A DNA stretch of 14,514 nt, from the IMG/VR virus record IMGVR_UViG_2660238462_000002. One strand, 5' to 3'. The DNA is from a virus (lineage: Duplodnaviria > Heunggongvirae > Uroviricota > Caudoviricetes). This document shows positions 1 through 14,514 of this stretch, piece by piece; within the stretch, counting starts at the first letter, position 1; the number at the start of each line of letters is the position of its first letter. The notes under the pieces were generated by a model. It had not been told where the DNA came from. It did not search any database and saw only the letters and a list, made by a program, of their open reading frames with translations. The translations under genes were made by a program, and so were the position numbers.

Positions 1-1
1 A

Positions 2-1297
2 TTAATTTTTCATTGCTTCGTTATGGGGCATGGTTGGGGCAAACTCGCTTAACTGTGTATTTAACAAAGCTACCTGTGCATTATTGTTTTCAGACATCCA
101 TTTTCCGTATACCTGAAATACCATTTGCGCATCTGCATGGCCCATCTGGTTTGCTATAAATGCCGGGTTAGCACCAGCTGTCAGCGACCAGCAGGCATAA
201 GTATGTCTCGACTGATATGATTTTCGATGGCGGAGTCCGGCACGTTTTATCGCTGCGTCCCACATCTGCCTTATTGAGTCAACGGTAAAATGGTCACCAT
301 AATTTTTTACTCTCGCTGACACTTCAGGTTGAAAAACAAAGGTGCATTTATGTTTTTCTGTTCTGCCATACTCTCTGAGGTGAACATCAATGATATGCTC
401 TTTGCTCAGTCTCGTTAATGTCATCTGACTCCGGAGAGCGTCGATTGCTGGCTTAATAAGATGAATGACCCGATTGGTTCCCGCCTGTGTTTTTGGTACC
501 GTGAAACGGTCTTTTGCTAAATTTCTCCTGATCATCATTGTTCCATTTTTCAGATCTATGTCCTCCCATCCAAGTGCACACAGCTCACCAGGGCGAACGC
601 CAGTATAAACAGAAACACACCATAAATTTTTGGCTTGCTGATTTCTGCACGCATCGATAAGACGGATGAATTCCTCCCGCGAAAGAGGATCCGGAATGGT
701 TCTTGATTCCTTTAATGGCGAGATCCCCTTAAACGGGTTATCTGCCAGGTAACCGTTATCAACACCAAACTGGAACACGGCGTTAAGATTTGTCATGTAA
801 TTATTTACAGTTACAGCCGATCTCCCTGGTTGTGTAACAATATAGTTACTTTTGGGGATCTGGTATCCAGTCAGTAGCTCTTTACGAACCTCCAGTAATT
901 TTTCTTTATTAATCGATGAGGCAAGATTTTTTTCACCGATTATGCTCAGGATATTTTTGATGACGGCACGGTATGTGTTGAGTGATGTTTTTGCGACTTC
1001 AGTTTCTTTCAGTGCCAGAAATTTTTCAGCCAGTTCTTTTATGGTTAAATCTTGTCGGGTCTCACCAAATTTTTCCAGATTGCGTGAGGAGGGAAACTGT
1101 TTTGCATAGTCGAAAACACCAGTTTTTATTGCGTAACAAACAGAGGCGCGTAGCTCACCTGCAACGCGCCTGTTTTTTGCTGTGTCAGGAACCCCCAGGT
1201 TTTCCCTGACTCTTACGCCTTTATAAACAAACCAGATACGTAATTTCCCTCCATGGTTTTCCACGCCTGTCGGATATTTCATTTCAATTTCTCTCAT
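2..1297 (-). CDS. int: Tyrosine recombinase / phage integrase (IntR/IntS-like)
   Basis: 431-aa ORF whose C-terminal region carries a tyrosine-recombinase-like signature (RHTYACW, ANQMGHAD), and whose N-terminus (KYPTGVE...LRIWF) resembles the Rac/CPS-53 integrase family. Sits directly downstream of an excisionase-like gene. True start may be the ATG at 1282 (MKYPTG...). Confidence 0.9.
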   Translation of the reverse strand: MREIEMKYPTGVENHGGKLRIWFVYKGVRVRENLGVPDTAKNRRVAGELRASVCYAIKTGVFDYAKQFPSSRNLEKFGETRQDLTIKELAEKFLALKETEVAKTSLNTYRAVIKNILSIIGEKNLASSINKEKLLEVRKELLTGYQIPKSNYIVTQPGRSAVTVNNYMTNLNAVFQFGVDNGYLADNPFKGISPLKESRTIPDPLSREEFIRLIDACRNQQAKNLWCVSVYTGVRPGELCALGWEDIDLKNGTMMIRRNLAKDRFTVPKTQAGTNRVIHLIKPAIDALRSQMTLTRLSKEHIIDVHLREYGRTEKHKCTFVFQPEVSARVKNYGDHFTVDSIRQMWDAAIKRAGLRHRKSYQSRHTYACWSLTAGANPAFIANQMGHADAQMVFQVYGKWMSENNNAQVALLNTQLSEFAPTMPHNEAMKN

Positions 1298-1316
1298 TAG
1301 TTAGTGTGGCTTTTAG

Positions 1317-1568
1317 TCAAGTAAGATGACGTCTTGGTCTTGCTGATGCCTGGCGCTCAATCCAGCGATCAATTTCTTCCAGGTTGTAAAAGCATGGACT
1401 GTTATCCCATGGCATACCGTCATGAGCGACATGCTTATATTCCCTTCCTTCCATAAACGATTTTTCCCGGGCCTTTTTTAACGTACCTTTTTTTATTCCT
1501 TTCAGCGCAATTAACTGCTCTTCGGATACCCATTTGCCGGGAGAGACAATCATGATTACTTCGCTCAT
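1317..1568 (-). CDS. xis: Excisionase-like protein (Xis)
   Basis: 83-aa ORF immediately upstream of int on the same strand, 19 bp spacing; size and position typical of lambdoid xis. Confidence 0.7.
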   Translation of the reverse strand: MSEVIMIVSPGKWVSEEQLIALKGIKKGTLKKAREKSFMEGREYKHVAHDGMPWDNSPCFYNLEEIDRWIERQASARPRRHLT

Positions 1569-1640
1569 CGATTTCTTTATCTCTTACATCAGACGAGCGC
1601 CGGTTGCAGAATACCAGTCACAACCGGCGACAGTTGAACA

Positions 1641-4112
1641 TTAAGAATCAGCCTGACTCGGGATCAGTTTTTGCCAGATAACTGAAACGTATTTTGCCTG
1701 GTAACGGGCGTCATCAAGTGCATTATGGCGCTCACCTTCGAATGGAATAGCCGTTCTGGCATCGAAGTCTATGGCTTTCCCCAGCTCAACGATTGTGCGT
1801 ACATCGCGATCGTTGTAGTAACGCCACGGGCAGGGGATCCCCTGCCGTTCGTATGAACGGCGCAAAATCGTGTTGTCGAAGTTGGCTCCATTTCCCCAGA
1901 CCTGAACAAAAAATTCACCGGAGTTTTCGTCGATAAATTCCCACAATTGTAACAGTGCATCATCTAACGGGATTTCATCGGTCATAATGGCAGATTGCGC
2001 TTCGCGTGATTGCTTAAGCCACCATTTAATGGTGTCCCGATCAATGACTCCGCCAGCAGTTTCCAGATCGATAGTCTTACTAAATTCCGGTCCCATATCT
2101 CCGGTTTGCGGATCGAAAAATATTGCACCTATTGAGATGATCGGGGCATCAGGATTTTTTCCCATGGTTTCAAGGTCGATCATTAGATGGTCACACGTCC
2201 TGCTGGTGGATGTGATTTCTTGATGACCGTTCACCTTAATTGAGTGATCTGCCGTCTCGCCAGTTTCATTATCGCTATCGTGATGCTGATTGCCGCCAGT
2301 GTTCTCCTTGTGTGGATGTTCAGCGCCTTCCATTTCCTCCGGATCATCTTCCTGAACTTCAATCTGATACTCTTCATCGAATGTTTCCTGGTATGTTGCG
2401 TCGCCCATTACCGCGCCACAATCAGGGCAGTTGCCGCCGCCGGTCTGACCGCAGGCGGTGCAGACTTTTTCCACTTCCTGTTGCGCCACTGATTCAGGCT
2501 GTTTCGTTTCTGGCTCGTTTTGTAACGCATTTGGGCTGTTTTGTTCCGCTTTTTGGTAGTTCCGTTCCGATTCATGCTGGTTCTGGTTCACAGAATCGCG
2601 GGTCTGGATCCCCTTAACCCATTTCGGATCATTCGGGTCACTAATCCCTTCAACAAATTCACCACGTGATGCAGCAAGCAACTTATCGGCGTCAGGCTGG
2701 ATGATATTGGCTGCCTGCATAATTTTGTTTACTTCGTCAGCGGTAACTTTTATCGGCTCTGGTTGTTCTGAATCTTCAGCGGTATCTACATTTTGCGGTA
2801 AGCCCGTGTATGTGCCATTTTTTCGGGCAAAATATTCTTCTTTTGTGATTTCAGTGGCGCCAGCAGCCAGTGCCTTATCCAGACCAGAAAGTTTGTTTGC
2901 GCGACCGTATTTTTCTCCGTCCTTATCTGCGAAGAGGAAATAGAACGGCCCCTCACGCTCTACAGATGGTTCAGCTTCCGGCGCGGTTTCATTTTTTGGG
3001 ATATCAGATACCTCAGTTTCCACTGCATCAGTTTGTGTTTCTGATGACTGGAGAACATCAACAGTGCCCAGGTCTGTTTCTTCATTCTCAAACACGCCCT
3101 TTGTCGTCAGGTATTCGCAGATATATTTGTTCAGTGCTACGGGATCTTTGTGAATGTCGATCGGACGCTCACGGACAAGGCCAAAAATAGTTTGGCGGTC
3201 GTAGCGAAGGGCATCAGGCTGTTTGCGCATTGATGCCGAGATACGCTTCCAGTCTTCGCGGTCGTTGTCGATAACTTCATTTTTTGCCCAGCGATGGATG
3301 CTGCCGTCAATGTTTCCGGCATCCACATCACCAGGCCAGAGAGCGTAGGCCAGTTCGTCATCCAGTGTTTTCCATGTCTGCTTGTATTCGCGATGAATGG
3401 CAGCAATGACCGGGCTGATTTTTCCTGTTGAATTTTCAGTGTACTGTTGATTGGCTCTGGCGCGGGCGAGATCAACAACAGACGTGTATTTTCCGGTTTC
3501 CTTGCGTTCACCTTCGCGACGTTTTTTCCAGATGCGCATCTCTGCCTGAATTTCGGGCCATTTAGCACCAGGAATACATTTATGCTTAACCCACCCAATG
3601 GCGTGCAACTTAAGCTCCGGATACATGGCGTTAACTTCTGGCATTTTCATCAACGCTTCAACGATATGTCCGTCGAATGTTGCCATGTCTTCCTGCAACA
3701 ATTCCTGTGCGCTAATAACCATATCAACGGTGATGTTTTCACATGTGTCGAACTTAACCATGACAGCGTTCTGTACTTCAGGGGCCAGCTTGTCAAAAGT
3801 GACGTTCATCGGATCGGATTCAGTCTCAACCGGGACAAAAGAAGCAGACTCCTCATCCCAGCGGTTTTCCTGCATATATTCAGCATCCCATGAATCGAGG
3901 GCAGGGCGGGGTATGCCAGGTTTATCCTCGCAGACAATAAATTTATAAGCGCAGTCCTGAGCAGCCGGATAATGTTCCAGGAATTGCCAGTGAAATTTTG
4001 CTCGAGCACGGCGTTCGTCGCCAGCTTCAATGGCTGTGGCTACAGCCACAGCGCCTTCTTCCCTTGTTGCCAGTTCGTCAGGAATAGCGGCGCAAATAAA
4101 GACTTTACTCAT
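1641..4112 (-). CDS. Large prophage exonuclease-like protein (823 aa) with C-terminal DEDDh 3'-5' exonuclease domain; of the kind often annotated exodeoxyribonuclease VIII
   Basis: C-terminal motifs HLMIDLETMG (Exo I), VWGNGANFDNTIL (Exo II) and HNALDDARY (Exo III). Central CTACGQ...CPDCG zinc-ribbon motif flanked by highly acidic low-complexity sequence. Start chosen at ATG 4112 (MSKVF...) because GAGG lies 9 nt upstream; the ORF track start at 4148 has no ribosome-binding site. Confidence 0.8.
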   Translation of the reverse strand: MSKVFICAAIPDELATREEGAVAVATAIEAGDERRARAKFHWQFLEHYPAAQDCAYKFIVCEDKPGIPRPALDSWDAEYMQENRWDEESASFVPVETESDPMNVTFDKLAPEVQNAVMVKFDTCENITVDMVISAQELLQEDMATFDGHIVEALMKMPEVNAMYPELKLHAIGWVKHKCIPGAKWPEIQAEMRIWKKRREGERKETGKYTSVVDLARARANQQYTENSTGKISPVIAAIHREYKQTWKTLDDELAYALWPGDVDAGNIDGSIHRWAKNEVIDNDREDWKRISASMRKQPDALRYDRQTIFGLVRERPIDIHKDPVALNKYICEYLTTKGVFENEETDLGTVDVLQSSETQTDAVETEVSDIPKNETAPEAEPSVEREGPFYFLFADKDGEKYGRANKLSGLDKALAAGATEITKEEYFARKNGTYTGLPQNVDTAEDSEQPEPIKVTADEVNKIMQAANIIQPDADKLLAASRGEFVEGISDPNDPKWVKGIQTRDSVNQNQHESERNYQKAEQNSPNALQNEPETKQPESVAQQEVEKVCTACGQTGGGNCPDCGAVMGDATYQETFDEEYQIEVQEDDPEEMEGAEHPHKENTGGNQHHDSDNETGETADHSIKVNGHQEITSTSRTCDHLMIDLETMGKNPDAPIISIGAIFFDPQTGDMGPEFSKTIDLETAGGVIDRDTIKWWLKQSREAQSAIMTDEIPLDDALLQLWEFIDENSGEFFVQVWGNGANFDNTILRRSYERQGIPCPWRYYNDRDVRTIVELGKAIDFDARTAIPFEGERHNALDDARYQAKYVSVIWQKLIPSQADS

Positions 4113-4204
4113 TTGTTTTAACCTCATGACAGATTTAAGGATGAACAAATCCCTGCCATTGCTGGCATATAAGAATGAAACCGGATATTTATTACGGAAC
4201 TGTT

Positions 4205-4396
4205 TTAAAGACCTGCCGGGATTTCGATATTATCCTGGTGAATAACTTTATCGACCGGGTAACAGTTACCGGGAATTTTCTGTTCGGTTGCTGCAGTCAT
4301 ACACTCCTGCATTGTCCTGTGAACACTGACTGCAATATCAACTGGCTCTCCGGAAACAAGAAAAACTGTCAGAACAAGCACAAATGCTGAATTCAT
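4205..4396 (-). CDS. ydfD: Small secreted/membrane protein with N-terminal signal peptide (63 aa), YdfD-like by position
   Basis: MNSAFVLVLTVFLVSG hydrophobic N-terminus; AAGGA 8 nt upstream of ATG 4396; start overlaps the dicB-like stop. Gene symbol is by position downstream of dicB as in Qin. Confidence 0.55.
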   Translation of the reverse strand: MNSAFVLVLTVFLVSGEPVDIAVSVHRTMQECMTAATEQKIPGNCYPVDKVIHQDNIEIPAGL

Positions 4397-4581
4397 TGTG
4401 CACATCCTTTTGGCATCAGACGTAAACGAGCCAGCATTGAAACAATGCATATTTTATTTAATAGCTCCCGTTCTTGTTTTCTCTTGTTAATGGCATCTTC
4501 AGTAAATACTGGGTTACTGATAGTGACACCAATTTCAAAACAACCTTCAGACGTATTAACGTTTGGTAATAACGTTTTCAT
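4393..4581 (-). CDS. dicB: Cell division inhibitor DicB-like (62 aa)
   Basis: Translation MKTLLPNVNTSEGCFEIGVTISNPVFTEDAINKRKQERELLNKICIVSMLARLRLMPKGCAQ matches my recollection of Qin DicB. GAGGA 8 nt upstream of ATG 4581. Lies just downstream of a DicF-like sRNA. The longer ORF starting at 4686 is rejected. Confidence 0.75.
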   Translation of the reverse strand: MKTLLPNVNTSEGCFEIGVTISNPVFTEDAINKRKQERELLNKICIVSMLARLRLMPKGCAQ

Positions 4582-4755
4582 TATCGCGTCCTCAACAATG
4601 AATTTTGTGATGCAGTGCCTGGTGCCTCCAGGTGACGTTAACCAGTTAACAATTAACGCCGGATACAGAGAATCCACCCATAACACTGTTTTTGGTTTTA
4701 ACTGTTCCGCGTGCGCTCAGCCGCATTCACCACATCACAAAATTCACTTTAAAAA

Positions 4756-4808
4756 GGGCGGCAGAGCAGTCACGGAGTAAAACTGATACCGCCAAACGTC
4801 ACCAGAAA
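4756..4808 (-). ncRNA. dicF: DicF-like small regulatory RNA (about 53 nt) with intrinsic terminator hairpin and U-tract
   Basis: Minus-strand sequence TTTCTGGTGACGTTTGGCGGTATCAGTTTTACTCCGTGACTGCTCTGCCGCCC followed by TTTTT matches recalled DicF. The 3' hairpin GGGCGGCAGAGCAG/CTGCTCTGCCGCCC is followed by the U-run at plus 4751-4755. Context is between ydfC-like and dicB-like genes, as in Qin. Confidence 0.7.
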
Positions 4809-5148
4809 ATTGATAACAGAGGGCGTTGCAGCGGGGTTGTCACTTAAGCGTATGGTCAACCTGACAACCCGGTGTCCTCAACGGGGAAGAAATAACCCCG
4901 CCATACTTACCGCCGCACCATTTCGCGGGTTGCCACAACCGGAAGCGCACGGTCGACGAAAATTTAACGACAGGCTATCTATGAACCAGCTACCTCGCCG
5001 TGCGCTTTCGCGTTATGGTCTGACTTTTCAGGGAAATATCCTTTCAGTAAACTGTCAGTGCCGGATGCTCACCCGTGTCCGGCGCACGCACTCCACCTCA
5101 CCCGTGGAGAACTCCTTAATTACCAACCTTAGCTTCGTTGGTTAGCTA

Positions 5149-5367
5149 TTAACGCGGGTATGTAATCATTCTGGCAATGCTTAATGCCGCTGCTTTTTCC
5201 AGATTGGTGATATCCTGCTCCAGAGCGGACAGATTTTCAGCCTGCTTAGCCCTGGCTTCATTGGCCCATTTCAGATCCTGCGCTGCATTAATTTTCTGGC
5301 GCATCCACTCATAAAGTTCATCATCGGTATAGTCTGGCGCGATGATGACGGGTTCTCGTTTCTGCAT
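5149..5367 (-). CDS. ydfC: Small hypothetical prophage protein (72 aa), YdfC-like by size and position
   Basis: ORF with GAGGA 9 nt upstream of ATG 5367; first gene upstream of the DicF spacer in the leftward operon. Confidence 0.5.
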   Translation of the reverse strand: MQKREPVIIAPDYTDDELYEWMRQKINAAQDLKWANEARAKQAENLSALEQDITNLEKAAALSIARMITYPR

Positions 5368-5396
5368 ACTGATTCCTCGCGGTGCTGTTTCGCTTA

Positions 5397-5525
5397 TCAG
5401 CCGTTAGATTTTGCCGAACTGGAAAGCGCCTGTTTAAATTCGTTGAAGCTGTGAGCTTCTTCGCCTTCGGCAAGGCCTTCGAAGTATTCTTCGTAAGCCT
5501 TTTCCATGATTGTGTCAAAATCCAT
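5397..5525 (-). CDS. ydfB: Small acidic hypothetical protein (42 aa), YdfB-like by size and position
   Basis: Hand-translated: MDFDTIMEKAYEEYFEGLAEGEEAHSFNEFKQALSSSAKSNG, stop TGA at 5397-5399. AGGTGA 6 nt upstream of the ATG. Absent from the ORF track because it is under 60 aa. Confidence 0.5.
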   Translation of the reverse strand: MDFDTIMEKAYEEYFEGLAEGEEAHSFNEFKQALSSSAKSNG

Positions 5526-5526
5526 A

Positions 5527-5763
5527 TCACTCACCTGAGTTTCTTTCCAGCCAGCGACGGGCACCATTTTCGGTTTTAAACGTTTTGCTTTTGGTATACG
5601 TCATTGCGGTGAAGGTGCCGTCCTGGTTTGGAAACACGCCGTACACCAGAGATTCGTTGTTGCCAAGATCGATAGTATCCATGCTGACCTCATTTCCCCT
5701 TAACGCCGGGGTAGCGGAACAAAAACCTGCTGCATAGTTATTAAAGTTGAACCCTGCCGTCAT
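5527..5763 (-). CDS. ydfA: Small hypothetical protein, first gene of the leftward operon (YdfA-like by position); 78 aa from ATG 5763 or 51 aa from ATG 5682
   Basis: Both candidate starts have GAGG 7-8 nt upstream. Stop is immediately adjacent to the ydfB-like start (TGA-T-ATG). Confidence 0.45.
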   Translation of the reverse strand: MTAGFNFNNYAAGFCSATPALRGNEVSMDTIDLGNNESLVYGVFPNQDGTFTAMTYTKSKTFKTENGARRWLERNSGE

Positions 5764-5974
5764 GTTCTTACGCCTCGGGCTGGCTACTTAACCCCTGACC
5801 ACTGCCTGGTAACTCGAAGTATTGCCCTGCATTCTGTAGGATGGGGTGAGGGAATGAATGAAGTTTAGAAAGACGAACTTTCCAGGTCAATGTTTTTTTA
5901 TCAAAACATTTTAAGCAGGCAGCTGTTAAGCCATCACCACGATGGCATACAGTTAATCAAATAGATGAGGTTGG
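5764..5974 (-). promoter_or_regulatory. Leftward early promoter/operator region (pL / dicB-operon promoter analogue) between repressor stop and first leftward gene
   Basis: 211-bp ORF-free AT-rich spacer containing TTTTAA-type motifs also present in the cI-cro intergenic region. Position is equivalent to the DicA-controlled dicB promoter in Qin. Exact promoter elements not resolved. Confidence 0.4.
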
Positions 5975-6613
5975 TTAAATATCTTGTTGAATTTTAAAGC
6001 ATACGCCCAATATGCAAGATAGATCATCCAGCATAATTGAAGGGTAGCGAGGATTCGTGGGGACTAAAAGAATATCCGGCCCTTCTATCTCCAGTTTACG
6101 AATGACAGGTGTTGTGGTCCCTTTGGGTAAGGCAAGGACAATATTTCCTGGTTGTACGGTTCGATCGGGATCAACAAAAACTGTTGAACCATTTGGGATG
6201 GAAACTCCCCCACCAGATGTTGACATACTGTCACTCTCTAGAACAACTGCAAAGGTATTGACCGGGATTTCTCCGACAAGCTGCACACAAGAGGTTATTG
6301 AGGAATTTTTCATATAATCACTCCAGCTTGCTGCCTGCTGAAGTGATAGTAGCGGAACCGTTTTTATCGGCGGTAAAGATAGATCAAGCGAATCACCTGT
6401 ATTTAACTCTCCTCCATTAAGAAGCCAATTTTCGTTTACTTTCAATATTTTTGCCAGTGAACTTATGTAACGCGAGGACGGCGCTCCTCCACCGTTCATC
6501 CATTGACTTACGGAGCCTTTTGATGCGCCAGTGCCATTGACAAGGTCTTTGCCTTTCAGGTTTAGCGCATGCATACGTTGGGTTATGCGTTCAGATATAG
6601 TTTGCTTGCTCAT
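5975..6613 (-). CDS. CI-type prophage repressor (HTH N-terminus plus LexA/S24 peptidase-like C-terminus), 212 aa
   Basis: N-terminal helix-turn-helix region (QRMHALNLKGKDLV...GSVSQW), C-terminal S24-like region (ESDSMSTSGG ... IRKLE). Divergent from a Cro-like gene. Confidence 0.85.
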   Translation of the reverse strand: MSKQTISERITQRMHALNLKGKDLVNGTGASKGSVSQWMNGGGAPSSRYISSLAKILKVNENWLLNGGELNTGDSLDLSLPPIKTVPLLSLQQAASWSDYMKNSSITSCVQLVGEIPVNTFAVVLESDSMSTSGGGVSIPNGSTVFVDPDRTVQPGNIVLALPKGTTTPVIRKLEIEGPDILLVPTNPRYPSIMLDDLSCILGVCFKIQQDI

Positions 6614-6704
6614 GTTTTGATTTTAAAACACAGATGGTTTTGTTTCTTGACTTTCTTTGGTTTTGATTATTAAACTTTTGACGTTCAGTTTTATGGAGCG
6701 ACTC
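6614..6704. promoter_or_regulatory. Immunity region intergenic: divergent pRM/pR-like promoters and operators
   Basis: 91-bp spacer between divergent repressor and Cro-like genes. TTGACT at 6647-6652 followed 15-17 bp later by TATTAA/TTAAAC. Repeated GTTTTGATT motifs at 6614 and 6660. Confidence 0.5.
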
Positions 6705-6935
6705 ATGAAAAAATCAGAAGTATTAGGCTATTTTGGCGGAGTTGTTAAAACAGCCGCAGCTCTAGGAACGTCAAAAACCACAGTCAGCATGTGGGGGGAA
6801 GAGGTTCCGTGGAAATGGGCGTTGCTAATTCAGGCAGTCACTGCCGGGGCGCTCAAATATGAGTTACACATACCGACGGTTGTCATTCCCGGTTCTGATC
6901 ATAATCCGCCTTCTAACCAAGGGGGGGATTCATGA
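6705..6935 (+). CDS. Cro/YdaS-like HTH regulator (76 aa)
   Basis: MKKSEVLGYFGGVVKTAAALGTSKTTVSMW is a typical Cro/YdaS-type HTH. GGAG 6 nt upstream of ATG 6705. Stop overlaps the next gene start (ATGA). Confidence 0.75.
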   Translation: MKKSEVLGYFGGVVKTAAALGTSKTTVSMWGEEVPWKWALLIQAVTAGALKYELHIPTVVIPGSDHNPPSNQGGDS

Positions 6936-7357
6936 AAATCAAGCATGAACACATCCGCATGGCGATGAATGCCTGGGCGCATCCGGACGGCGAAAAAGTA
7001 CCGGCTGCGAAAATTACCAAAGCGTATTTCGAGCTGGGAATGACGTTCCCGGAACTGTATGACGACAGCCATCCGGAAGCCCTGGCTCGCAATACCCAGA
7101 AAATTTTCCGCTGGGTAGAGAAAGACACCCCTGATGCAGTTGAAAAAATTCAGGCGTTGTTACCAGCGATCGAAAAGGCAATGCCACCTTTGCTGGTGGC
7201 CAGAATGCGCAGCCACAGTTCAGCTTATTTTCGGGAGCTGGTGGAGACGCGGGAGCGACTGGTGAGAGACGCTGATGATTTTGTCGCAGTGGCAATCGCC
7301 GGTTTCAATCAGATGAACCGTGGTGGCCCGGCAGGAAATGCTGTGGCAGTACATTGA
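6932..7357 (+). CDS. YdaT-like / CII-like regulatory protein (141 aa)
   Basis: N-terminus MKIKHEHI... and size match the YdaT family as I recall it from Rac. Translationally coupled to the Cro-like gene. Confidence 0.65.
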   Translation: MKIKHEHIRMAMNAWAHPDGEKVPAAKITKAYFELGMTFPELYDDSHPEALARNTQKIFRWVEKDTPDAVEKIQALLPAIEKAMPPLLVARMRSHSSAYFRELVETRERLVRDADDFVAVAIAGFNQMNRGGPAGNAVAVH

Positions 7358-7428
7358 CTGACAATAGCCATATCGAATCGCTTCCGGCAACTCGTGAGTA
7401 AAAAGATTCGGTATCAGAAGAGGTGAGT

Positions 7429-8499
7429 ATGGCTAACGCCTGGCTCAGATTATGGCATGACATGCCAAATGACCCTAAGTGGCGAACAATTGCCAGGGTG
7501 TCAGGGCAGCCAATTGCAACAGTGATGGCAGTGTATATCCACCTCCTGGTGAGCGCGTCACGAAATGTCACGCGAGGTCACATTGATGTCACGACAGAAG
7601 ATTTGGCAAGTGCGCTCGACGTGACAGAAGAGGTAATTGATTCAATTTTGCAGACGATGCAGGGGCGGGTACTTGATGGTGATTTAATCACTGGATGGGA
7701 AAAACGCCAGGTGCTGAAAGAGGACAACGGCAATATTTCGCAAACCGCAAAATCTCCGGCAGAGCGCAAGAGGGCGCAGCGAGAGAGGGAAAGAAAGCGG
7801 GAACAAAATGGCGATTGTCACGGCGCGTCACGAAATGTCACGCACATGTCACGACGAGTCACGACAGATAAAGATACAGATAAAGATACAGATCAAGAAG
7901 ATCAAAACACTATGGTCCATGGCGTAAAAAACGCCACGAACCAGGCAGGGGATGTTCAGACCGTCAATCCTGGTCAGCCAGCAGGCACGACACCGGAAGC
8001 CGATTCAGCGTATGCGCTGAAAGCCGATTCGGGCGCTGTGCAGCAGGTGATGACCCCAAGGCCGGAGCAATCACACCAACTGCAGCAGCCTGAAGCCGAT
8101 TCCGCCATTCAGCGGGAAGCCGATCGGGTAGTCCCGGAAAACACCGGGCTGTCTGTGGGACGAGTGGATTATCCGGATGTGTTCGAACAGGTCTGGCGGG
8201 AGTACCCGTTGCGTGCCGGAGCAAACCCGAAGAAATCCGCTTTCAGTGCCTGGAAGGCCAGATTACGCGAGGGGGTGCCACCAGAGGCCATGCTGGATGG
8301 CGTGAGGCGTTACGCAAGATACTTGGCGGCTACCGGGAAAACGGGAACGGAATTTGTTCAGCGAGCGACGACGTTTTTTGGACCGGACCGGAATTTTGAG
8401 AACCCCTGGTTGCTCCCGGTAAGCGGCACGAACAACCAGCGTTGTGTGAATCATATTTCTGAACCGGATACCGAAATTCCACCGGGCTTCAGGGGGTAA
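7429..8499 (+). CDS. Phage replication initiation / replisome-organizer protein (O-like), 356 aa, with embedded origin iterons
   Basis: GAGG 5 nt upstream of ATG 7429. Two clusters of GTCACG direct repeats at helical-turn spacing lie inside the gene, followed by an AT-rich tandem repeat, as for lambda ori inside O. Call is by position and architecture. Confidence 0.7.
   Translation: MANAWLRLWHDMPNDPKWRTIARVSGQPIATVMAVYIHLLVSASRNVTRGHIDVTTEDLASALDVTEEVIDSILQTMQGRVLDGDLITGWEKRQVLKEDNGNISQTAKSPAERKRAQRERERKREQNGDCHGASRNVTHMSRRVTTDKDTDKDTDQEDQNTMVHGVKNATNQAGDVQTVNPGQPAGTTPEADSAYALKADSGAVQQVMTPRPEQSHQLQQPEADSAIQREADRVVPENTGLSVGRVDYPDVFEQVWREYPLRAGANPKKSAFSAWKARLREGVPPEAMLDGVRRYARYLAATGKTGTEFVQRATTFFGPDRNFENPWLLPVSGTNNQRCVNHISEPDTEIPPGFRG
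7557..7593. repeat. Iteron cluster 1: four GTCAC(G/A) direct repeats at 10-11 bp spacing
   Basis: GTCACG at 7557, 7567, 7588 and GTCACA at 7577. Shares the 19-mer GCGTCACGAAATGTCACGC with cluster 2. Confidence 0.8.
7817..7890. repeat. Iteron cluster 2 (five GTCACG repeats, 10-11 bp spacing) plus adjacent AT-rich tandem repeat GATAAAGATACA x2; putative ori
   Basis: GTCACG at 7817, 7827, 7837, 7848, 7858, followed by GATAAAGATACAGATAAAGATACAGAT at 7865-7890. Confidence 0.8.
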
Positions 8500-8539
8500 G
8501 TGTTGATTTCTGGTCATGAGGTAATTTTCAGGAGGGCTT

Positions 8540-8962
8540 GTGGCAAAAGTTTTTACACAAGAAGAGCGAGAAAAAATTAAAGGGCAGGTTGTTGAACTCG
8601 TACGCCAGAGTGGGCGTGAGACGTTACGGCAACTGGAAGTCAAGACAGGTGCGACAAGATATCTGATGAGCGTTCTCGCAAGAGAGCTGGTTGCCAGCGG
8701 CGATGTATACAACTCCGGCTACGGGTTATTCCCCTCTGAACAGGCGCGTAAGGACTGGCAAAACGCCCGCAAAAAACTCTCGAGGGCAAAGGTGAAGAAA
8801 CCTGCTGTGGTTGATCCGGACCTTATCTGGTCATCACCTGACGGAGAAATACGTCGCTACGACAGTCGCCTAAACATAATCTGTCGCGAGTGCCGGAAGA
8901 GTGAAGCTATGCAGCGTGTACTGGCTTTCTATCAGGGTAATTTTCAGGAGGCGGTACTGTGA
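8540..8962 (+). CDS. Hypothetical protein (140 aa), GTG start
   Basis: AGGAGG 4 nt upstream of GTG 8540. No recognisable motif beyond a C-terminal CRECRK. Stop abuts the next ORF. Confidence 0.55.
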   Translation: MAKVFTQEEREKIKGQVVELVRQSGRETLRQLEVKTGATRYLMSVLARELVASGDVYNSGYGLFPSEQARKDWQNARKKLSRAKVKKPAVVDPDLIWSSPDGEIRRYDSRLNIICRECRKSEAMQRVLAFYQGNFQEAVL

Positions 8963-9019
8963 GTGAAATTAGCTATCAGGCTTCAATTACCGCTGGCATT
9001 CGCATCAAAGGAGAGGAGC

Positions 9020-9376
9020 ATGGAAATAAAACCAGAGGATGAGTTAAGCAATATCGTTTTATTTCCGGTAAAAGAGGATGACCCTCGTAATCAGGTTAAT
9101 TTTCTTTATGAGCCATCGGAAAGACCATATTGTCATCACGCCTCTGTCCGGGTTGACGAAAAAGAGCGTCAGGTCCGCTGTAAAATCTGCGGTGCAGTTG
9201 TGGAGCCATTTGACTGGATGCTCTCTGTGGCGAAAAGAGAAACCAGACTGGCAGATGATGTAAGGCTCTTGCGTCAGGAGGAGCGGGAAAGGCGAAAAAA
9301 TATAGAAAAGCTAATTCAGATTGAGCGTAACGCGAAAGCGCGGATACGCAGGGCGACAAAATCCAGAACTGAATAA
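9020..9376 (+). CDS. Hypothetical zinc-ribbon protein (118 aa; 137 aa if the GTG at 8963 is used)
   Basis: GGAGAGGAG SD 5-7 nt upstream of ATG 9020. Motif YCHH...(13)...CKIC followed by a basic, coiled-coil-like tail (RLLRQEERERRKNIEKLIQIERNAKARIRR). Confidence 0.55.
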   Translation: MEIKPEDELSNIVLFPVKEDDPRNQVNFLYEPSERPYCHHASVRVDEKERQVRCKICGAVVEPFDWMLSVAKRETRLADDVRLLRQEERERRKNIEKLIQIERNAKARIRRATKSRTE

Positions 9377-9469
9377 TTAAATTTAGCTCTGTTAAAAATT
9401 TAATCCTTAACCGGAGGGATTTCTGCACCCTCAGAACATCAGGAGGCCGCCCGAAAGGGCGGTAGTTAA

Positions 9470-9652
9470 ATGCGAAAGTTTAAAATAATTATTGAAACGG
9501 GAATAGCCGGTGGAGATTTCGAGGATGAATTCGAAGTGGATGATGATGCGACGCCTGATGAAATACATGACGAAGCAAAAGATATTTTCTTTAACTACTG
9601 CAATTACTCATATCACGAAATAAAAGACGAAGAGGAAGAACAAAATGGCTGA
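9470..9652 (+). CDS. Small highly acidic protein (60 aa, about 20 Asp/Glu against 5 Lys/Arg)
   Basis: ORF in an AT-rich segment; AGGAGG at 9441-9446 is separated from the ATG by a GC hairpin (9447-9462). Net charge about -15. Confidence 0.5.
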   Translation: MRKFKIIIETGIAGGDFEDEFEVDDDATPDEIHDEAKDIFFNYCNYSYHEIKDEEEEQNG

Positions 9653-9821
9653 TTTTGGTTCAACTAAATACAACGTCAGTTTTGAAGAATGGCATGAACT
9701 GTTAATGGACTATGCAGAGTTACGTGGTGGCAGTGCTGCTGATGCTGAAGCATGGCGTGATGATTATGAAGCAGGAAAAACTCCGGTCGAAGCATATTGT
9801 GATGAGTGGGGCGATGAATGA
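9645..9821 (+). CDS. Small acidic protein (58 aa), overlapping the upstream gene (ATGGCTGA)
   Basis: Hand-translated: MADFGSTKYNVSFEEWHELLMDYAELRGGSAADAEAWRDDYEAGKTPVEAYCDEWGDE. About 16 acidic against 4 basic residues. Start overlaps the stop of the 60-aa gene and its stop overlaps the next ATG (ATGA). Confidence 0.5.
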   Translation: MADFGSTKYNVSFEEWHELLMDYAELRGGSAADAEAWRDDYEAGKTPVEAYCDEWGDE

Positions 9822-10075
9822 GCGAGGTTAATTATCAGGAAGGGCATGAAACGGCGGGGCAAGCAAAAACAGTGGCATGGCGATATCGCTACGTGAAAAA
9901 AAAGGCGTTACGGACTTTCAGGGGAAGTAGTGGTCTGGTGACTGGAAATATGTACCGAAAAAAGAGGATTGTAACGACAGGCCGAACTATGAAATTCAGG
10001 CCTTATTCACTGCCCCGCCAGTCCCGGTTACATCAGAAGAACTGGTTAAAGCTGTGCACTTTTATGAACAACTAA
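9818..10075 (+). pseudogene. Possible disrupted or frameshift-dependent ORF; the protein-like C-terminal part is in the -1 frame, ending at 10134
   Basis: The frame from ATG 9818 looks protein-like at first, then turns basic and low-complexity. The -1 frame from 9930 to 10134 reads as good protein (WSGDWKYVPKKEDCNDRPNYEIQALFTAPPVPVTSEELVKAVHFYEQLKRENPPASGNLITDSQIRQ) but has no start codon. Two A_AAA_AAG heptamers lie in the 0 frame at 9898-9904 and 9958-9964. Confidence 0.3.
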
Positions 10076-10304
10076 AACGCGAAAATCCACCAGCATCCGG
10101 AAACCTGATTACAGATTCCCAGATAAGGCAATGAGCTACCTGGCGCAGAACGGGCTGATAAGTATGGGGAATGTTTTACGATGAATATTTAGACTAAAGA
10201 GTTTGTAACGCTATGTAAGTGATTTTTTCTGGTTTAGATATTTATATGTCCGGCCAAATTGAGGTGTGTTTAAATGTAATTGCACATTGATTGTAGGAGG
10301 AATA

Positions 10305-10484
10305 ATGAAAAACGCATTGCAGTTTTTGTTTGTTGCGTTCTGGTTGTTCGTATCATGTATGCCCATCATCTTCACAGCAAGGTATATGGAAAAAGTTGAT
10401 GTTTTGATATTAATATTTGGATATATAAATGCCCTTTTTTTAGGGGTGTTCATGGCGGTCATGTGCATTGAATACTGGCGGTAA
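10305..10484 (+). CDS. Small hydrophobic membrane protein (59 aa, two predicted transmembrane segments) in an AT-rich cassette
   Basis: AGGAGG 4 nt upstream of ATG 10305. Sequence MKNALQFLFVAFWLFVSCMPIIF...ILIFGYINALFLGVFMAVMCI. Local composition is much more AT-rich than its surroundings. Confidence 0.5.
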   Translation: MKNALQFLFVAFWLFVSCMPIIFTARYMEKVDVLILIFGYINALFLGVFMAVMCIEYWR

Positions 10485-10686
10485 ATACAGCGAACGCCAT
10501 TGGTTTAGTTGGATATTTACTGTGCCGGACAAAAACGGTTTGCGGGGAAATCTTAGTTAAGTAGAATGACTGCGGGTGCTTGAGGCTATCTGTCTCAGGC
10601 ATGAACACCAAAAGGCAGATAGAGAAAAGCCCCAGTTAACATTACGCGTCCTGCAAGACGCTTAACATTAATCTGAGGCCATATCT

Positions 10687-10746
10687 ATGCGACACATAGA
10701 GATTAGCCTCTTACGGACCGAAAGGTCAAGGAGAAGCAGGCTATGA
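10687..10746 (+). CDS. Short leader ORF (19 codons) ending at the hok start codon; possible mok-like coupling ORF
   Basis: ATG 10687 with GAGG 9 nt upstream; its TGA stop overlaps the hok ATG (ATGA). Canonical mok is longer and overlaps hok, so this is tentative. Confidence 0.3.
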   Translation: MRHIEISLLRTERSRRSRL

Positions 10747-10898
10747 AGCAGCAAAAGGCGATGTTAATCGCCCTGATCGTCATCTGTTTAACCGTCATAG
10801 TGACGGCACTGGTAACGAGGAAAGACCTCTGCGAGGTACGAATCCGAACCGGCCAGACGGAGGTCGCTGTCTTCACAGCTTACGAACCTGAGGAGTAA
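10743..10898 (+). CDS. hok: Hok/Gef-family type I toxin (51 aa)
   Basis: MKQQKAMLIALIVICLTVIVTALVTRKDLCEVRIRTGQTEVAVFTAYEPEE has the Hok/Gef family signature (transmembrane helix, then RKDLCEV...TEVAVFTAYE) and appears identical or nearly so to HokD/RelF as I recall it. Absent from the ORF track because it is under 60 aa. Confidence 0.85.
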   Translation: MKQQKAMLIALIVICLTVIVTALVTRKDLCEVRIRTGQTEVAVFTAYEPEE

Positions 10899-10966
10899 GA
10901 GACCTGGCGGGGGAGAAATCCCTCGCCACCTCTGATGTGTCAGGCATCCTCAACGCACCCGCACGT

Positions 10967-10993
10967 AACCCGCTTCGGCGGGTTTTGTTTTTT
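10967..10993 (+). terminator. Rho-independent terminator downstream of hok
   Basis: AACCCGC-TTCG-GCGGGTT hairpin followed by TTTGTTTTTT. Confidence 0.8.
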
Positions 10994-11065
10994 CCTGGCA
11001 TTCTGGTTTACAATTCGCACGCCAGCCTGAACAACTGGCACCTGCTGCGCCAGCAGAGACAACCG

Positions 11066-11344
11066 ATGGCGCACGATACCAAATTACACAATTCTAATGA
11101 TTCTGCCGTCTTTGCCAGTAGGTGCGGACGGCGTTTTCACGCATTCAAATCAGACTGGTTCCAGCATCCTCCATGCACTGAAGAGCAGGCGGAATGGATA
11201 ATTCAGTGTTACCGCAGGCGCGGATACGAGGTTAAGAAAGCTCTTAGCCTCGACTACCGTCACTGGATAATCTCAGTCAGACTCCCTTACTCCGAACGCC
11301 CACCGCGTTCATCCCGCACATACCAGCAACGGATCTGGAGGTAA
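11066..11344 (+). CDS. Hypothetical Cys/His-containing protein (92 aa), in the position of Qin rem
   Basis: ATG 11066 is the first start after the hok terminator; the ORF-track start at 10937 would read through that terminator. Stop lies 1 nt before the YdfU-like GTG start. Confidence 0.5.
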   Translation: MAHDTKLHNSNDSAVFASRCGRRFHAFKSDWFQHPPCTEEQAEWIIQCYRRRGYEVKKALSLDYRHWIISVRLPYSERPPRSSRTYQQRIWR

Positions 11345-11345
11345 C

Positions 11346-12395
11346 GTGCGGGTATTACTTCGACCTGTTCTGGTACCGGAACTCGGGGTGGTGATCGTTA
11401 AGCCGGGCCGTGAATCCATGCCGGTATTCCACAATACCCGGGTACTGGTGGAGCCGGAACCGAAAAGCATGCGTAATCTGCCGTCCGGGGTCGTTCCTGC
11501 CGTTCGCCAGCCGCTGGTGGAAGACAAAACATTGCTGCCGTTTTTCAGTAACGCACGGGTGATTCGTGCTGCTGGTGGTGCTGGTGCATTGTCTGACTGG
11601 CTGTTGCGCCATATTAAATCCTGCCAGTGGCCACACGGCGATTATCACCACAGTGAAACCGTCATTCACCGTTATGGTACCGGCGCAATGGTGTTGTGCT
11701 GGCACTGCGACAACCAGCTGCGTGACCAGACATCCGAATCACTCGAGCAACTTGCTCATCAAAACCTGTCAGCATGGATGATTGACGTCATCGGTCACGC
11801 AATAAGCGGTACGCAGGAGCGTGAATTATCTCTGGCTGAATTATCCTGGTGGGCGGTCCGAAATCAGGTGGCGGATGCGCTACCTGAAGCGGTATTACGT
11901 CGCTCGCTGGGATTACCAGCGGAAAAAATCCGCTCAATGTACCGCGAAAGCGACATCGTACCGGGAGAGCAGACCGCCACCAGCATATTGAAACAGCGCA
12001 CAAAAAATCTTGCACTGTTGCCTCACGCCCACCAGGAACAACACCCACTACAGGAAAGGACGGTGGTAAGCATCACCGTTGATCCTGAGTCTCCGGAATC
12101 TTTCATGAAGCTACCTAAACGTCGCCGCTGGGTTAAGGAGAAATACACTCGCTGGGTGAAGACACAGCCGTGTGCTTGCTGCGGTATGCCAGCCGACGAT
12201 CCGCATCATCTGATTGGTCACGGGCAGGGCGGAATGGGAACCAAAGCACATGATCTTTTTGTGTTGCCTTTATGCAGAAAGCATCACGACGAACTGCATA
12301 CGGATACCGTGGCATTTGAAGAGAAGTATGGCTCCCAACTGGAGCTGATTTTTCGATTTATCGATCACGCGCTGGCAATTGGTGTGCTGGCCTAA
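11346..12395 (+). CDS. ydfU: DUF968-family protein with C-terminal HNH-like nuclease motif (YdfU-like), 349 aa
   Basis: GGAGG 5 nt upstream of GTG 11346. Same length as Qin YdfU. C-terminal CACCG...DDPHHLIGHG...C..HHDELH is an HNH / zinc-finger nuclease signature. Sits immediately upstream of a Q-like gene, as in Qin. Confidence 0.75.
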   Translation: MRVLLRPVLVPELGVVIVKPGRESMPVFHNTRVLVEPEPKSMRNLPSGVVPAVRQPLVEDKTLLPFFSNARVIRAAGGAGALSDWLLRHIKSCQWPHGDYHHSETVIHRYGTGAMVLCWHCDNQLRDQTSESLEQLAHQNLSAWMIDVIGHAISGTQERELSLAELSWWAVRNQVADALPEAVLRRSLGLPAEKIRSMYRESDIVPGEQTATSILKQRTKNLALLPHAHQEQHPLQERTVVSITVDPESPESFMKLPKRRRWVKEKYTRWVKTQPCACCGMPADDPHHLIGHGQGGMGTKAHDLFVLPLCRKHHDELHTDTVAFEEKYGSQLELIFRFIDHALAIGVLA

Positions 12396-12412
12396 TTTTG
12401 TGGAGTAAGTTG

Positions 12413-12461
12413 ATGCGTGATATTCAGATGGTTCTTGAGCGTTGGGGAGCGTGGGCGGCTA
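12413..12461 (+). CDS. Antitermination protein Q-like, 5' fragment only (16 codons), interrupted by the N run
   Basis: GGAG 7 nt upstream of ATG 12413. MRDIQMVLERWGAWAA matches the N-terminus of lambdoid Q-family proteins (Qin quuQ-like) as recalled. The reading frame runs into N at 12462. Confidence 0.65.
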
Positions 12462-12471
12462 NNNNNNNNNN
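12462..12471. other. Run of 10 ambiguous bases (N): assembly gap or masked sequence
   Basis: Seen directly in the sequence. It separates the prophage Q fragment from the asnB 3' flank. Confidence 0.99.
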
Positions 12472-12802
12472 TCTTTTTTTTCGCGATACCTTATCGGCGT
12501 TGCGGGGCGCATTATGCGTATAGAGCCTTGCAGCGTCAACCTCTTTTTCAAGGAAAATTGCTCGAAAGTGACTGTTTGGTTAGGTTGCGAACAGCGTGGC
12601 GCTATATTCGTCAATTATTGTTTACTTTGTGTTTTTTCCCACCCTACAGCCATTCTTTTGTCATACAGGATGAAATTCGGAATTTAACAATAGTGGTGGG
12701 AAATTAATCTATGAAATACTGGCCTACAGTGATGAGTTGTCAAACAGTGATGTGGCAAACCCGGAACATTTCCTTACTGCATATCAGAATCAACAAGCAC
12801 CT

Positions 12803-12838
12803 CAATAACTGAAACAGCCCCGGATTTCACCGGGGCTG
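12803..12838 (-). terminator. Intrinsic terminator downstream of asnB (hairpin CAGCCCCGG/CCGGGGCTG), possibly bidirectional
   Basis: 9-bp GC-rich inverted repeat at 12815-12838 with T-rich flanks on both strands, 12 bp past the asnB stop. Confidence 0.7.
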
Positions 12839-12849
12839 TTTCGCATTTC

Positions 12850-14514
12850 TTACTTATACGCCGACTGGTGAACACCAACCGCGCGACCAGACGGATCGTC
12901 CATTTTCTTGAACGCTTCATCCCATTCGATCGCTTTAGCGGAAGAACAAGCGACGGAAGGACCGCCCGGCACGCACTCAGCGGCGCTCGGAAGCGGGAAT
13001 AGTTCTTCAAAGATCTCCCGATACAAGTACGCTTCTTTAGAGGTTGGCGTGTTGTACGGGAAGCGGAAGCGGGCAGTTTCCAGTTGCTGATCAGAAACCT
13101 GCTGCGCAGCCACTTCTTTCAGGGTGTCGATCCAACTGTAACCGACGCCATCGGAGAACTGCTCTTTCTGCCGCCAGGCCACGCTTGCAGGCAGATACGC
13201 TTCAAAACATTCACGCAGGATGTGTTTTTCCATTTTGCCGTTACCGCACATTTTATCCTGTGGGTTAATACGCATCGCCACATCAAGGAATTTTTTGTCG
13301 AGGAACGGAACGCGTGCTTCCACGCCCCAGGCTGACATCGCTTTGTTGGCACGCGCGCAGTCATACATATGCAGGGCCAGCAGTTTACGCACCGTCTCTT
13401 CATGCAGTTCTTTGGCATTCGGTGCTTTGTGGAAGTAAAGATAACCGCCGAACACTTCATCAGAACCTTCACCGGACAGCACCATTTTAATGCCCATCGC
13501 CTTGATCTTACGCGACATTAAATACATCGGTGTTGAAGCGCGAATAGTGGTCACATCATAAGTTTCGATGTGGTAAATCACGTCGCGGATGGCATCCAGA
13601 CCTTCCTGTACAGTGAAGTGAATTTCGTGATGCACCGTGCCCAGATGGTTTGCCACTTCCTGGGCTGCTTTCAGATCCGGTGAACCCGGCAGACCTACAG
13701 CAAAGGAGTGTAACTGCGGCCACCAGGCTTCAGAGCGTTCCTGATCTTCCACGCGACGGGCTGCGTATTTCTTGGTGATAGCGGAAATAATTGAGGAATC
13801 CAGACCACCAGAAAGCAGCACACCGTAAGGCACATCAGACATCAGATGGCTTTTAACTGAATCTTCCAGTGCCTGACGCAGCTCGTTTTTGTCGGTCACG
13901 TTATCTTTCACCGCATCGTAGTCGAACCAGTCGCGATGATAGTAAGAACGGATTTCGCCGTCCTGGCTCCACAAATAGCTCCCCGCCGGGAACTCTTTAA
14001 TCGTGCGGCAAACTGGCACCAGCGCTTTCATTTCTGAGGCCACATACAGCTGACCGTGTTCGTCATACCCCATATACAGTGGGATGATCCCCAGATGGTC
14101 GCGACCAATCAGGTAGGCATCTTTTTCGCTGTCGTACAGTGCAAAGGCAAACATGCCCTGCAAGTCGTCGAGAAATTCCGGCCCTTTTTCCTGATACAGC
14201 GCGAGGATCACTTCACAGTCAGACCCGGTCTGGAACTGGTAACGATCGCCATATTCGGCGCGCAATGCCTGGTGGTTGTAGATTTCACCGTTTACCGCCA
14301 GTACGTGGGTTTTTTGTTGGTTGTAGAGAGGTTGCGCCCCCGCGTTAACGTCAACAATTGACAGACGTTCGTGGGCGAGAATGGCGTTATCGCTGGCATA
14401 AATACCGGACCAGTCCGGGCCACGATGACGCATCAGGCGTGACAGCTCGAGGGCTTTCTTACGCAGCTCAACTGCGTCTGTTTTGATATCGAATACGCCA
14501 AAAATTGAACACAT
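12850..14514 (-). CDS. asnB: Asparagine synthetase B (glutamine-hydrolysing), complete 554 aa
   Basis: N-terminal MCSIFGV (class II amidotransferase with Cys2), SGGLDSS PP-loop motif, full-length enterobacterial AsnB sequence. Start codon is at the last three bases of the window. Confidence 0.97.
   Translation of the reverse strand: MCSIFGVFDIKTDAVELRKKALELSRLMRHRGPDWSGIYASDNAILAHERLSIVDVNAGAQPLYNQQKTHVLAVNGEIYNHQALRAEYGDRYQFQTGSDCEVILALYQEKGPEFLDDLQGMFAFALYDSEKDAYLIGRDHLGIIPLYMGYDEHGQLYVASEMKALVPVCRTIKEFPAGSYLWSQDGEIRSYYHRDWFDYDAVKDNVTDKNELRQALEDSVKSHLMSDVPYGVLLSGGLDSSIISAITKKYAARRVEDQERSEAWWPQLHSFAVGLPGSPDLKAAQEVANHLGTVHHEIHFTVQEGLDAIRDVIYHIETYDVTTIRASTPMYLMSRKIKAMGIKMVLSGEGSDEVFGGYLYFHKAPNAKELHEETVRKLLALHMYDCARANKAMSAWGVEARVPFLDKKFLDVAMRINPQDKMCGNGKMEKHILRECFEAYLPASVAWRQKEQFSDGVGYSWIDTLKEVAAQQVSDQQLETARFRFPYNTPTSKEAYLYREIFEELFPLPSAAECVPGGPSVACSSAKAIEWDEAFKKMDDPSGRAVGVHQSAYK

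Follow-up and report, generated by a model that had tools for sequence, protein, structure and literature searches.

What is encoded in the long untranslated gap between ydfC and dicB, and which part of it is most strongly conserved? We examined this gap in a 14,514-nucleotide stretch of DNA from a virus of the class Caudoviricetes (IMG/VR record IMGVR_UViG_2660238462_000002; hereafter, the window), where it spans positions 4582-5148 of the minus strand (567 nt), with the dicB start, at 4581, set by the alignment to the Pfam DicB domain (1-62/62) and by the K-12 annotation. The flanking genes are:

5149-5367, minus strand: ydfC, a 72-codon ORF with its stop codon at 5151-5149, the final ORF ahead of the spacer
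4393-4581, minus strand: dicB, 62 codons, the first gene past the spacer (Pfam DicB, PF05358, E = 1.9e-40, residues 1-62/62; annotated in K-12)

A sequence-only reading of the window had described a highly structured, untranslated spacer of 460 bp, at 4687-5148, without a credible ORF between the ydfC stop and dicB. The spacer is indeed untranslated (the minus-strand ORFs are at most 36 codons long and none is conserved) and highly structured, its folding as a whole beating 100 of 100 shuffled sequences (z = -4.35), but its lower boundary and its length were misplaced because 4687 merely marks a GTG taken mechanically as the beginning of a 97-codon frame, whereas DicB starts at 4581.

Over 1.2 kb, the locus is 98.8% identical at the nucleotide level to the ydfC-dicF-dicB region of the K-12 prophage Qin; annotated ydfC-dicB loci are 98.8-99.9% identical to the window, ydfC is annotated in K-12 and other genomes at 97-99.9% identity, and a match to the ydfC-dicB locus is present in 4662 of the 5426 E. 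coli genomes. The DicF-like sequence that had been placed at 4756-4808 corresponds to a full-length match to Rfam family RF00039 at 4807-4756 of the minus strand (76.7 bits against a gathering score of 48, model positions 1-52/52), and alignment to Qin dicF, which like the Rfam search had been proposed as a check, shows the 50 nt ahead of the U-run to be identical to K-12 DicF. The terminator hairpin (-15.9 kcal/mol, followed by U5) is identical to that of K-12 as well, and the position of DicF between ydfC and dicB in a repressor-controlled lambdoid operon is the one expected for the family. This part of the spacer comprises:

4808-4824, minus strand: A/U-rich linker (GCCCUCUGUUAUCAAUU) up to the RNase E site (4808/4807), where the DicF 5' end is generated
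4751-4807, minus strand: DicF sRNA, with the seed, the terminator hairpin GGCGGUA 4793-4787 / UGCCGCC 4763-4757 and the U-tract 4755-4751

The position of the DicF 5' end was taken from the Rfam alignment and its dependence on RNase E from the literature; the linker and the DicF seed are not conserved between lineages.

In K-12, DicF represses ftsZ and occurs as species of 53 nt (5' end made by RNase E, 3' end by intrinsic termination), 72 nt (3' end made by RNase III) and 190 nt (5' end made by RNase III) (bioRxiv 10.1101/2023.04.14.536235, PMC5069750, PMC9438474; all three credit DicF processing to Faubladier 1990). These species bear out the proposal that the long spacer is a precursor that RNase E and RNase III process. 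As first stated, the finding is accordingly already known, a rediscovery of an sRNA locus with processing published in 1990 and 2023; the dicF locus is among the oldest known bacterial sRNA loci, and rediscovering it would in itself add nothing.

The gap very probably represents the dicF-containing intercistronic leader, with its processing chain, in the early-left operon, under repressor control, of a lambdoid prophage of the Qin type. This operon would run from the repressor through ydfABC, the spacer, dicB, ydfD and the exonuclease to xis and int. The dicBF operon of K-12 Qin has the same gene order, an identical DicF and, at the positions of the published RNase III and RNase E ends, the same stems. 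Unlike Qin, the window carries an apparently intact prophage with xis and int, a 212-aa S24-peptidase repressor in place of DicA and a full-length exonuclease of 835 aa.

Two long duplexes in the spacer sit where the published RNase III ends map. The first lies upstream of DicF:

4933-5019, minus strand: long stem 1, a candidate RNase III substrate, with the 5' arm ACCAUAACGCGAAAGCGCACGGCGAGGU at 5019-4992 and the 3' arm UCGUCGACCGUGCGCUUCCGGUUGUGG at 4959-4933

Stem 1 contains the inverted repeat I3 (13 nt at 92%) and has a duplex energy of -36.7 kcal/mol (RNAduplex, window); an equivalent stem of 20-28 bp (-28 to -43 kcal/mol), different in sequence, is found in all lambdoid lineages with the GUUGUGG arm. 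For the 190-nt DicF, the cut producing its 5' end would fall at about 4945-4940, at the base of stem 1: positions 4940-4945 are indicated both by the length of this species and by the reported '813/814' cut. That these RNAs exist and depend on the RNases was demonstrated by others in K-12, and the assignment of the cuts to particular duplexes is what we infer here.

The second duplex belongs to the leader of dicB:

4549-4758, minus strand: STnc100-like dicB leader, with a long-range duplex 4746-4728 / 4617-4599 around three hairpins
4593-4589, minus strand: dicB SD GAGGA, ahead of the dicB AUG at 4581

The duplex is the inverted repeat I1 (19 nt at 89%), and the 3' end that RNase III gives to the 72-nt DicF would map within its 5' arm (~4736). 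The Rfam family STnc100 (RF02076) matches 4758-4549 over all 206 model positions with 34.4 bits (E = 3.7e-6 on 271 nt), short of the gathering score of 47, and we consider the leader related to STnc100 but not a member of that family. The STnc100 and PasD prophage sRNAs have the same long-range helix and inner hairpins, some of them kept through compensatory changes, whereas the element in the window reaches across the start of dicB translation and acts like a 5' leader, not like an sRNA that stands on its own. The cdtI, F1055 and L037 types have a 20-bp duplex of different sequence in the same place, and STnc100-type matches also precede kil in an Stx phage and, as a partial match, tciA in P1.

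The 5' third of the spacer folds into local hairpins:

5020-5142, minus strand: 5' third of the spacer, with four local hairpins from the MFE fold, found only in Qin-type lineages
5142-5122, minus strand: hairpin ACCAAC/GUUGGU, 6 bp, after the ydfC stop
5109-5091, minus strand: hairpin CUCCAC/GUGGAG, from the MFE fold
5087-5058, minus strand: hairpin GUGC[G]CCGGA/UCCGGCAC, 8 bp with a bulge
~5057-5020, minus strand: hairpin CUGAC...GUCAG, from the MFE fold

Two of these hairpins had been recognized previously: the one past the ydfC stop is present, with 6 bp (ACCAAC 5142-5137 / GUUGGU 5127-5122) rather than the 7 bp reported, and the one placed at 5060-5090 exists in the exact form listed above. 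Each is individually within chance. An alignment of the upstream regions revealed no covariation in either of them; it showed that the 5' third is conserved within Qin-type loci only and that other lineages carry substitute hairpins.

The third hairpin named in the sequence-only reading, at 4834-4870, is an exact 9-bp pairing of GGGTTGTCA with TGACAACCC (4834-4842 / 4862-4870), and it proved to be part of a larger conserved domain, which we denote block A:

4825-4939, minus strand: block A, a conserved structured domain of ~115 nt with four helices and a pseudoknot
4939-4932 / 4832-4825, minus strand: outer stem
4928-4924 / 4917-4913, minus strand: P2
4912-4909 / 4873-4870, minus strand: P3a
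4900-4896 / 4886-4882, minus strand: P3, a variable hairpin with a CU-rich loop
4869-4862 / 4842-4835, minus strand: P4, the hairpin recognized earlier
4906-4901 with 4855-4850, minus strand: pseudoknot, GUAUGG with CCAUAC

Comparison of the hairpins outside DicF across prophages, as had been suggested, showed covariation in P4 and none in the two small 5' hairpins. RNAalifold recovered P2, P3a, P3 and P4 from the block A alignment. Pairing amounts to 91.7% on the 27 representatives and to 95.8% of the cells in 82 distinct copies, where 13 pairs (57 cells) are changed on both sides; this level was reached in none of 500 shuffles, and slid controls gave 31-56%. The single-sequence MFE fold of block A in the window has the same helices as the covariation model, and the MFE of the P1 copy fails to reproduce it; the folding energy alone is unremarkable (z = -0.87), and the support for block A comes from covariation, not thermodynamics. 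An alternative helix, pairing an upstream near-repeat at 4935-4926 with the P4 5' arm at 4871-4862, was rejected (84% pairable, covariation not above shuffles), as was 5S rRNA mimicry suggested by shared words (not significant, and no Rfam 5S match). Block A matched no Rfam family at E<=10, and ARAGORN detected no tRNA-like element in it.

Lambdoid prophages from several genera of Enterobacterales carry block A, as does the ban leader of P1 and P7; the viral-sequence matches listed were near-identical E. coli prophages. The copies at 75-88% identity, from other genera and P1, keep all helices through compensatory changes with the loops unchanged, and the flanks and the sRNA seed around the divergent copies are not alignable. 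The unpaired nucleotides of the junction and loops vary less than the sRNA seed and are invariant from P1 through to prophages of Erwinia and Izhakiella; as the retrieval pattern fixed most of these letters, part of this invariance is built into the large set, but it also holds in the P1, P7 and cdtI copies, which were derived by BLAST independently of that pattern. In P1, block A lies at 75% identity within a 'dicF-like region' (misc_feature, NC_005856), an annotation that reflects similarity alone and assigns no function. The P1 copy has compensatory changes in P3, P4, P3a and the pseudoknot and is followed by an intrinsic terminator, as in the window; unlike the window, the P1 ban leader has no RNase III stem 1, a different terminator and no DicF seed, and tRNA genes and ban come next.

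These results support the proposal that the structured RNA beyond DicF holds further signals, here processing stems and a conserved structured domain; overall, the interpretation reached from the sequence alone is supported, with errors limited to where the spacer ends on its 3' side and how long it is. What is new is block A: nobody appears to have described it in the literature on 'dicF-like', 'put-like' or STnc100 elements, and the published work on K-12 Qin does not present the 120 nt upstream of DicF as a structured domain that is conserved.

Taken in order, the spacer would be transcribed within a polycistronic RNA and fold into a chain of modules. RNase III would cut stem 1 (5019-4933) at ~4945-4940, producing a 190-nt RNA with a 5'-monophosphate that consists of block A and DicF, and RNase E would cut the A/U-rich linker at 4808/4807, freeing the 53-nt DicF. 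The polymerase would either stop at the DicF terminator (4793-4751) or continue past it; in the read-through RNA, RNase III would cut the 19-bp duplex (4746-4728 / 4617-4599), yielding the 72-nt DicF and a trimmed dicB leader. The leader as a whole forms a conserved cassette of an RNase III stem, a structured domain, an sRNA/terminator with a variable seed, an RNase III duplex and the first gene; this architecture is kept with different sequences in the cdtI, F1055 and Erwinia types.

The P_L leader of lambda (nutL, RNase III site, N) is likewise an untranslated, RNase III-processed early-left leader ahead of the RBS of the first downstream gene, and its RNase III site precedes N as the second duplex here directly precedes the dicB SD. 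Unlike the lambda leader, the spacer has no N gene and no boxA/boxB, the boxA-like GUGCUCUCUU being one arm of stem 1, and it has an sRNA with its own terminator embedded. A boxA/nut reading of the boxA-like word GUGCUCUCUUCG just 5' of block A in divergent lineages was rejected as well, this word being the 3' arm of stem 1, which pairs with the upstream CACAACGAUGAGAGCAU. The search for a lambda-type nut site yielded no N homologue, no N annotation and a boxA-like word that is a stem 1 arm.

The covarying fold is a direct result of the alignment; for the function, which we infer, the genomic context is informative. Block A lies 30-900 nt downstream of a repressor-controlled early promoter (of the P_L type in cdtI and Ayreon, P_ban in P1), an intrinsic terminator follows it at 41-123 nt in at least 23 of the 27 lineages, and the genes farther downstream (recE, xis and int; ban in P1) need read-through. 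Searches with three N families, together with the annotations, found no N gene in cdtI, Tritos, Ayreon, 2H10 and 149 block A loci, whereas in an N-encoding Stx phage (a single N-positive comparison) the DicF-type terminator is kept and block A is reduced to a 3' remnant. Since the seed of the sRNA is less conserved than the junction and loop nucleotides of block A, we think that this domain binds a conserved host machine rather than being a passive spacer. Our leading guess is that nascent block A acts in cis on the elongating polymerase, such that a fraction of the polymerases passes the DicF terminator and later ones; we put this forward as a tentative possibility. The terminator would then double as a generator of variable sRNAs, with DicF and its seed variants made by the unmodified polymerases.

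The put RNA of phage HK022 confers termination resistance on RNA polymerase in cis, dependent on the beta' zinc-binding domain. Like put, block A is a structured RNA whose putative activity would involve no phage protein; a tertiary contact of the pseudoknot type and unpaired nucleotides under conservation occur in both. Each is placed, in lambdoid phages without N, a short way past an early promoter under repressor control and ahead of the first terminators, with a hairpin resembling an intrinsic terminator just after it. In contrast to put (~70 nt, two stems, a left and right pair), block A has ~115 nt, four helices and one copy per phage. Homology was rejected: the shared words GCGCGGCGG and CCAUGCG occur in a different order, alignments of block A with putL and putR score within shuffles (p >= 0.08), and the block A covariance model has no match in the HK022 immunity region. 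If block A does promote read-through in cis, which we regard as possible but no better than tentative, it might be a functional analogue of put, not a homologue.

Several observations count against read-through in cis, among them the lack of similarity to putL and putR and the loss, in the L031 and P1 types, of a possible antiterminator pairing of block A (see below). The complete genomes of cdtI and Tritos, the window and 82 loci have one copy of block A each, with no second, putR-like copy as a partner in the rightward operon. For K-12, it seems that the DicF terminator stops most transcripts, and longer species did not show up on northern blots (bioRxiv 10.1101/2023.04.14.536235).

The alternative that survives best, although we consider it somewhat doubtful, takes block A as a biogenesis or chaperone-loading domain of the 190-nt DicF that positions Hfq, RNase E or another protein, with no effect on transcription. 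The borders of block A coincide with the RNase III cut on the 5' side and the RNase E cut on the 3' side, the 190-nt form is stable and accumulates in stationary phase, and RNA from a stretch enriched for Hfq, upstream of dicF, was recovered in Hfq co-IP; moreover, a terminator-type sRNA module with a seed that varies in a cassette-like manner follows block A in at least 23 of the 27 lineages. Against such a role, DicF-type modules occur without an intact block A in Stx phage 75/02 and in the second tandem copy in pPE4, and the P1-type copies have no stem 1 and almost no seed.

The P1 arrangement, in which promoter, block A and terminator look like a stand-alone sRNA gene with hardly any seed, would fit with block A itself being a trans-acting RNA that binds or sequesters a conserved host protein during prophage induction, as would the unpaired nucleotides invariant from P1 to Erwinia and Izhakiella prophages and the precise bounding of the domain by two processing sites. 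We consider this unlikely given that a stable ~136-nt species has not been reported, that the conserved letters include no motif recognisable as protein-binding (P1, for example, lacks GGA motifs) and that nothing points to a partner.

Quite unlikely, too, is that the spacer beyond DicF and the RNase sites is passive, shielding the RNA from Rho loading or nucleases, with block A kept by recent horizontal spread only. The spacer RNA is rich in G relative to C (C/G 0.79; maximal C-G excess of 0.09 in 78-nt windows) and heavily paired, most copies are E. coli prophage sequences at least 95% identical, and the folding energy of block A is unexceptional; nevertheless, the copies at 75-88% identity retain the helices by compensatory changes and the loops without change, within flanks and seeds that can no longer be aligned.

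A ligand- or signal-sensing aptamer that, in the manner of a riboswitch, sets the termination frequency at the DicF terminator is very unlikely. It is suggested by the multi-helix junction, the pseudoknot and the conserved junction nucleotides followed by an intrinsic terminator; in addition, the 190-nt MFE fold of the window has GCGGCGG of block A paired with the 3' arm of the terminator. This antiterminator pairing is kept neither in the L031 type, where the terminator has covaried to GGUGG/CCACC while block A stayed the same, nor in P1, with its unrelated terminator; furthermore, the segment between the domain and the terminator, which holds the sRNA seed, varies in length and sequence, and there is no Rfam riboswitch match.

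Finally, a small protein gene hidden in the spacer is hardly credible: minus-strand ORFs of 22-36 codons are present, among them a 36-codon GTG frame (4950-4840) and a 23-codon frame (5126-5055) whose C-terminal residues and stop are kept in many Qin-type copies, but block A inserts of 36-42 nt, with lengths that are not multiples of three, break any reading frame, changes in the block A region compensate RNA pairing, the 23-codon frame, which runs over the 5087-5058 hairpin, lacks a start or stop conserved throughout and in several lineages either shrinks to 14 codons or ends at a shifted stop, and RefSeq K-12 has no gene annotated for these candidates, so the small-ORF reading was rejected for its short ORFs, frame-breaking length variation and lack of a conserved start.

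The strongest conservation in this leader, then, is not in DicF but in the ~115-nt pseudoknotted domain upstream of it. This domain links two open questions, namely, what the stable 190-nt form of DicF is for, and how the many Qin-like phages without N get early-left transcription past intrinsic terminators to the genes for recombination, excision and integration. Perhaps, and still with considerable reservation, block A founds an undescribed family of phage RNAs that open repressor-controlled early operons and mediate read-through in cis in N-less lambdoid phages and in P1 and P7, with a terminator doubling as a variable sRNA generator. Should block A prove to be an antiterminator made of RNA alone, it would be just the second system of this type, after put of HK022, and one present in most E. 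coli genomes.

Upstream of the small RNA DicF, between ydfC and dicB, lies block A, a structured domain of about 115 nt (outer stem, helices P2, P3a, P3 and P4, and a pseudoknot). It is a separate RNA domain that covaries, is more widely distributed than DicF and has no database entry; this is what the present analysis adds to the sequence-only reading, which had described an untranslated, structured spacer at 4687-5148 carrying a DicF-like sRNA. The spacer with its surroundings (1.2 kb) shares 98.8% identity with the K-12 Qin ydfB-ydfC-dicB-ydfD region and 99.9% with another E. coli chromosome, and the spacer region is matched in 4662 of the 5426 complete E. coli genomes. The genes belong to the early-left operon of a lambdoid prophage that appears intact and differs from K-12 Qin in that DicA is replaced by a 212-aa repressor (HTH plus S24 peptidase, LexA/CI-like, cleavable) and the exonuclease gene (1641-4148, minus strand) is uninterrupted; this is probably an inducible, intact Qin relative of the PPompW/Tritos type. 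In the rightward part, a full-length match to the Rfam sok antitoxin RNA (RF01794; 10574-10745, plus strand; 106.7 bits) marks a hok/sok-type toxin-antitoxin locus that parallels hokD in Qin.

Features of the operon and the ydfC-dicB spacer
Operon order, minus strand: S24-peptidase repressor (5975-6613), YdfA (DUF1391), YdfB, YdfC, spacer, DicB, YdfD (DUF1482), 835-aa exonuclease, excisionase, integrase
5151-5149, minus strand: stop codon of the ydfC ORF
5142-5020, minus strand: four local hairpins, in Qin-type lineages only
5019-4992 paired with 4959-4933, minus strand: long stem 1 (core repeat I3), -36.7 kcal/mol, candidate RNase III substrate
4939-4825, minus strand: block A
4906-4901 (GUAUGG) with 4855-4850 (CCAUAC, P4 loop), minus strand: block A pseudoknot, as modeled
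4808/4807, minus strand: RNase E site at the end of an A/U-rich linker, followed by DicF and its terminator
4758-4549, minus strand: STnc100-like stretch, aligned to all 206 positions of Rfam STnc100 (RF02076)
4746-4728 with 4617-4599, minus strand: 19-nt inverted repeat forming the STnc100-type long-range helix
Start at 4581, minus strand: dicB, 62 codons (Pfam DicB 1-62/62)

The spacer is indeed untranslated, but its lower limit had been misplaced, 4687 being no more than the GTG that comes first when dicB is extended upstream in frame; the gap spans 567 nt (4582-5148). As had been claimed, it holds no credible ORF: the minus-strand frames do not exceed 36 codons and none is conserved, and copies of the region over block A differ in length by amounts not divisible by three. 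The only conserved-looking frame, a 23-codon TTG frame (5055-5126, minus strand) over the 5087-5058 hairpin, has its C-terminal ...VRRTR(V/I)(S/R)IRH* preserved in many copies of Qin type; its start is not conserved, some lineages have 14 codons or a shifted stop, and the frame most likely arises as a side effect of the conserved hairpin. The Rfam DicF model matches 4807-4756 (minus strand) with 76.7 bits (gathering score 48), and the 50 nt preceding the U-tract are identical to K-12 DicF. Among the three hairpins proposed earlier, the first, P4, is exact (9 bp, 4834-4842/4862-4870); the second (5087-5058) and the third (5142-5122) are present but comprise 8 bp with a bulge and 6 bp, respectively. 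The whole spacer folds better than 100 of 100 dinucleotide shuffles (z = -4.35).

The proposal of a precursor processed by RNases E and III is correct because the literature on the K-12 locus establishes the DicF species and their RNase-made ends (Faubladier et al. 1990, cited and in part restated in bioRxiv 10.1101/2023.04.14.536235, PMC5069750 and PMC9438474). According to these sources, DicF derives from the polycistronic dicBp transcript, without an internal promoter; the 5' end of the 53-nt form depends on RNase E and its 3' end is at the intrinsic terminator, the 72-nt form acquires its 3' end from RNase III acting on read-through RNA, and the 5' end of the 190-nt form, which is stable, comes from an RNase III cut 'between 813 and 814'. 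The finding as originally worded is thus already known, and is textbook matter for the dicF locus. Going back 190 nt from where DicF ends (3' end, 4755-4751) leads to 4944-4940, and counting 813 nt from a +1 that we placed a few nt past the K-12 TTGACC-N17-TAATCT promoter (the source paper leaves its numbering undefined) leads to 4942-4944; both estimates would put the 5' end of the 190-nt form in the 3' arm of stem 1.

Stem 1 is present in every lambdoid lineage with the GUUGUGG arm. It comes in two versions that differ widely in sequence (CAUAACGCGAAAGCGCACGG/CCGUGCGCUUCCGGUUGUG and CACAACGAUGAGAGCAU/GUGCUCUCUUCGUUGUG), and is kept as a structure, not as a sequence. At the position of the four Qin-type hairpins, other lineages carry different ones. 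The STnc100 alignment includes the long-range helix and inner hairpins of that family, but its score, 34.4 bits, falls short of the gathering score (47); the 72-nt DicF 3' end (about 4736) lies inside the 5' arm of the helix, and the 3' arm stops a few nt ahead of the dicB Shine-Dalgarno sequence (4593-4589). The cdtI, F1055 and L037-type loci have, at the same position, a 20-bp duplex of unrelated sequence. The arrangement (stem, domain, sRNA/terminator, duplex, then the first gene) is therefore a conserved cassette. In phage P1 (L002, 3842-3961, between upl and tciA), a sub-threshold match to part of STnc100 (33.4 bits, model positions 31-147) lies just upstream of tciA, annotated as possibly inhibiting cell division, paralleling the STnc100-like leaders ahead of dicB and kil.

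Block A is a real, conserved, pseudoknotted RNA domain. RNAalifold alone, applied to 27 non-redundant representatives, recovers P2, P3a, P3 and P4; the fuller model adds the outer closing stem and the pseudoknot. Among the representatives, 91.7% of the cells are paired (30-54% in slid controls) and 13 pairs are changed on both sides, values reached by 0-5 of 500 shuffles depending on the measure. In the 82 distinct copies, which were aligned to the fold model and include many close relatives, 95.8% of the cells are paired (31-56% in slid controls) and 13 pairs (57 cells) are changed on both sides, reached by none of 500 shuffles. Most junction and loop letters were prescribed by the pattern used for retrieval, although the covarying positions are those it left as N. 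Compensatory changes affect P4 (GGGUUGUCA/UGACAACCC to GGGUAACCA/UGGUUACCC in Izhakiella and to GUUGCCA/UGGCAAC in P1), P3 (CGGGG/CCCCG to CAGGUG/CACCUG, CCCGGG/CCCGGG or CUGGG/CCCAG) and P3a (CGGU/ACCG to CGGC/GCCG in P7); in the pseudoknot, a U-A pair is replaced by C-G in P1 and by U-G in F1055, and none of the 82 sequences has a non-pair there. The folding energy of block A alone is unremarkable (z = -0.87); the MFE structure nonetheless reproduces the model, except that the MFE of the P1 copy lacks the model fold. In the model, GUUGUGG (4939-4933) can pair either upstream, at the base of stem 1, or downstream, in the closing stem of block A, so that RNase III cleavage could switch it.

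BLAST searches against phage records show that the segment 4939-4817 travels independently of DicF, with an identity of 88% in phage cdtI, Stx2c phages, Ayreon and 2H10, 82-85% in a Salmonella phage and pPE4, and 75-80% in the ban operon leader of P1/P7. The P1 copy falls in the annotated 'dicF-like region', a similarity noted by the P1 annotators in 2004 without a function being given. A permissive two-part pattern yielded further copies among the matches listed for viral contigs and, among contigs from one genome per species, copies from Escherichia, Shigella, Citrobacter, Serratia symbiotica, Trabulsiella, Erwinia tracheiphila and Izhakiella; matches in other phyla were wrongly spaced, showed no similarity beyond the pattern, and were dismissed as chance. 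No Rfam family matched block A at E<=10. Each phage has a single copy. In vB_Apl-pPE4 (L006, about 1600-1800) the sRNA is tandemly duplicated: block A with a DicF-variant sRNA comes first, then a second sRNA copy behind only the block A 3' end (CCCCGCCACAAC). Phage cdtI, which shares block A with P1, also carries, rightward of cro (L003, 40-241), matches to Rfam C4 antisense RNA (68.4 bits) and isrK (60 bits), that is, a P1/P7-type c4-ant immunity module in a lambdoid phage.

Block A is better conserved than the sRNA that follows. An intrinsic terminator lies 41-123 nt downstream in 23 of the 27 lineages, usually with a conserved base (UUUGGCGG...CCGCCC-U5) and differing loops and upstream seeds; P1-type loci have another terminator. 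The scan, with its 50-nt window, found none in F1055, Shig150, Erwinia and Izhakiella; in F1055, a longer hairpin ending ...CCGACC-U5, missed by this window, is seen in the sequence. In Serratia symbiotica (L146), Trabulsiella (L163) and Salmonella phage F1055 (L005), all divergent lineages, the terminator hairpin 100-125 nt past block A holds a Shine-Dalgarno sequence and start codon (e.g. GGAGGAGAAGAUAAUGUUCUACCGCGGUACCGCCCUUUUU), so that an ORF seems to begin inside the stem.

Block A is located downstream of repressor-controlled early promoters, about 30 nt past P_ban in P1 and about 290 nt past a P_L-type promoter in cdtI and Ayreon; in Qin types, it comes after ydfABC. Genes that need expression lie beyond it (recE, xis and int in Tritos and the window; tRNAs and ban in P1), and the authors of the Ayreon annotation placed another terminator further along the left operon. 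Four complete block A phages (cdtI, Tritos, Ayreon and 2H10) have Q and no annotated N, and tblastn with N of a Stx phage (from L175), lambda and P22 matched none of 149 block A loci, with the control matched. Shigella phage 75/02 Stx (L175) encodes N behind a boxA and keeps the DicF-type terminator, the STnc100-like leader and kil, with only a 3' remnant of block A (7 bits); its DicF-type sRNA (3990-4080), preceded by the truncated block A, has a different seed and loop (UCCUCUUUGGCGGACAUCGGUUUGCCGAUUGCUGAUGUCCGCCCUUUUU) and is not detected by Rfam DicF at E<=0.01.

Tentatively, block A may be a cis-acting read-through element, akin to the HK022 put antiterminator RNAs in function, not in ancestry. 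Against this, block A has no similarity to put and is single-copy, and long read-through species are absent from the K-12 northern blots of bioRxiv 10.1101/2023.04.14.536235. Furthermore, the sole candidate antiterminator pairing is not conserved: in the MFE of the 190-nt RNA from the window, the invariant GCGGCGG of block A (4913-4919) is paired to CUGCCGC in the 3' arm of the DicF terminator (4757-4765; both minus strand), and block A GGCGGUA is identical to the terminator 5' arm, but the pairing is missing in L031 and P1 types and could reflect either antitermination or a coincidence of GC-rich words. An active role of block A in biogenesis or chaperone loading is also conceivable, if somewhat doubtful. 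An Hfq co-immunoprecipitation study reported an enriched interval upstream of dicF, so RNA over block A exists in vivo. That block A acts in trans as an excised RNA is unlikely, a merely passive structure is less likely still, and a riboswitch is highly improbable.

The spacer as first described is of low interest; the moderate overall interest of the locus comes from block A, where the unpaired nucleotides are under selection across phages without common early proteins, an indication that the partner is a conserved host component.

Follow-up and report, generated by a model that had tools for sequence, protein, structure and literature searches.

A probable ren/nin-like accessory segment in the cargo slot between the replication gene and hok of a Qin/Rac-like lambdoid prophage

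Between the replication gene and the hok locus of the prophage described here there is a block of six small open reading frames, which we designate A to F. The window analysed (the whole 14,514-nucleotide stretch of IMG/VR virus record IMGVR_UViG_2660238462_000002) raises the question of whether these genes together constitute a new toxin-antitoxin, abortive-infection or defence system, as an initial annotation had proposed, or whether they are separate accessory genes that happen to share a slot. We find that the genes of the block belong to phage gene families that have already been catalogued, and that they do not add up to one novel toxin-antitoxin or defence system. The block is very probably a segment of ren/nin-like accessory genes within the early rightward operon of a lambdoid prophage of the Qin/Rac type, assembled as a mosaic of independent small genes. 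The reading frames themselves were all recovered as first described (a 140-aa protein A, a zinc-ribbon protein B, overlapping acidic proteins C and D, a disrupted E and an AT-rich F; Table 1), and the reported dip in GC content is also real (0.36-0.41 in the block).

Table 1. Features of the slot and its boundaries, with positions in the window
Feature	Position	Strand	Basis and remarks
Replication initiator, phage replisome organizer, O-like	7423..8499	+	Left boundary of the slot
Exact 16-nt direct repeat GGTAATTTTCAGGAGG, copy 1	8520..8535	+	Repeat search; RBS source for gene A
Gene A, 140-aa basic protein, DUF977 / 'LygF', predicted Ren-family winged helix	8540..8962	+	Pfam, PHROGs, position
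16-nt direct repeat, copy 2	8936..8951	+	Repeat search; within the 3' end of gene A
Gene B, 118 aa, phrog_1621 nin-region family	9020..9376	+	PHROGs, E = 3e-56
Leader of gene C: AGGAGG, then 7-bp GNRA hairpin (9446-9463), then ATG	9439..9469	+	RNA fold
Gene C, 60-aa acidic protein, DUF7167 / phrog_1997	9470..9652	+	Pfam, PHROGs
Gene D, 58-aa acidic protein, phrog_519	9645..9821	+	PHROGs, E = 4.5e-23; 8-nt overlap with C
E, pseudogene of a phrog_660-type early gene	9818..10134	+	Frame comparison; ATGA overlap with D
F, putative 59-aa ORF, two hydrophobic helices	10305..10484	+	ORF from ATG 10305
hokD/sok locus	10574..10898	+	Right boundary of the slot

The element around the block is a lambdoid prophage of the Qin/Rac-like kind. 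Annotated DNA of Escherichia coli CFT073 and many other genomes matches the block at 99.8-99.9% identity. The product of the gene at the left boundary matches phrog_3729 ('replication initiation protein', E = 1.8e-256) and carries the RefSeq name 'phage replisome organizer'. Tandem repeats of 10-12 nt are located within this gene at 7816-7898. At the right boundary, sok is found at 10574-10745 (Rfam, 106.7 bits) and hokD at 10743-10898, followed by rem and ydfU, after which relatives such as CFT073 carry rusA and Q. A run of 10 Ns (12463-12472) interrupts the window ahead of the expected rusA/Q position. We considered a prophage truncated against asnB and dropped this idea, the run being a scaffold join or mask.

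In K-12, the Qin prophage has the same slot, reaching from the immunity/replication side to hokD and filled by dicC-ydfX-ydfW-flxA-ydfV-relBE. The initial annotation was right in placing relBE in this slot of the K-12 Qin. K-12 has lost A to F together with the replication gene, whereas the window lacks relBE, flxA and ydfV. The gene set had also been called different from that of Qin, which does not hold throughout: in a Qin prophage of strain K_EC180, degraded versions of A, C and E precede ydfW-flxA-ydfV-relB.

There are 81 distinct versions of the slot from A to hok among the IMG/VR contigs and they range from 1.2 to 5.3 kb in length, which bears out the earlier description of a variable accessory site. 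In this sample, which consists of the best 80 matches per query and is therefore biased, the combinations are BCDF (26 slots), none of B, C, D and F (17), CDF (12), B (10), BCD (7), BC (4), CD (4) and BF (1), and A is present without B in 33 of the 81. The other cargo found in relatives includes relBE, SAM methyltransferases, QueH, DUF4406, an XF1762-family gene and an sce7726-family gene, the last of which matches a PADLOC candidate model. In strain K_EC180 and among the IMG/VR contigs, longer slot versions carry relBE alongside C, D, E and F. The position is indeed of the cargo type that had been suggested, and the slot is a genuine hot spot for variable cargo. The block provides a worked example of a hot spot of this kind, located between a ren-like gene and hok, in which the small genes described here take turns with relBE, methyltransferases, QueH and a candidate defence gene.

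The genes do not travel as a unit. Among 5,426 complete E. coli genomes, in which a piece was counted if at least 80% of it was present, A occurs in 3,924 (72%), while B (1,679), C-D (1,750), E (1,523) and the F region (1,554) each occur in 28-32% and the whole block in only 942 (17%). At 99% identity or above, the allele of A is found in only 50 records as opposed to 725-1,148 for B and F, which indicates that these genes have separate histories. The proposal that the block is one module is therefore contradicted by the same slot in relatives, where the genes assort independently in E. coli. Each small early gene would then represent its own recombination module, and the block would stay together only through linkage and recombination at gene boundaries.

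This arrangement resembles the nin region of lambdoid phages (ninB-ninI). The block occupies the same position and strand of the delayed-early PR operon, between the replication genes and Q, and is likewise composed of small, presumably non-essential genes whose stops and starts overlap, with a mosaic content that varies among relatives. In addition, homologues of B are found in the nin region itself, between RusA and Q in Serratia prophages (RusA-B-Q) and between NinH and Q in Yersinia prophages (NinH-B-x-Q), in both cases without A, C or D. The lambda nin genes are non-essential (PMC10695390), and the frequent absence and decay of the block genes suggest that these are dispensable as well. 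However, hok/sok, rem and ydfU separate the block from the rusA/Q position in this prophage. A BLAST comparison of A to F with the lambda exo-xis and nin proteins gave a sole match, that between A and Ren.

In the block, crude consensus scans of the + strand predict neither an internal promoter nor a terminator, and they find no promoter-like site on this strand between 8300 and 11000. Because the block and the replication gene also share a strand, the block is expected to be silent under the prophage repressor. After induction it would be cotranscribed with the replication gene, and each product would act singly on host or competitor targets in early lytic development.

Gene A encodes, as judged from its sequence, a winged-helix protein of the Ren family and it stands in the ren position. 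It matches Pfam DUF977 (E = 4.2e-28; 98.5 bits with a cutoff of 22.1) and, over residues 1-139 and therefore its full length, phrog_142 'Ren-like exclusion protein' (E = 2.3e-47), a family that lambda Ren also matches (E = 1.6e-41). The winged helix is predicted in the N-terminal half. Near the C-terminus is the motif I/V..ECR.S.AM.RVLA.Y, which is shared with Ren (60% identity over 20 aa). The Ren family, related to DUF977, also takes in Rac ydaW ('LygF'). The name 'LygF' is just a Salmonella locus name. Like ren, which follows P in lambda, the gene comes immediately after the replication gene of the PR operon. There are differences, in that Ren, with 96 amino acids, is shorter than the 140-aa product of A, and the pairwise similarity does not extend beyond about 20 residues. 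Of the 125 nucleotide changes among its variants, 82 are at third codon positions. A sequence search of the PDB gave only noise. The anti-Rex role of lambda Ren was reportedly described by Toothman and Herskowitz in 1980, and ren and RexAB are said to be the subject of later work by Thomason and Court in 2022. By analogy, the product of this gene would relieve exclusion of the Rex type in the manner of lambda Ren. The sole DUF977 paper found in our literature search, the Fido paper, describes this domain as a winged helix, and a search by RefSeq protein accessions returned no match.

The assignment of A removes one part of the earlier claim that none of these genes can be placed in a family. 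C belongs to DUF7167, and B, D and E fall into PHROGs 1621, 519 and 660, respectively. Homology to known accessory genes, which had been named in advance as evidence against a new system, is present only in part, namely in A as a replication-adjacent homologue of Ren.

Gene B is a stand-alone nin-region gene for a zinc-ribbon/coiled-coil protein. It could start at ATG 9020 (118 aa) or at GTG 8963 (137 aa), and the residue encoded by ATG 9020 is the first residue in all 25 aligned family members. Its protein begins with a disordered N-terminus, followed by a C-x-H...C-x2-C zinc ribbon and then by a basic helix of 55 residues. Residues C38, H40, C54 and C57 are invariant, as is the C-terminal helix, in 25 homologues from at least eight genera, and the changes among variants are predominantly synonymous (40 versus 17 nonsynonymous). 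The match to Pfam Zn_Ribbon_TF is under the Pfam cutoff. A sequence search of the PDB yielded noise, and a Foldseek search with the AF2 model (pLDDT 74.5) returned only generic TFIIB-type zinc ribbons with E > 0.3. Perhaps the invariant basic helix would serve to attach the protein to a conserved partner in the host or to nucleic acid.

Genes C and D form the only consistent linkage in the block. They are never apart in the sample of E. coli and IMG/VR loci, where even the four 'BC' slots keep a truncated D, and this linkage is broken in other genera. C matches DUF7167 (E = 7.9e-15) and phrog_1997 (E = 9e-31), and a literature search on DUF7167 found no paper. Its variable sites favour the third codon position (24 of 38). 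A search of genome contigs recovered only three loci, and a relative with 37% identity is present, without D, on a phage-like contig from Bacilli. The family of D comprises 82 clusters among 1.84 billion representatives. D is found without C in Enterobacter, where it lies behind an Ead/Ea22 gene, near xis/int or after O-P. Each of the two genes thus occurs in the absence of the other, D in Enterobacter and C on the Bacilli contig, and the pair is not obligate. Under the mosaic reading, their products would work as acidic decoys or binders. Nevertheless, the overlap and the unusual charge that the two have in common are compatible with at least a two-gene functional unit. Together with the phrog_1621 zinc-ribbon protein, DUF7167 and phrog_519 are three widespread families without a described function to which the block draws attention, and the C-D pair or B is carried by about 30% of complete E. 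coli genomes.

These features cause us to consider whether C and D, possibly with B, represent a small anti-defence or host-takeover module whose products are co-translated mimics or decoys of nucleic acids, aimed at a host or prophage immunity protein while early lytic growth is under way. The proteins have net charges of -15 (C) and -12 (D) and pI values of 4.05 each, an acidity that they share with DNA mimics of the Ocr/ArdA type. The 8-nt overlap of the two genes, which are always linked in E. coli, fits translational coupling. C brings its own conserved SD-hairpin-ATG leader, which accompanies it in Shigella flexneri and in the Stx phage ArgO145, where a different gene lies upstream. Moreover, B-C-D switch as a set between the PR and PL early operons of E. 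coli phages, both of which are typical sites of counter-defence genes. Methyltransferases are frequent neighbours within the slot, and relatives of D are known from an Erwinia phage also. However, acidity by itself is weak evidence. Sequence searches of the PDB with C and D gave only noise, and the AF2 model of D (pLDDT 86) is a compact three-helix bundle of 58 residues, not an elongated DNA-like surface, for which Foldseek returned no PDB structure and, from BFVD, phage proteins that are all uncharacterised. Both families are listed as 'unknown function' in PHROGs, internal stops interrupt 5 of the 15 full-length variants of C, and the exceptions from Enterobacter and Bacilli speak against a fixed pair. 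We therefore regard such a module as unlikely. We are equally sceptical of its extended form, in which C-D and the SD-hairpin leader are an anti-defence or host-takeover module shuttled between lambdoid early operons and B is a nin-region factor that directs its near-invariant basic helix against a conserved host protein. If C-D were a true counter-defence pair, this would provide an annotation for thousands of prophages, Stx phages included.

Within the mosaic of independent accessory genes, E is a fossil. Its A8 run at 9896-9903 contains a frameshift, a TAG stands at 9928-9930, and RefSeq (PGAP) flags E as 'frameshifted; internal stop'. A programmed -1 frameshift at A_AAA_AAG was considered and ruled out, the TAG following eight codons later. 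An intact relative of 121 aa in O157:H7 strain LSU61 matches phrog_660 (E = 1.5e-46).

F is a questionable open reading frame with no sign of purifying selection. The initial annotation described an AT-rich gene for a two-helix membrane protein, and the hydrophobic reading frame is indeed there, although it starts at ATG 10305 rather than 10266 and its coding status is doubtful. One possibility is that F encodes a genuine small protein of the inner membrane, for instance a superinfection-exclusion factor, a holin-like protein or a type I-like toxin, which was missed by PGAP, whose annotation is 'None' in the RefSeq genomes listed. Its RBS, taGGAGGaataATG, is strong and near the consensus at ideal spacing, the frame has two hydrophobic helices and a GRAVY of 1.31, and hok/sok adjoins. 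Furthermore, the frame is open in all 86 IMG/VR copies (nine distinct variants), and the region occurs at 95% identity or more in the 1,554 complete genomes counted above. However, all eight changes among the variants are nonsynonymous, with no excess at third positions, and the relatives are confined to Escherichia and Shigella, nearly all being at least 91% identical and many truncated or recombinant. No match to F was found in Pfam, PHROGs, PADLOC or NCBIfam, an Rfam scan revealed no RNA, antisense or otherwise, overlapping it, and hydrophobic frames can arise from AT-rich composition alone (GC 0.37 here). We thus consider it quite improbable that F encodes such a protein. A reverse-strand ORF of 85 aa in the same area (10211-10468; 'hornerin' in two phage records) was rejected as spurious, being of low complexity and AT-rich and matching no family.

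With E dead and F doubtful, the proposal of a new toxin-antitoxin, abortive-infection or defence system finds no model match for any gene. Neither A to F nor the reverse-strand ORF matches PADLOC-DB 2.0 at E <= 0.1, and A to F match nothing in NCBIfam or among the Pfam toxin-antitoxin families. Neither A-B nor C-D shows the obligate pairing of a type II toxin-antitoxin system, given that A occurs without B, B alone and D without C. The notion that A and B are a new toxin-antitoxin or abortive-infection pair, with a DNA-binding antitoxin and a zinc-ribbon toxin or the reverse, deserves hardly any credence: the two are neighbours on the same strand, the GTG start of B abuts the stop codon of A and a winged-helix DNA-binding domain as in A is found in many antitoxins, but A is a Ren-family member that greatly outnumbers B and often fills the slot without it, B is solitary in the Serratia and Yersinia nin regions and, in L010 and ArgO145, lies behind an Ea22-like gene with A absent, no promoter-like site precedes the pair in the crude scan, and the tight coupling claimed at first is lost with the family start of B, which lies 57 nt 3' of the stop of A.

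Besides the nin region, the independent genes of the block have a likeness to the exo-xis/ea region (ea22, ea8.5, orf60a/61/63) that lambda and the Stx phages carry. In ArgO145, B-C-D are located in the leftward early region among Ead/Ea22-like genes, and the gene that occupies the position of E there matches Ead_Ea22 (E = 3.5e-39). The link of the block genes to Ea22 consists only of adjacency, as for D in Enterobacter, and rare fusion. However, B, C, D and E themselves match neither Pfam Ead_Ea22 (PF13935) nor the lambda exo-xis proteins. Ea22 has been reported to be prolysogenic (PMC7093339). In the rare fusion proteins, the N-terminus and coiled coil of Ea22 are joined directly to B.

There are six small ORFs (A-F) on the plus strand between the replication gene and hokD/sok, and the initial annotation described them largely correctly. 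It proposed them as the best candidate for an undescribed toxin-antitoxin, abortive-infection or anti-defence system, with no gene assignable to a family. However, A belongs to Pfam DUF977 and phrog_142, C belongs to DUF7167 and phrog_1997, and B, D and E are also represented in PHROGs. RefSeq labels A 'DUF977 family protein', C 'DUF7167 family protein', B and D 'hypothetical' and E a pseudogene, and has no annotation at F. With its DNA and gene models in RefSeq, Pfam and PHROGs, the block is already known. The genes assort separately and none of A-F has a match in PADLOC, NCBIfam or the toxin and antitoxin families of Pfam, which leaves the reading as a new system unsupported. The block most likely consists of independent accessory genes of the ren, nin and ea type, and the remaining novelty lies in the function of the B, C and D families.

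Features of the window, with the number of complete E. coli genomes (of 5,426) in which at least 80% of a piece is present
Feature	Position	Strand	Description	Genomes
DicF sRNA	4756-4807	-	Rfam, 76.7 bits	
Tandem 10-12-nt repeats	7816-7898		TGTCACGACA x5; ACAGATAAAGAT x2.9; inside replisome-organizer gene	
16-nt direct repeat	8520-8535; 8936-8951		GGTAATTTTCAGGAGG, exact; brackets A	
16-nt repeat, third copy	9827-9842		degenerate	
Whole block	8540-10500			942
A	8540-8962	+	140 aa; GTG start, AGGAGG ahead	3,924
B	ATG 9020	+	118 aa; preceded by AAAGGAGAGGAGC	1,679
C leader	9439-9469	+	AGGAGG, 7-bp GNRA hairpin (9446-9463), ATG	
C	9470-9652	+	60 aa	
D	9645-9821	+	58 aa; 8-nt overlap with C	
C-D				1,750
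E	9818-10134	+	broken; ATGA overlap with D	1,523
F	ATG 10305	+	59 aa; taGGAGGaata ahead	1,554 (F region)
Reverse-strand ORF	10211-10468	-	85 aa; overlaps F; 'hornerin' in two phage GenBank records	
sok antitoxin RNA	10574-10745		Rfam, 106.7 bits	
Run of 10 N	12463-12472		between start of post-ydfU gene and asnB-bearing segment	
asnB	12850-14514	-	complete	

At identities of at least 99%, the window's A allele occurs in only 50 records, compared with 725-1,148 for B and F, and thus the history of A differs from that of its neighbours. There are 81 distinct versions of the slot from A to hok, 1.2-5.3 kb long, in IMG/VR contigs (best 80 matches per query). By their content of B, C, D and F, these are BCDF (26), none (17), CDF (12), B (10), BCD (7), BC (4), CD (4) and BF (1). 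The leftward early region of Stx phage ArgO145 carries B, an extra 70-aa gene, C, D and then an Ea22-like gene, and a locus with another replication-module background (L010) has an Ea22-like gene followed by B-C-D-F without the DUF977 gene. Beyond E. coli the linkage among the genes is lost. B is found by itself both in Serratia, where RusA and Q flank it, and in Yersinia, where it lies between NinH and Q. This assortment fits mosaic modules of the nin and ea type, not a multi-gene system. The slot varies among relatives as anticipated, although its genes do not move as a unit.

The slot was also correctly suspected to be a cargo site, because relBE, SAM methyltransferases, QueH and an sce7726-family gene occur there in relatives. 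Alternative contents further include DUF551, DUF4014, DUF4406, an XF1762-family gene, an ISNCY transposase and Ea22-like genes. The relB-relE genes in alternative slots are presumably the K-12 sequences, and relB is confirmed by the annotation of K_EC180. The sce7726-family protein is present in two distinct versions (loci L155 and L157; NCBIfam E 3e-56) and matches the PADLOC candidate model PDLC02989 (E 1e-28), while a 298-aa ORF in the L119 slot has no family match. K-12 Qin reads dicC-ydfX-ydfW-flxA-ydfV-relBE-hokD and lacks all of A-F. The Qin prophage of K_EC180 is an intermediate form, with a decayed A, a methyltransferase, decayed C and E, an IS and then ydfW-flxA-ydfV-relB. The K-12 relBE-hokD slot, the lambdoid nin region, the exo-xis/ea region and, for A, lambda ren are the closest known counterparts of the block.

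C and D are the sole consistent pair within E. coli, yet the pairing is not obligate. Their computed net charges are -15 and -12, with a pI of 4.05 for both, and the overlapping reading frames of C, D and E suggest translational coupling. There are 23 nt between the Shine-Dalgarno sequence of C and its ATG, and in the RNA fold this gap is occupied by the hairpin, which may bring the two close together. The leader is kept with C in ArgO145 and S. flexneri. D represents phrog_519, a small family (82 clusters among 1.84 billion representatives) of mostly stand-alone proteins of 50-65 aa, and its model is a three-helix bundle (pLDDT 86) whose only structural matches are uncharacterised phage proteins. 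A literature search found no paper on DUF7167. It is unlikely that the two form a true module for counter-defence or takeover, since the linkage breaks: in Enterobacter, D directly follows an Ead/Ea22 gene without C, near xis/int or after O-P, and a Bacilli phage-like contig has a C relative (37% identity) without D.

To judge by its sequence, E derives from a phrog_660 gene that has decayed. Relative to the frame matching intact relatives, it carries a frameshift in an A8 run (9896-9903) and a TAG (9928-9930), and the broken allele is found at identities of at least 99% in 621 complete-genome records. The frameshift falls in a dnaX-type slippery heptamer (A_AAA_AAG). Programmed -1 frameshifting was rejected, as the slip restores the ancestral frame but meets the TAG 8 codons on.

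F begins at 10305 and not, as first placed, at 10266. Its product would be hydrophobic (GRAVY 1.31), and no family match was found for it. That F is a real membrane protein is quite improbable, as all 8 of its variable sites are nonsynonymous, without the third-position excess clear in A, B and C, and its relatives, nearly all at least 91% identical, are confined to Escherichia and Shigella. GC content is 0.37 in C and F versus 0.51 in A. Family support was not found for the overlapping 'hornerin' ORF, which has the look of an annotation artefact caused by AT-rich sequence.

A matches DUF977 (E 4e-28) and, over its full length, phrog_142 'Ren-like exclusion protein' (E 2e-47), a profile also matched by lambda Ren (E 2e-41). 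The C-terminal motif ECR.S.AM.RVLA.Y is common to both proteins, and replication genes directly precede both A in the window and ren in lambda. Thus, by sequence and position, A is a homologue of Ren that occupies the ren slot. Profile methods have tied DUF977 to winged-helix DNA-binding folds (PMC2686095). Each exact copy of the 16-nt repeat provides AGGAGG for the next start (GTG 8540 and GTG 8963). If the two copies recombined, A would be removed cleanly, and therefore the repeat looks like a module-boundary sequence.

B belongs to phrog_1621 (function unannotated). Its 25 homologues, from Escherichia, Klebsiella, Kluyvera, Salmonella, Serratia, Erwinia, Yersinia and Pluralibacter, keep C38, H40, C54 and C57 together with a helix, LR.EE..RR.NIEKLIQIERNAKARIR, that hardly varies. 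In the AlphaFold model (pLDDT 74.5) the N-terminus is disordered and is followed by a zinc ribbon and a single 55-residue helix, and PDB sequence and structure searches returned only generic zinc ribbons. In the alignment of these homologues (A1), the N-terminal third varies freely while the C-terminal helix is near-invariant from Escherichia to Serratia, Erwinia and Yersinia, which hints at a conserved binding partner. In rare proteins (such as the fusion P0002), an Ea22 N-terminus and coiled coil are joined directly to B. The tight coupling of A and B read initially does not hold, the B-family start lying at ATG 9020 in all 25 aligned homologues, and a toxin-antitoxin or abortive-infection pair made of the two is barely credible.

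A-F all share the strand of the replication gene, and a crude consensus scan found no internal plus-strand promoter or terminator before the terminator past hok. Thus, the S24 repressor probably keeps the block off in the lysogen, and induction would allow its transcription from PR, on the pattern of ren and the nin genes in lambda. A would act like Ren, and B, C and D are each predicted to bind a target in the host or in a competitor.

CFT073, FDAARGOS_536 and many other E. coli genomes match the block at 99.8-99.9% identity, and two sequenced phage records do so at 98.5%. The window has the gene order of a Qin/Rac-like lambdoid prophage, with int, xis, exo, ydfD, dicB, DicF and ydfABC on one flank, followed by the S24 repressor, a Cro-like gene, a YdaT-like gene, the replisome organizer, A-F, hokD/sok, a rem-like ORF and ydfU. 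The DicF and sok RNAs are as expected in a Qin-type prophage. The run of 10 N is a scaffold join or masked stretch, and the junction across it matched none of the complete E. coli genomes. The rightmost 2 kb of the window may therefore not adjoin the prophage. Truncation of the prophage at asnB was dropped as a candidate, since this run intervenes. The tandem repeats within the replisome-organizer gene are probably origin iterons, by comparison with lambda O.

Follow-up and report, generated by a model that had tools for sequence, protein, structure and literature searches.

Directly behind the O-like replication initiator of this phage, at the position where P- or DnaC-like genes usually sit, lie two small genes on the same strand, here called gene A and gene B. 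The locus raises the question of what such a pair does when no helicase loader is found beside it, and whether it is a functional pair at all. A sequence-only reading had taken the two genes as coupled, and as either an unusual replication accessory or an unrelated two-gene cargo. The window, that is the whole stretch of DNA analysed, measures 14,514 nucleotides (IMG/VR record IMGVR_UViG_2660238462_000002, Caudoviricetes).

The initiator and the missing loader

The gene preceding the pair is the following:

7423 to 8499, + strand: O-like initiator, 358 aa (phrog_3729 at 1.8e-256), given as context and not part of the pair

It carries iteron-like GTCACG repeats at 7557-7595 and 7816-7866. As had been noted earlier, no P- or DnaC-like loader gene was found among the window ORFs scanned against families. 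In the O-like protein, the C-terminal half matches PHROGs of DnaD-like loaders and of primosomal proteins, and the final 24 amino acids are a close match to the C-terminus of host DnaT, with 14 identical positions as counted from the alignment. With its DnaD-like half and DnaT-like tail, the O-like protein appears to be the more plausible explanation for the absence of a loader.

For genes A and B, searches of Pfam, NCBIfam, PHROGs and PDB sequences, as well as searches by fold, gave no match to loaders or primosome proteins, and the two resemble lambda P, DnaC/IstB, DnaD-like proteins and DnaT in position only. In addition, genes of the DUF977 family, to which gene A belongs, occur behind DnaC-like (phrog_50) and P-like (phrog_109) loaders as readily as behind loader-less initiators. 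The view of the pair as a replication accessory that makes up for the missing loader thus finds no support. Confident loader homology explaining both genes was searched for and not found; it is on the comparative grounds described below that the pair fails. The region behind the initiator therefore hides no new helicase loader, and the loader function should be sought in the C-terminus of the initiator.

Gene A and its relation to lambda Ren

Our analysis confirmed the GTG-initiated ORF with a strong Shine-Dalgarno sequence:

8530 to 8535, + strand: Shine-Dalgarno sequence AGGAGG of gene A, seen in the sequence 4 nt upstream of the GTG
8540 to 8962, + strand: gene A, 140 aa, GTG start, DUF977 / PHROG 142 (Ren-like), identified by Pfam, PHROG, BLASTP, AF2 and RefSeq

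The same ORF is annotated in RefSeq for CFT073, where it is called a DUF977 family protein. The Shine-Dalgarno sequence is contained in a 16-nt direct repeat, GGTAATTTTCAGGAGG, whose other copy lies at 8936-8951, inside the 3' end of gene A. Pfam DUF977 (PF06163) matches residues 1-136 over model positions 1-134 of 134 (4.2e-28; 98.5 bits, the cutoff being 22.1), and phrog_142 matches over the full length at 2.3e-47. Lambda Ren matches phrog_142 over its full length too (1.6e-41). BLASTP of gene A against Ren aligned the 20 C-terminal aa at 60% (E 4e-7), and in the family alignment Ren can be aligned to the gene A family along both domains. The layout of the protein comprises a winged helix (residues 7-64), a basic helix (67-86), a disordered stretch (84-110) and a conserved C-terminal motif (about 99-136). 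Its AF2 model was built from a fairly shallow alignment and, like that of gene B, is of moderate overall confidence (pLDDT about 75); the N-terminal winged helix is confidently modelled and returned winged-helix matches in the fold search (probability about 1.0). Several alleles of this N-terminal domain exist, and the C-terminal motif is nearly invariant.

Gene A and lambda Ren thus have in common the winged-helix N-terminus, the C-terminal N-x4-ECRxSxxMxRVLxxY motif and the location directly after the replication genes in a rightward early operon. However, their overall identity is 26%, and Ren is 96 aa long, whereas gene A, with an additional basic helix and disordered insert at residues 65-100, encodes 140 aa. 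Gene A lies 40 nt behind a single O-like gene, while lambda ren overlaps P. Furthermore, unlike lambda, the prophage carrying gene A has an immunity region without rexAB, so that a Rex-related phenotype may not apply. Judged by the DUF977 score, the common PHROG, the C-terminal motif, the predicted winged helix and the position after the replication genes, gene A is a Ren-family protein.

Lambda itself has both P and Ren, ren following P, and in the loci examined 73 copies of gene A follow five upstream gene types, namely two O-like types, a DnaC-like one, a P-like one and phrog_630. Lambda mutated in ren is sensitive to exclusion by Rex. The annotation of PHROG 142 is "Ren-like exclusion protein", in the class moron/host takeover. 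A preprint describes lambda Ren as "likely involved in DNA replication"; it also reports that the Rex proteins contact O and Ren in two-hybrid assays. Literature searches by accession or PHROG number returned nothing.

Two further leads were set aside. Many phage records label DUF977 / PHROG 142 proteins "LygF"; as a functional clue this name proved to be merely an ORF label in Salmonella genome announcements, where functional data were not found. The second lead was YdaW (186 aa) of the K-12 Rac prophage, considered as a DUF977 relative. The annotated protein has no similarity to gene A and is instead the counterpart of phrog_630, which is found ahead of DUF977 in some modules. It has been reported in a preprint that ydaW blocks a retron toxin, and this retron lead was dropped.

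Gene B, a zinc-ribbon protein with a long helix

The second gene and its parts are as follows:

9010 to 9018, + strand: Shine-Dalgarno sequence GGAGAGGAG of gene B, seen in the sequence, which stays with gene B in every genomic context examined
9020 to 9376, + strand: gene B, 118 aa, PHROG 1621, zinc ribbon and long helix, identified by phrog_1621, RefSeq, AF2 and family alignments
9035 to 9067, + strand: residues 6-16, N-terminal linear motif E-x-ELSNVV-FP, from alignments, in an acidic region of low model confidence
9131 to 9190, + strand: residues 38-57, predicted zinc-binding C38-x-H40 ... C54-x-x-C57, from conservation
9206 to 9370, + strand: residues 63-117, single long basic helix ending in near-invariant LIQIERNAKARIR, from AF2 and alignment

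The second ORF had been described as abutting the stop of gene A. An ORF opening at GTG 8963 is mechanically present there, but the start of gene B is almost certainly ATG 9020, 57 nt past that stop. This assignment draws on the RefSeq call (CDS coordinates equivalent by homology), on the homologues, all of which start at this position with ME/MT...E-x-ELSNVV-FP, on the Shine-Dalgarno sequence, and on the comparison with Stx phages carrying gene B in another context, in which DNA identity begins only at about 8991-8992.

The zinc ribbon and the Arg/Lys/Glu-rich helical tail proposed for this protein were both upheld. None of 19 homologues departs from C38, H40, C54 and C57; among 58 distant relatives C38, C54 and C57 remain invariant and H40 is present in at least 90%. 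The AF2 model places a beta zinc-ribbon at residues 38-61, and residues 63-117 are predicted as one helix (pLDDT about 80-93, pI 11.1). Within it, L98, N104 and R108 are each kept by at least 90% of the family (58 sequences), completing an invariant or near-invariant set of C38, H40, R50, C54, C57, L98, N104 and R108, together with the helix motif ERNAKARIR. At the N-terminus, E6, L9, N11, F15 and P16 are invariant in the 19 homologues, pLDDT there being about 50, and the consensus NV-x-x-FP is retained in distant relatives. The possibility that this motif is a beta-clamp-binding peptide was judged by eye and rejected, given that its fourth position is not conserved as hydrophobic family-wide.

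Gene B is a full-length member of phrog_1621 (residues 1-117, 1.8e-56). Nearly all of the 58 diverse relatives match each of the PHROGs 1621, 8538 and 4865 (58, 58 and 57 members). With E <= 1e-3 as the limit, the family counts 1,514 representatives, or roughly 1,500 clusters formed at 50% identity, and its motifs persist between members 25-30% identical whose phage contexts differ widely. A Pfam model was sought and none was found, and the three PHROGs have no assigned function, so that placing the protein in them gives it a name but no explanation. In both Pfam and Foldseek it comes nearest to the TFIIB-type zinc ribbon (PF08271), which, like ribosomal S27e and gene B, is a small beta zinc-ribbon with ligand pairs about 14 residues apart. 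However, the score against this model (Zn_Ribbon_TF) was 21.6 bits, below the cutoff of 29, and the Foldseek match to 1pft had an E of 0.17. Moreover, the first knuckle of gene B is CxH and not CxxC, and the 55-residue helix that follows is absent in TFIIB. The likeness is one of fold only, and fold and sequence searches returned nothing beyond generic zinc ribbons and coiled coils. Scans of viral contigs with two distant relatives as queries gave no matches. The family-wide alignment was too diverse to yield search patterns. Gene B thus stands for a large conserved phage family outside Pfam, whose clear motifs and simple architecture make it an easy biochemical target.

The joint between the two genes and its interpretation

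Between the genes, and downstream of gene B, the following were found:

8959 to 9042, + strand: putative relic ORF of 27 codons, VSEISYQASITAGIRIKGEEHGNKTRG followed by a stop, from translation, with Ea22-like ends and the body apparently deleted
9470 to 9652 and 9645 to 9821, + strand: a DUF7167 gene and a 58-aa gene, accessory module with gene B (Pfam DUF7167 7.9e-15; phrog_1997 and phrog_519)

The small ORF overlaps the stop of gene A as GTGA as well as the Shine-Dalgarno sequence and start of gene B, and ends 20 nt inside the latter. At the N-terminus it is similar to Ea22-like proteins starting with MSKIDYQ or MSRIDYQ, its C-terminus is the end of ArgO145 gp18, an Ea22-like protein, and the same ORF or a one-residue variant was present at 46 of the 77 gene A 3'-end junctions in the loci examined. 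It therefore reads as a collapsed Ea22-like gene. Elsewhere, gene B is very often the next gene after Ead/Ea22-like genes (PF13935), the 3' ends of which overlap its start. The 57-nt gap contains no promoter-like or terminator-like site on the + strand, and RNA structure prediction gave nothing significant or stable. Genes A and B do not couple directly through overlapping or abutting stop and start; the relic ORF is the only one that overlaps both, and it could relay translation from A to B. The spacing of 57 nt is kept behind gene A alleles of down to 49% identity.

Both genes are real genes and not chance ORFs, as many E. coli genomes carry each and their homologues, diverged to 25-50% identity, keep the motifs. 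Among 5,426 complete E. coli genomes, gene A is present in 4,038 (about three quarters), gene B in 1,679 and an intact A-B junction in 966. The junction is thus found in about 58% of the genomes with gene B and is missing from at least three quarters of those with gene A. In the phage collection, 21 records have gene B, 24 have gene A and four have both. When co-inheritance was tested across genomes and lineages, the two genes did not travel together, and the description as a coupled pair has to be abandoned: most copies of gene A lack gene B, and more than 40% of the genomes with gene B lack the junction.

The genomic contexts of gene B are also diverse. Outside Escherichia/Shigella, it lies mostly between NinG, RusA, HNH or DUF968 genes and Q, and DUF977 was found in none of the 12 such loci whose upstream flank reached 2.9 kb or more (3.5 kb upstream scanned). 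In a further subfamily, gene B is directly upstream of a RusA, NinG or HNH gene (RusA and HNH confirmed). In Stx phage ArgO145 it is placed among Ea22-like genes in the opposite early arm, with no DUF977 nearby, and is followed by the same DUF7167 and 58-aa genes, one extra small gene intervening between B and DUF7167. In most of 80 IMG/VR loci these two genes follow gene B at fixed spacing. On the other hand, Tritos and HannyBb have gene A without gene B, and Tritos shares the O-like gene as well.

It is probable that A and B are adjacent but independently inherited delayed-early genes in the pR-type operon of a Qin/Rac-like lambdoid prophage, brought side by side by module shuffling. The independence of gene B is supported by the few shared records, the contexts without DUF977 and the counts of A, B and junction in E. 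coli. The onset of identity with other contexts at about 8991 and the two Ea22-like ends of the relic ORF support the proposed origin of the joint. Gene A would close the replication module and, like Ren, may be an accessory on or alongside the replication proteins, or protect from exclusion, and would not be a helicase loader. Gene B would be the first gene of a mobile module (B, DUF7167 and the 58-aa gene) that is found elsewhere behind Ea22-like genes or with junction-nuclease genes on one side and Q on the other, and the Ea22-like gene normally lying between A and B would be reduced here to the 27-codon relic. As to its activity, we tentatively suggest, from architecture and neighbourhood, that gene B may form a coiled-coil dimer in which the zinc ribbon and the end of the basic helix would serve to bind nucleic acid or else a conserved replication or transcription factor of the host, and that its N-terminal motif might recruit a second partner. 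The alternative of an unrelated two-gene cargo accordingly survives in one half: gene B fits mobile accessory cargo with a plausible nucleic-acid- or protein-binding build, but gene A, being inherited separately, is not its partner. The A-B joint would then be a common mosaic joint of E. coli prophages between genes of already catalogued families. Against this interpretation stands the frequency of the association within E. coli, and the constant spacing might be due to selection acting on the pair and not to the spread of one recombinant joint. The relic ORF as a possible translational relay, and the rare chimera P0040 described below, also count against it.

It seems unlikely that both genes are counter-defence or exclusion cargo at the replication/nin boundary, A being a Ren-like protector and B a separate inhibitor of defence. 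The moron/host takeover class of PHROG 142 and the Rex sensitivity of lambda ren mutants are consistent with this, as is the fact that gene B is small, early and mobile, occupies variable accessory regions and travels with other tiny genes without known function. However, no rexAB-like genes lie beside the repressor in the window, and PADLOC, which holds defence systems and not anti-defence proteins, gave no matches for A, B or their neighbours. A very broad gene B family with constant motifs is also easier to reconcile with a conserved housekeeping target than with a fast-evolving one in defence. We also give little probability to the broader idea that gene B represents a widespread unnamed class of early temperate-phage proteins directed at one universally conserved host machine or DNA structure. 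With its NV-x-FP peptide, CxH/CxxC zinc ribbon and long helix ending in ERNAKARIR, it might, for example, act with the junction nucleases (NinG, RusA, HNH) that often adjoin it and so govern how phage DNA is processed or when the early phase gives way to the late one; in E. coli, the order gene A, relic ORF, gene B could in addition allow translation to be relayed from the Ren-like gene.

That A and B form a functional unit aiding replication, for example by replacing a P/DnaC-type loader or tuning the O-like initiator, is highly unlikely. The winged helix of A would provide specificity for DNA or the initiator, and B would make the link to the helicase or primosome of the host. The position directly behind a loader-less initiator, the 966 E. 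coli genomes in which the junction is kept behind divergent A alleles, the relay ORF and the preprint linking Ren to replication and the Rex proteins to O and Ren could all be taken in its favour. However, neither protein belongs to a loader or primosome family, gene A also follows DnaC-like and P-like loaders, and the C-terminus of the initiator is itself DnaD-like and DnaT-like. Furthermore, at least three quarters of the genomes with gene A do without the junction, DUF977 never adjoins gene B relatives of other genera in the loci scanned, the Stx-phage gene B sits in the opposite early arm among Ea22-like genes, and Tritos, with the same O-like gene and gene A, lacks gene B. A toxin-antitoxin or effector-immunity pair is scarcely credible: the genes are small, adjacent and co-oriented, one has a DNA-binding-type winged helix as in many antitoxins, and other addiction modules occur in the prophage (hok/sok at 10574-10898), but neither matches a toxin-antitoxin or defence family, both lie inside the pR operon with no dedicated promoter, and toxin and antidote would not tolerate their separate inheritance in most genomes.

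Finally, domain fusions were sought in longer relatives of gene B, and Ead_Ea22 was the sole find. The proteins P0242 and P0002, rare and each in a single-member cluster, consist of a complete Ead_Ea22 domain fused in frame to gene B, which, unlike Ea22, has no Ead_Ea22 match when alone. In another rare chimera, P0040, the N-terminal part of gene B is joined to the body of gene A. Lambda Ea22 has been reported to favour lysogeny (PMC7093339).

Prophage setting and early operon

A lambdoid (Qin/Rac-like) prophage of E. coli makes up the window. Its segment 7400-9500 shows 99% identity to a CFT073 prophage adjoining potC, and of the 5,426 complete genomes of E. coli searched, 679 contain at least 80% of this segment. 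The relevant features are ordered as follows:

5975-6613, minus strand: repressor, followed by cro-like and cII/YdaT-like genes
7423-8499, plus strand: O-like initiator, after the cro-like and cII/YdaT-like genes
8540-8962, plus strand: gene A (DUF977, Ren-like), after the O-like initiator
9020-9376, plus strand: gene B (zinc ribbon and long helix), after gene A
3' of gene B, plus strand: DUF7167 gene and 58-aa gene, followed by hok/sok
10574-10898, plus strand: hok/sok, with the sok antitoxin RNA detected by Rfam and a matching hok/mok-type toxin ORF at 10743-10898
last in this order, after hok/sok, plus strand: DUF968 gene

The sole promoter-like site on the plus strand within 6500-10300 is located at 6647-6676, and no terminator-like site was found on that strand in the same interval, indicating that A and B are both transcribed within the rightward early operon. 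A DicF sRNA was also detected by Rfam at 4756-4807 on the minus strand. Toward the right end, an ORF with a Q antiterminator-like start (MRDIQMVLERWGAWAA; 12398-12523) is broken by 10 Ns (12462-12471) and is followed by asnB (asparagine synthetase B) on the minus strand (12850-14514). RusA, the remainder of Q and every late gene present in CFT073 are missing from the window, and thus the prophage may be truncated at this end or the sequence may contain an assembly or masking joint.

The joint between genes A and B

The sequence-only reading regarded A and B as a coupled pair. However, the two genes are inherited separately in phage records, E. coli genomes and other genera, and the "pair" is a mosaic joint. 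In a curated phage collection B is present in 21 records and A in 24, while both occur in 4, in one of which an Ea22 gene parts A from B. In Tritos and HannyBb A is followed by other genes, and in Stx phage ArgO145 an Ea22-like gene stands on either side of B; the DUF7167 and 58-aa genes come further downstream there, and no DUF977 gene is nearby. Megablast against the complete E. coli genomes matched A at 6,183 places in 4,038 genomes and B at 2,136 places in 1,679, and the A-B junction (301-nt probe, coverage ≥80%) was located in 966. The direct junction is thus found in approximately 58% of B-bearing genomes and is missing from about three quarters of A-bearing ones. The 80 IMG/VR loci compared all carry a near-identical B. 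In roughly half of them A lies directly 5' of B, in about a quarter another gene, often Ea22-like, separates the two, and a handful carry an Ea22-like gene 5' of B with no A within the 4 kb shown. Finally, 12 loci from genera outside Escherichia/Shigella (among them Erwinia, Yersinia, Photorhabdus and Phytobacter) had an upstream flank of 2.9 kb or more, and in none of these did the scanned 3.5 kb upstream of B show DUF977; two more contigs were too short to be counted.

A second ORF had also been described as abutting the stop of A. Reading from GTG 8963 does give such an ORF (137 aa), but the true start is almost certainly ATG 9020 (118 aa). RefSeq places the start there, GGAGAGGAG stands 5' of this ATG, 19 homologues with identity down to 44% all start at the corresponding residue, and DNA identity with Stx phages carrying B in another context begins only at approximately 8991-8992. 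A and B are therefore not abutting but 57 nt apart.

In most contexts examined, a GTG overlapping the stop of A (GTGA) opens a gene, the identity of which varies. In the window this is a relic ORF of 27 codons (8959-9042), which also overlaps the start of B. It opens with VSEISYQ, similar to the MSKIDYQ/MSRIDYQ starts seen in Ea22-like proteins, and its last 15 residues (AGIRIKGEEHGNKTRG) are the end of the Ea22-like gp18 of ArgO145, itself overlapping the start of B. The relic ORF or a one-residue variant was present at 46 of the 77 A 3'-end junctions in all loci examined. The simplest reading is an Ea22-like gene collapsed by internal deletion, with only its N- and C-termini left. The deletion would have brought B within its present distance of A, and the collapsed joint may later have spread by recombination behind different A alleles. 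Lambdoid modules recombine at short shared sequences. An exact 16-nt direct repeat (GGTAATTTTCAGGAGG), found in the ribosome-binding region 5' of A (8520-8535) and in the conserved 3' end of A (8936-8951), may be a module-exchange site. No stable RNA structure was predicted in the A-B gap; translation might be relayed from A to B via the relic ORF.

Chimeric ORFs of A or B with neighbouring genes mostly form single-member clusters and are probably products of recombination or frameshift. These rare proteins comprise the Ea22 N-domain fused to B (P0242, P0002 and P0043), the N-terminal part of B fused to DUF977 (P0040 and P0041) and DUF977 fused to Hok (P0138). The complete Ead_Ea22 and B fusion is the sole domain-fusion hint on the function of B.

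Gene B and its family

The zinc ribbon and basic helical tail initially noticed in the second protein are real, as seen in homologue alignments and in the AlphaFold2 model (pLDDT 74.6), which consists of an acidic N-terminus (low confidence), a zinc ribbon at approximately 38-61 and one helix at 63-117. An N-terminal motif (E6, L9, N11, F15, P16) and the zinc site (C38, H40, C54, C57) are sharply conserved, and the helix ends in LRxEExxRRxNIEKLIQIERNAKARIR. Gene B is an unexceptional member of PHROG 1621 (1.8e-56), an uncharacterised family of unknown function; in Pfam it matches only a TFIIB zinc ribbon, below threshold. Searching PDB by sequence and by fold returned nothing further, and viral-contig scans with two distant B relatives were empty. 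When 1.84 billion cluster representatives were searched with a profile, 1,514 relatives were obtained at E ≤ 1e-3, 219 of them at ≤ 1e-10, and the zinc ligands, R50, L98, N104 and R108 are retained in relatives at 25-35% identity. For 58 diverse members no Pfam family was obtained, only sub-threshold zinc-ribbon or coiled-coil noise; PHROGs 1621 and 8538 matched all 58 and PHROG 4865 matched 57, all three being of "unknown function". The family is large and unnamed.

In other genera B is mostly located 3' of NinG/Rap (often with ATGA overlap), RusA, an HNH nuclease or DUF968, with the Q antiterminator 3' of B. In the loci from other Enterobacterales (L093-L105), translation of B-family genes is usually coupled, by ATGA overlap, to that of a NinG/Rap, RusA or HNH nuclease gene on their 5' side, and Q comes immediately 3' of them, a neighbourhood more consistent than in E. 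coli. In another subfamily B is directly 5' of a RusA, NinG or HNH gene. More distant members stand either in groups of small early genes, close to genes for PAPS-reductase, methyltransferase or VRR-NUC, or 5' of a likely terminase and portal. B keeps stable company with its downstream small genes and, more loosely, with DNA-processing genes, but not with DUF977. A tentative and rather doubtful mechanism is that B forms a coiled-coil dimer, that its zinc ribbon and basic helix end would hold on to nucleic acid or to some conserved factor of the host while the N-terminal peptide provides another docking site, and that it acts in phage DNA processing or early-to-late control.

Gene A and the O-like initiator

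The ORF of gene A was confirmed as first read (GTG 8540, AGGAGG 4 nt upstream, TGA 8960-8962, 140 aa), in agreement with RefSeq. Gene A is an unexceptional DUF977/PHROG 142 protein, scoring 98.5 bits against Pfam DUF977 (cutoff 22.1) and 2.3e-47 against PHROG 142, "Ren-like exclusion protein", which lambda Ren (from NC_001416) matches at 1.6e-41. The alignment of lambda Ren with gene A takes in the N-terminal domain as well as the C-terminal motif (NIICRECRKSEAMQRVLAFY against NLVFKECRQSAAMKRVLAVY). It is known that ren mutants are sensitive to Rex exclusion. AlphaFold2 confidently predicted a winged helix at residues 7-64 (pLDDT >90), a basic helix (67-86), disorder (84-110) and a small C-terminal helical motif, and Foldseek returned ArsR/MarR/GntR-type winged helices with probability ~1.0 and weak E-values. 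Across the 73 gene-A copies in the loci examined, the N-terminal domain presents at least eight alleles, with overall identity down to 49%, and the last 45 residues all fall into one cluster. Gene A may be a Ren-like accessory, in which the allele-variable winged helix would recognise a partner specific to the module, either a DNA site or a replication protein, and the invariant C-terminal motif would contact a constant one.

YdaW of the E. coli K-12 Rac prophage (L131, ydaW 4253-4813) was rejected by BLAST as a DUF977 relative; it is the counterpart of the phrog_630 double winged-helix gene, which some modules carry between their replication genes and DUF977. Published ydaW phenotypes thus do not transfer to gene A, and a retron lead via ydaW was dropped. 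The "LygF" label was also a dead end for gene A function, and PADLOC gave no hits for A, B or neighbour genes.

No P- or DnaC-like loader family was matched among the window ORFs scanned, and the pair had been suggested, as one of two alternatives, to be an unusual replication accessory. Gene A does not replace a loader. Its 5' neighbour is an O-like initiator (phrog_3729 or phrog_391), a loader of either the DnaC-like (phrog_50) or the P-like (phrog_109) kind, or a phrog_630 protein, and A therefore occupies the position of Ren with or without an encoded loader.

The C-terminal half of the O-like protein matches "DnaD-like helicase loader" and "primosomal protein" PHROGs, and its last 24 residues (GTNNQRCVNHISEPDTEIPPGFRG; last 24 codons, 8428-8499) are closely similar to the very C-terminal end of DnaT from E. 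coli, 14 of the 24 being identical (counted from the alignment; PDB 6aep, 2ru8, 9zbt). The unrelated O-like type phrog_391 (locus L054) ends in the same DnaT-like tail. DnaT, a restart factor, is believed to deliver DnaB/DnaC to the preprimosome. From this similarity we infer that the O-like initiator itself may recruit the host helicase-loader complex; its tail may mimic a host restart-primosome peptide, and such mimicry could explain the absence of a loader gene. Additionally, GTCACG-containing repeats with ~10-bp periodicity (TGTCACGACA x5) are found inside the O-like gene at 7557-7595 and 7816-7866. By analogy to lambda, where ori lies within O, these repeats within the O-like gene are probably origin iterons.

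Follow-up and report, generated by a model that had tools for sequence, protein, structure and literature searches.

A portable leader with a candidate hairpin-bridged ribosome-binding site precedes two acidic mini-protein genes in a lambdoid prophage of Escherichia coli

Split translation-initiation regions, in which a hairpin bridges a distant Shine-Dalgarno (SD) sequence and the start codon, have been proven for genes 38 and 25 of bacteriophage T4 (Nivinskas et al. 1999; Malys & Nivinskas 2009; reviewed in PMC3014915), where the hairpins shorten the SD-AUG distance from 22 to 5 nt and from 27 to 11 nt (PMC3014915). Phages of the T4 type also carry PeSL cassettes, consisting of an early promoter and a terminator-like stem-loop, which recur as an intergenic motif beside small variable ORFs and at mosaic junctions (PMC2839356, PMC4122927). 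Among small acidic phage proteins, T7 gp5.9 (modelled residues 1–49, pI 4.0) and lambda Gam are DNA-mimic inhibitors of RecBCD (PMC9836394), gp5.9 additionally inhibiting MukBEF (PMC7617805), while the anti-restriction DNA mimics T7 Ocr and ArdA combine strong net negative charge with early expression in a phage or mobile element (PMC3439906). Finally, the genes of the exo-xis region of lambda and Stx phages are reported to be expressed very early and to shift lysogenisation and induction (PMC3824215, PMC7093339, PMC8614690).

The locus described here lies in a window (the whole stretch of DNA analysed, 14,514 nt; IMG/VR record IMGVR_UViG_2660238462_000002) that matches E. coli lambdoid prophages in sequence comparison and belongs to their Rac/Qin type, with the gene order int-xis-recE-like...cI-cro-cII-O-DUF977-Zn ribbon-ORF60-ORF58-...hok-rusA-Q. 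ORF60 (9470–9652, + strand, 60 aa) and ORF58 (9645–9821, + strand, 58 aa) are placed in its nin-like delayed-early region and overlap by 8 nt (ATGGCTGA, 9645–9652). An initial annotation of the DNA had reported both ORFs, their overlap, an upstream AGGAGG and a hairpin, all of which we recovered at the same positions; it had also called the segment AT-rich relative to its flanks, and this is true to a modest degree, with a GC content of 0.417 at 9441–9821 (0.37 in ORF60, 0.44 in ORF58) against ~0.456 in the two flanks and 0.480 in the whole window. Our tentative reading, which we regard as quite possible, is that the two genes form an accessory cassette specific to this lineage, situated within the rightward delayed-early (nin-like) operon, equipped with a portable split-SD leader and encoding two candidate inhibitors.

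The SD sequence AGGAGG (9441–9446, + strand) precedes the start codon of ORF60, the ATG at 9470, by 23 nt, and this ATG directly follows an in-frame TAA (9467–9469). The SD is nearly invariant across copies of the element and unpaired in the minimum-free-energy structure. Between SD and start codon, and bridging the two, is hairpin II (9446–9463, + strand), formed by CCGCCC-GAAA-GGGCGG at 9447–9462 with six G-C pairs and a GAAA tetraloop, to which RNAfold adds one G-U pair (G9446-U9463). In a 40-nt context the predicted fold has an energy of −15.9 kcal/mol (z = −2.7, RNAfold), a value that none of 200 shuffles equalled, and the 22-nt unit of SD plus hairpin occurs once in the window and in 0/200 shuffles. 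Because the hairpin sits between AGGAGG and ATG, the SD-to-ATG spacing of 23 nt in the unfolded leader would fall to ~6–7 nt upon folding. A split translation-initiation region can be defined by a strong SD separated from the AUG by over 15 nt and a stable hairpin that restores a spacing of 5–11 nt, and the leader has both on the basis of its sequence and predicted fold.

The closest counterparts of the leader appear to be T4 genes 38 and 25 with their split, hairpin-bridged ribosome-binding sites. As in those genes, a strong SD lies far from the AUG (23 nt, against 22 and 27 nt in the T4 genes) and a hairpin would draw it near (to ~6–7 nt, against 5 and 11 nt), and the arrangement appears to be kept in close relatives and is absent in distant ones, the distant DUF7167 genes (the family of ORF60, see below) having ordinary SDs without a hairpin. 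Unlike its T4 counterparts, the present leader is portable, being found before at least six unrelated families, and includes multi-frame stops and a second stem-loop. No sigma-70-like promoter was predicted on the + strand and no terminator-like site was found in 8900–10500, the stem being followed not by a U-tract but by AGUUAAAUG; with the + strand scan empty, readings of the element as a terminator (lambda tR2-like) or as a promoter were dropped. A search of Rfam 15 returned no match to the leader at gathering score, the best one in 9300–9900 (E = 1.8) falling far below the family threshold.

Sequence comparison across E. coli genomes shows that the AGGAGG-hairpin unit is the 3' end of a 101-nt portable intergenic cassette, and not a regulatory feature belonging to these two proteins. 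At its 5' edge (9370–9380, + strand) the cassette carries TGAATAATTAA, which places a stop codon in each of the three frames; among these, the TAA at 9374–9376 ends the upstream Zn-ribbon gene. This three-frame stop is followed by an AT-rich spacer (9381–9412, + strand) ending in an invariant AATCCTTAACC, by stem-loop I (9414–9432, + strand; predicted to fold as GAGGG, a 9-nt loop and CCCTC, with an SD-like GGAGG in the 5' arm), and then by the SD, the GNRA hairpin, 6–11 nt and the ATG. The invariance at the end of the spacer is that of columns outside the search anchor in alignment A5, across 53 distinct copies; stem-loop I keeps its arms and has its loop replaced in two loci (L082 and L246). 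We located the cassette at 5,005 places in 2,687 of 5,426 complete E. coli genomes, with no more than nine per genome. At least six different genes precede it and at least six unrelated gene families follow it, the distance from stem to ATG staying at 6–11 nt in all variants regardless of the gene behind. The structure-dependent translation that had been proposed for ORF60 gains from this conservation of SD, hairpin and spacer in front of unrelated genes; the implied link to these two proteins does not stand, the element not being specific to them. In Stx phage ArgO145, ORF60 is preceded by a minimal CAGGAGG-hairpin unit alone, and in Stx phages the full cassette is split by an inserted gene, a different gene whose SD is the GGAGG of stem-loop I.

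In the mechanism that we propose, the hairpin would loop out 16–18 nt and thereby bring the strong SD to within ~6–7 nt of the AUG, creating a split translation-initiation region of the kind known from T4 genes 38 and 25, and any gene arriving behind the cassette would gain context-independent translation. ORF58 would then be translated by coupling, aided by an SD of its own, GAGGA (9632–9636, + strand), which is embedded in the codons for the acidic tail of ORF60, 8 nt before the ATG at 9645. The 3' arm of the hairpin, GGGCGGU, which is sequestered in the stem 6–7 nt before the ATG, is itself SD-like and ideally spaced, so the hairpin could repress translation instead of enhancing it. That the hairpin is no translational enhancer, and instead occludes this weak SD, acts as an mRNA-stability or processing element, or provides nothing but DNA homology for module recombination, is in our view unlikely. 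Such alternatives would accord with the position of the cassette at mosaic junctions on both sides, with different genes upstream and different genes downstream, and with its splitting by an inserted gene in Stx phages, much like that of T4 PeSL cassettes (PMC2839356).

The pattern of variation within the stem bears on the same question. Across the 53 distinct copies, 96.2% of 369 cells remain paired; 26 cells are U-G and a single A-U change is compensatory. One or two mismatches occur in 5 of the 14 variant hairpins. The covariation score was reached by 63 of 500 shuffles; with so little variation in the element it does not attain significance, and this statistical weakness of the covariation leaves room for the non-translational readings. 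Against them, substitutions in the stem favour C-to-U changes in its 5' arm, which yield G-U pairs in + strand RNA only and so keep RNA pairing while breaking the DNA palindrome. Also against them are the AGGAGG, perfect and nearly invariant, that in every case immediately precedes the stem, the stem-to-ATG distance that stays at 6–11 nt and the lack of a U-tract after the stem. A stem of 6–7 bp is also too short for RNase III. A role as a recombination linker would be compatible with a translational role as well. With T4-type PeSLs (PMC2839356, PMC4122927) the cassette shares a repeated intergenic stem-loop motif, small variable ORFs and mosaic junctions at the motif; it differs in having translational signals and no predicted promoter or terminator, and in residing in temperate lambdoid phages. 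As a split ribosome-binding site, the leader would represent a second natural class of the hairpin-bridged type after that of T4, could serve as a ready-made insulating expression part, and points to sites of module exchange in lambdoid phages. These observations do not overturn current understanding, and add members and a variant to known kinds.

We then considered the two genes behind the leader. Both are real genes under strong purifying selection, since their dN/dS values against divergent E. coli alleles are mostly 0.02–0.2 (~0.05 for ORF60) and their families extend to other genera, with relatives down to ~38–45% identity in Klebsiella, Serratia, Yersinia and Pseudomonas, in Enterococcus phages and in Ackermannviridae. 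ORF60 matches Pfam DUF7167 (PF23768; a model of 60 positions with a gathering threshold of 24.4 bits) with 55.1 bits and E = 7.9e−15, residues 2–53 aligning to model positions 1–60, and matches phrog_1997 over its full length (HMM match, E = 9e−31); PGAP labels a protein identical to it 'DUF7167 family protein'. ORF58 belongs to PHROG 519 (phrog_519, E = 4.5e−23, profile positions 76–137 of 143), has 65 representative relatives and shows a conserved aromatic core of F13, W16, W37, Y41 and P47 (alignment A1). AlphaFold2 monomer models suggest with confidence that both are independently folding mini-proteins, ORF60 as a beta-hairpin plus helix with an acidic tail (pLDDT 89.8) and ORF58 as a three-helix bundle (pLDDT 88.5). 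Two long proteins (P0169 and P0182) with five to seven 'matches' to ORF58 proved to be compositional matches to beta-rich cell-surface repeats and were discarded.

The two families are unrelated, and are neighbours with the 8-nt overlap only in E. coli-type phages. They were adjacent in all 154 E. coli-type loci holding both genes, in 0 of 30 divergent DUF7167 loci and in none of the Enterobacter ORF58 loci; outside the E. coli lineage each family stands by itself, in the early accessory regions of temperate phages and of virulent ones. We therefore rejected the notion that the proteins form an obligate pair or complex, since co-occurrence is confined to one lineage and both are strongly negative. 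A first viral scan with ORF60 returned identical proteins only, the divergent loci being reached through divergent queries, and a scan of genome contigs gave only four loci. DUF7167 was also found in the virulent Guernseyvirinae and Herelleviridae, and the ORF58 family is abundant in the strictly virulent Ackermannviridae. The two-gene cassette is mobile between the nin and exo-xis regions. In Stx phage ArgO145 the genes lie inside the latter region, next to Ead/Ea22-like genes, as they do in Enterobacter prophages.

Both proteins are as acidic as had been estimated from the sequence (net charge roughly −15 and −12), with computed values of −15 for ORF60 (20 D+E versus 5 K+R, pI 4.05) and −12 for ORF58 (pI 4.05). 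Loss of this character in orthologs had been named as evidence against a function based on it, and no such loss was seen: net charge is negative in every sampled member, with medians of −12 in DUF7167 (45 sequences) and −10 in the ORF58 family (32 sequences), and strong negative charge is kept in relatives to about 40% identity. Strong negative charge is a conserved trait of both families. Acidic proteins are common among small early phage proteins, and charge alone is for that reason weak evidence of function.

That the two are DNA mimics or anti-defence proteins is a reasonable guess. The initial annotation had proposed that the proteins are strict DNA mimics directed at restriction or at defences of the BREX type, a version that we consider very unlikely. 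It draws on the net charges of −15 and −12 at pI 4.05, the conservation of acidity across both families, the status of the genes as early-expressed accessory genes, and a size and pI matching those of T7 gp5.9, a proven mimic. With T7 Ocr and ArdA (PMC3439906) the proteins share strong net negative charge and early expression in a phage or mobile element; sequence or fold homology to either was not found. More broadly, Pfam, PADLOC and PDB searches gave no match to Ocr, ArdA, Gam, gp5.9, Arn or anti-CRISPR mimics, sequence and profile searches of PDB chains with both proteins returned nothing meaningful, and NCBIfam and PADLOC had no matches for them. The missing fold match does not exclude mimicry, because mimic folds are very diverse (PMC9836394). 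Weighing further against the strict version, compact globular monomers of 58–60 aa would span less than one turn of DNA, and no linkage to restriction-modification or defence genes was seen in any neighbourhood examined. Literature searches on DUF7167, the hairpin sequence and lambdoid acidic anti-defence proteins found nothing specific.

Genomic context raises a narrower option for ORF60. DUF7167 genes overlap the exonuclease gene in two unrelated virulent groups, Guernseyvirinae and Enterococcus Herelleviridae, and overlap or abut it in two further loci (L104 and L105); in temperate phages they are found among ERF/SSB/Dam or Rv2179c-like exonuclease genes, and in P22-like and Serratia prophages between the recombination genes and xis-int. 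Lambda gam similarly adjoins the phage exonuclease gene, as does T7 gene 5.9, whose product is small and acidic like ORF60. Taken together, this would suit a protein that, like Gam or gp5.9, inhibits a host nuclease acting on DNA ends, for example RecBCD, and would thereby protect phage DNA ends and favour the phage's own recombinase, with ORF58 functionally unrelated. We nevertheless hold this to be highly doubtful: ORF60 is kilobases away from the recombination genes in both the window and ArgO145, the exonuclease adjacency may merely reflect a common early-region location, and the predicted beta-hairpin plus helix of ORF60 is not a helical dimer. The likeness of the two proteins to gp5.9 and Gam accordingly comprises very small size, a pI of ~4, a dense Asp/Glu surface, early genes and, for DUF7167 relatives, frequent placement beside an exonuclease gene; it does not extend to sequence or predicted fold, the monomer models showing a beta-hairpin plus helix for ORF60 and a three-helix bundle for ORF58, where inhibitors of this type are predominantly alpha-helical dimers (a coiled coil in gp5.9).

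The exo-xis setting of the genes in ArgO145 and Enterobacter prophages, next to Ead/Ea22-like genes, would in turn fit proteins that modulate phage development (lysis-lysogeny or induction) by acting on host transcription, replication or cell-cycle proteins and not on defence, given the reported very early expression of exo-xis genes and their reported effects on lysogenisation and induction (PMC3824215, PMC7093339, PMC8614690). We rate this as distinctly improbable, since both families also occur in virulent phages (the ORF58 family in Ackermannviridae, DUF7167 in Guernseyvirinae and Herelleviridae), for which no choice of lysogeny arises, and since the proteins have no homology to lambda orf60a (DUF1317), orf61, orf63 (DUF1382) or ea8.5. 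Their resemblance to the lambda/Stx exo-xis proteins (Orf60a, Orf61, Orf63, Ea8.5 and Ea22; PMC8614690) covers the niche in ArgO145, a length of ~60 aa and the early expression to be expected; they differ in being non-homologous and in belonging to families found in strictly virulent phages too. The best tblastn match of either protein to the lambda genome (E = 0.016) was outside the exo-xis region, and homology to lambda orf60a, orf61 or orf63 was rejected on the basis of different Pfam families and no significant tblastn match.

Under our preferred reading of a two-gene accessory cassette, each acidic protein would probably work alone, as a stoichiometric binder or inhibitor directed at the basic surface with which a protein of the host or of a rival phage binds nucleic acid, in the service of host takeover or counter-defence; for DUF7167, our best guess is a target that is DNA-end- or recombination-linked. 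It speaks against this reading that no nuclease or defence-related gene lies beside ORF60 or ORF58 in the window. The cassette occurs in about one third to one half of complete E. coli genomes, Stx-converting phages included. Because their acidity is conserved and they are present in temperate and virulent phages, both proteins are well-defined, cheap candidates for anti-defence and host-takeover screening. Two ~110-kb Escherichia phages encode a fusion of an ORF58-like domain with a NADAR domain. Leader and cargo could also be joined in one far more ambitious and very improbable reading, namely an undescribed self-insulating junction cassette whose two cargo proteins would each found a new family of miniature inhibitors, acting as DNA mimics or in counter-defence. 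The cassette would, on this improbable scenario, stop translation in three frames and restart it through the hairpin-bridged split SD, as a plug-and-play expression signal, and might equally provide a homology patch for shuffling accessory genes between the pL and pR early operons; its cargo would comprise DUF7167, directed at a DNA-end nuclease such as RecBCD, and the PHROG-519 domain, directed at a DNA-modifying or DNA-binding defence, at which the NADAR fusion hints.

A third ORF continues the translationally coupled array. ORF85 (9818–10075, + strand) overlaps ORF58 by ATGA, and is a frameshifted remnant and not an intact gene: its frame switches after an A8 run at 9895–9902, with homologous sequence going on in another frame, and PGAP describes the identical locus as 'frameshifted; internal stop'. 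Its relatives, at the same position in related phages, are ead/Ea22-like according to PGAP and RefSeq.

The two acidic mini-protein genes, ORF60 (60 aa, 9470–9652) and ORF58 (58 aa, 9645–9821), lie in what is, by its gene order and its matches to E. coli prophages, a lambdoid prophage of the Rac/Qin type. A stretch of 451 bases around them matched induced E. coli prophages, among them vB_EcoS-640R1, and many E. coli chromosomes with 100% identity, and the annotated order in the window was integrase, excisionase, RecE-like exonuclease, dicB/ydfD, cI, cro/dicC, cII/YdaT, O, DUF977, Zn-ribbon, ORF60, ORF58, hok/sok, DUF968, rusA and Q. Rfam matches to the DicF sRNA (4756–4807, minus strand, 76.7 bits) and the sok antisense RNA of the hok/sok module (10574–10745, plus strand, 106.7 bits) confirmed its Qin-like character. 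Both genes belong to the nin-like part of the rightward delayed-early region and share their strand with O and Q; promoter and terminator prediction found none near them. Their upstream neighbours, encoding a DUF977 protein (8540–8962; PHROG 142, 'Ren-like exclusion protein') and a Zn-ribbon protein (8963–9376; PHROG 1621, with a weak TFIIB-type Zn-ribbon match), place the cassette where lambda carries ren, tR2 and ninB. The cassette was also present in PP818812.1, labelled 'Actinobacillus phage vB_Apl-pPE4', with 96% DNA identity to E. coli prophages; given this surprising host label, the record may be an E. coli-derived phage or mislabelled.

The initial annotation had described two overlapping, strongly acidic proteins behind a ribosome-binding site split by a hairpin, and every element it listed was recovered at its stated coordinates. 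Net charge was −15 for ORF60 and −12 for ORF58 (pI 4.05 for both), the genes overlap at ATGGCTGA, and both are AT-rich (GC 0.37 and 0.44, respectively, vs 0.48 for the window). The Shine–Dalgarno (SD) motif AGGAGG (9441–9446) is followed by the hairpin CCGCCC-GAAA-GGGCGG (9447–9462), to which RNAfold adds a G9446–U9463 pair while leaving the SD single-stranded. In its 40-nt context the hairpin folded at −15.9 kcal/mol (z = −2.7), with none of 200 shuffles folding as well. The ATG of ORF60 (9470) stands immediately 3' of an in-frame TAA, and ORF58 has its own SD, GAGGA, 8 nt 5' of its ATG within codons of the Glu-rich tail of ORF60. A third reading frame, ORF85 (9818–10075), shares an ATGA overlap with ORF58 and is a frameshifted remnant: in the region 9818–10130 the homologous frame shifts past an A8 run (9895–9902) and also holds a stop, while intact relatives (e.g. 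in locus L110) read ...AWRYRYVKKGVMDSQGELWVGDWKYVPKKEDCNDRPNYEIQ.... ORF85 is a pseudogene.

To keep the hairpin unbiased, the leader scan was anchored on stem-loop I, which lies 5' of the SD. It recovered at least 120 viral contigs, and among the matches listed the AGGAGG-hairpin 3' of the anchor preceded DUF7167 (the family of ORF60) and at least five other gene families, including Ea22/DUF551-like (MTELTKEQ...), DUF4014, a 158-aa protein (MQEIKENI...) and a Q-antiterminator-like protein, with a stem-to-ATG distance that was always 6–11 nt. On the upstream side, where at least six different genes came before the leader, homology began exactly at TGAATAATTAA, which holds a stop in each of the three frames. 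The resulting cassette (three-frame stop, AT-rich spacer, stem-loop I, SD and GNRA hairpin) sits between many different gene pairs, with copies at 9369–9469 in the window and in loci L003 (7007–7103), L248 (1501–1591) and L107 (2479–2546). Of 5,426 complete E. coli genomes, 2,687 carried the 101-nt element 9369–9469, at 5,005 places in all and with as many as nine in one genome. ArgO145-type Stx phages carry a 70-aa gene inserted in the cassette, using the first GGAGG as its SD; there the minimal CAGGAGG-hairpin-TAGTTAA-ATG unit stays joined to ORF60, and a full cassette copy lies 1 kb downstream, ahead of DUF4014. Divergent DUF7167 genes of other genera have ordinary SDs or TGATG coupling, without the hairpin. 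Since the leader precedes unrelated genes and the hairpin is missing from these divergent relatives, the arrangement is a property of the lambdoid leader and not of the protein family.

Across 53 distinct hairpin copies, 96.2% of stem cells were paired, and all six pairs were kept in 9 of 14 variant hairpins. Changes were dominated by C-to-U on the 5' arm (26 U–G cells), which keeps pairing only in the plus-strand RNA and breaks the DNA palindrome; one copy had a compensatory C–G to A–U change. Variation was low across copies, and the covariation score was reached by 63 of 500 shuffles. No U-tract was present 3' of the hairpin, and the leader structure had no Rfam match. The best-supported reading is that the hairpin would form a split translation-initiation region, of which T4 genes 38 (22 to 5 nt) and 25 (27 to 11 nt) are proven examples (PMC3014915). 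In the main rival reading, ribosomes would in fact bind the SD-like 3' arm, GGGCGGU, and the hairpin would hold translation down. Another view takes the conserved DNA to serve chiefly as a patch for recombination, in the manner of T4 PeSL cassettes (PMC2839356, PMC4122927); this view is compatible with split initiation and repression alike. Comparison supports the hairpin-dependent translation originally proposed but calls for its re-scoping from a gene-specific switch to a leader shared by unrelated families. In L171 and L141, where the leader is followed by GGTGGAGATAATAATG, a second, conventional GGAG lies between hairpin and ATG, so the Q-antiterminator-like gene may not depend on the split SD.

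The ribosome-binding site is of a known kind, and ORF60 and ORF58 are real proteins of already catalogued families of unknown function. ORF60 belongs to Pfam DUF7167 (55.1 bits vs a cut-off of 24.4) and PHROG 1997; ORF58 belongs to PHROG 519 and matches no Pfam family. Both showed dN/dS values of mostly 0.02–0.2 against divergent E. coli alleles. DUF7167 relatives occurred in Klebsiella, Citrobacter, Serratia, Yersinia and Pseudomonas, and at ~42% identity in ~140-kb Enterococcus phages. An exhaustive HMMER search gave 65 representative ORF58 relatives, nearly all stand-alone and 50–65 aa long, with F13, W16, W37, Y41, G44 and P47 nearly invariant; relatives of ORF58 occurred in 198 phage records, including Ackermannviridae such as CBA120. 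Confident AlphaFold2 models showed a three-helix bundle for ORF58 (pLDDT 88.5) and a β-hairpin, then a helix and a flexible acidic tail, for ORF60 (pLDDT 89.8). Negative charge is a trait of both families (median −12 for DUF7167, n = 45; −10 for the ORF58 family, n = 32), and with no positively charged member in either, the loss of acidity in orthologs that would have spoken against the initial proposal does not occur. Frameshifted or truncated DUF7167 alleles were common in E. coli assemblies (P0064, P0066, P0048, P0056, P0068), one 46-aa form occurring on 107 contigs, which fits decay of the gene in certain cryptic prophages while intact copies remain under purifying selection.

The two genes were adjacent in all 154 loci carrying close E. 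coli-type alleles of both. None of 30 divergent DUF7167 loci had an ORF58 relative as neighbour, nor did the Enterobacter ORF58 genes examined have a DUF7167 neighbour. A natural in-frame deletion in L120 (494–603, minus strand; product MRKFRKNK-MADFGSTKYN...) removes almost all of ORF60 and puts ORF58 straight behind the leader. We therefore rejected a two-part system or mutual complex, against which the strongly negative charge of both proteins also speaks. The pair is mobile between the two early operons: this prophage has it in its nin-like region, whereas Stx2a phages such as ArgO145 have it in exo-xis, followed by an Ea22-like gene. Elsewhere, DUF7167 lies between recombination genes (Arf, ERF, SSB, Dam, Rv2179c-like exonuclease) and xis-int in P22-like and Serratia prophages. 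In unrelated virulent phages its gene overlaps exonuclease genes, upstream of a 454-aa PD-(D/E)XK enzyme in Klebsiella Guernseyvirinae and downstream of a 180-aa one in Enterococcus Herelleviridae (overlap loci L228 and L230, 3001–4525; L229, 2471–3171; L104/L105, ~3001–3600). ORF58 relatives in Enterobacter prophages come after Ead/Ea22 genes. Phages keep their genes for host takeover and counter-defence in such neighbourhoods, which pinpoint no target.

For both proteins, NCBIfam and PADLOC searches returned no matches, PDB sequence and profile searches nothing meaningful, and BFVD only uncharacterised phage proteins; comparison with lambda rejected their identity with its exo-xis proteins. 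Taken together, these results give no homology-based membership of the Ocr/ArdA or Gam/gp5.9 families, and the searches made found no positive link to any known system. Natural DNA mimics are very diverse structurally, and gp5.9 (pI 4.0) is as small and acidic as ORF60 and ORF58 (PMC9836394), which speaks neither for nor against a functional analogy. Conserved acidity and the early accessory context favour the DNA-mimic/anti-defence reading as a reasonable hypothesis. Most likely, each protein would act singly, binding stoichiometrically to a basic surface with which a host or rival protein contacts nucleic acid; for DUF7167, our best guess is a DNA-end or recombination-linked target.

Two ~110-kb Escherichia phages, EP_H11 (L250 2506–3162) and vB_EcoM_IME392, encode a NADAR domain (PF08719, E = 7e−27) that continues in frame, at its C-terminus, into an ORF58-like domain. 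NADAR enzymes reverse DNA ADP-ribosylation. The fusion was rare: among 646 phage records with NADAR-like matches, two had it. It may point to a link with DNA modification or counter-defence, or simply reflect a stop codon lost between neighbouring genes.

Follow-up and report, generated by a model that had tools for sequence, protein, structure and literature searches.

The segment from 9818 to 10184 of the window, by which we mean the whole stretch of 14,514 nt of viral DNA analysed here, is with a probability of about 0.95 the decayed copy of a small accessory gene from the early region of a lambdoid prophage, belonging to the phrog_660 family and 171 aa long when intact, and involves no functional recoding. 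As a pseudogene it is ordinary, and it was already known from RefSeq annotation; to that call we add which lesions it carries, the likely order in which they arose and their frequency in the population. The two A_AAA_AAG heptamers of the locus are, judging from comparison with intact alleles, by-products.

Results

Direct reading of the sequence gives an 85-aa open reading frame whose ATG (9818-9820) overlaps the stop codon TGA (9819-9821) of an upstream 58-aa ORF (Table 1). An earlier reading of the sequence alone had noted two in-frame A_AAA_AAG heptamers behind this ATG and a protein-like 58-residue tail in the -1 frame, and had proposed either a programmed -1 frameshift or a gene recently broken at a homopolymer and a TAG. 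Both heptamers were found where it had placed them and in the 0-frame register, one within an A8 run and the other within an A6 run (9958-9963). The tail was likewise confirmed and proved homologous to real proteins; after the second site the -1 frame reads KKEDCNDRPNYEIQALFTAPPVPVTSEELVKAVHFYEQLKRENPPASGNLITDSQIRQ, 58 residues including two Lys, and this protein-like frame is open from 9931 to the TGA at 10132-10134. The TAG had been put at 9927-9929, one base from its actual position, and lies in the -1 frame.

Table 1. Positions in the window of the decayed locus, its lesions and neighbouring features
Feature	Position	Strand	Basis or remark
DicF sRNA	4756-4807	-	76.7 bits; early-left region
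Upstream 58-aa gene, phrog_519	9645..9821	+	intact; its TGA shares ATGA with ATG 9818
Full ancestral gene relic, phrog_660 family	9818..10184	+	DNA alignment with intact alleles
Pseudogene per PGAP	9818..10134	+	RefSeq records 100% identical over window 9400-10300
Frame-0 ORF, 85 aa	9818..10075	+	sequence read directly
Lesion 1, A8 homopolymer	9896..9903	+	intact alleles GTG AAA AAA GGC/GAC or GTG AAA AAA AGC
Heptamer 1, A_AAA_AAG	9898-9904	+	within the A8 run
Lesion 2, TAG, a stop in the ancestral (-1) frame	9928..9930	+	intact alleles CAG (Gln), CCG (Pro), CTG (Leu)
Heptamer 2, A_AAA_AAG	9958..9964	+	ancestral frame CCG AAA AAA GAG (Pro-Lys-Lys-Glu)
Lesions 3 and 4, deletion junctions against 171-aa alleles	10088..10101	+	alignment
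Remnant of the ancestral C-terminus, KPDYRFPDKAMSYLAQNGLISMGNVLR and stop	10101..10184	+	+1 frame; aligns to P0018 residues 145-171
Overlapping ORF	10211-10468	-	named 'hornerin' in phage record ON470612
Hydrophobic ORF, 65 aa	10287-10484	+	GGAGG 6 nt upstream
sok antisense RNA	10574-10745	+	Rfam, 106.7 bits
hokD toxin gene	10743-10898	+	just 3' of the pseudogene
Run of 10 N	12462-12471		scaffold gap or masked stretch
asnB	12850-14514	-	chromosomal

The window is the early region of a lambdoid E. coli prophage. Its genes include those for integrase, excisionase, exonuclease, dicB with DicF, repressor with cro, and ydaT; further genes are a replication gene, DUF977, DUF7167, the 58-aa ORF, the decayed locus, sok/hokD and DUF968. 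Between the locus and sok lie a strongly hydrophobic 65-aa ORF, which has no PGAP annotation and no Pfam or PHROG match, and a minus-strand ORF overlapping it whose 'hornerin' label looks spurious. To the left of the N run is prophage DNA, in which the DUF968 gene ends and the one after it begins, and to its right is chromosomal asnB; given the 10 N, the adjacency of prophage and asnB is not a demonstrated biological junction. Owing to the same gap, a search with the whole window returned no complete genome in which it is contiguous, the best match being 83%. A segment of a record from an unexpected host, PP818812.1 11349-12041 ('Actinobacillus phage vB_Apl-pPE4'), has 92% nucleotide identity with the E. 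coli prophage segment.

Many RefSeq chromosomes share the 901 bases around the locus at 100% identity, and in these PGAP labels the equivalent of 9818..10134 'hypothetical protein; frameshifted; internal stop'. An example is MS6198_RS31675 (NZ_CP015834.1), locus 9919..10235, which has the same sequence as the window copy and corresponds to it coordinate for coordinate, without difference. The same flag is found in another record with the A8 run and the TAG, and in alleles with A6 and A7 runs.

As a query for homologues we used a conceptual repair of the gene, in which translation changes from frame 0 to the -1 frame at the first A-run and the internal stop is read as Gln. A protein collection search gave 317 homologous proteins, all from E. 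coli or Shigella prophages, and the reconstructed product was 74-92% identical to E. coli prophage proteins. Among the PHROGs its sole match was phrog_660 (E 6.5e-27); scanned against Pfam and NCBIfam, neither this product nor the intact proteins matched any family. In the intact homologues one and the same frame passes through both A-rich sites and reads AWRYRYVKKGVTDFQGKQWSGDWKYVP(T/K)KEDCNDRPNYEIQALF. Those of 171 aa (P0018, on 87 contigs), 119 aa (P0011) and 104 aa (P0003) occupy the same syntenic position as the window copy with a continuous reading frame, and the order DUF7167, 58-aa ORF, phrog_660 gene, hok/sok is common to the window and the homologues. The family is a mosaic of modules, some members being fused to Ead/Ea22-like or DUF551 sequences. 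For the intact 171-aa homologue AlphaFold2 gave a model of low overall quality (mean pLDDT 57.9), whose only confident part was a beta module at residues ~20-62 (pLDDT ~86). Foldseek comparison of this model with the PDB returned nothing at E < 0.5, and comparison with BFVD returned only weak matches to uncharacterised phage proteins, namely Ead/Ea22-like proteins, N15 gp45 and phi1026b gp42. A literature search yielded general papers on frameshifting and none on this prophage gene.

The sequence-only reading had asked for an alignment with intact prophage homologues to locate the ancestral frame. Over the 20 codons between the heptamers the -1 frame is identical to P0005 at 18 of 20 positions and the 0 frame at 3 of 20; past the second site the 0-frame continuation, which is indeed basic and of low complexity as that reading had described it, matches the homologue at 3 of 36. 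From the first A-run on, the ancestral protein was therefore encoded in what is now the -1 frame. The fusion of the N-terminal part to the tail by a shift at the second site, as suggested earlier, would take in 20 junk codons; the break itself lies at the first A-run.

Lesions were called from DNA alignments with intact alleles at the same syntenic position, and four separate the window copy from intact phrog_660 members. At a Lys-Lys run the window copy has A8 instead of A6, and the two additional A's put the ancestral frame at -1 with respect to the ATG; eight codons past this run that frame meets the TAG, so that the claim of a gene broken at a homopolymer and a TAG is correct, in agreement with the PGAP call. 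The alignments also revealed two deletions that were not visible to a reader of the sequence alone: one of 90 nt, in frame, between the ENPP and DNP(P/L) repeats (~10091|10092), and one of 61 nt, which shifts the frame (~10097-10100|10101) and for that reason brings in the premature TGA at 10132-10134. The lengths agree, since 516 nt in the intact gene less 365 nt in the window copy leaves 151, the sum of 90 and 61. Beyond the second deletion the last 27 ancestral codons persist in a third frame with the same stop as intact P0018, so that the relic extends from the ATG as far as the ancestral TGA at 10182-10184, with its ancestral frame split over three frames.

Neither heptamer was found in register in the intact homologues examined. 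The first was made by the A insertion and is absent from intact alleles; the second reads as A_AAA_AAG in the shifted frame only, and the sequenced intact alleles have CCG ACA AAA GAG at this place. The AAAAAAG motif occurs 6 times on both strands of the window, against 5.0 +/- 2.3 expected from dinucleotide-preserving shuffles, which is no excess. Candidate -1 sites are judged by conservation of the motif, a Shine-Dalgarno-like (SD-like) element 6-17 nt upstream and a hairpin downstream (PMC4066793), and the stimulators looked for were such an element ~6-17 nt before the site, a stable fold (hairpin or pseudoknot) ~5-9 nt after it, or both. GGAG, GAGG and AGGA were absent from the 20 nt upstream of the sites (TGGCGATATCGCTACGTGAA and GTGACTGGAAATATGTACCG), and folds downstream of them were no better than those of shuffled sequences (z -0.14 to -1.82), the sole hairpin starting 14 nt after the second site (dG -8.7 kcal/mol, z -1.8).

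We surveyed 5,426 complete E. coli genomes. A 95-mer with the A8 run and the TAG was matched exactly in 353 records and the 54-mer with the TAG between the A-runs in 925, while the CAG version of the same 54-mer was matched exactly in none. The 1,221 matching records were sampled evenly to 60 rows, and one member per identity class was fetched and genotyped. Sister classes had A8 and TAG with one SNP (11 of 60 rows; L008), A7 and TAG (3 of 60; L009), A6 and TAG (22 of 60; L010), A6 and TAG with the second A-run cut to A5 (2 of 60; L011) and A6 and TAG with extra SNPs (2 of 60; L012). The TAG was thus present in every sampled A6, A7 and A8 allele, going by one genotyped record per class. The A6 alleles with the TAG keep more 3' sequence, yet they have acquired a second TAG and a 4-nt deletion, so that the sister alleles carry different further lesions: A-runs of six, seven or eight, the second TAG, the 4-nt deletion, the A5 run at the second site, and an extra T in L007. 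Within the TAG lineage crude Nei-Gojobori estimates of pN/pS were 0.5-2.6, against 0.2-0.4 where intact alleles entered the comparison; with 1-13 substitutions per class, this contrast is only suggestive. Since all sampled A6, A7 and A8 alleles carry the TAG and no sequence-matched CAG allele was found, the TAG appears, on these allele sequences, to be the older lesion and fixed in the allele lineage, with the A-run growing afterwards. The gene was broken, as first suggested, but the accompanying word 'recently' is doubtful in view of the 925 exact matches and of the TAG in alleles of all three run lengths.

Some related alleles have been altered in ways of their own. L007 (1501-1818, encoding P0001) is the window copy with one extra T just past the TAG, which together with the A8 run restores the frame after 12 codons out of frame and bypasses the TAG, and in P0053 the frame is regained ~30 codons later; gene callers give these two 'compensated' alleles as intact 105-aa proteins. 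The intact 104-aa allele P0003 (L003, 1501-1815) looks recombinant, its 5' third resembling the 171-aa alleles in that it lacks the TAG and has GTG AAA AAA AGC at the first site, and its 3' part resembling the window, both deletions included. In E. coli RM14721 (L010, A6 and TAG) the adjoining DUF7167 gene (1-177) is also flagged 'internal stop', which suggests that in this genome the whole prophage segment is decaying.

Discussion

The alleles suggest a course of decay in which the TAG would have killed the gene first and the A-run would then have grown by slipped-strand mispairing. Coupling to the 58-aa ORF through the ATGA overlap probably still brings ribosomes to the dead ORF, and translation would now yield the 85-aa out-of-frame product alone, which has no homologues. 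A spontaneous -1 slip at the first heptamer would end at the TAG after 8 codons, and one at the second would give a chimera in which residues 30-49 are junk, scrambling the sole confidently folded module of the intact homologue. Low-level, unprogrammed -1 products may be made at A_AAA_AAG. The possibility that the widespread dead allele is a weakly expressed recoded variant of phrog_660, in which slippage makes a little chimera of the 0-frame N-terminus and the conserved C-terminal helical module that is biologically used, seems to us very unlikely; the commonness of A8 with TAG would follow just as well if a single prophage lineage had been inherited and had spread. Phase variation, with the A-run as a contingency locus, was considered and rejected, the TAG being still present in every sampled A6, A7 and A8 allele.

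A dnaX-type programmed -1 frameshift at 9958-9964 would join the N-terminal 47 codons to the 58-residue tail and make a functional 105-aa protein beside the 85-aa product. The heptamer is identical to that of E. coli dnaX and in the same 0-frame register, in the presence of stimulators it ranks with the most slippery heptamers of E. coli (PMC4066793), and the tail it would add is homologous to real proteins. Nevertheless, dnaX has an SD-like element before its heptamer and a stem-loop after it, whereas the window site has neither an SD-like element nor a close stable hairpin, and, unlike that of dnaX, the heptamer is not conserved in homologues, its trans-frame product does not correspond to the conserved protein, and it stands within a pseudogene. 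The 20 codons before the site are homologous in the -1 frame only, so that the fusion would put junk inside the folded module, and the length of the A-run varies among near-identical alleles. With the motif count at chance besides, a programmed shift is unsupported and we hold it to be extremely improbable. Equally improbable is a rescue at the A8 run, through transcriptional slippage or a -1 slip of the ribosome, that restores the ancestral frame and leaves the gene partly functional. Long A runs promote polymerase slippage, and the frame break lies exactly at the A8 run, which also forms an A_AAA_AAG; the restored frame, however, meets the TAG, a lesion apparently older than the A8 run itself, and if the TAG were passed, the C-terminal third would still be missing or out of frame through the 61-nt deletion.

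The lesions could also be questioned as data, or the new frame taken for a gene. If the A-run were an error of sequencing or assembly and the gene really intact in the organism, one would expect the differences of 1-2 nt that are indeed seen between otherwise near-identical records, and long-read error could underlie some of this variation, for example part of the A7 class; but the 353 records with the identical 95-mer are independent complete genomes, and a TAG substitution and two deletions are not homopolymer artefacts, which leaves this explanation a negligible chance. Hardly any credence can be given, either, to the view that the frameshift has given rise to a new functional gene in the shape of the 85-aa frame-0 ORF. 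Its start is good and coupled to the gene before it, and at least 1000 contigs have it deposited as a hypothetical protein, but past residue 29 its only homologues are identical copies, the frame is lost in the A6 and A7 sister alleles, the product is basic and of low complexity, and PGAP prefers the pseudogene call. Deposits of this ORF include ALV68717.1 and UniRef A0A3W4Z061_ECOLX, and one member of the cluster, on a 465-nt contig labelled Bacillus halotolerans, is probably contamination.

Decay of a prophage gene thus remains the reading that we adopt. Frameshift lesions in the poly(A) tracts of decaying genes can be tolerated or partly rescued by polymerase slippage (PMC5009743), and the present frame break resembles them in being an expanded A-run of Lys codons; it differs in that rescue is blocked by the downstream nonsense codon and the deletions. 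The 85-aa out-of-frame ORF, still deposited as a "hypothetical protein", pollutes protein databases. More generally, a dnaX-type heptamer that stands in register before a protein-like -1 frame is no evidence of recoding unless the motif is conserved in intact homologues, and here one of the heptamers arose from the inactivating insertion itself. For the biology of the prophage the finding carries little weight, being the routine decay of a non-essential accessory gene.

Follow-up and report, generated by a model that had tools for sequence, protein, structure and literature searches.

A predicted two-helix membrane protein of 59 residues encoded in an insertion slot before hok in Escherichia coli prophages

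The window analysed here, a 14,514-nucleotide stretch of viral DNA (Caudoviricetes; IMG/VR record IMGVR_UViG_2660238462_000002), contains on its plus strand an open reading frame (ORF) at 10305-10484, which starts with ATG, has 59 codons and ends with TAA in the ORF list, and whose 59-aa product is MKNALQFLFVAFWLFVSCMPIIFTARYMEKVDVLILIFGYINALFLGVFMAVMCIEYWR. We consider it probable, with appreciable room for doubt, that this ORF is a genuine gene for a two-helix protein of the inner membrane, that it lies in a slot cassette outside the hok/sok module, and that it would be transcribed upon prophage induction and act as a dispensable accessory. Its coding status, family, distribution, cassette and synteny are directly observed in the comparisons below. 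The gene and its immediate surroundings consist of the following features:

9818-10184, plus strand: upstream nin-region gene, a frameshifted pseudogene with the translated tail ...AMSYLAQNGLISMGNVLR before its stop codon (PGAP call on the identical O104:H4 sequence; tail translation)
10185-10527, plus strand: inserted cassette of about 340 bp, comprising spacer, Shine-Dalgarno (SD) sequence, ORF and 3' tail (alignments with loci L143, L168 and L186)
10229-10258, plus strand: left copy of an imperfect direct repeat, TGGTTTAGATATTTATATGTCCGGCCAAA (repeat family D1; flanks the ORF)
10295-10300, plus strand: SD sequence AGGAGG, 4 nt 5' of the ATG (sequence)
10305-10484, plus strand: coding sequence of subfamily A, 59-aa protein with two predicted transmembrane helices (ORF list, homologue B, codon-position identity, shuffles, AlphaFold2 hairpin)
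10436-10442, plus strand: T7 homopolymer inside the coding sequence, a recurrent frameshift site in database copies (sequence; variants P0019, P0021, P0024 and P0025)
10501-10533, plus strand: right copy of the imperfect direct repeat, TGGTTTAGTTGGATATTTACTGTGCCGGACAAA (repeat family D1; partly conserved 3' of subfamily B)

The ORF is very likely a true protein-coding gene, as judged by comparison with a distant relative. The homology search that the initial annotation had proposed as a check, carried out as an exhaustive protein search, brings up a second subfamily, B (P0043, 59 aa), which is 41% identical to the protein of the window (subfamily A) from end to end, without gaps and with shared start and stop. 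The nucleotide identity between A and B is 60%, with 57.6, 72.9 and 47.5% at codon positions 1, 2 and 3, respectively; pN is 0.33 and pS 0.72 (saturated), giving a dN/dS ratio of about 0.19, and this test represents one deep comparison between two subfamilies in one genus. Among the six frames, the 59-aa frame alone is free of stops in both A and B, the other five frames of B all being interrupted. When the columns of the A/B codon alignment are shuffled, the frame stays open in A in 1.5% of the shuffles, while 0.05% of them leave it open in A and B alike, and the probability of the observed excess of position 3 versus position 2 is 0.003. Nineteen columns are invariant over nine sequences, including W13, S17, C18, P20, I21, I22, T24, F38, G39, N42, A43, L44, E56, W58 and R59. 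Within subfamily B, three rare variants fall in the 180-nt ORF versus 28 in 620 nt of flanking sequence, and all 13 common variants fall outside the ORF.

Two other frames of the same locus can be set aside. A 72-aa version starting from GTG at 10266 is used in some GenBank records, and is rejected because the A/B homology opens at the ATG and the SD sequence is placed for 10305. An antisense ORF of 85 aa (10211-10468, minus strand), which is annotated in phage PhiR42_1, is rejected because the corresponding frame of B is interrupted by several stops.

It is unlikely that the ORF is a relic, formerly or only apparently coding, which is now neither translated nor under selection and is kept since the prophage DNA is young. 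Substitutions within A, counted over 31 haplotypes, comprise six nonsynonymous and one synonymous change, near the neutral expectation of 4:1, so that these haplotypes give no signal of purifying selection in the recent evolution of the subfamily; the loci were fetched by protein similarity, which biases the sample towards intact copies, and contain too little variation for dN/dS. Disrupted copies of A are common in databases, with frameshifts in the T7 run (variants P0019, P0021, P0024 and P0025 terminate in ...FFRGVHGGHVH), many fusions at the junctions and truncated forms. In one divergent copy, L089, the SD sequence has become GTCGGAG and three 1-nt deletions have destroyed the reading frame, with hok left intact, and the upstream neighbour of the gene in the window is a pseudogene as well. 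PGAP, moreover, calls the ORF in none of the A loci inspected in RefSeq. Against decay, A and B have kept frame, length, start and stop at 60% nucleotide identity, with a codon-position signature and pN far below pS, the ORF of B is short of common variants, and only a few A haplotypes lack the consensus SD.

Structure modelling predicts the product of this gene to be a hairpin of two transmembrane helices, which would lie in the inner membrane. AlphaFold2 places helices at residues 2-26 and 32-58 with a mean pLDDT of 72.5, and the two hydrophobic stretches pointed out in the initial annotation have Kyte-Doolittle maxima over 19 residues of 2.26 (residues 7-25) and 2.39 (residues 33-52). The GRAVY value is 1.31, as befits a small hydrophobic membrane peptide. 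The N- and C-termini would probably both face the cytoplasm. The perfect SD sequence noted earlier is also present, at 10295-10300. Its distance of 4 nt from the ATG is rather short.

The initial annotation described the gene as AT-rich. The GC content is indeed 0.35-0.375 across 10101-10500 versus 0.445-0.485 upstream and 0.52-0.58 downstream, and amounts to 0.367 in the ORF and 0.356 in the cassette at 10185-10527 versus 0.48 in the window as a whole. However, this dip is real but not unique, because several other 200-nt windows of the stretch have a comparably low GC content. A foreign, AT-rich origin finds no clear support in it, since GC at third codon positions of the ORF is 0.51, above the mean of the window, and T occupies 54% of second positions, so that the low GC content of the ORF is explained as a by-product of hydrophobic codons.

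On the evidence of homology searches, the 59-aa gene is an orphan family, which consists of subfamilies A and B and is confined to E. coli and Shigella. The two subfamilies share full-length homology, a conserved motif and a coding signature, and no further relatives are found by exhaustive phmmer and profile searches, tblastn of phages and plasmids, or scans of GTDB, IMG/VR and metagenomes. The gene is present in many E. coli prophages: A occupies 1642 places in 1570 of 5426 complete E. coli genomes (about 29%), and B is present in 1045 of them (about 19%), in roughly 1050 copies. Among the carriers are the reference and outbreak strains O104:H4, ATCC 25922, ATCC 8739 and ST131; ATCC 25922 has allele 2 of A and, in its Seattle 1946 assembly, B as well. 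No annotated feature lies under subfamily B among the matches listed, and the 59-aa protein has no meaningful match to a curated family in Pfam, NCBIfam, PHROGs, PADLOC or a PDB sequence search; the best Foldseek match in BFVD has an E-value of 1.2 and gives no functional lead. A literature search for the peptide and for small proteins adjacent to hok has found no description of either peptide or gene. Neither A nor B is found in the Qin region of K-12 or at the right end of its Rac prophage, the two regions searched, which may explain why small-protein surveys do not name the gene.

The gene is carried by an insertion. By alignment, the cassette at 10185-10527 follows the last nin-region gene of Qin/Rac-type lambdoid prophages and precedes their hok promoter. 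The nin-region gene has an intact counterpart of 129 aa in ATCC 25922, and homology with three loci that lack the ORF (L143, L168 and L186) resumes at about 10527. In related hok loci without the cassette, the order is tail of the upstream gene, 27-aa ORF, hok promoter. A gapped local alignment of the two flanks of the ORF reaches a score of 25, which is attained by 0.45% of shuffles, and homology between A and B extends about 27 nt beyond the stop codon. Of the hokD loci in IMG/VR, 49 of 80 (61%) have a small transmembrane ORF preceded by an SD sequence and ending 180-340 nt before hok, versus a background of 0.022 per equivalent window (about 2%) in the same loci. The other slot proteins are a 34-aa protein (WP_001278450.1, MSDDISL...LMDRLGN), a 27-aa protein, M(T/S)WPEALTTVGIAMAVALVVYSICRWG, and a 29-30-aa protein, MVLVLKCALA.... 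Like the 59-aa protein, they are hydrophobic and uncharacterised, are encoded downstream of the last nin gene and ahead of the hok promoter, and have a strong SD sequence or ATGA coupling. Unlike it, they are shorter, have one helix instead of two, and are unrelated in sequence.

The designation of this insertion as a moron in the initial annotation is thus half borne out: about 340 bp are added, with direct repeats on both sides, between genes that neighbour each other in related phages, but the scans detect neither a promoter nor a terminator belonging to the gene. A standard scan of 9900-11100 yields no promoter, and its only terminator comes after hok; a relaxed consensus scan for sigma-70-like sites recovers the hok promoter and nothing in 10185-10304. 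An unconventional promoter could escape such scans. No terminator is found between the ORF and hok.

It is unlikely that the gene is a moron expressed in the lysogen from a weak or unconventional promoter of its own, whose product protects the lysogen, for example by blocking the entry of DNA of other phages at the inner membrane. Moron-encoded small inner-membrane proteins with an exclusion function exist, HK97 gp15 being an example, and the inserted cassette with its flanking repeats and consensus SD agrees with such a role. Subfamily B resides in a decayed prophage at ttcA-uspF, where the neighbouring integrase and hok are truncated, and has remained intact in 1045 genomes; inspection by eye shows a TGnTATAAT-like element about 75 nt upstream of B, and a weak SD sequence. 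However, the locus of B shows 99% identity or more in almost every carrier, so that its persistence may simply reflect clonal descent, and in 16 of 21 loci C replaces the first T of the -10-like hexamer. The spacer of A lacks a promoter-like site even at relaxed thresholds, no terminator follows the ORF, and the PADLOC search gives no match.

A second toxin-antitoxin locus beside hok, in which the ORF would encode an independent type I-like membrane toxin under the control of an antisense RNA, is extremely improbable. The size and hydrophobicity of the protein resemble those of type I toxins, and its gene lies in a prophage beside a type I locus. However, the suggested search of the opposite strand for an antisense RNA comes out negative: in the E-value mode of Rfam, with E-values up to 1 and both strands of 10050-10620 covered, no family is found on that strand, and the plus strand yields only the hok leader and a chance match to a nematode snoRNA (RF01648, 19.6 bits versus a threshold of 48 bits, E-value 0.095). 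The strand opposite the ORF has one weak 4+4 promoter-like site and no terminator. A new RNA family could escape the Rfam search. The 5' region of the ORF folds no more stably than shuffled sequences (z = -0.10), and its SD sequence is a perfect consensus that is not sequestered. Typical type I toxins, furthermore, have one transmembrane helix, whereas two are predicted here.

The hok locus begins downstream of the cassette on the same strand:

10539-10567, plus strand: inferred hok promoter, TTTGCG/TTGCGG, 16-17 nt, TAGAAT, with a start at about 10574 (relaxed hexamer scan)
10574-10745, plus strand: hok mRNA leader and sok region, a separate type I toxin-antitoxin module (Rfam RF01794, 106.7 bits, E-value 7e-24, full length)
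10687-10746, plus strand: mok-like leader ORF of 19 codons, its TGA overlapping the hok ATG as ATGA (translation)
10743-10898, plus strand: hokD toxin coding sequence, 51 aa (Pfam HOK_GEF, E-value 1.2e-23; PGAP name hokD)
10967-10984, plus strand: first intrinsic-terminator-like hairpin 3' of the 59-aa gene, located after hok (terminator scan)

The position of the promoter agrees with the first base of the Rfam match to the hok leader, its start site being deduced. The divergent copy L089 has a full-length Mok of 68 aa.

The statement that the gene lies immediately upstream of hok holds with a reservation, as the gap from its stop codon is 89 nt to the 5' end of hok mRNA and 258 nt to the hok ATG at 10743. 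Judging from the extent of the Rfam model (10574-10745), the 59-aa gene, which ends at 10484, falls outside hok/sok and is not a component of this module, and Hok is independent of it. The two are linked nevertheless: in all analysed A loci with an aligned downstream flank the hok leader comes next, and 55 nt downstream of B a 62-nt stretch is 81% identical to hok codons 23-43 (E-value 3e-12), representing a hok fragment.

A specific partnership of the 59-aa protein with Hok is unlikely in the light of these sequence comparisons, because loci with identical HokD have either no upstream cassette or one of at least three unrelated ones, and about 87% of the hokD-like places (12169 in 4938 genomes) lack the ORF. 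That the two genes form one membrane module, in which the protein binds or modulates Hok (as sensitiser, antidote or lysis-timing factor), is quite improbable in our estimate. The order of small ORF and then hok is an ancient synteny shared by both subfamilies, with the hok leader found after A copies wherever the downstream flank is readable; ORF and hok lie on one strand without a terminator between them, a small transmembrane gene fills the slot in 61% of the sampled prophage hokD loci against the background of about 2%, and prophage hok, when induced, aids phage release (PMC8621323). Even so, of 80 loci with identical HokD, only 15 have the 59-aa ORF, and the various pairings of identical HokD imply that there is no co-variation. 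B is retained where hok is destroyed, and L089 retains hok where the ORF is destroyed. No requirement for a protein partner is known at plasmid-borne or other chromosomal hok loci.

A broader conjecture, which we regard as a long shot, is that hok of lambdoid prophages does not work as a type I toxin by itself but forms the invariant part of a membrane module of two genes, the variable part being an interchangeable small transmembrane cassette from at least three unrelated families, of which the 59-aa hairpin would be one. If so, the small protein would tune pore formation by Hok, the moment at which the membrane is first damaged and phages are released after induction, or Hok resistance, and such proteins would be the first known to modulate a type I toxin next to which they are encoded.

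We return to the proposed dispensable accessory gene in a slot cassette, for which we infer the expression route, topology, interaction surface and role. The 59-aa gene would probably be transcribed together with the rightward early operon of the prophage upon induction, on the same transcript stretch that reaches hok, because no promoter or terminator is found that could convincingly be assigned to it. A prophage hok at the equivalent position, hokW of Sp5, is induced by mitomycin C about 1 h ahead of the endolysin, and this induction depends on RecA (PMC8621323). Translation from AGGAGG would be efficient, and the product would enter the inner membrane, where a conserved stripe of small and polar residues may let it self-associate or dock on a second membrane protein. 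This stripe would comprise W13 and S17-C18-x-P20-I-I-x-T24 in helix 1; F38-G39-x-x-N42-A-L44 in helix 2, together with G47-V-F49, which is nearly conserved; and the terminal E-x-W-R. The probable role is that of a dispensable membrane-level accessory in lytic growth, acting in membrane perturbation, lysis timing or phage exclusion.

The fixed position before prophage hok, together with the presence of varied small membrane-protein genes in most of the sampled hok slots, suggests that membrane-acting accessory genes have an unrecognised hot spot here, as far as gene order and predicted products indicate. This hot spot adjoins a toxin that has already been shown to affect phage release. If any slot protein alters lysis timing, exclusion or Hok activity, the slot would open up tractable new prophage biology; if none does, the practical gain would be a corrected annotation. 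Annotation systematically misses small membrane proteins, and subfamilies A and B, in about 29% and 19% of complete E. coli genomes, belong to no described family.

The 59-aa protein can be compared with three groups of known systems. Like class II holins and pinholins such as S21 of phage 21 (about 70 aa), it is predicted to form a two-helix hairpin of similar size and has a small-xxx-small stripe in helix 2 (G39, A43 and G47). Unlike them, it has no charged C-terminal tail, as the chain ends with I-E-Y-W-R four residues past helix 2, lacks a dual-start motif and matches no holin family. Its gene also lies outside the lysis cassette, unlike those of holins; in the identical O104:H4 prophage, holin and lysozyme are encoded about 7.5 kb further downstream, past Q and tRNA genes. 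Like the hok/gef genes (PF01848, RF01794), the 59-aa gene encodes a small membrane peptide; it lies in this prophage region on the strand of hok and, in A as in B, is physically linked to hok. Unlike Hok, the protein is non-homologous, has two helices instead of one and is encoded outside the hok/sok RNA model, without mok-like coupling or a detected antisense RNA and with an exposed consensus SD sequence. No relationship in sequence or fold is found to HK97 gp15, T4 Imm, YdfD, DicB or KilR, and the gene differs from classical morons in having no detected promoter or terminator of its own. Like HK97 gp15, T4 Imm and the YdfD, DicB and KilR proteins of Qin and Rac, however, the 59-aa protein is short and hydrophobic and comes from the mosaic, non-essential part of a lambdoid prophage, is encoded in a cassette inserted with respect to related prophages, and is dispensable, judging by its disrupted copies.

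The window corresponds to the early-right (nin) region of a lambdoid prophage of Qin/Rac type. E. coli O104:H4 2009EL-2071 matches it at 100% identity over the two segments compared, 10100-10560 and 9900-10760. Cro-like, YdaT, replication, DUF977, methylase, ead/Ea22 and DUF7167 genes lie upstream in this order on the + strand, and DUF968, RusA and antiterminator Q genes follow on the + strand downstream of the hairpin after hokD. The features between these two groups are as follows.

9818-10184, +, pseudogene carrying a frameshift; its tail extends to 10184 and the small ORF comes next
10229-10258 and 10501-10533, imperfect direct repeats flanking the small ORF
10295-10300, +, Shine-Dalgarno sequence AGGAGG, 4 nt 5' of the small ORF ATG
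10305-10484, +, small ORF: ATG, 59 codons, TAA
10436-10442, +, T7 run inside the small ORF, with recurrent +1/-1 variants in database copies
10540-10567, +, promoter-like TTGCGG-16-TAGAAT, placed consistently with a start at 10574
10574-10745, +, complete hok leader/sok element (Rfam, 106.7 bits)
10743-10898, +, hokD (Pfam HOK_GEF, E 1e-23)
10967-10984, +, terminator-like hairpin after hokD

ATCC 25922 has the gene at 9818-10184 intact, at 129 aa, and other prophages have unrelated genes in its place. Variability in the neighbourhood is highest in the last ~85 nt of this gene, which diverge by up to 32%. The minus strand carries, at 2554-3035 and directly beside the cI-like repressor gene, a RelE/ParE-RelB type II toxin-antitoxin pair (annotation of the identical O104:H4 sequence, shifted by 901), so that with hok/sok the window carries two toxin-antitoxin modules. 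The DicF sRNA has a full-length match at 4756-4807 on the minus strand (76.7 bits, E 8e-16), within and antisense to an O-like replication/HTH gene (about 4368-5330, +); dicB (844-1032, minus) is 3.7 kb away, beyond the repressor and relBE genes. The position of the DicF match is reminiscent of lambda oop, not of the K-12 ydfABC-dicF-dicB operon.

The low-GC ORF with AGGAGG and two hydrophobic helices described in the initial annotation is correct, and its coordinates are refined here to 10305-10484. Its product, MKNALQFLFVAFWLFVSCMPIIFTARYMEKVDVLILIFGYINALFLGVFMAVMCIEYWR (subfamily A), has a GRAVY of 1.31, with hydrophobicity peaking at residues 7-25 and 33-52, and AlphaFold2 with a nine-sequence alignment as input predicts a helical hairpin (helices 2-26 and 32-58; mean pLDDT 72.5). 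GC is 0.35-0.375 over 10101-10500, compared with 0.445-0.485 before and 0.52-0.58 after it. At codon position 2, T accounts for 54%, and GC3 is 0.51; the low GC of the ORF is largely a consequence of protein hydrophobicity, not of foreign DNA. The N-terminus is basic, the loop neutral or acidic and the C-terminus Arg, and this charge distribution suggests that both ends are cytoplasmic.

Curated libraries (Pfam, NCBIfam, PHROG, PADLOC and PDB) contain no match to the small ORF, no paper containing its peptide was found in a literature search, and one phage record annotates an antisense ORF in its place. Apart from many truncated or fused variants, everything recovered by the initial homology search was at least 92% identical and came from E. 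coli and Shigella. Homology searching had been proposed as a check in the initial annotation, and an exhaustive HMMER search revealed a second subfamily, B (representative P0043, MRKILMYLCISIWIVISCVPIILTSEYLTEASIMALMFGHANALCIGVFISIIYIECWR), which is of equal length and gives an ungapped, full-length alignment with A at 41% protein identity. At the DNA level, A and B are 60% identical (57.6, 72.9 and 47.5% at codon positions 1, 2 and 3), and the excess of mismatches at position 3 over position 2 is significant by column shuffles (P = 0.003). Both frames stay open in only 0.05% of such shuffles, and all other frames on either strand are interrupted by stops in B. Among 21 B loci, the 180-nt ORF holds 3 rare variants versus 28 in 620 nt of flank, and none of the 13 common variants. 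Together with the T content at position 2 and GC3, these codon signatures and the variant deficit are good evidence that the frame was maintained as a protein.

The opposite reading, that the ORF is a relic, draws on variation within A, where six nonsynonymous changes and one synonymous change look neutral in a sample gathered by protein similarity and hence biased towards intact copies. Because dN/dS between A and B is about 0.19 (pN 0.33; pS 0.72, saturated) and both frames so rarely stay open by chance, a relic is rather improbable. Many database entries carry junction fusions or a frameshift at the T7 run. The T7-run variants have C-termini ending ...FFRGVHGGHVH and may reflect sequencing error or real on/off variation. 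In the divergent locus L089 (E. coli ECMA0423), the Shine-Dalgarno sequence is lost and three 1-nt deletions are present, with hok and the flanking genes intact, and so the small gene appears dispensable.

Subfamily A is present in 1570 of 5426 complete E. coli genomes and B in 1045. A sensitive search gave at least a partial match to the A query in 1960 of the 5426. Of the matching records, 392 reach only 60-80% identity; the matches displayed from this band cover no more than the initial ~100 nt of the query, namely the upstream-gene tail. A copies (full-length matches to the 461-nt query) are 93.9-100% identical and lie in the nin region of Qin/Rac-type prophages, whereas B copies, at least 99% identical in almost all carriers, lie in what remains of a decayed prophage at the Rac attachment region, between ttcA and uspF-ompN. 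This remnant (locus L091) retains a truncated integrase, an intact B gene, a hok fragment and ABC-3 (sitD-like) fragments. Many B carriers are human clinical isolates, and carriers include uropathogenic, avian-pathogenic, ABU 83972 and ATCC 25922-type (Seattle 1946) strains. IMG/VR holds 185 A loci and one B locus, the latter in an unchanged chromosomal context. Neither subfamily occurs in the Qin region or the Rac right end of K-12 MG1655, and no third one was found in phages, plasmids, GTDB representatives or metagenomes.

In hok loci without A, the upstream-gene tail is followed by a 27-aa ORF (ATGA overlap) and then the hok promoter. The window carries ~340 additional bp (10185-10527), and homology to these loci resumes at ~10527; the alignment score of the direct repeats is matched by only 0.45% of shuffles. 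Comparison of 10185-10527 with loci L143, L149, L150, L141, L186, L221 and L222 identified other occupants of this slot, which is bounded by the last nin gene and the hok promoter: the 27-aa protein M(T/S)WPEALTTVGIAMAVALVVYSICRWG (MxWPEA...CRWG), not annotated by PGAP; a 34-aa protein, MSDDISLAMEGALAVVAVVGVYCLVVFLMDRLGN (WP_001278450.1), with up to five copies in O157:H7; and a 29-30-aa relative of the latter with a different N-terminus (shared ...LMDRL(G/S)x). The 27-aa ORF appears, in some records, as a fusion to the DUF551 protein. By a uniform definition (SD-like motif, 20-80 aa, one hydrophobic window), a qualifying ORF ends 180-340 nt before hok in 49 of 80 hokD loci, which are not phylogenetically independent, against a background of 0.022 per equivalent window elsewhere in those loci. 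Counting the 59-aa hairpin, the slot holds at least three unrelated small transmembrane families in different prophages, and this is not a sampling effect.

The ORF had been placed immediately upstream of hok. Hok is indeed the next gene, but the stop codon lies 89 nt before the hok transcript start, and the ORF is outside the hok leader/sok module. The hok leader follows A in every locus with an alignable downstream flank, and full hok lies within 600 nt in 75 of 119 A loci. Downstream of B, a 62-nt stretch beginning 55 nt past the stop (L091 6235-6296) matches hok codons 23-43 at 81% identity (E 3e-12), so the order of small gene and then hok is older than the A/B split. Such a persistent order is what a modulator of Hok would show. 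Hok itself is independent of the small gene, because 4938 genomes have hokD-like loci, at 12169 places in all, and A is present in only 15 of 80 IMG/VR loci whose HokD is identical; a modulator role is very unlikely.

The remaining A loci include the Qin arrangement, in which homology to the window ends at 10744 and an IS element and a flxA-ydfV-relBE block precede hokD. In the Qin-type prophages L002 (phage PhiR42_1), L086 (ATCC 8739) and L224 (K-12), compared with 10098-10744, the order past the hok start at 10744 is an ISNCY transposase fragment, ydfW, flxA, ydfV, relB, relE and then hokD. Because homology stops at 10744 and restarts, in K-12, 14 nt before hokD, the K-12 relBE-hokD arrangement (hokD without sok and mok) resembles the outcome of an insertion between the hok leader and the hok coding part. 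A mok-like frame of 19 codons (10687-10746) ends with a TGA overlapping the hok ATG (ATGA), and Mok of L089 has 68 aa and overlaps hok; with the stretch 10679-10702, in which haplotypes differ by many indels, this seems to indicate that the mode of mok-hok coupling varies between otherwise near-identical loci.

The initial annotation called the gene a moron. Only the insertion fits this term: 10185-10304 contains no sigma-70-like site, even under relaxed settings that do detect the hok promoter, and no terminator was found between the small ORF and the hairpin after hok. Because of these two results, the simplest reading would be that the small gene is read within the rightward early transcript upon induction. 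A moron expressed in the lysogen for exclusion or defence, for which the inserted cassette would speak and the empty promoter scan would not, is unlikely. In prophage Sp5, the hok at the equivalent position, hokW, responds to mitomycin C by RecA-dependent induction, appears about an hour ahead of endolysin and doubles phage release (PMC8621323). The small gene product may likewise be made at the time of prophage hok.

Between A and B, W13, S17, C18, P20, I21, I22 and T24 form an invariant stripe on helix 1, and F38, G39, N42, A43 and L44, followed by nearly invariant G47-V48-F49, form one on helix 2; E56, W58 and R59 are invariant at the C-terminal end. Such stripes are typical of helix-packing or oligomerisation surfaces and favour a membrane-embedded accessory that would self-associate or bind another membrane protein. 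Probably the gene is translated into a genuine membrane protein and expressed together with the early operon. The gene is moderately interesting for its prevalence, its conserved position before hok and the hot spot of small membrane genes at the slot.

A type I toxin, which the hydrophobic helices next to hok might bring to mind, differs from the small ORF by its antisense RNA: none was found on the opposite strand by RNA-family, promoter and terminator scans, as far as sequence scans can tell, and the 5' region is no more structured than shuffles (z = -0.10). An independent type I toxin is scarcely credible. Holin identity was rejected, since the protein has no charged tail and the gene lies outside the lysis cassette. 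A and B appear in GenBank and UniProt as 'hypothetical protein' or 'putative membrane protein' (e.g. A0A1Q9L2W4, A0A2S5RMW9), and PGAP annotates the small ORF in none of the RefSeq records examined. Although its protein matches no known prophage small membrane protein in sequence or fold, it is alike in kind to them, and the small ORF is a real, previously uncharacterised gene that adds to this broad class.

What the first reader, a model, noticed from the sequence alone, without database searches (positions are those of the whole stretch)
10560..10993. Apparently intact hok-type type I toxin locus with leader ORF, candidate antisense promoter and terminator
The Hok toxin (10743-10898) is preceded by a roughly 180-nt structured leader. 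It contains a 19-codon ORF (10687-10746) whose stop overlaps the hok ATG (coupling like mok) and, on the opposite strand, a near-consensus promoter (TTGACC, 18 bp, TAATCT; plus coordinates 10724-10729 and 10700-10705) positioned to make a roughly 60-nt antisense RNA across the leader ORF start, as Sok does. A direct repeat TTAACATTA flanks the inverted repeat GCGTC-CTGCAA-GACGC at 10637-10670. A strong terminator follows hok. Unlike K-12 hokD, which rides behind relBE, this copy looks autonomous and may be active, for example in abortive infection.
Basis: partly seen in the sequence, partly recalled or inferred. Interest (0 to 1): 0.45.

Follow-up and report, generated by a model that had tools for sequence, protein, structure and literature searches.

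The report
Intact prophage hok/sok toxin–antitoxin cassette
This is a complete, already well-known kind of small "host-killing" toxin gene (hokD type) with its antisense RNA antidote, carried as a self-contained cassette in an E. coli lambda-like prophage; it is ordinary, and a near-identical cassette (hokW-sokW) has been studied experimentally.

Summary

- **Toxin:** the 51-aa ORF (10743-10898) is Hok/Gef (Pfam E 1e-23; PHROG "MokW-like host killing"). RefSeq annotates the identical DNA as hokD.
- **Leader:** it matches Rfam sok (RF01794) end to end, at 106.7 bits.
- **Regulatory elements:** all canonical ones can be placed: tac/fbi end-pairing, metastable 5' hairpin, ucb, mok Shine-Dalgarno (SD) site/dcb target hairpin, 3' protective hairpin and terminator.
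- **Sok:** its promoter sits at the position homologous to the R1 Sok promoter and to the mutationally tested sokW -10.
- **K-12 comparison:**

Corrections:
- The Sok promoter matches 8 of 12 consensus positions, so it is not near-consensus.
- Sok is predicted at about 70 nt, not 60.
- The "direct repeat" forms the arms of the Sok hairpin.

The 19-codon leader ORF ending in AUGA is a recurrent natural variant. About 780 complete E. coli genomes have a ≥99% match to this allele segment, and 8 of 66 diverse hok loci have the same layout. R1 data show that mok translation up to the hok start is enough.

The abortive-infection idea is untested. The closest studied relative, hokW-sokW, aids lysis on prophage induction.

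Already known; low interest.

The parts
10540..10567 (+). Candidate hok promoter: TTGCGG (10540-10545), 16-nt spacer, TAGAAT (10562-10567)
   Evidence: Read from the sequence. The -10 TAGAAT lies at the same distance from the GGGTGCTTGAGG start in hokW and other relatives and aligns with the R1 -10 region. The -35 matches only 3/6, so the consensus scan does not report it. Inferred, not shown.
10574..10992 (+). Full-length hok mRNA: inferred +1 at G10574, 3' end in the T run after the terminator
   Evidence: The Rfam sok model starts at 10574. The MFE is -175 kcal/mol, z = -8.2 against shuffles. 52 distinct relatives are collinear over this span.
10574..10585 (+). tac element (GGGUGCUUGAGG) at the mRNA 5' end
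   Evidence: It pairs with 10948-10960 in the full-length MFE. The helix is kept in 52/52 relatives. Alone it forms an 11-bp metastable hairpin with 10592-10602 (-16.9 kcal/mol). With 67 nt available it pairs with ucb. The R1 5' end folds the same way.
10586..10622 (+). 5' stem-loop (CUAUCUGUCUC...GGCAGAUAG)
   Evidence: Seen in the MFE. One pair shows A-U to G-C double changes in 4 relatives. It corresponds to Rfam helix 1.
10627..10635 (+). ucb (anti-SD), AAGCCCCAG
   Evidence: It pairs with the leader-ORF SD (CUGAGGC) in the full-length fold (helix 4). It pairs with tac in the 67-nt fold. The element is defined for R1 in PMC9841398.
10622..10697 (-). Predicted Sok antisense RNA, about 68-76 nt: single-stranded 5' tail, then a long hairpin, then UUUUCUC
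   Evidence: The 72-nt stretch folds at -29.8 kcal/mol, z = -5.7. It is complementary to the leader-ORF start, its SD and ucb. No transcript evidence is available here.
10700..10729 (-). Candidate Sok promoter: TTGACC (10729-10724), 18-nt spacer, TAATCT (10705-10700)
   Evidence: Sequence. It aligns column for column with R1 TTGCGC/TATCCT. It also aligns with the hokW TTGCCT/TAACCT region, whose -10 was mutated in the promoter-less construct of PMC8621323. It matches 8/12 and the consensus scan does not report it.
10675..10678 (+). SD (GAGG) of the leader ORF
   Evidence: It lies 8 nt upstream of ATG 10687 and is invariant in 52 relatives. It is homologous to the R1 mok SD GAGG.
10687..10746 (+). 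mok-equivalent leader ORF: 19 codons, UGA stop overlapping the hok AUG (AUGA)
   Evidence: There is no start codon in the R1-like mok frame, which is closed by TAG at 10697-10699, and none in frame with hok (TAG at 10704-10706). This is read directly. The same layout occurs in 13 of 83 hokD loci and in 8 of 66 diverse hok loci.
10679..10702 (+). Hypervariable patch: inner target hairpin holding the leader ATG, complementary to the Sok 5' tail
   Evidence: Nucleotide diversity is 0.27 here against 0.035 elsewhere. There are 16 alleles among 52 mRNAs. All 16 alleles fold into the same two-tier hairpin, as does R1.
10706..10710 (+). dcb (GCCUC), the partner of the leader-ORF SD in the open/target hairpin
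   Evidence: Outer stem AGGC/GCCU is present in 16/16 alleles and in R1. The element is named in PMC9841398.
10728..10733 (+). hok SD (AAGGAG)
   Evidence: It lies inside the leader ORF and inside the K-12-shared block.
10743..10898 (+). hokD-type toxin gene, 51 aa
   Evidence: It is 42% identical to R1 Hok, identical in sequence to the K-12 hokD coding region, and differs from HokW only in the last 7 residues.
10906..10927 (+). 3' UTR stem-loop (GGCGGGGGAG-AAAU-CCCUCGCC), the likely 3' end of the processed active mRNA
   Evidence: MFE helix 16. Wobble and one-sided changes keep the pairing. The role is inferred from R1 (PMC9841398).
10948..10960 (+). fbi element (CCUCAACGCACCC), which pairs with tac
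   Evidence: helix 1: 12 pairs, 100% of cells paired.
10967..10993 (+). Intrinsic terminator
   Evidence: 7-bp stem with 5 G-C pairs, then TTGTTTTTTC.

Best explanation
[quoted passage not shown] It is a self-contained module with its own promoter and terminator, and it sits between the replication genes and the DUF968/nin genes of a Qin/Rac-like lambdoid prophage of E. coli.

Proposed mechanism, taken from the R1 paradigm and mapped onto this sequence:
1. hok mRNA starts near G10574. While nascent, its 5' tac element is held in a metastable hairpin.
2. In the full-length RNA, tac (10574-10585) pairs with fbi (10948-10960), and ucb (10627-10635) masks the leader-ORF SD (10675-10678). The RNA can then neither be translated nor bound by Sok.
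3. Slow 3' trimming back to the 10906-10927 hairpin removes fbi. tac then pairs with ucb, and the SD is displayed in the SD/dcb target hairpin.
4. A ~70-nt unstable Sok RNA is made from the minus-strand promoter at 10729-10700. It pairs through its 5' tail with that hairpin (10679-10702) and onward over the SD, which blocks the leader ORF and marks the duplex for RNase III.
5. When Sok supply stops, ribosomes translate the 19-codon leader ORF across the hok SD (10728-10733). They terminate at the UGA of AUGA and start at the hok AUG.
6. The 51-aa Hok inserts into the inner membrane and collapses it.

Biological role: by analogy with hokW-sokW, the most likely role is a prophage-borne killing/lysis aid triggered when the prophage is induced or transcription is shut off. 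Prophage stabilisation or phage exclusion remain possible.

Shown here: family membership of the toxin and leader, presence and position of every element, and the predicted folds. Inferred: transcripts, RNA processing, translational coupling, toxicity and the biological role.
For: Family and identity:
- Pfam HOK_GEF 82.9 bits.
- PHROG 251 'MokW-like host killing', E 3e-33.
- Rfam sok 106.7 bits, full length.
- Identical DNA is annotated hokD in RefSeq genomes; 2,792 of 5,426 complete E. coli genomes hold at least 80% of the cassette.

Predicted folds:
- tac/fbi 12-bp helix in the MFE, z = -8.2, kept in 52/52 relatives.
- Metastable hairpin and tac/ucb stem, mirrored by R1.
- SD/dcb two-tier target hairpin in all 16 alleles and in R1.
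- Sok hairpin plus U tract, z = -5.7.

Sok promoter: it is homologous in position to R1 Psok and to the sokW -10 that was inactivated experimentally.

Closest studied relative: hokW-sokW is about 92.5% identical in DNA. It was shown to be a toxic Hok with a Sok antidote, induced by mitomycin C in a RecA-dependent way.

Leader ORF:
- R1 mutagenesis shows that mok translation up to the hok initiation region is necessary and that translation beyond the hok start is dispensable (PMC9841398).
- The 19-codon layout recurs in 8 distinct lineages, each with a full Rfam sok match.
- 783 E. coli genome records have a best match of ≥99% identity to the 70-nt allele segment.

Cassette limits: homology to other prophages starts at 10527-10562 and ends at 10986-10993.
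Against: - Nothing here shows transcription, processing or toxicity of this copy.
- Both promoters are weak by consensus: neither passes the 9/12 scan.
- The MFE of the 3'-trimmed RNA (10574-10930) keeps the metastable hairpin rather than the tac/ucb stem, so the open form is not the predicted ground state.
- Covariation among relatives is thin because they are 97% identical: 5 pairs carry double changes.
- Chromosomal hokA, hokB and hokC loci were reported not to mediate post-segregational killing or to respond to rifampicin (cited in bioRxiv 10.1101/2025.08.07.668861).
- No PADLOC defence model matches.
Confidence: 0.85

Rival explanations
1. The cassette is structurally intact but physiologically silent. 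It would be a selfish or neutral passenger in which Sok permanently outcompetes a poorly expressed hok mRNA, giving no killing, no stabilisation and no role in induction.
For: [quoted passage not shown]
- The hok promoter -35 matches only 3/6.
- No defence-system model matches.
Against: - Every regulatory element is kept in dozens of mosaic contexts, and 80 fetched IMG/VR loci encode an identical Hok protein.
- The sister cassette hokW-sokW produces HokW and affects lysis and phage yield from its native prophage (PMC8621323).
- There is no IS insertion or truncation of the kind seen in K-12.
Confidence: 0.25
2. The 19-codon leader ORF is a frameshifted, attenuated mok. Relative to sister alleles, two bases are missing in the target-hairpin loop, or one extra T is present at 10726. 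Stopping at the hok AUG would weaken or abolish Hok translation and make this allele a hypomorph.
For: - Among 83 loci that encode the identical toxin, 66 have the leader ATG in frame with hok (a 70-aa product) and one has the R1-like 68-codon overlapping frame.
- The 13 loci with the window layout all share a single leader sequence.
Against: - In R1, stop codons in mok downstream of the hok start do not affect Hok. Only translation up to the hok SD/start is needed (PMC9841398).
- The leader ORF here still crosses the hok SD.
- The same AUGA layout occurs in 8 different sequences from Escherichia ruysiae, E. whittamii, Pseudocitrobacter, Erwinia, Kalamiella and others, all with full Rfam matches.
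- 783 E. coli genome records have a best match of ≥99% identity to the 70-nt allele segment.
- AUGA overlaps are a classic termination-reinitiation coupling signal (general knowledge).
Confidence: 0.12
3. It acts chiefly as an abortive-infection or phage-exclusion module. Shutoff of host transcription by a superinfecting lytic phage would deplete Sok and release Hok before the phage completes its cycle.
For: R1 hok/sok on a high-copy plasmid reduced T4 plating by 42% and reduced plaque size, as quoted in PMC8621323. Prophages often carry defence genes.
Against: - No PADLOC model matches.
- hok genes are not enriched near defence systems (bioRxiv 10.1101/2025.08.07.668861, outline and discussion passage).
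- The nearest studied relative promotes release of its own phage rather than blocking other phages.
Confidence: 0.15

Closest known systems
hokW-sokW of Sakai prophage 5 / Stx2-converting phages (Takada et al. 2021, PMC8621323)
   Same: - Same cassette, with a similar position in a lambdoid phage genome (an early region upstream of nin-type genes). About 92.5% DNA identity over 10555-10962.
- All six published primers and probes match the homologous locus L085.
- Same tac, stem-loops, ucb, SD, dcb, hok SD and fbi.
- The toxin is identical except for the last 7 residues.
   Different: - The hokW leader ATG is 57 nt upstream and in frame with hok (70-aa 'MokW'). Here it is 56 nt upstream, giving a 19-codon ORF that stops in AUGA.
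- The Sok promoter hexamers differ: TTGCCT-17-TAACCT against TTGACC-18-TAATCT.
- The ~24-nt Sok-tail/target patch is a different allele.
- The hokW copy in L085 lacks this terminator sequence.
hok/sok (parB) of plasmid R1, the family archetype
   Same: - Architecture matches element by element (alignment A1). Rfam model 1-157 is matched in full.
- The tac/ucb stem and the SD/dcb target hairpin fold alike.
- The Sok promoter is at the homologous position.
- Toxin 42% identical.
   Different: - R1 mok is a 70-codon frame that overlaps hok (ATG 58 nt upstream).
- R1 Sok lacks the 16-nt GC-rich hairpin tip.
- R1 is carried on a plasmid with a proven post-segregational killing role; this copy is on a prophage.
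E. coli K-12 hokD (relF) in the Qin prophage, behind relBE
   Same: Identical coding sequence and near-identical 3' UTR, including fbi and the terminator. Similar prophage neighbourhood (DicF, dicB, ydfU/DUF968).
   Different: In K-12, homology stops about 16 nt upstream of the ATG. There is no tac, ucb, leader ORF or Sok, and the gene is co-transcribed with relBE (PMC3598666). The window copy has the complete leader and no relBE.
HokC-type chromosomal loci (gef/mokC kind)
   Same: Same Rfam leader (L103: 118 bits; L102 and L104: 112-116 bits). The toxin is about 80% identical.
   Different: Most HokC-type loci have a 69-aa leader ORF in frame with hok. Those of E. ruysiae and E. whittamii have the 19-codon AUGA form seen here. 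Calling these proteins HokC rests on my memory of the K-12 sequence, not on a tool result.

Membership tests
[quoted passage not shown] | Toxin of about 50 aa in the Hok/Gef family (N-terminal membrane helix, conserved TRK-LCE core) | tested here: met
   Pfam PF01848 82.9 bits against a cutoff of 22. PHROG 251, E 2.8e-33. 42% identity to R1 Hok.
[quoted passage not shown] | Conserved structured 5' leader of about 160-175 nt (Rfam RF01794) | tested here: met
   106.7 bits against a gathering score of 59, E 7e-24, model 1-157 not truncated.
[quoted passage not shown] | Long-range tac (5' end) / fbi (3' end) pairing that closes the full-length mRNA | tested here: met
   12-bp helix, 10574-10585 with 10948-10960, in the MFE; z = -8.2. 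100% paired in 52 relatives. This is a prediction only; no probing data.
[quoted passage not shown] | Leader ORF (mok) with its own SD, whose translation runs into the hok initiation region | tested here: met
   SD GAGG at 10675-10678; ORF 10687-10746 crosses the hok SD (10728-10733) and stops in AUGA. The geometry differs from the 70-codon mok of R1. R1 data say that translation up to the hok start is enough. Coupling itself was not tested.
[quoted passage not shown] | Switch elements: metastable 5' hairpin, ucb masking the mok SD, and the alternative tac/ucb and SD/dcb pairings | tested here: inconclusive
   All the pairings exist and form in sub-fragments, as in R1. However, the MFE of the 3'-trimmed RNA keeps the metastable hairpin instead of tac/ucb.
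[quoted passage not shown] | cis-encoded antisense Sok RNA: promoter inside the leader ORF on the opposite strand, 5' tail over the mok start region, terminator hairpin | tested here: inconclusive
   The promoter matches 8/12, at the position homologous to R1 Psok and to the tested sokW -10. Hairpin plus U tract, z = -5.7. No transcript data can be obtained with these tools.
[quoted passage not shown] | 3' exonucleolytic processing to an active truncated mRNA, and RNase III cleavage of the Sok duplex | not testable with these tools
   Only the candidate protective hairpin at 10906-10927 can be pointed to.
[quoted passage not shown] | Toxicity of Hok and neutralisation by Sok | not testable with these tools
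   Shown for HokW/sokW (44 of 51 residues identical) in PMC8621323, not for this copy.
K-12-type relBE-hokD (relBEF) arrangement | hokD lies directly behind relE, lacks the hok leader and Sok, and is co-transcribed with relBE | tested here: not met
   The window has a full leader. The upstream ORFs have no Pfam hit. The K-12 alignment diverges about 16 nt upstream of the ATG.
hokW-sokW subgroup (lambdoid-prophage cassettes) | The same cassette (>90% DNA identity) in the early-right/nin region of a lambdoid (pro)phage | tested here: met
   92.5% identity to Stx phage copies. Context: replication genes, then hok, then DUF968-RusA-Q. 74 phage records hold at least 80% of it.

The most novel reading that the evidence does not exclude
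The only strongly variable stretch of the cassette is the ~24-nt patch at 10679-10702. This is the inner target hairpin that holds the leader ATG, and it is complementary to the Sok 5' tail. It exists in at least 16 alleles that all keep the same fold, while the toxin and the rest of the RNA stay almost invariant.

This could reflect diversifying selection for mutually orthogonal Sok specificities among the several prophage hok/sok cassettes that co-reside in one E. coli genome. Each prophage's antidote would then protect only against its own toxin.

The free choice of leader-ORF frame fits with this. The three layouts are in frame with hok, +1 overlapping, and 19 codons ending in AUGA. That suggests only ribosome transit into the hok start matters, not any Mok peptide.

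A linked idea: the cassette is co-oriented with the early-right operon, and no plus-strand terminator was found upstream of it. Read-through from the prophage early promoter on induction may therefore silence the convergent Sok promoter. That would explain the unexplained RecA-dependent loss of sokW.
Probability: 0.35. Interest if true: 0.4.

Novelty: already known. Interest (0 to 1): 0.15.

Why it matters
It matters little as a discovery. The hok/sok family is a textbook system, the identical sequence is annotated as hokD in public genomes, and a 92%-identical prophage cassette has been characterised.

The useful points are practical:
- **Reference for K-12 hokD:** this is the intact ancestral form of the truncated K-12 hokD, so it is the right sequence for asking what hokD does in wild E. 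coli.
- **Natural test of mok coupling:** the cassette occurs in three leader-ORF layouts and many Sok-target alleles. Together they form a ready-made natural mutant series for testing mok-hok coupling and Sok specificity.
- **Possible trigger:** its orientation within the early-right operon suggests a testable trigger, read-through interference with the Sok promoter, for toxin release on prophage induction.

Tried and rejected
- **Consensus promoter scan of 10400-11100:** it reports neither promoter, so promoter strength cannot be argued from score. I relied on homologous position instead.
- **Covariation on 52 relatives:** the signal is weak because the sequences are 97% identical. It does not independently prove the structure.
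- **Folding the 3'-trimmed mRNA to show the open conformation:** the MFE kept the metastable hairpin. Only sub-fragment folds show tac/ucb.
- **A truncated prophage remnant next to asnB:** rejected. Positions 12462-12471 are a run of 10 N, which is a scaffold join, and no complete E. coli genome has that junction.
- **Co-resident copies always carry different Sok-target alleles:** three genomes have all-different alleles and one has identical alleles. That is too few to test, and all-different is expected often by chance with 16 alleles.
- **PADLOC search for a defence-system assignment:** no hit.
- **Literature search for mokA/B/C/E:** it returned only Monascus papers.
- **dN/dS on the toxin:** not attempted, because the IMG/VR loci were selected for 100% protein identity.
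- **Chance ORF or chance promoter:** rejected given the Rfam and Pfam E-values near 1e-23.
Full report
**What is in the sequence**

- The region holds a 51-aa ORF at 10743-10898. It is a Hok/Gef toxin: Pfam PF01848 at 82.9 bits, E 1.2e-23, and PHROG 251 'MokW-like host killing', E 2.8e-33.
- Rfam's sok family (RF01794, which models the hok leader strand) matches the plus strand from 10574 to the hok ATG. The score is 106.7 bits against a gathering score of 59, over the full model.
- The minus-strand hexamers TTGACC and TAATCT, 18 nt apart, are exact.
- The terminator at 10967-10984 is confirmed.
- The promoter is not near-consensus. It matches 8 of 12 positions and a 9/12 scan reports nothing in 10400-11100.
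- The 'direct repeat' TTAACATTA (10636-10644 and 10662-10670) and the GCGTC/GACGC inverted repeat together form one long hairpin. It is the Sok terminator hairpin on the minus strand and the ucb/SD helix on the plus strand.
- The GC-rich tip of that hairpin is a 16-nt insertion relative to the Rfam consensus.

**Where it comes from**

- The 551 bases around the locus are 100% identical to three complete E. coli chromosomes, where RefSeq annotates hokD.
- 2,792 of 5,426 complete E. coli genomes hold at least 80% of the cassette, with a median of 2 and up to 11 places per genome.
- The neighbourhood is a Qin/Rac-like lambdoid prophage: integrase, exonuclease, dicB, DicF, repressor, cro, YdaT, a replisome organizer, then hok, then DUF968, RusA and Q.
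- 74 phage genome records also carry most of the cassette, including Stx-converting phages.
- Homology blocks shared with other prophages begin at 10527-10562 and end at 10986-10993. The unit is therefore a discrete mosaic cassette, bounded by its own promoter and terminator.
- The asnB gene at the right end of the window is not truly adjacent. Positions 12462-12471 are ten N, a scaffold join, and no complete genome has that junction.

**Anatomy against the R1 paradigm**

I checked my recollection of the R1 hok sequence against the plasmid collection; it matched 100%. I then aligned it with the window, K-12 hokD, a hokW-type locus and two other relatives.

- **Conserved blocks shared with R1:** the 5' GC-UUGAGGCU (tac), the GGCAGA-AG arm, AGCCCC (ucb), GAGGC (leader SD), the leader ATG, AGCCUCUUAC (dcb), and CAAGGAGAAG-AGGC-AUGAA (hok SD and start).
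- **Full-length fold:** the 419-nt transcript pairs 10574-10585 with 10948-10960 (tac/fbi). The MFE is -175 kcal/mol, z = -8.2. That helix is intact in 52 of 52 distinct relatives.
- **Metastable hairpin:** the first 32 nt form an 11-bp hairpin (-16.9 kcal/mol).
- **tac/ucb stem:** the first 67 nt form a tac/ucb stem around the first stem-loop, exactly as the R1 5' end does.
- **Target hairpin:** the leader SD pairs with GCCUC (dcb) around an inner hairpin that holds the leader ATG. All 16 alleles examined and R1 share this fold.
- **Element definitions:** these elements and their roles are as summarised for R1 in PMC9841398.
- **One prediction does not fit neatly:** the MFE of the RNA trimmed to 10930 keeps the metastable hairpin rather than tac/ucb.
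- **Limits of covariation:** support is limited to 5 pairs with double changes, because the relatives are 97% identical.

**The antisense gene**

- The candidate Sok promoter aligns with R1's TTGCGC/TATCCT.
- It also aligns with the region of hokW whose -10 was mutated to make the promoter-less construct that unmasked HokW toxicity (PMC8621323). All six primers and probes of that paper map onto the homologous locus L085.
- A start at 10693-10697 and the U tract after the hairpin give an RNA of about 68-76 nt. It folds at -29.8 kcal/mol, z = -5.7.
- It covers the leader ATG, its SD and ucb. No transcript evidence can be obtained here.

**The leader ORF**

- In this allele neither the R1-like mok frame nor the hok frame has a start codon upstream. 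TAG codons at 10697-10699 and 10704-10706 close them (read). The 19-codon ORF is therefore the only mok equivalent.
- I examined 83 loci that encode the identical toxin:
  - in 66 the leader ATG is 57 nt upstream, in frame with hok, giving a 70-aa 'MokW' product;
  - in 13 it is 56 nt upstream, which is the window layout, and all 13 share one sequence;
  - in 1 it is 58 nt upstream, the R1-like 68-codon overlapping frame;
  - 3 lack the leader altogether, which is the K-12 relBE type.
- 783 complete-genome records have a best match of ≥99% identity to the window's 70-nt allele segment.
- I also surveyed 66 scorable hok loci from a collection with one genome per species:
  - 36 are in frame with hok;
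  - 22 are +1 overlapping;
  - 8 have the short ORF ending in AUGA.
- Those 8 are all different sequences, from Escherichia ruysiae, E. whittamii, Pseudocitrobacter, Erwinia, Kalamiella and others. Each has a full Rfam match of 103-133 bits.
- Because Hok begins Met-Lys (AUG AAR), any leader ORF in the -1 frame must stop at that UGA.
- R1 mutagenesis shows that mok must be translated up to the hok initiation region and that translation beyond the hok start is dispensable (PMC9841398). The short ORF is therefore a recurrent, probably fully competent variant rather than a defect.

**Comparison with K-12**

- K-12 hokD lies behind relBE and is co-transcribed with them (PMC3598666).
- Its similarity to the window starts only about 16 nt before the ATG. 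It continues through the coding region, fbi and the terminator.

**Function**

- The mechanism given in the best explanation is the R1 mechanism mapped onto these coordinates. What is shown here is membership, element positions and predicted folds. The RNAs, processing, coupling and toxicity are inferred.
- For the biological role, the best guide is hokW-sokW. It is about 92.5% identical in DNA, and its toxin differs only in the last 7 residues.
- In that system HokW is toxic and sokW counteracts it. Mitomycin C removes sokW and induces HokW in a RecA-dependent way, and deleting the locus halves phage release.
- Abortive infection remains speculation. PADLOC has no matching model, and hok genes are reported as not enriched near defence systems.

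**Extra observations**

- Within the otherwise conserved cassette, nucleotide diversity at 10679-10702 is 0.27 against 0.035 elsewhere. There are 16 alleles among 52 mRNAs.
- This patch is the inner target hairpin and is complementary to the Sok 5' tail.
- Predicted duplexes over the first 22 nt average -42 kcal/mol for cognate pairs and -24 kcal/mol for non-cognate pairs.
- This could mean selection for orthogonal Sok specificities among co-resident cassettes. My within-genome sample is too small to test that.
- The cassette is co-oriented with the early-right operon. No plus-strand terminator was found between the cro-proximal promoter-like site (6647-6676) and the hok terminator. Read-through on induction could therefore interfere with the convergent Sok promoter. 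This is a hypothesis only.

**Verdict**

The finding is real and correctly interpreted, but it is a known system in a known place. I rate it as already known, with interest about 0.15.

Noticed in passing
window 12462-12471 and 12472-14514: A run of ten N joins the prophage contig to an asnB (asparagine synthase B) chromosomal segment. That segment is 100% identical to K-12. No complete E. coli genome has this junction, so the prophage/asnB adjacency is a scaffolding join and not real sequence.
   Followed up: yes
window 4756-4807 (-): A full-length DicF sRNA gene (Rfam RF00039, 76.7 bits). It lies in the dicB/ydfABC region of the same prophage.
   Followed up: no
window 10679-10702: This ~24-nt patch (leader ATG hairpin, complementary to the Sok 5' tail) is about 8 times more variable than the rest of the cassette. 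It has 16 alleles, and all of them keep the same two-tier hairpin.
   Followed up: partly
L003-L165 (hok leaders); window 10687-10746: Across hok loci the leader ORF occurs in three layouts: in frame with hok (N-extended toxin), +1 overlapping as in R1, and a 19-20 codon ORF ending in AUGA. In the genome survey the counts are 36, 22 and 8 of 66. The Met-Lys start of Hok forces the UGA stop in the third layout.
   Followed up: yes
window 10881-10884: The Tyr47 codon UAC is followed by G, giving the UACG context described for TadA A-to-I editing that recodes Tyr to Cys in hok mRNAs. The bioRxiv paper 10.1101/2025.08.07.668861 mentions hokD among them.
   Followed up: no
window 10527-10562 and 10986-10993: Homology with many other prophages starts and stops at these points while the flanks differ. 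The hok/sok unit therefore behaves as a mobile mosaic ('moron'-like) cassette.
   Followed up: partly
L138 150-297, L154 262-289: In Erwinia sp. CGal63 and Kalamiella sp., a full hok/sok leader (131-133 bits) lies roughly 100 nt downstream of CRISPR-DR4 repeats. A hok/sok locus thus abuts a CRISPR array.
   Followed up: no
L095, L105, L111, L143-L145: Hok loci that are identical or nearly identical to E. coli or plasmid versions appear in assemblies labelled Veillonella, Acinetobacter, Xanthomonas, Ferruginibacter, Streptomyces and Oscillibacter. The contigs are mostly short (under about 5 kb), apart from a 23-kb Veillonella MAG scaffold. This is most likely contamination by enterobacterial or plasmid DNA.
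   Followed up: no
L089, L094, L110, L114, L158, L161: The leaderless K-12-type junction (…TTGCGTTGACAGGAG… directly upstream of hok) recurs in E. coli, Shigella, Kluyvera and other Enterobacteriaceae. The relBE-hokD fusion is therefore old and widespread, not peculiar to K-12.
   Followed up: no

Follow-up and report, generated by a model that had tools for sequence, protein, structure and literature searches.

The last two genes before the antiterminator Q in a Qin/Rac-like prophage of Escherichia coli: a YdfU-type DUF968 protein with a predicted HNH domain and a small conserved protein

Gene content of the locus

The window, by which the whole analysed stretch of DNA is meant (14,514 nucleotides), is E. 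coli DNA, and its positions 1 to about 12462 represent the left and early part of a Qin/Rac-like lambdoid prophage. This part contains genes for an integrase, an excisionase, an 835-aa exonuclease, a CI-like repressor, Cro and YdaT and, furthermore, a replication gene, DUF977, DUF7167 and hok/sok. It ends at a run of 10 N, past which the asnB region follows with 100% identity to E. coli chromosomes. The prophage occupies its own chromosomal site in complete genomes and does not lie beside asnB. Since the two regions are unlinked there, the run of N is a scaffold join.

Upstream of Q, the window carries two ORFs on the same strand, which code for a small protein of 92 aa and for a YdfU-like protein of 349 aa (Table 1). 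Both were found exactly as described in the earlier note, with the stop codon of the small gene and the GTG start codon of the larger gene separated by a single nucleotide (C at 11345); the GGAGG motif is located 4 nt 5' of the GTG. The NCBI pipeline annotated the identical two CDS with the identical 1-nt spacing in related E. coli genomes, where the gene order is hokD, hypothetical protein, ydfU and Q, and where the gene of an 'antiterminator Q family protein' begins 17 nt past ydfU. The position directly upstream of Q, which had been pointed out before, holds, even if the window itself comprises only the first 50 nt of Q. Of 5426 complete E. coli genomes, 4109 contain the block from hokD over the 92-aa gene and ydfU to Q with a coverage of at least 80%. 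Two observations speak for the GTG start: distant homologues (down to 26% identity) begin with ATG at the position aligned to it, and residues 1-24 are conserved and were modelled as beta strands. Both ORFs are real genes and not chance ORFs.

Table 1. Positions of the features at the end of the prophage part of the window.
Feature	Position	Strand	Remarks
Intrinsic terminator-like hairpin with T-run, between hokD and the 92-aa gene	10967..10994	+	7-pair stem, 5 GC pairs, tail TTGTTTTTTC
Gene of the small 92-aa protein, family phrog_1212	11066..11344	+	ATG at 11066, TAA at 11342-11344
Shine-Dalgarno sequence GGAGG of the YdfU-like gene	11337..11341	+	inside the end of the 92-aa ORF; direct reading
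YdfU-like DUF968 gene, 349 aa	11346..12395	+	GTG start at 11346, TAA at 12393-12395
N-terminal domain, residues 1-224	11346..12017	+	no Pfam family over residues 1-159; no solved structural relative
Conserved four-ligand Cys/His site C93, C/H101, C118, H/C121, with W119 and D122	11622..11708	+	26-sequence alignment
Disordered linker, residues 225-242	12018..12071	+	pLDDT <50; variable and gap-rich in the alignment
Predicted HNH (beta-beta-alpha-metal) core, residues 275-318	12168..12299	+	CxxC C276/C279, H287-H288, D303, C310, H313, H314, H318
Antiterminator Q gene, first 50 nt only	12413..12462	+	cut by the run of 10 N
Run of 10 N	12463-12472		asnB region beyond

The YdfU-like protein and its HNH domain

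The 349-aa protein matched the Pfam family DUF968 with residues 160-346 over the full model (1-171; E value 1.2e-76; 257 bits at a cut-off of 27.8) and, across its full length, PHROG 96 'HNH endonuclease' (E value 3.9e-174). Among the matches listed, the full-length E. coli DUF968 proteins are 78-92% identical to it, and an exhaustive HMMER search yielded 2878 cluster representatives, among which the full-length homologues extend to about 26% identity. The Pfam families HNHc_6 (PF16784; score 23.9, cut-off 26.6) and RecA_dep_nuc (PF16786; score 15.4, cut-off 26.9) remained below their thresholds, NinG (PF05766) gave no Pfam match, and no NCBIfam model matched either protein of the locus. A sequence search of the PDB with YdfU alone was likewise without match, and the best PDB sequence match for the family profile was YbcO (E value 0.044). 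That DUF968 is functionally undefined, as had been assumed, still applies to YdfU, which is on a list of uncharacterised K-12 genes (PMC11551758), though fusions with Erf, Rad52 and RusA domains have led to the proposal that the family acts in recombination (PMC4118853, PMC5714182). DUF968 has also been placed in group 7 of the His-Me finger proteins together with YbcO (PMC5714182).

An AlphaFold2 model calculated with 26 diverse sequences (mean pLDDT 84.2) consists of an N-terminal domain, a linker and a C-terminal domain. The HNH or zinc-binding signature reported in the earlier note is present at residues 276-318 inside the DUF968 match (C276-A-C-C279 ... H287-H288 ... C310-R-K-H313-H314-D-E-L-H318; nt 12171-12299), and the predicted C-terminal region showed the beta-beta-alpha-metal fold expected for an HNH domain. 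Residues H288, H314, H318, C276, D303 and C310 are kept in 22-26 of the 26 homologues, and the set of zinc and catalytic residues (C276, C279, C310, H313, H288, H314 and H318) is conserved in 21-26, with Cys or His at position 313 in 21 of them. The HH motif was lost in a P1-like subgroup of the homologues, which includes PdcB. Judged by these residues, the YdfU-like protein of the window looks catalytically competent.

The N-terminal domain

The N-terminal domain represents two thirds of YdfU and is its most conserved part. The described uncharacterised N-terminal portion of roughly 260 residues is confirmed insofar as an unmatched domain exists, but only residues 1-159 are without a Pfam model, and the modelled domain comprises residues 1-224; the model shows helices or disorder in the region before the HNH core (residues 160-250). 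Structure comparison of residues 1-224 revealed no solved relative. In the 26-sequence alignment, which reaches down to 26% identity, four ligand columns are conserved (C93 in 26, Cys or His at position 101 in 25, C118 in 26, and His or Cys at position 121 in 26 sequences). They are predicted to lie on a beta-hairpin (strands 105-110 and 113-118) and a helix (119-125). This Cys/His pattern is more conserved than the zinc site of the HNH domain and was also kept in the subgroup without the catalytic histidines. It is probably a structural zinc site. The domain as a whole appears to be of a zinc type, with a probable function in targeting of the nuclease.

Several relationships of this domain were considered and rejected. 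A duplication of the HNH domain, as the resemblance of C93...LCWHCDNQL to C276...LCRKHHDELH might indicate, obtained an hhalign P value of about 0.2 (probability 0.3%) for the two sub-alignments, and pairwise BLAST gave about 10 bits; a weak second BLAST segment aligned the HNH domain of Gp16 from Staphylococcus phage PhiNM1 with residues 93-118 of YdfU (E value 0.089). An Orf/NinB-like domain, which would be comparable to Gram-positive DUF968 proteins and Gp16, was not supported by any match to 1pc6 or YbcN, and an Orf (RAGNYA) DNA-binding domain fused to HNH was not found in the YdfU-like protein. Fusions of the YdfU N-terminal domain to tail-fibre, tail-tip or portal proteins were mostly clusters with a single member, were judged to be frameshift or assembly chimeras and were left out of the analysis.

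The small 92-aa protein

Residues 27-92 of the small protein matched PHROG 1212, and a profile search yielded 380 clusters of homologues, which occur in Escherichia, Shigella, Citrobacter, Klebsiella, Atlantibacter and Pluralibacter. The protein consists of a conserved core of 66 aa (residues 27-92), a variable and disordered extension (residues 1-26) and a basic, Pro-rich tail. Outside Escherichia, the homologues have a length of 66-68 aa, and the 26-residue N-terminal extension is added in Escherichia. The core is under purifying selection (dN/dS 0.06-0.18), and the extension evolves almost neutrally (dN/dS 0.4-0.77). In the structure model, a beta-alpha-beta-beta domain without a metal site was predicted together with the disordered extension and a conserved C-terminal tail of low confidence.

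The designation of this protein as Cys/His-rich is literally correct (3 Cys and 5 His in 92 residues), but a conserved set of zinc ligands does not exist. C37 is the only Cys conserved within Escherichia, none is conserved across genera, and H34 is the only nearly invariant residue of both kinds. By its sequence, the small protein is not a zinc finger and contains no zinc motif. An intact counterpart, 76% identical to the protein of the window, is present in K-12 as an unannotated ORF between rem and ydfU. Rem of K-12 was rejected as a homologue, as its gene is another one, which is inserted between hokD and this ORF. PdcA of P1 was rejected, too, as it showed no similarity (HMM score -0.8 bits).

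Position upstream of Q and linkage of the two genes

The surroundings of ydfU were compared in 80 loci from different Enterobacterales genomes. A gene for a Q antiterminator follows 3' of ydfU in 73 of 76 loci, with four families represented, and RusA is located within two genes of ydfU in 50 of 80 (45 of 80 were detected by tblastn with RusA of DLP12). NinG/Rap, NinB/Orf, YbcO, YbcN and NinH were found by tblastn in none of the 80 loci; for NinG, Orf and YbcO, this refers to an E value of 1e-4 and to 4 kb on either side only. YdfU-type genes also occur in isolated temperate phages such as SfV (orf45), SfII, mEp390 (gp45), cdtI, Stx2c phages and HannyBb (96% identity), and Shiga-toxin phages carry them directly upstream of Q. 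YdfU is a positional alternative to Rap/NinG and YbcO. However, since it usually co-occurs with RusA and does not replace it, YdfU is not simply 'the resolvase' of the region.

The earlier note regarded the 92-aa protein as a small partner of the nuclease and suggested to check their co-occurrence. When the small gene was sought within 4 kb of ydfU, it was present in only 22 of the 80 loci and absent from 58. Directly 5' of ydfU, genes for Rha/ANT antirepressors (28 loci), RusA (19), the small protein (9), KilA-N proteins (8) and DNA methylases (7) were detected, beside others. In 74 of 78 loci, ydfU starts within or right at the end of the gene before it, and an overlap of 4 nt is the most frequent arrangement. 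As the tight spacing is generic, the 1-nt gap in the window reflects operon packing and not a dedicated system of two proteins.

The reverse comparison comprised 153 viral contigs with the small gene and enough downstream sequence. Here, ydfU follows downstream on the same strand in 140 contigs and is directly adjacent in 85. In 55 contigs, a gap of 360-365 nt separates the two genes, and rusA is located there where genes were called. Eight contigs possess the small gene, rusA and Q without ydfU, and five possess the small gene, ninG/rap and Q with a YbcN/Orf gene upstream, again without ydfU. Gene calls in Citrobacter gave the order small gene, rusA, DUF968 and Q, those in Klebsiella a LexA-like gene, small gene, DUF968 and Q, and another set of E. 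coli prophages the order small gene, DUF968, rusA and Q. An obligate mutual co-occurrence, as in pairs of toxin and antitoxin or of nuclease and inhibitor, was not observed from either side (22 of 80 loci with the small gene, 13 of 153 contigs without ydfU). What remains of the proposed partnership is that a gene for a junction-type nuclease comes after the small gene almost without exception, but this nuclease may be YdfU, RusA or NinG. The small protein goes with the cluster of junction nucleases of the nin region and not with YdfU specifically. Most likely, it is encoded by a separate conserved gene of this region, which accompanies whichever junction nuclease fills the slot.

Expression

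Between the terminator-like hairpin and the start of the small gene at 11066, the + strand contains no recognisable sigma-70-like promoter. The region upstream of ydfU in K-12 is reported to be among the strongest Rho-dependent terminators, by which toxic prophage genes are silenced (PMC9160355). The simplest reading is that both genes are expressed by anti-terminated read-through of the early transcript.

These data also bear on the idea of the earlier note that the pair might be a defence or exclusion module, that is, a unit expressed from the prophage against other phages or superinfection. The terminator, the lack of a promoter-like site on the coding strand, the reported silencing by Rho (PMC9160355) and the result of a search of PADLOC-DB v2, in which no family (0 at E <=0.1) matched either protein, argue against a defence module that is expressed in the lysogen. 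Moreover, the position of the genes is fixed and syntenic within the early operon and not that of a moron-like unit, and their neighbours are genes of recombination and regulation. The matches of the HNH domain to defence proteins were weaker than the match to Ref, and Cap5 and McrA ranked below YbcO, too. A role in anti-phage defence is very unlikely on these grounds.

Possible function and alternative explanations

The other role considered in the earlier note, that of a phage DNA-processing enzyme, agrees with the predicted HNH fold, with the correspondence of its residues to those of Gp16 (PMC12817073), with the slot before Q and with the absence of NinG, Orf and YbcO from the loci. On balance, and with moderate confidence, the two genes are taken for the last ones before Q in a nin-type region, YdfU for an HNH nuclease of lytic growth acting on branched or RecA-bound DNA, and the 92-aa protein for the product of a separate gene of this region. 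The genes close the delayed-early region of the Qin/Rac-like lambdoid prophage in E. coli, and the larger protein (349 aa) is YdfU, the K-12 namesake of the Pfam family DUF968, composed of an N-terminal domain without solved structural relative (1-224), a disordered linker and a presumably zinc-stabilised HNH domain with intact catalytic residues. According to this proposal, YdfU would be made only after induction of the prophage or infection, via read-through of the early transcript, and might then nick or cut branched or RecA-bound DNA, such as intermediates of phage recombination and late replication and possibly also host DNA. Its task would be the one that Rap/NinG fulfils in lambda and YbcO presumably in DLP12, in most cases together with the Holliday-junction resolvase RusA. 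The nuclease activity, the substrate and the timing of expression of YdfU, as well as the zinc in its N-terminal domain, are what we infer here.

A different interpretation would be a dedicated two-component system, in which the 92-aa protein is a specific regulator of YdfU (an inhibitor, an immunity or antitoxin-like protein, or an activating subunit) and translational coupling sets the stoichiometry. The distance of 1 nt between stop and start codon, the Shine-Dalgarno sequence inside the upstream ORF and the location of ydfU 3' of the small gene in most viral contigs (140 of 153, 85 of them adjacent) would fit such a system, and the conserved C-terminal tail of the small protein was modelled at low confidence, as if it folded on a partner. 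However, 58 of 80 ydfU loci do not contain the small gene within 4 kb, RusA stands between the two genes in 55 contigs, and 13 contigs continue with RusA and Q (8) or with NinG (5) and without YdfU. In addition, the start of ydfU overlaps or abuts whichever gene precedes it (Rha/ANT, RusA, KilA-N or methylase genes; 74 of 78), and it is quite improbable that the two proteins form such a system. A nuclease for host takeover of the Gp16 or Ref type, which binds the RecA of the host, nicks the chromosome early after induction and arrests host replication in favour of the phage without processing phage recombination intermediates, is somewhat easier to imagine but still unlikely. YdfU possesses neither the NinB-like N-terminal domain of Gp16 nor the disordered basic N-terminus of Ref but a different, structured domain, and its gene is located at the very end of the early operon by Q and rusA and not among the immediate-early genes.

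Both selfish free-standing homing endonucleases and HNH accessory proteins of the terminase, which assist cos cleavage, are frequent among the HNH proteins of phages, and phage records list the YdfU-type proteins just as 'HNH endonuclease'. Nevertheless, homing is hardly compatible with a synteny and operon packing conserved across Enterobacterales, with the conservation of the large N-terminal domain and with a spread of homologues as far as Vibrio phages and P1, which differs from the sporadic insertion of homing genes. Against a terminase accessory stand Q and the lysis cassette, which separate ydfU from the terminase genes, and the phage SfV, which has a separate HNH gene (orf53) beside its packaging genes. 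Either role is extremely improbable for YdfU. Going beyond the preferred function as a nuclease of lytic growth, the 224-residue domain might be a new zinc-binding domain for recognition of DNA or protein, possibly a degenerate second beta-beta-alpha module, which guides the HNH nickase towards a particular structure or a host factor when early expression switches to late. The phrog_1212 protein would then be an accessory subunit shared by YdfU, RusA and Rap, and the placement before Q or lpa would be functional and not historical. This extended proposal is speculative and is regarded as rather doubtful.

Most E. coli genomes contain YdfU-type genes, frequently more than one copy, and those of Shiga-toxin phages lie directly upstream of Q, the controller of toxin and lysis expression. 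To what is known of these genes, the analysis adds an intact HNH active site matching a nickase characterised in 2026, an N-terminal domain with its own conserved Cys/His site and without solved relative, and the place of ydfU as a positional alternative to rap/ninG and ybcO. Furthermore, the small gene, for which K-12 has no annotation, could be assigned to a conserved family whose members accompany junction nucleases.

Comparison with known systems

An experimentally characterised relative is Gp16 of phage PhiNM1 (published January 2026), an early protein with a NinB-like N-terminal domain and an HNH C-terminal domain (PMC12817073). The protein is a DNA nickase that binds RecA and responds to it with increased activity. 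It also stops host replication, and PhiNM1 requires it to propagate efficiently (PMC12817073). The sequence taken from the phage record matched HNHc_6 (4.9e-117) and, above the Pfam threshold, DUF968 (29.1 bits), and its HNH domain is 37% identical to that of YdfU over 59 residues (E value 5e-9). Residues C145, C148, H157, C181, H184, H185 and H189 of Gp16 correspond to C276, C279, H288, C310, H313, H314 and H318 of YdfU. Six of these seven were mutated in Gp16, all but C145: mutants of the zinc site abolished growth inhibition, H185A and H189A partly relieved it, and H157A had no effect, while C181 was required for DNA cleavage in vitro (PMC12817073). All zinc and catalytic residues mutated there have equivalents in YdfU. 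Like ydfU, gp16 is an early phage gene with rusA nearby. However, the NinB/Orf-like N-terminal domain of Gp16 is unrelated to that of YdfU, and the host phylum and the position in the phage genome differ.

The HNH endonuclease Ref of P1 (PDB 3plw) is RecA-dependent (PMC4330346, PMC3973344), but it possesses a disordered basic N-terminus in place of the structured domain of 224 residues in YdfU. Neither an N-terminus of the Ref type nor a NinB/Orf-like one of the Gp16 type was found in YdfU. Because the N-terminal domain of YdfU is unlike theirs, a transfer of the RecA dependence from Gp16 or Ref to YdfU is weak. The Orf-HNH fusion recombinases (Curtis et al. 2014, PMC4118853) contain an Orf domain fused to HNH, which YdfU lacks.

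P1 also encodes PdcB, a full-length homologue of YdfU including the N-terminal domain (about 26% identity over 91% of the query). Its gene is located directly upstream of that of the late promoter activator lpa, as ydfU is located upstream of Q. Unlike YdfU, PdcB has lost the catalytic HH motif, and the upstream gene pdcA is unrelated to the gene of the 92-aa protein. PdcB is non-essential for plating (PMC10695390, PMC10067587), which says little on YdfU, since PdcB has lost this motif.

Rap/NinG of lambda (PF05766), a branch-specific endonuclease, has its gene in the corresponding slot, where the nin region ends and Q follows. Its gene has the small-protein family directly upstream in the five viral contigs mentioned above and was never seen together with ydfU. 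Both nucleases are His-Me finger proteins (PMC5714182), but they share no detectable sequence similarity and differ in domain architecture, and their equivalence is positional only. YbcO of DLP12 (DUF1364, PDB 3g27), which was never detected in the same locus as YdfU (0 of 80), is a stand-alone HNH protein of 96 aa without an N-terminal domain, unlike YdfU.

A close counterpart of the locus is the Qin prophage of K-12, whose YdfU (b1560; DUF968, PF06147) belongs to the same family and has the same length (349 aa) and position. The gene order in Qin is hokD, rem, the unannotated 92-aa ORF, ydfU and Q, from which the window differs by the lack of rem. The locus represents a known gene family in its usual place and no new kind of system.

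Features surrounding the gene pair

The features of the window that flank the 92-aa gene and ydfU, the gene of the DUF968/HNH protein, are compiled in the table. Upstream of the pair, the sok RNA was identified by a match to RF01794 (106.7 bits), and hokD encodes a product of 51 aa with a Pfam HOK_GEF match. In the putative exonuclease, approximately 650 N-terminal residues had no family match. The small early-region ORFs comprise a 137-aa ORF with a weak match to a TFIIB-type zinc ribbon, a DUF7167 ORF, and two further ORFs (58 aa and 85 aa). Other E. coli prophages possessing the pair also contain these ORFs. Since the prophage and the asnB region are not neighbours in complete genomes, the run of undetermined bases within the late-gene antiterminator gene Q looks like a scaffold join rather than a true junction of prophage and chromosome.

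Features of the window outside the gene pair
Feature	Position	Strand	Remarks
835-aa 'exonuclease'	1641-4148	-	Pfam: C-terminal Rv2179c-like 3'-5' exoribonuclease domain only
Small early-region ORFs (several)	8963-9376 and 9470-10075		weak or no family matches
Complete hok/sok type I toxin-antitoxin locus	10574-10898		sok RNA and hokD
Intrinsic terminator, strong (predicted)	10967-10994		after hok/sok, shortly upstream of the pair
N-run (10 N)	12463-12472		interrupts Q after ~17 codons
asnB region	12473-14514		joined to the prophage through the 10-N run

Homologues of the small protein and database records of YdfU

An intact small-gene homologue of 92 codons (76% identical) is present in E. coli K-12 MG1655 (NC_000913.3, ~1644307-1644582), where it is not annotated in the reference and is located between rem and ydfU, inside a 346-bp 'intergenic' stretch. 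A very strong Rho-dependent terminator has been placed upstream of K-12 ydfU (PMC9160355).

In the viral contig L197 (~2449-3540) the small-protein family is represented twice, the two copies flanking a RusA gene and an ORF of 122 aa; next comes a short basic 87-aa ORF, which occupies the place of YdfU.

In a few database proteins (P0310, P0311, P0264, P0245), the YdfU N-domain shares one polypeptide with a tail-fibre, tail-tip (J) or portal domain. Such fusions are unlikely to be true architectures and probably represent chimeras, produced by frameshifts or misassembly, that arose via prophage rearrangements. Furthermore, some loci from enterobacterial prophages, in which YdfU is 50-90% identical (L009, L017, L023, L053, L073), are filed under assemblies of Veillonella, Geobacteraceae, Chryseobacterium, Vagococcus and Actinomycetes, a placement probably due to contamination or mis-binning of the records.

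Comparison with lambda-type phages and phage P1

In the IMG/VR contigs L262-L267 (~1750-4300), divergent small-protein homologues (37-47% identity to the nearest family member tested) lie directly 5' of a NinG/Rap homologue and a gene for Q, and are themselves preceded by a YbcN/Orf homologue. This arrangement is the lambda-type form of the slot that carries the small gene and a junction-type nuclease gene before Q.

Phage P1 (L087, 2177-3989) possesses pdcA (66 aa), pdcB, encoding a YdfU homologue, and lpa, which is the same order of small gene, YdfU and late-gene activator. PdcA and the 92-aa protein are unrelated. In PdcB the Cys/His site of the N-domain is kept and the catalytic HH motif is lost.
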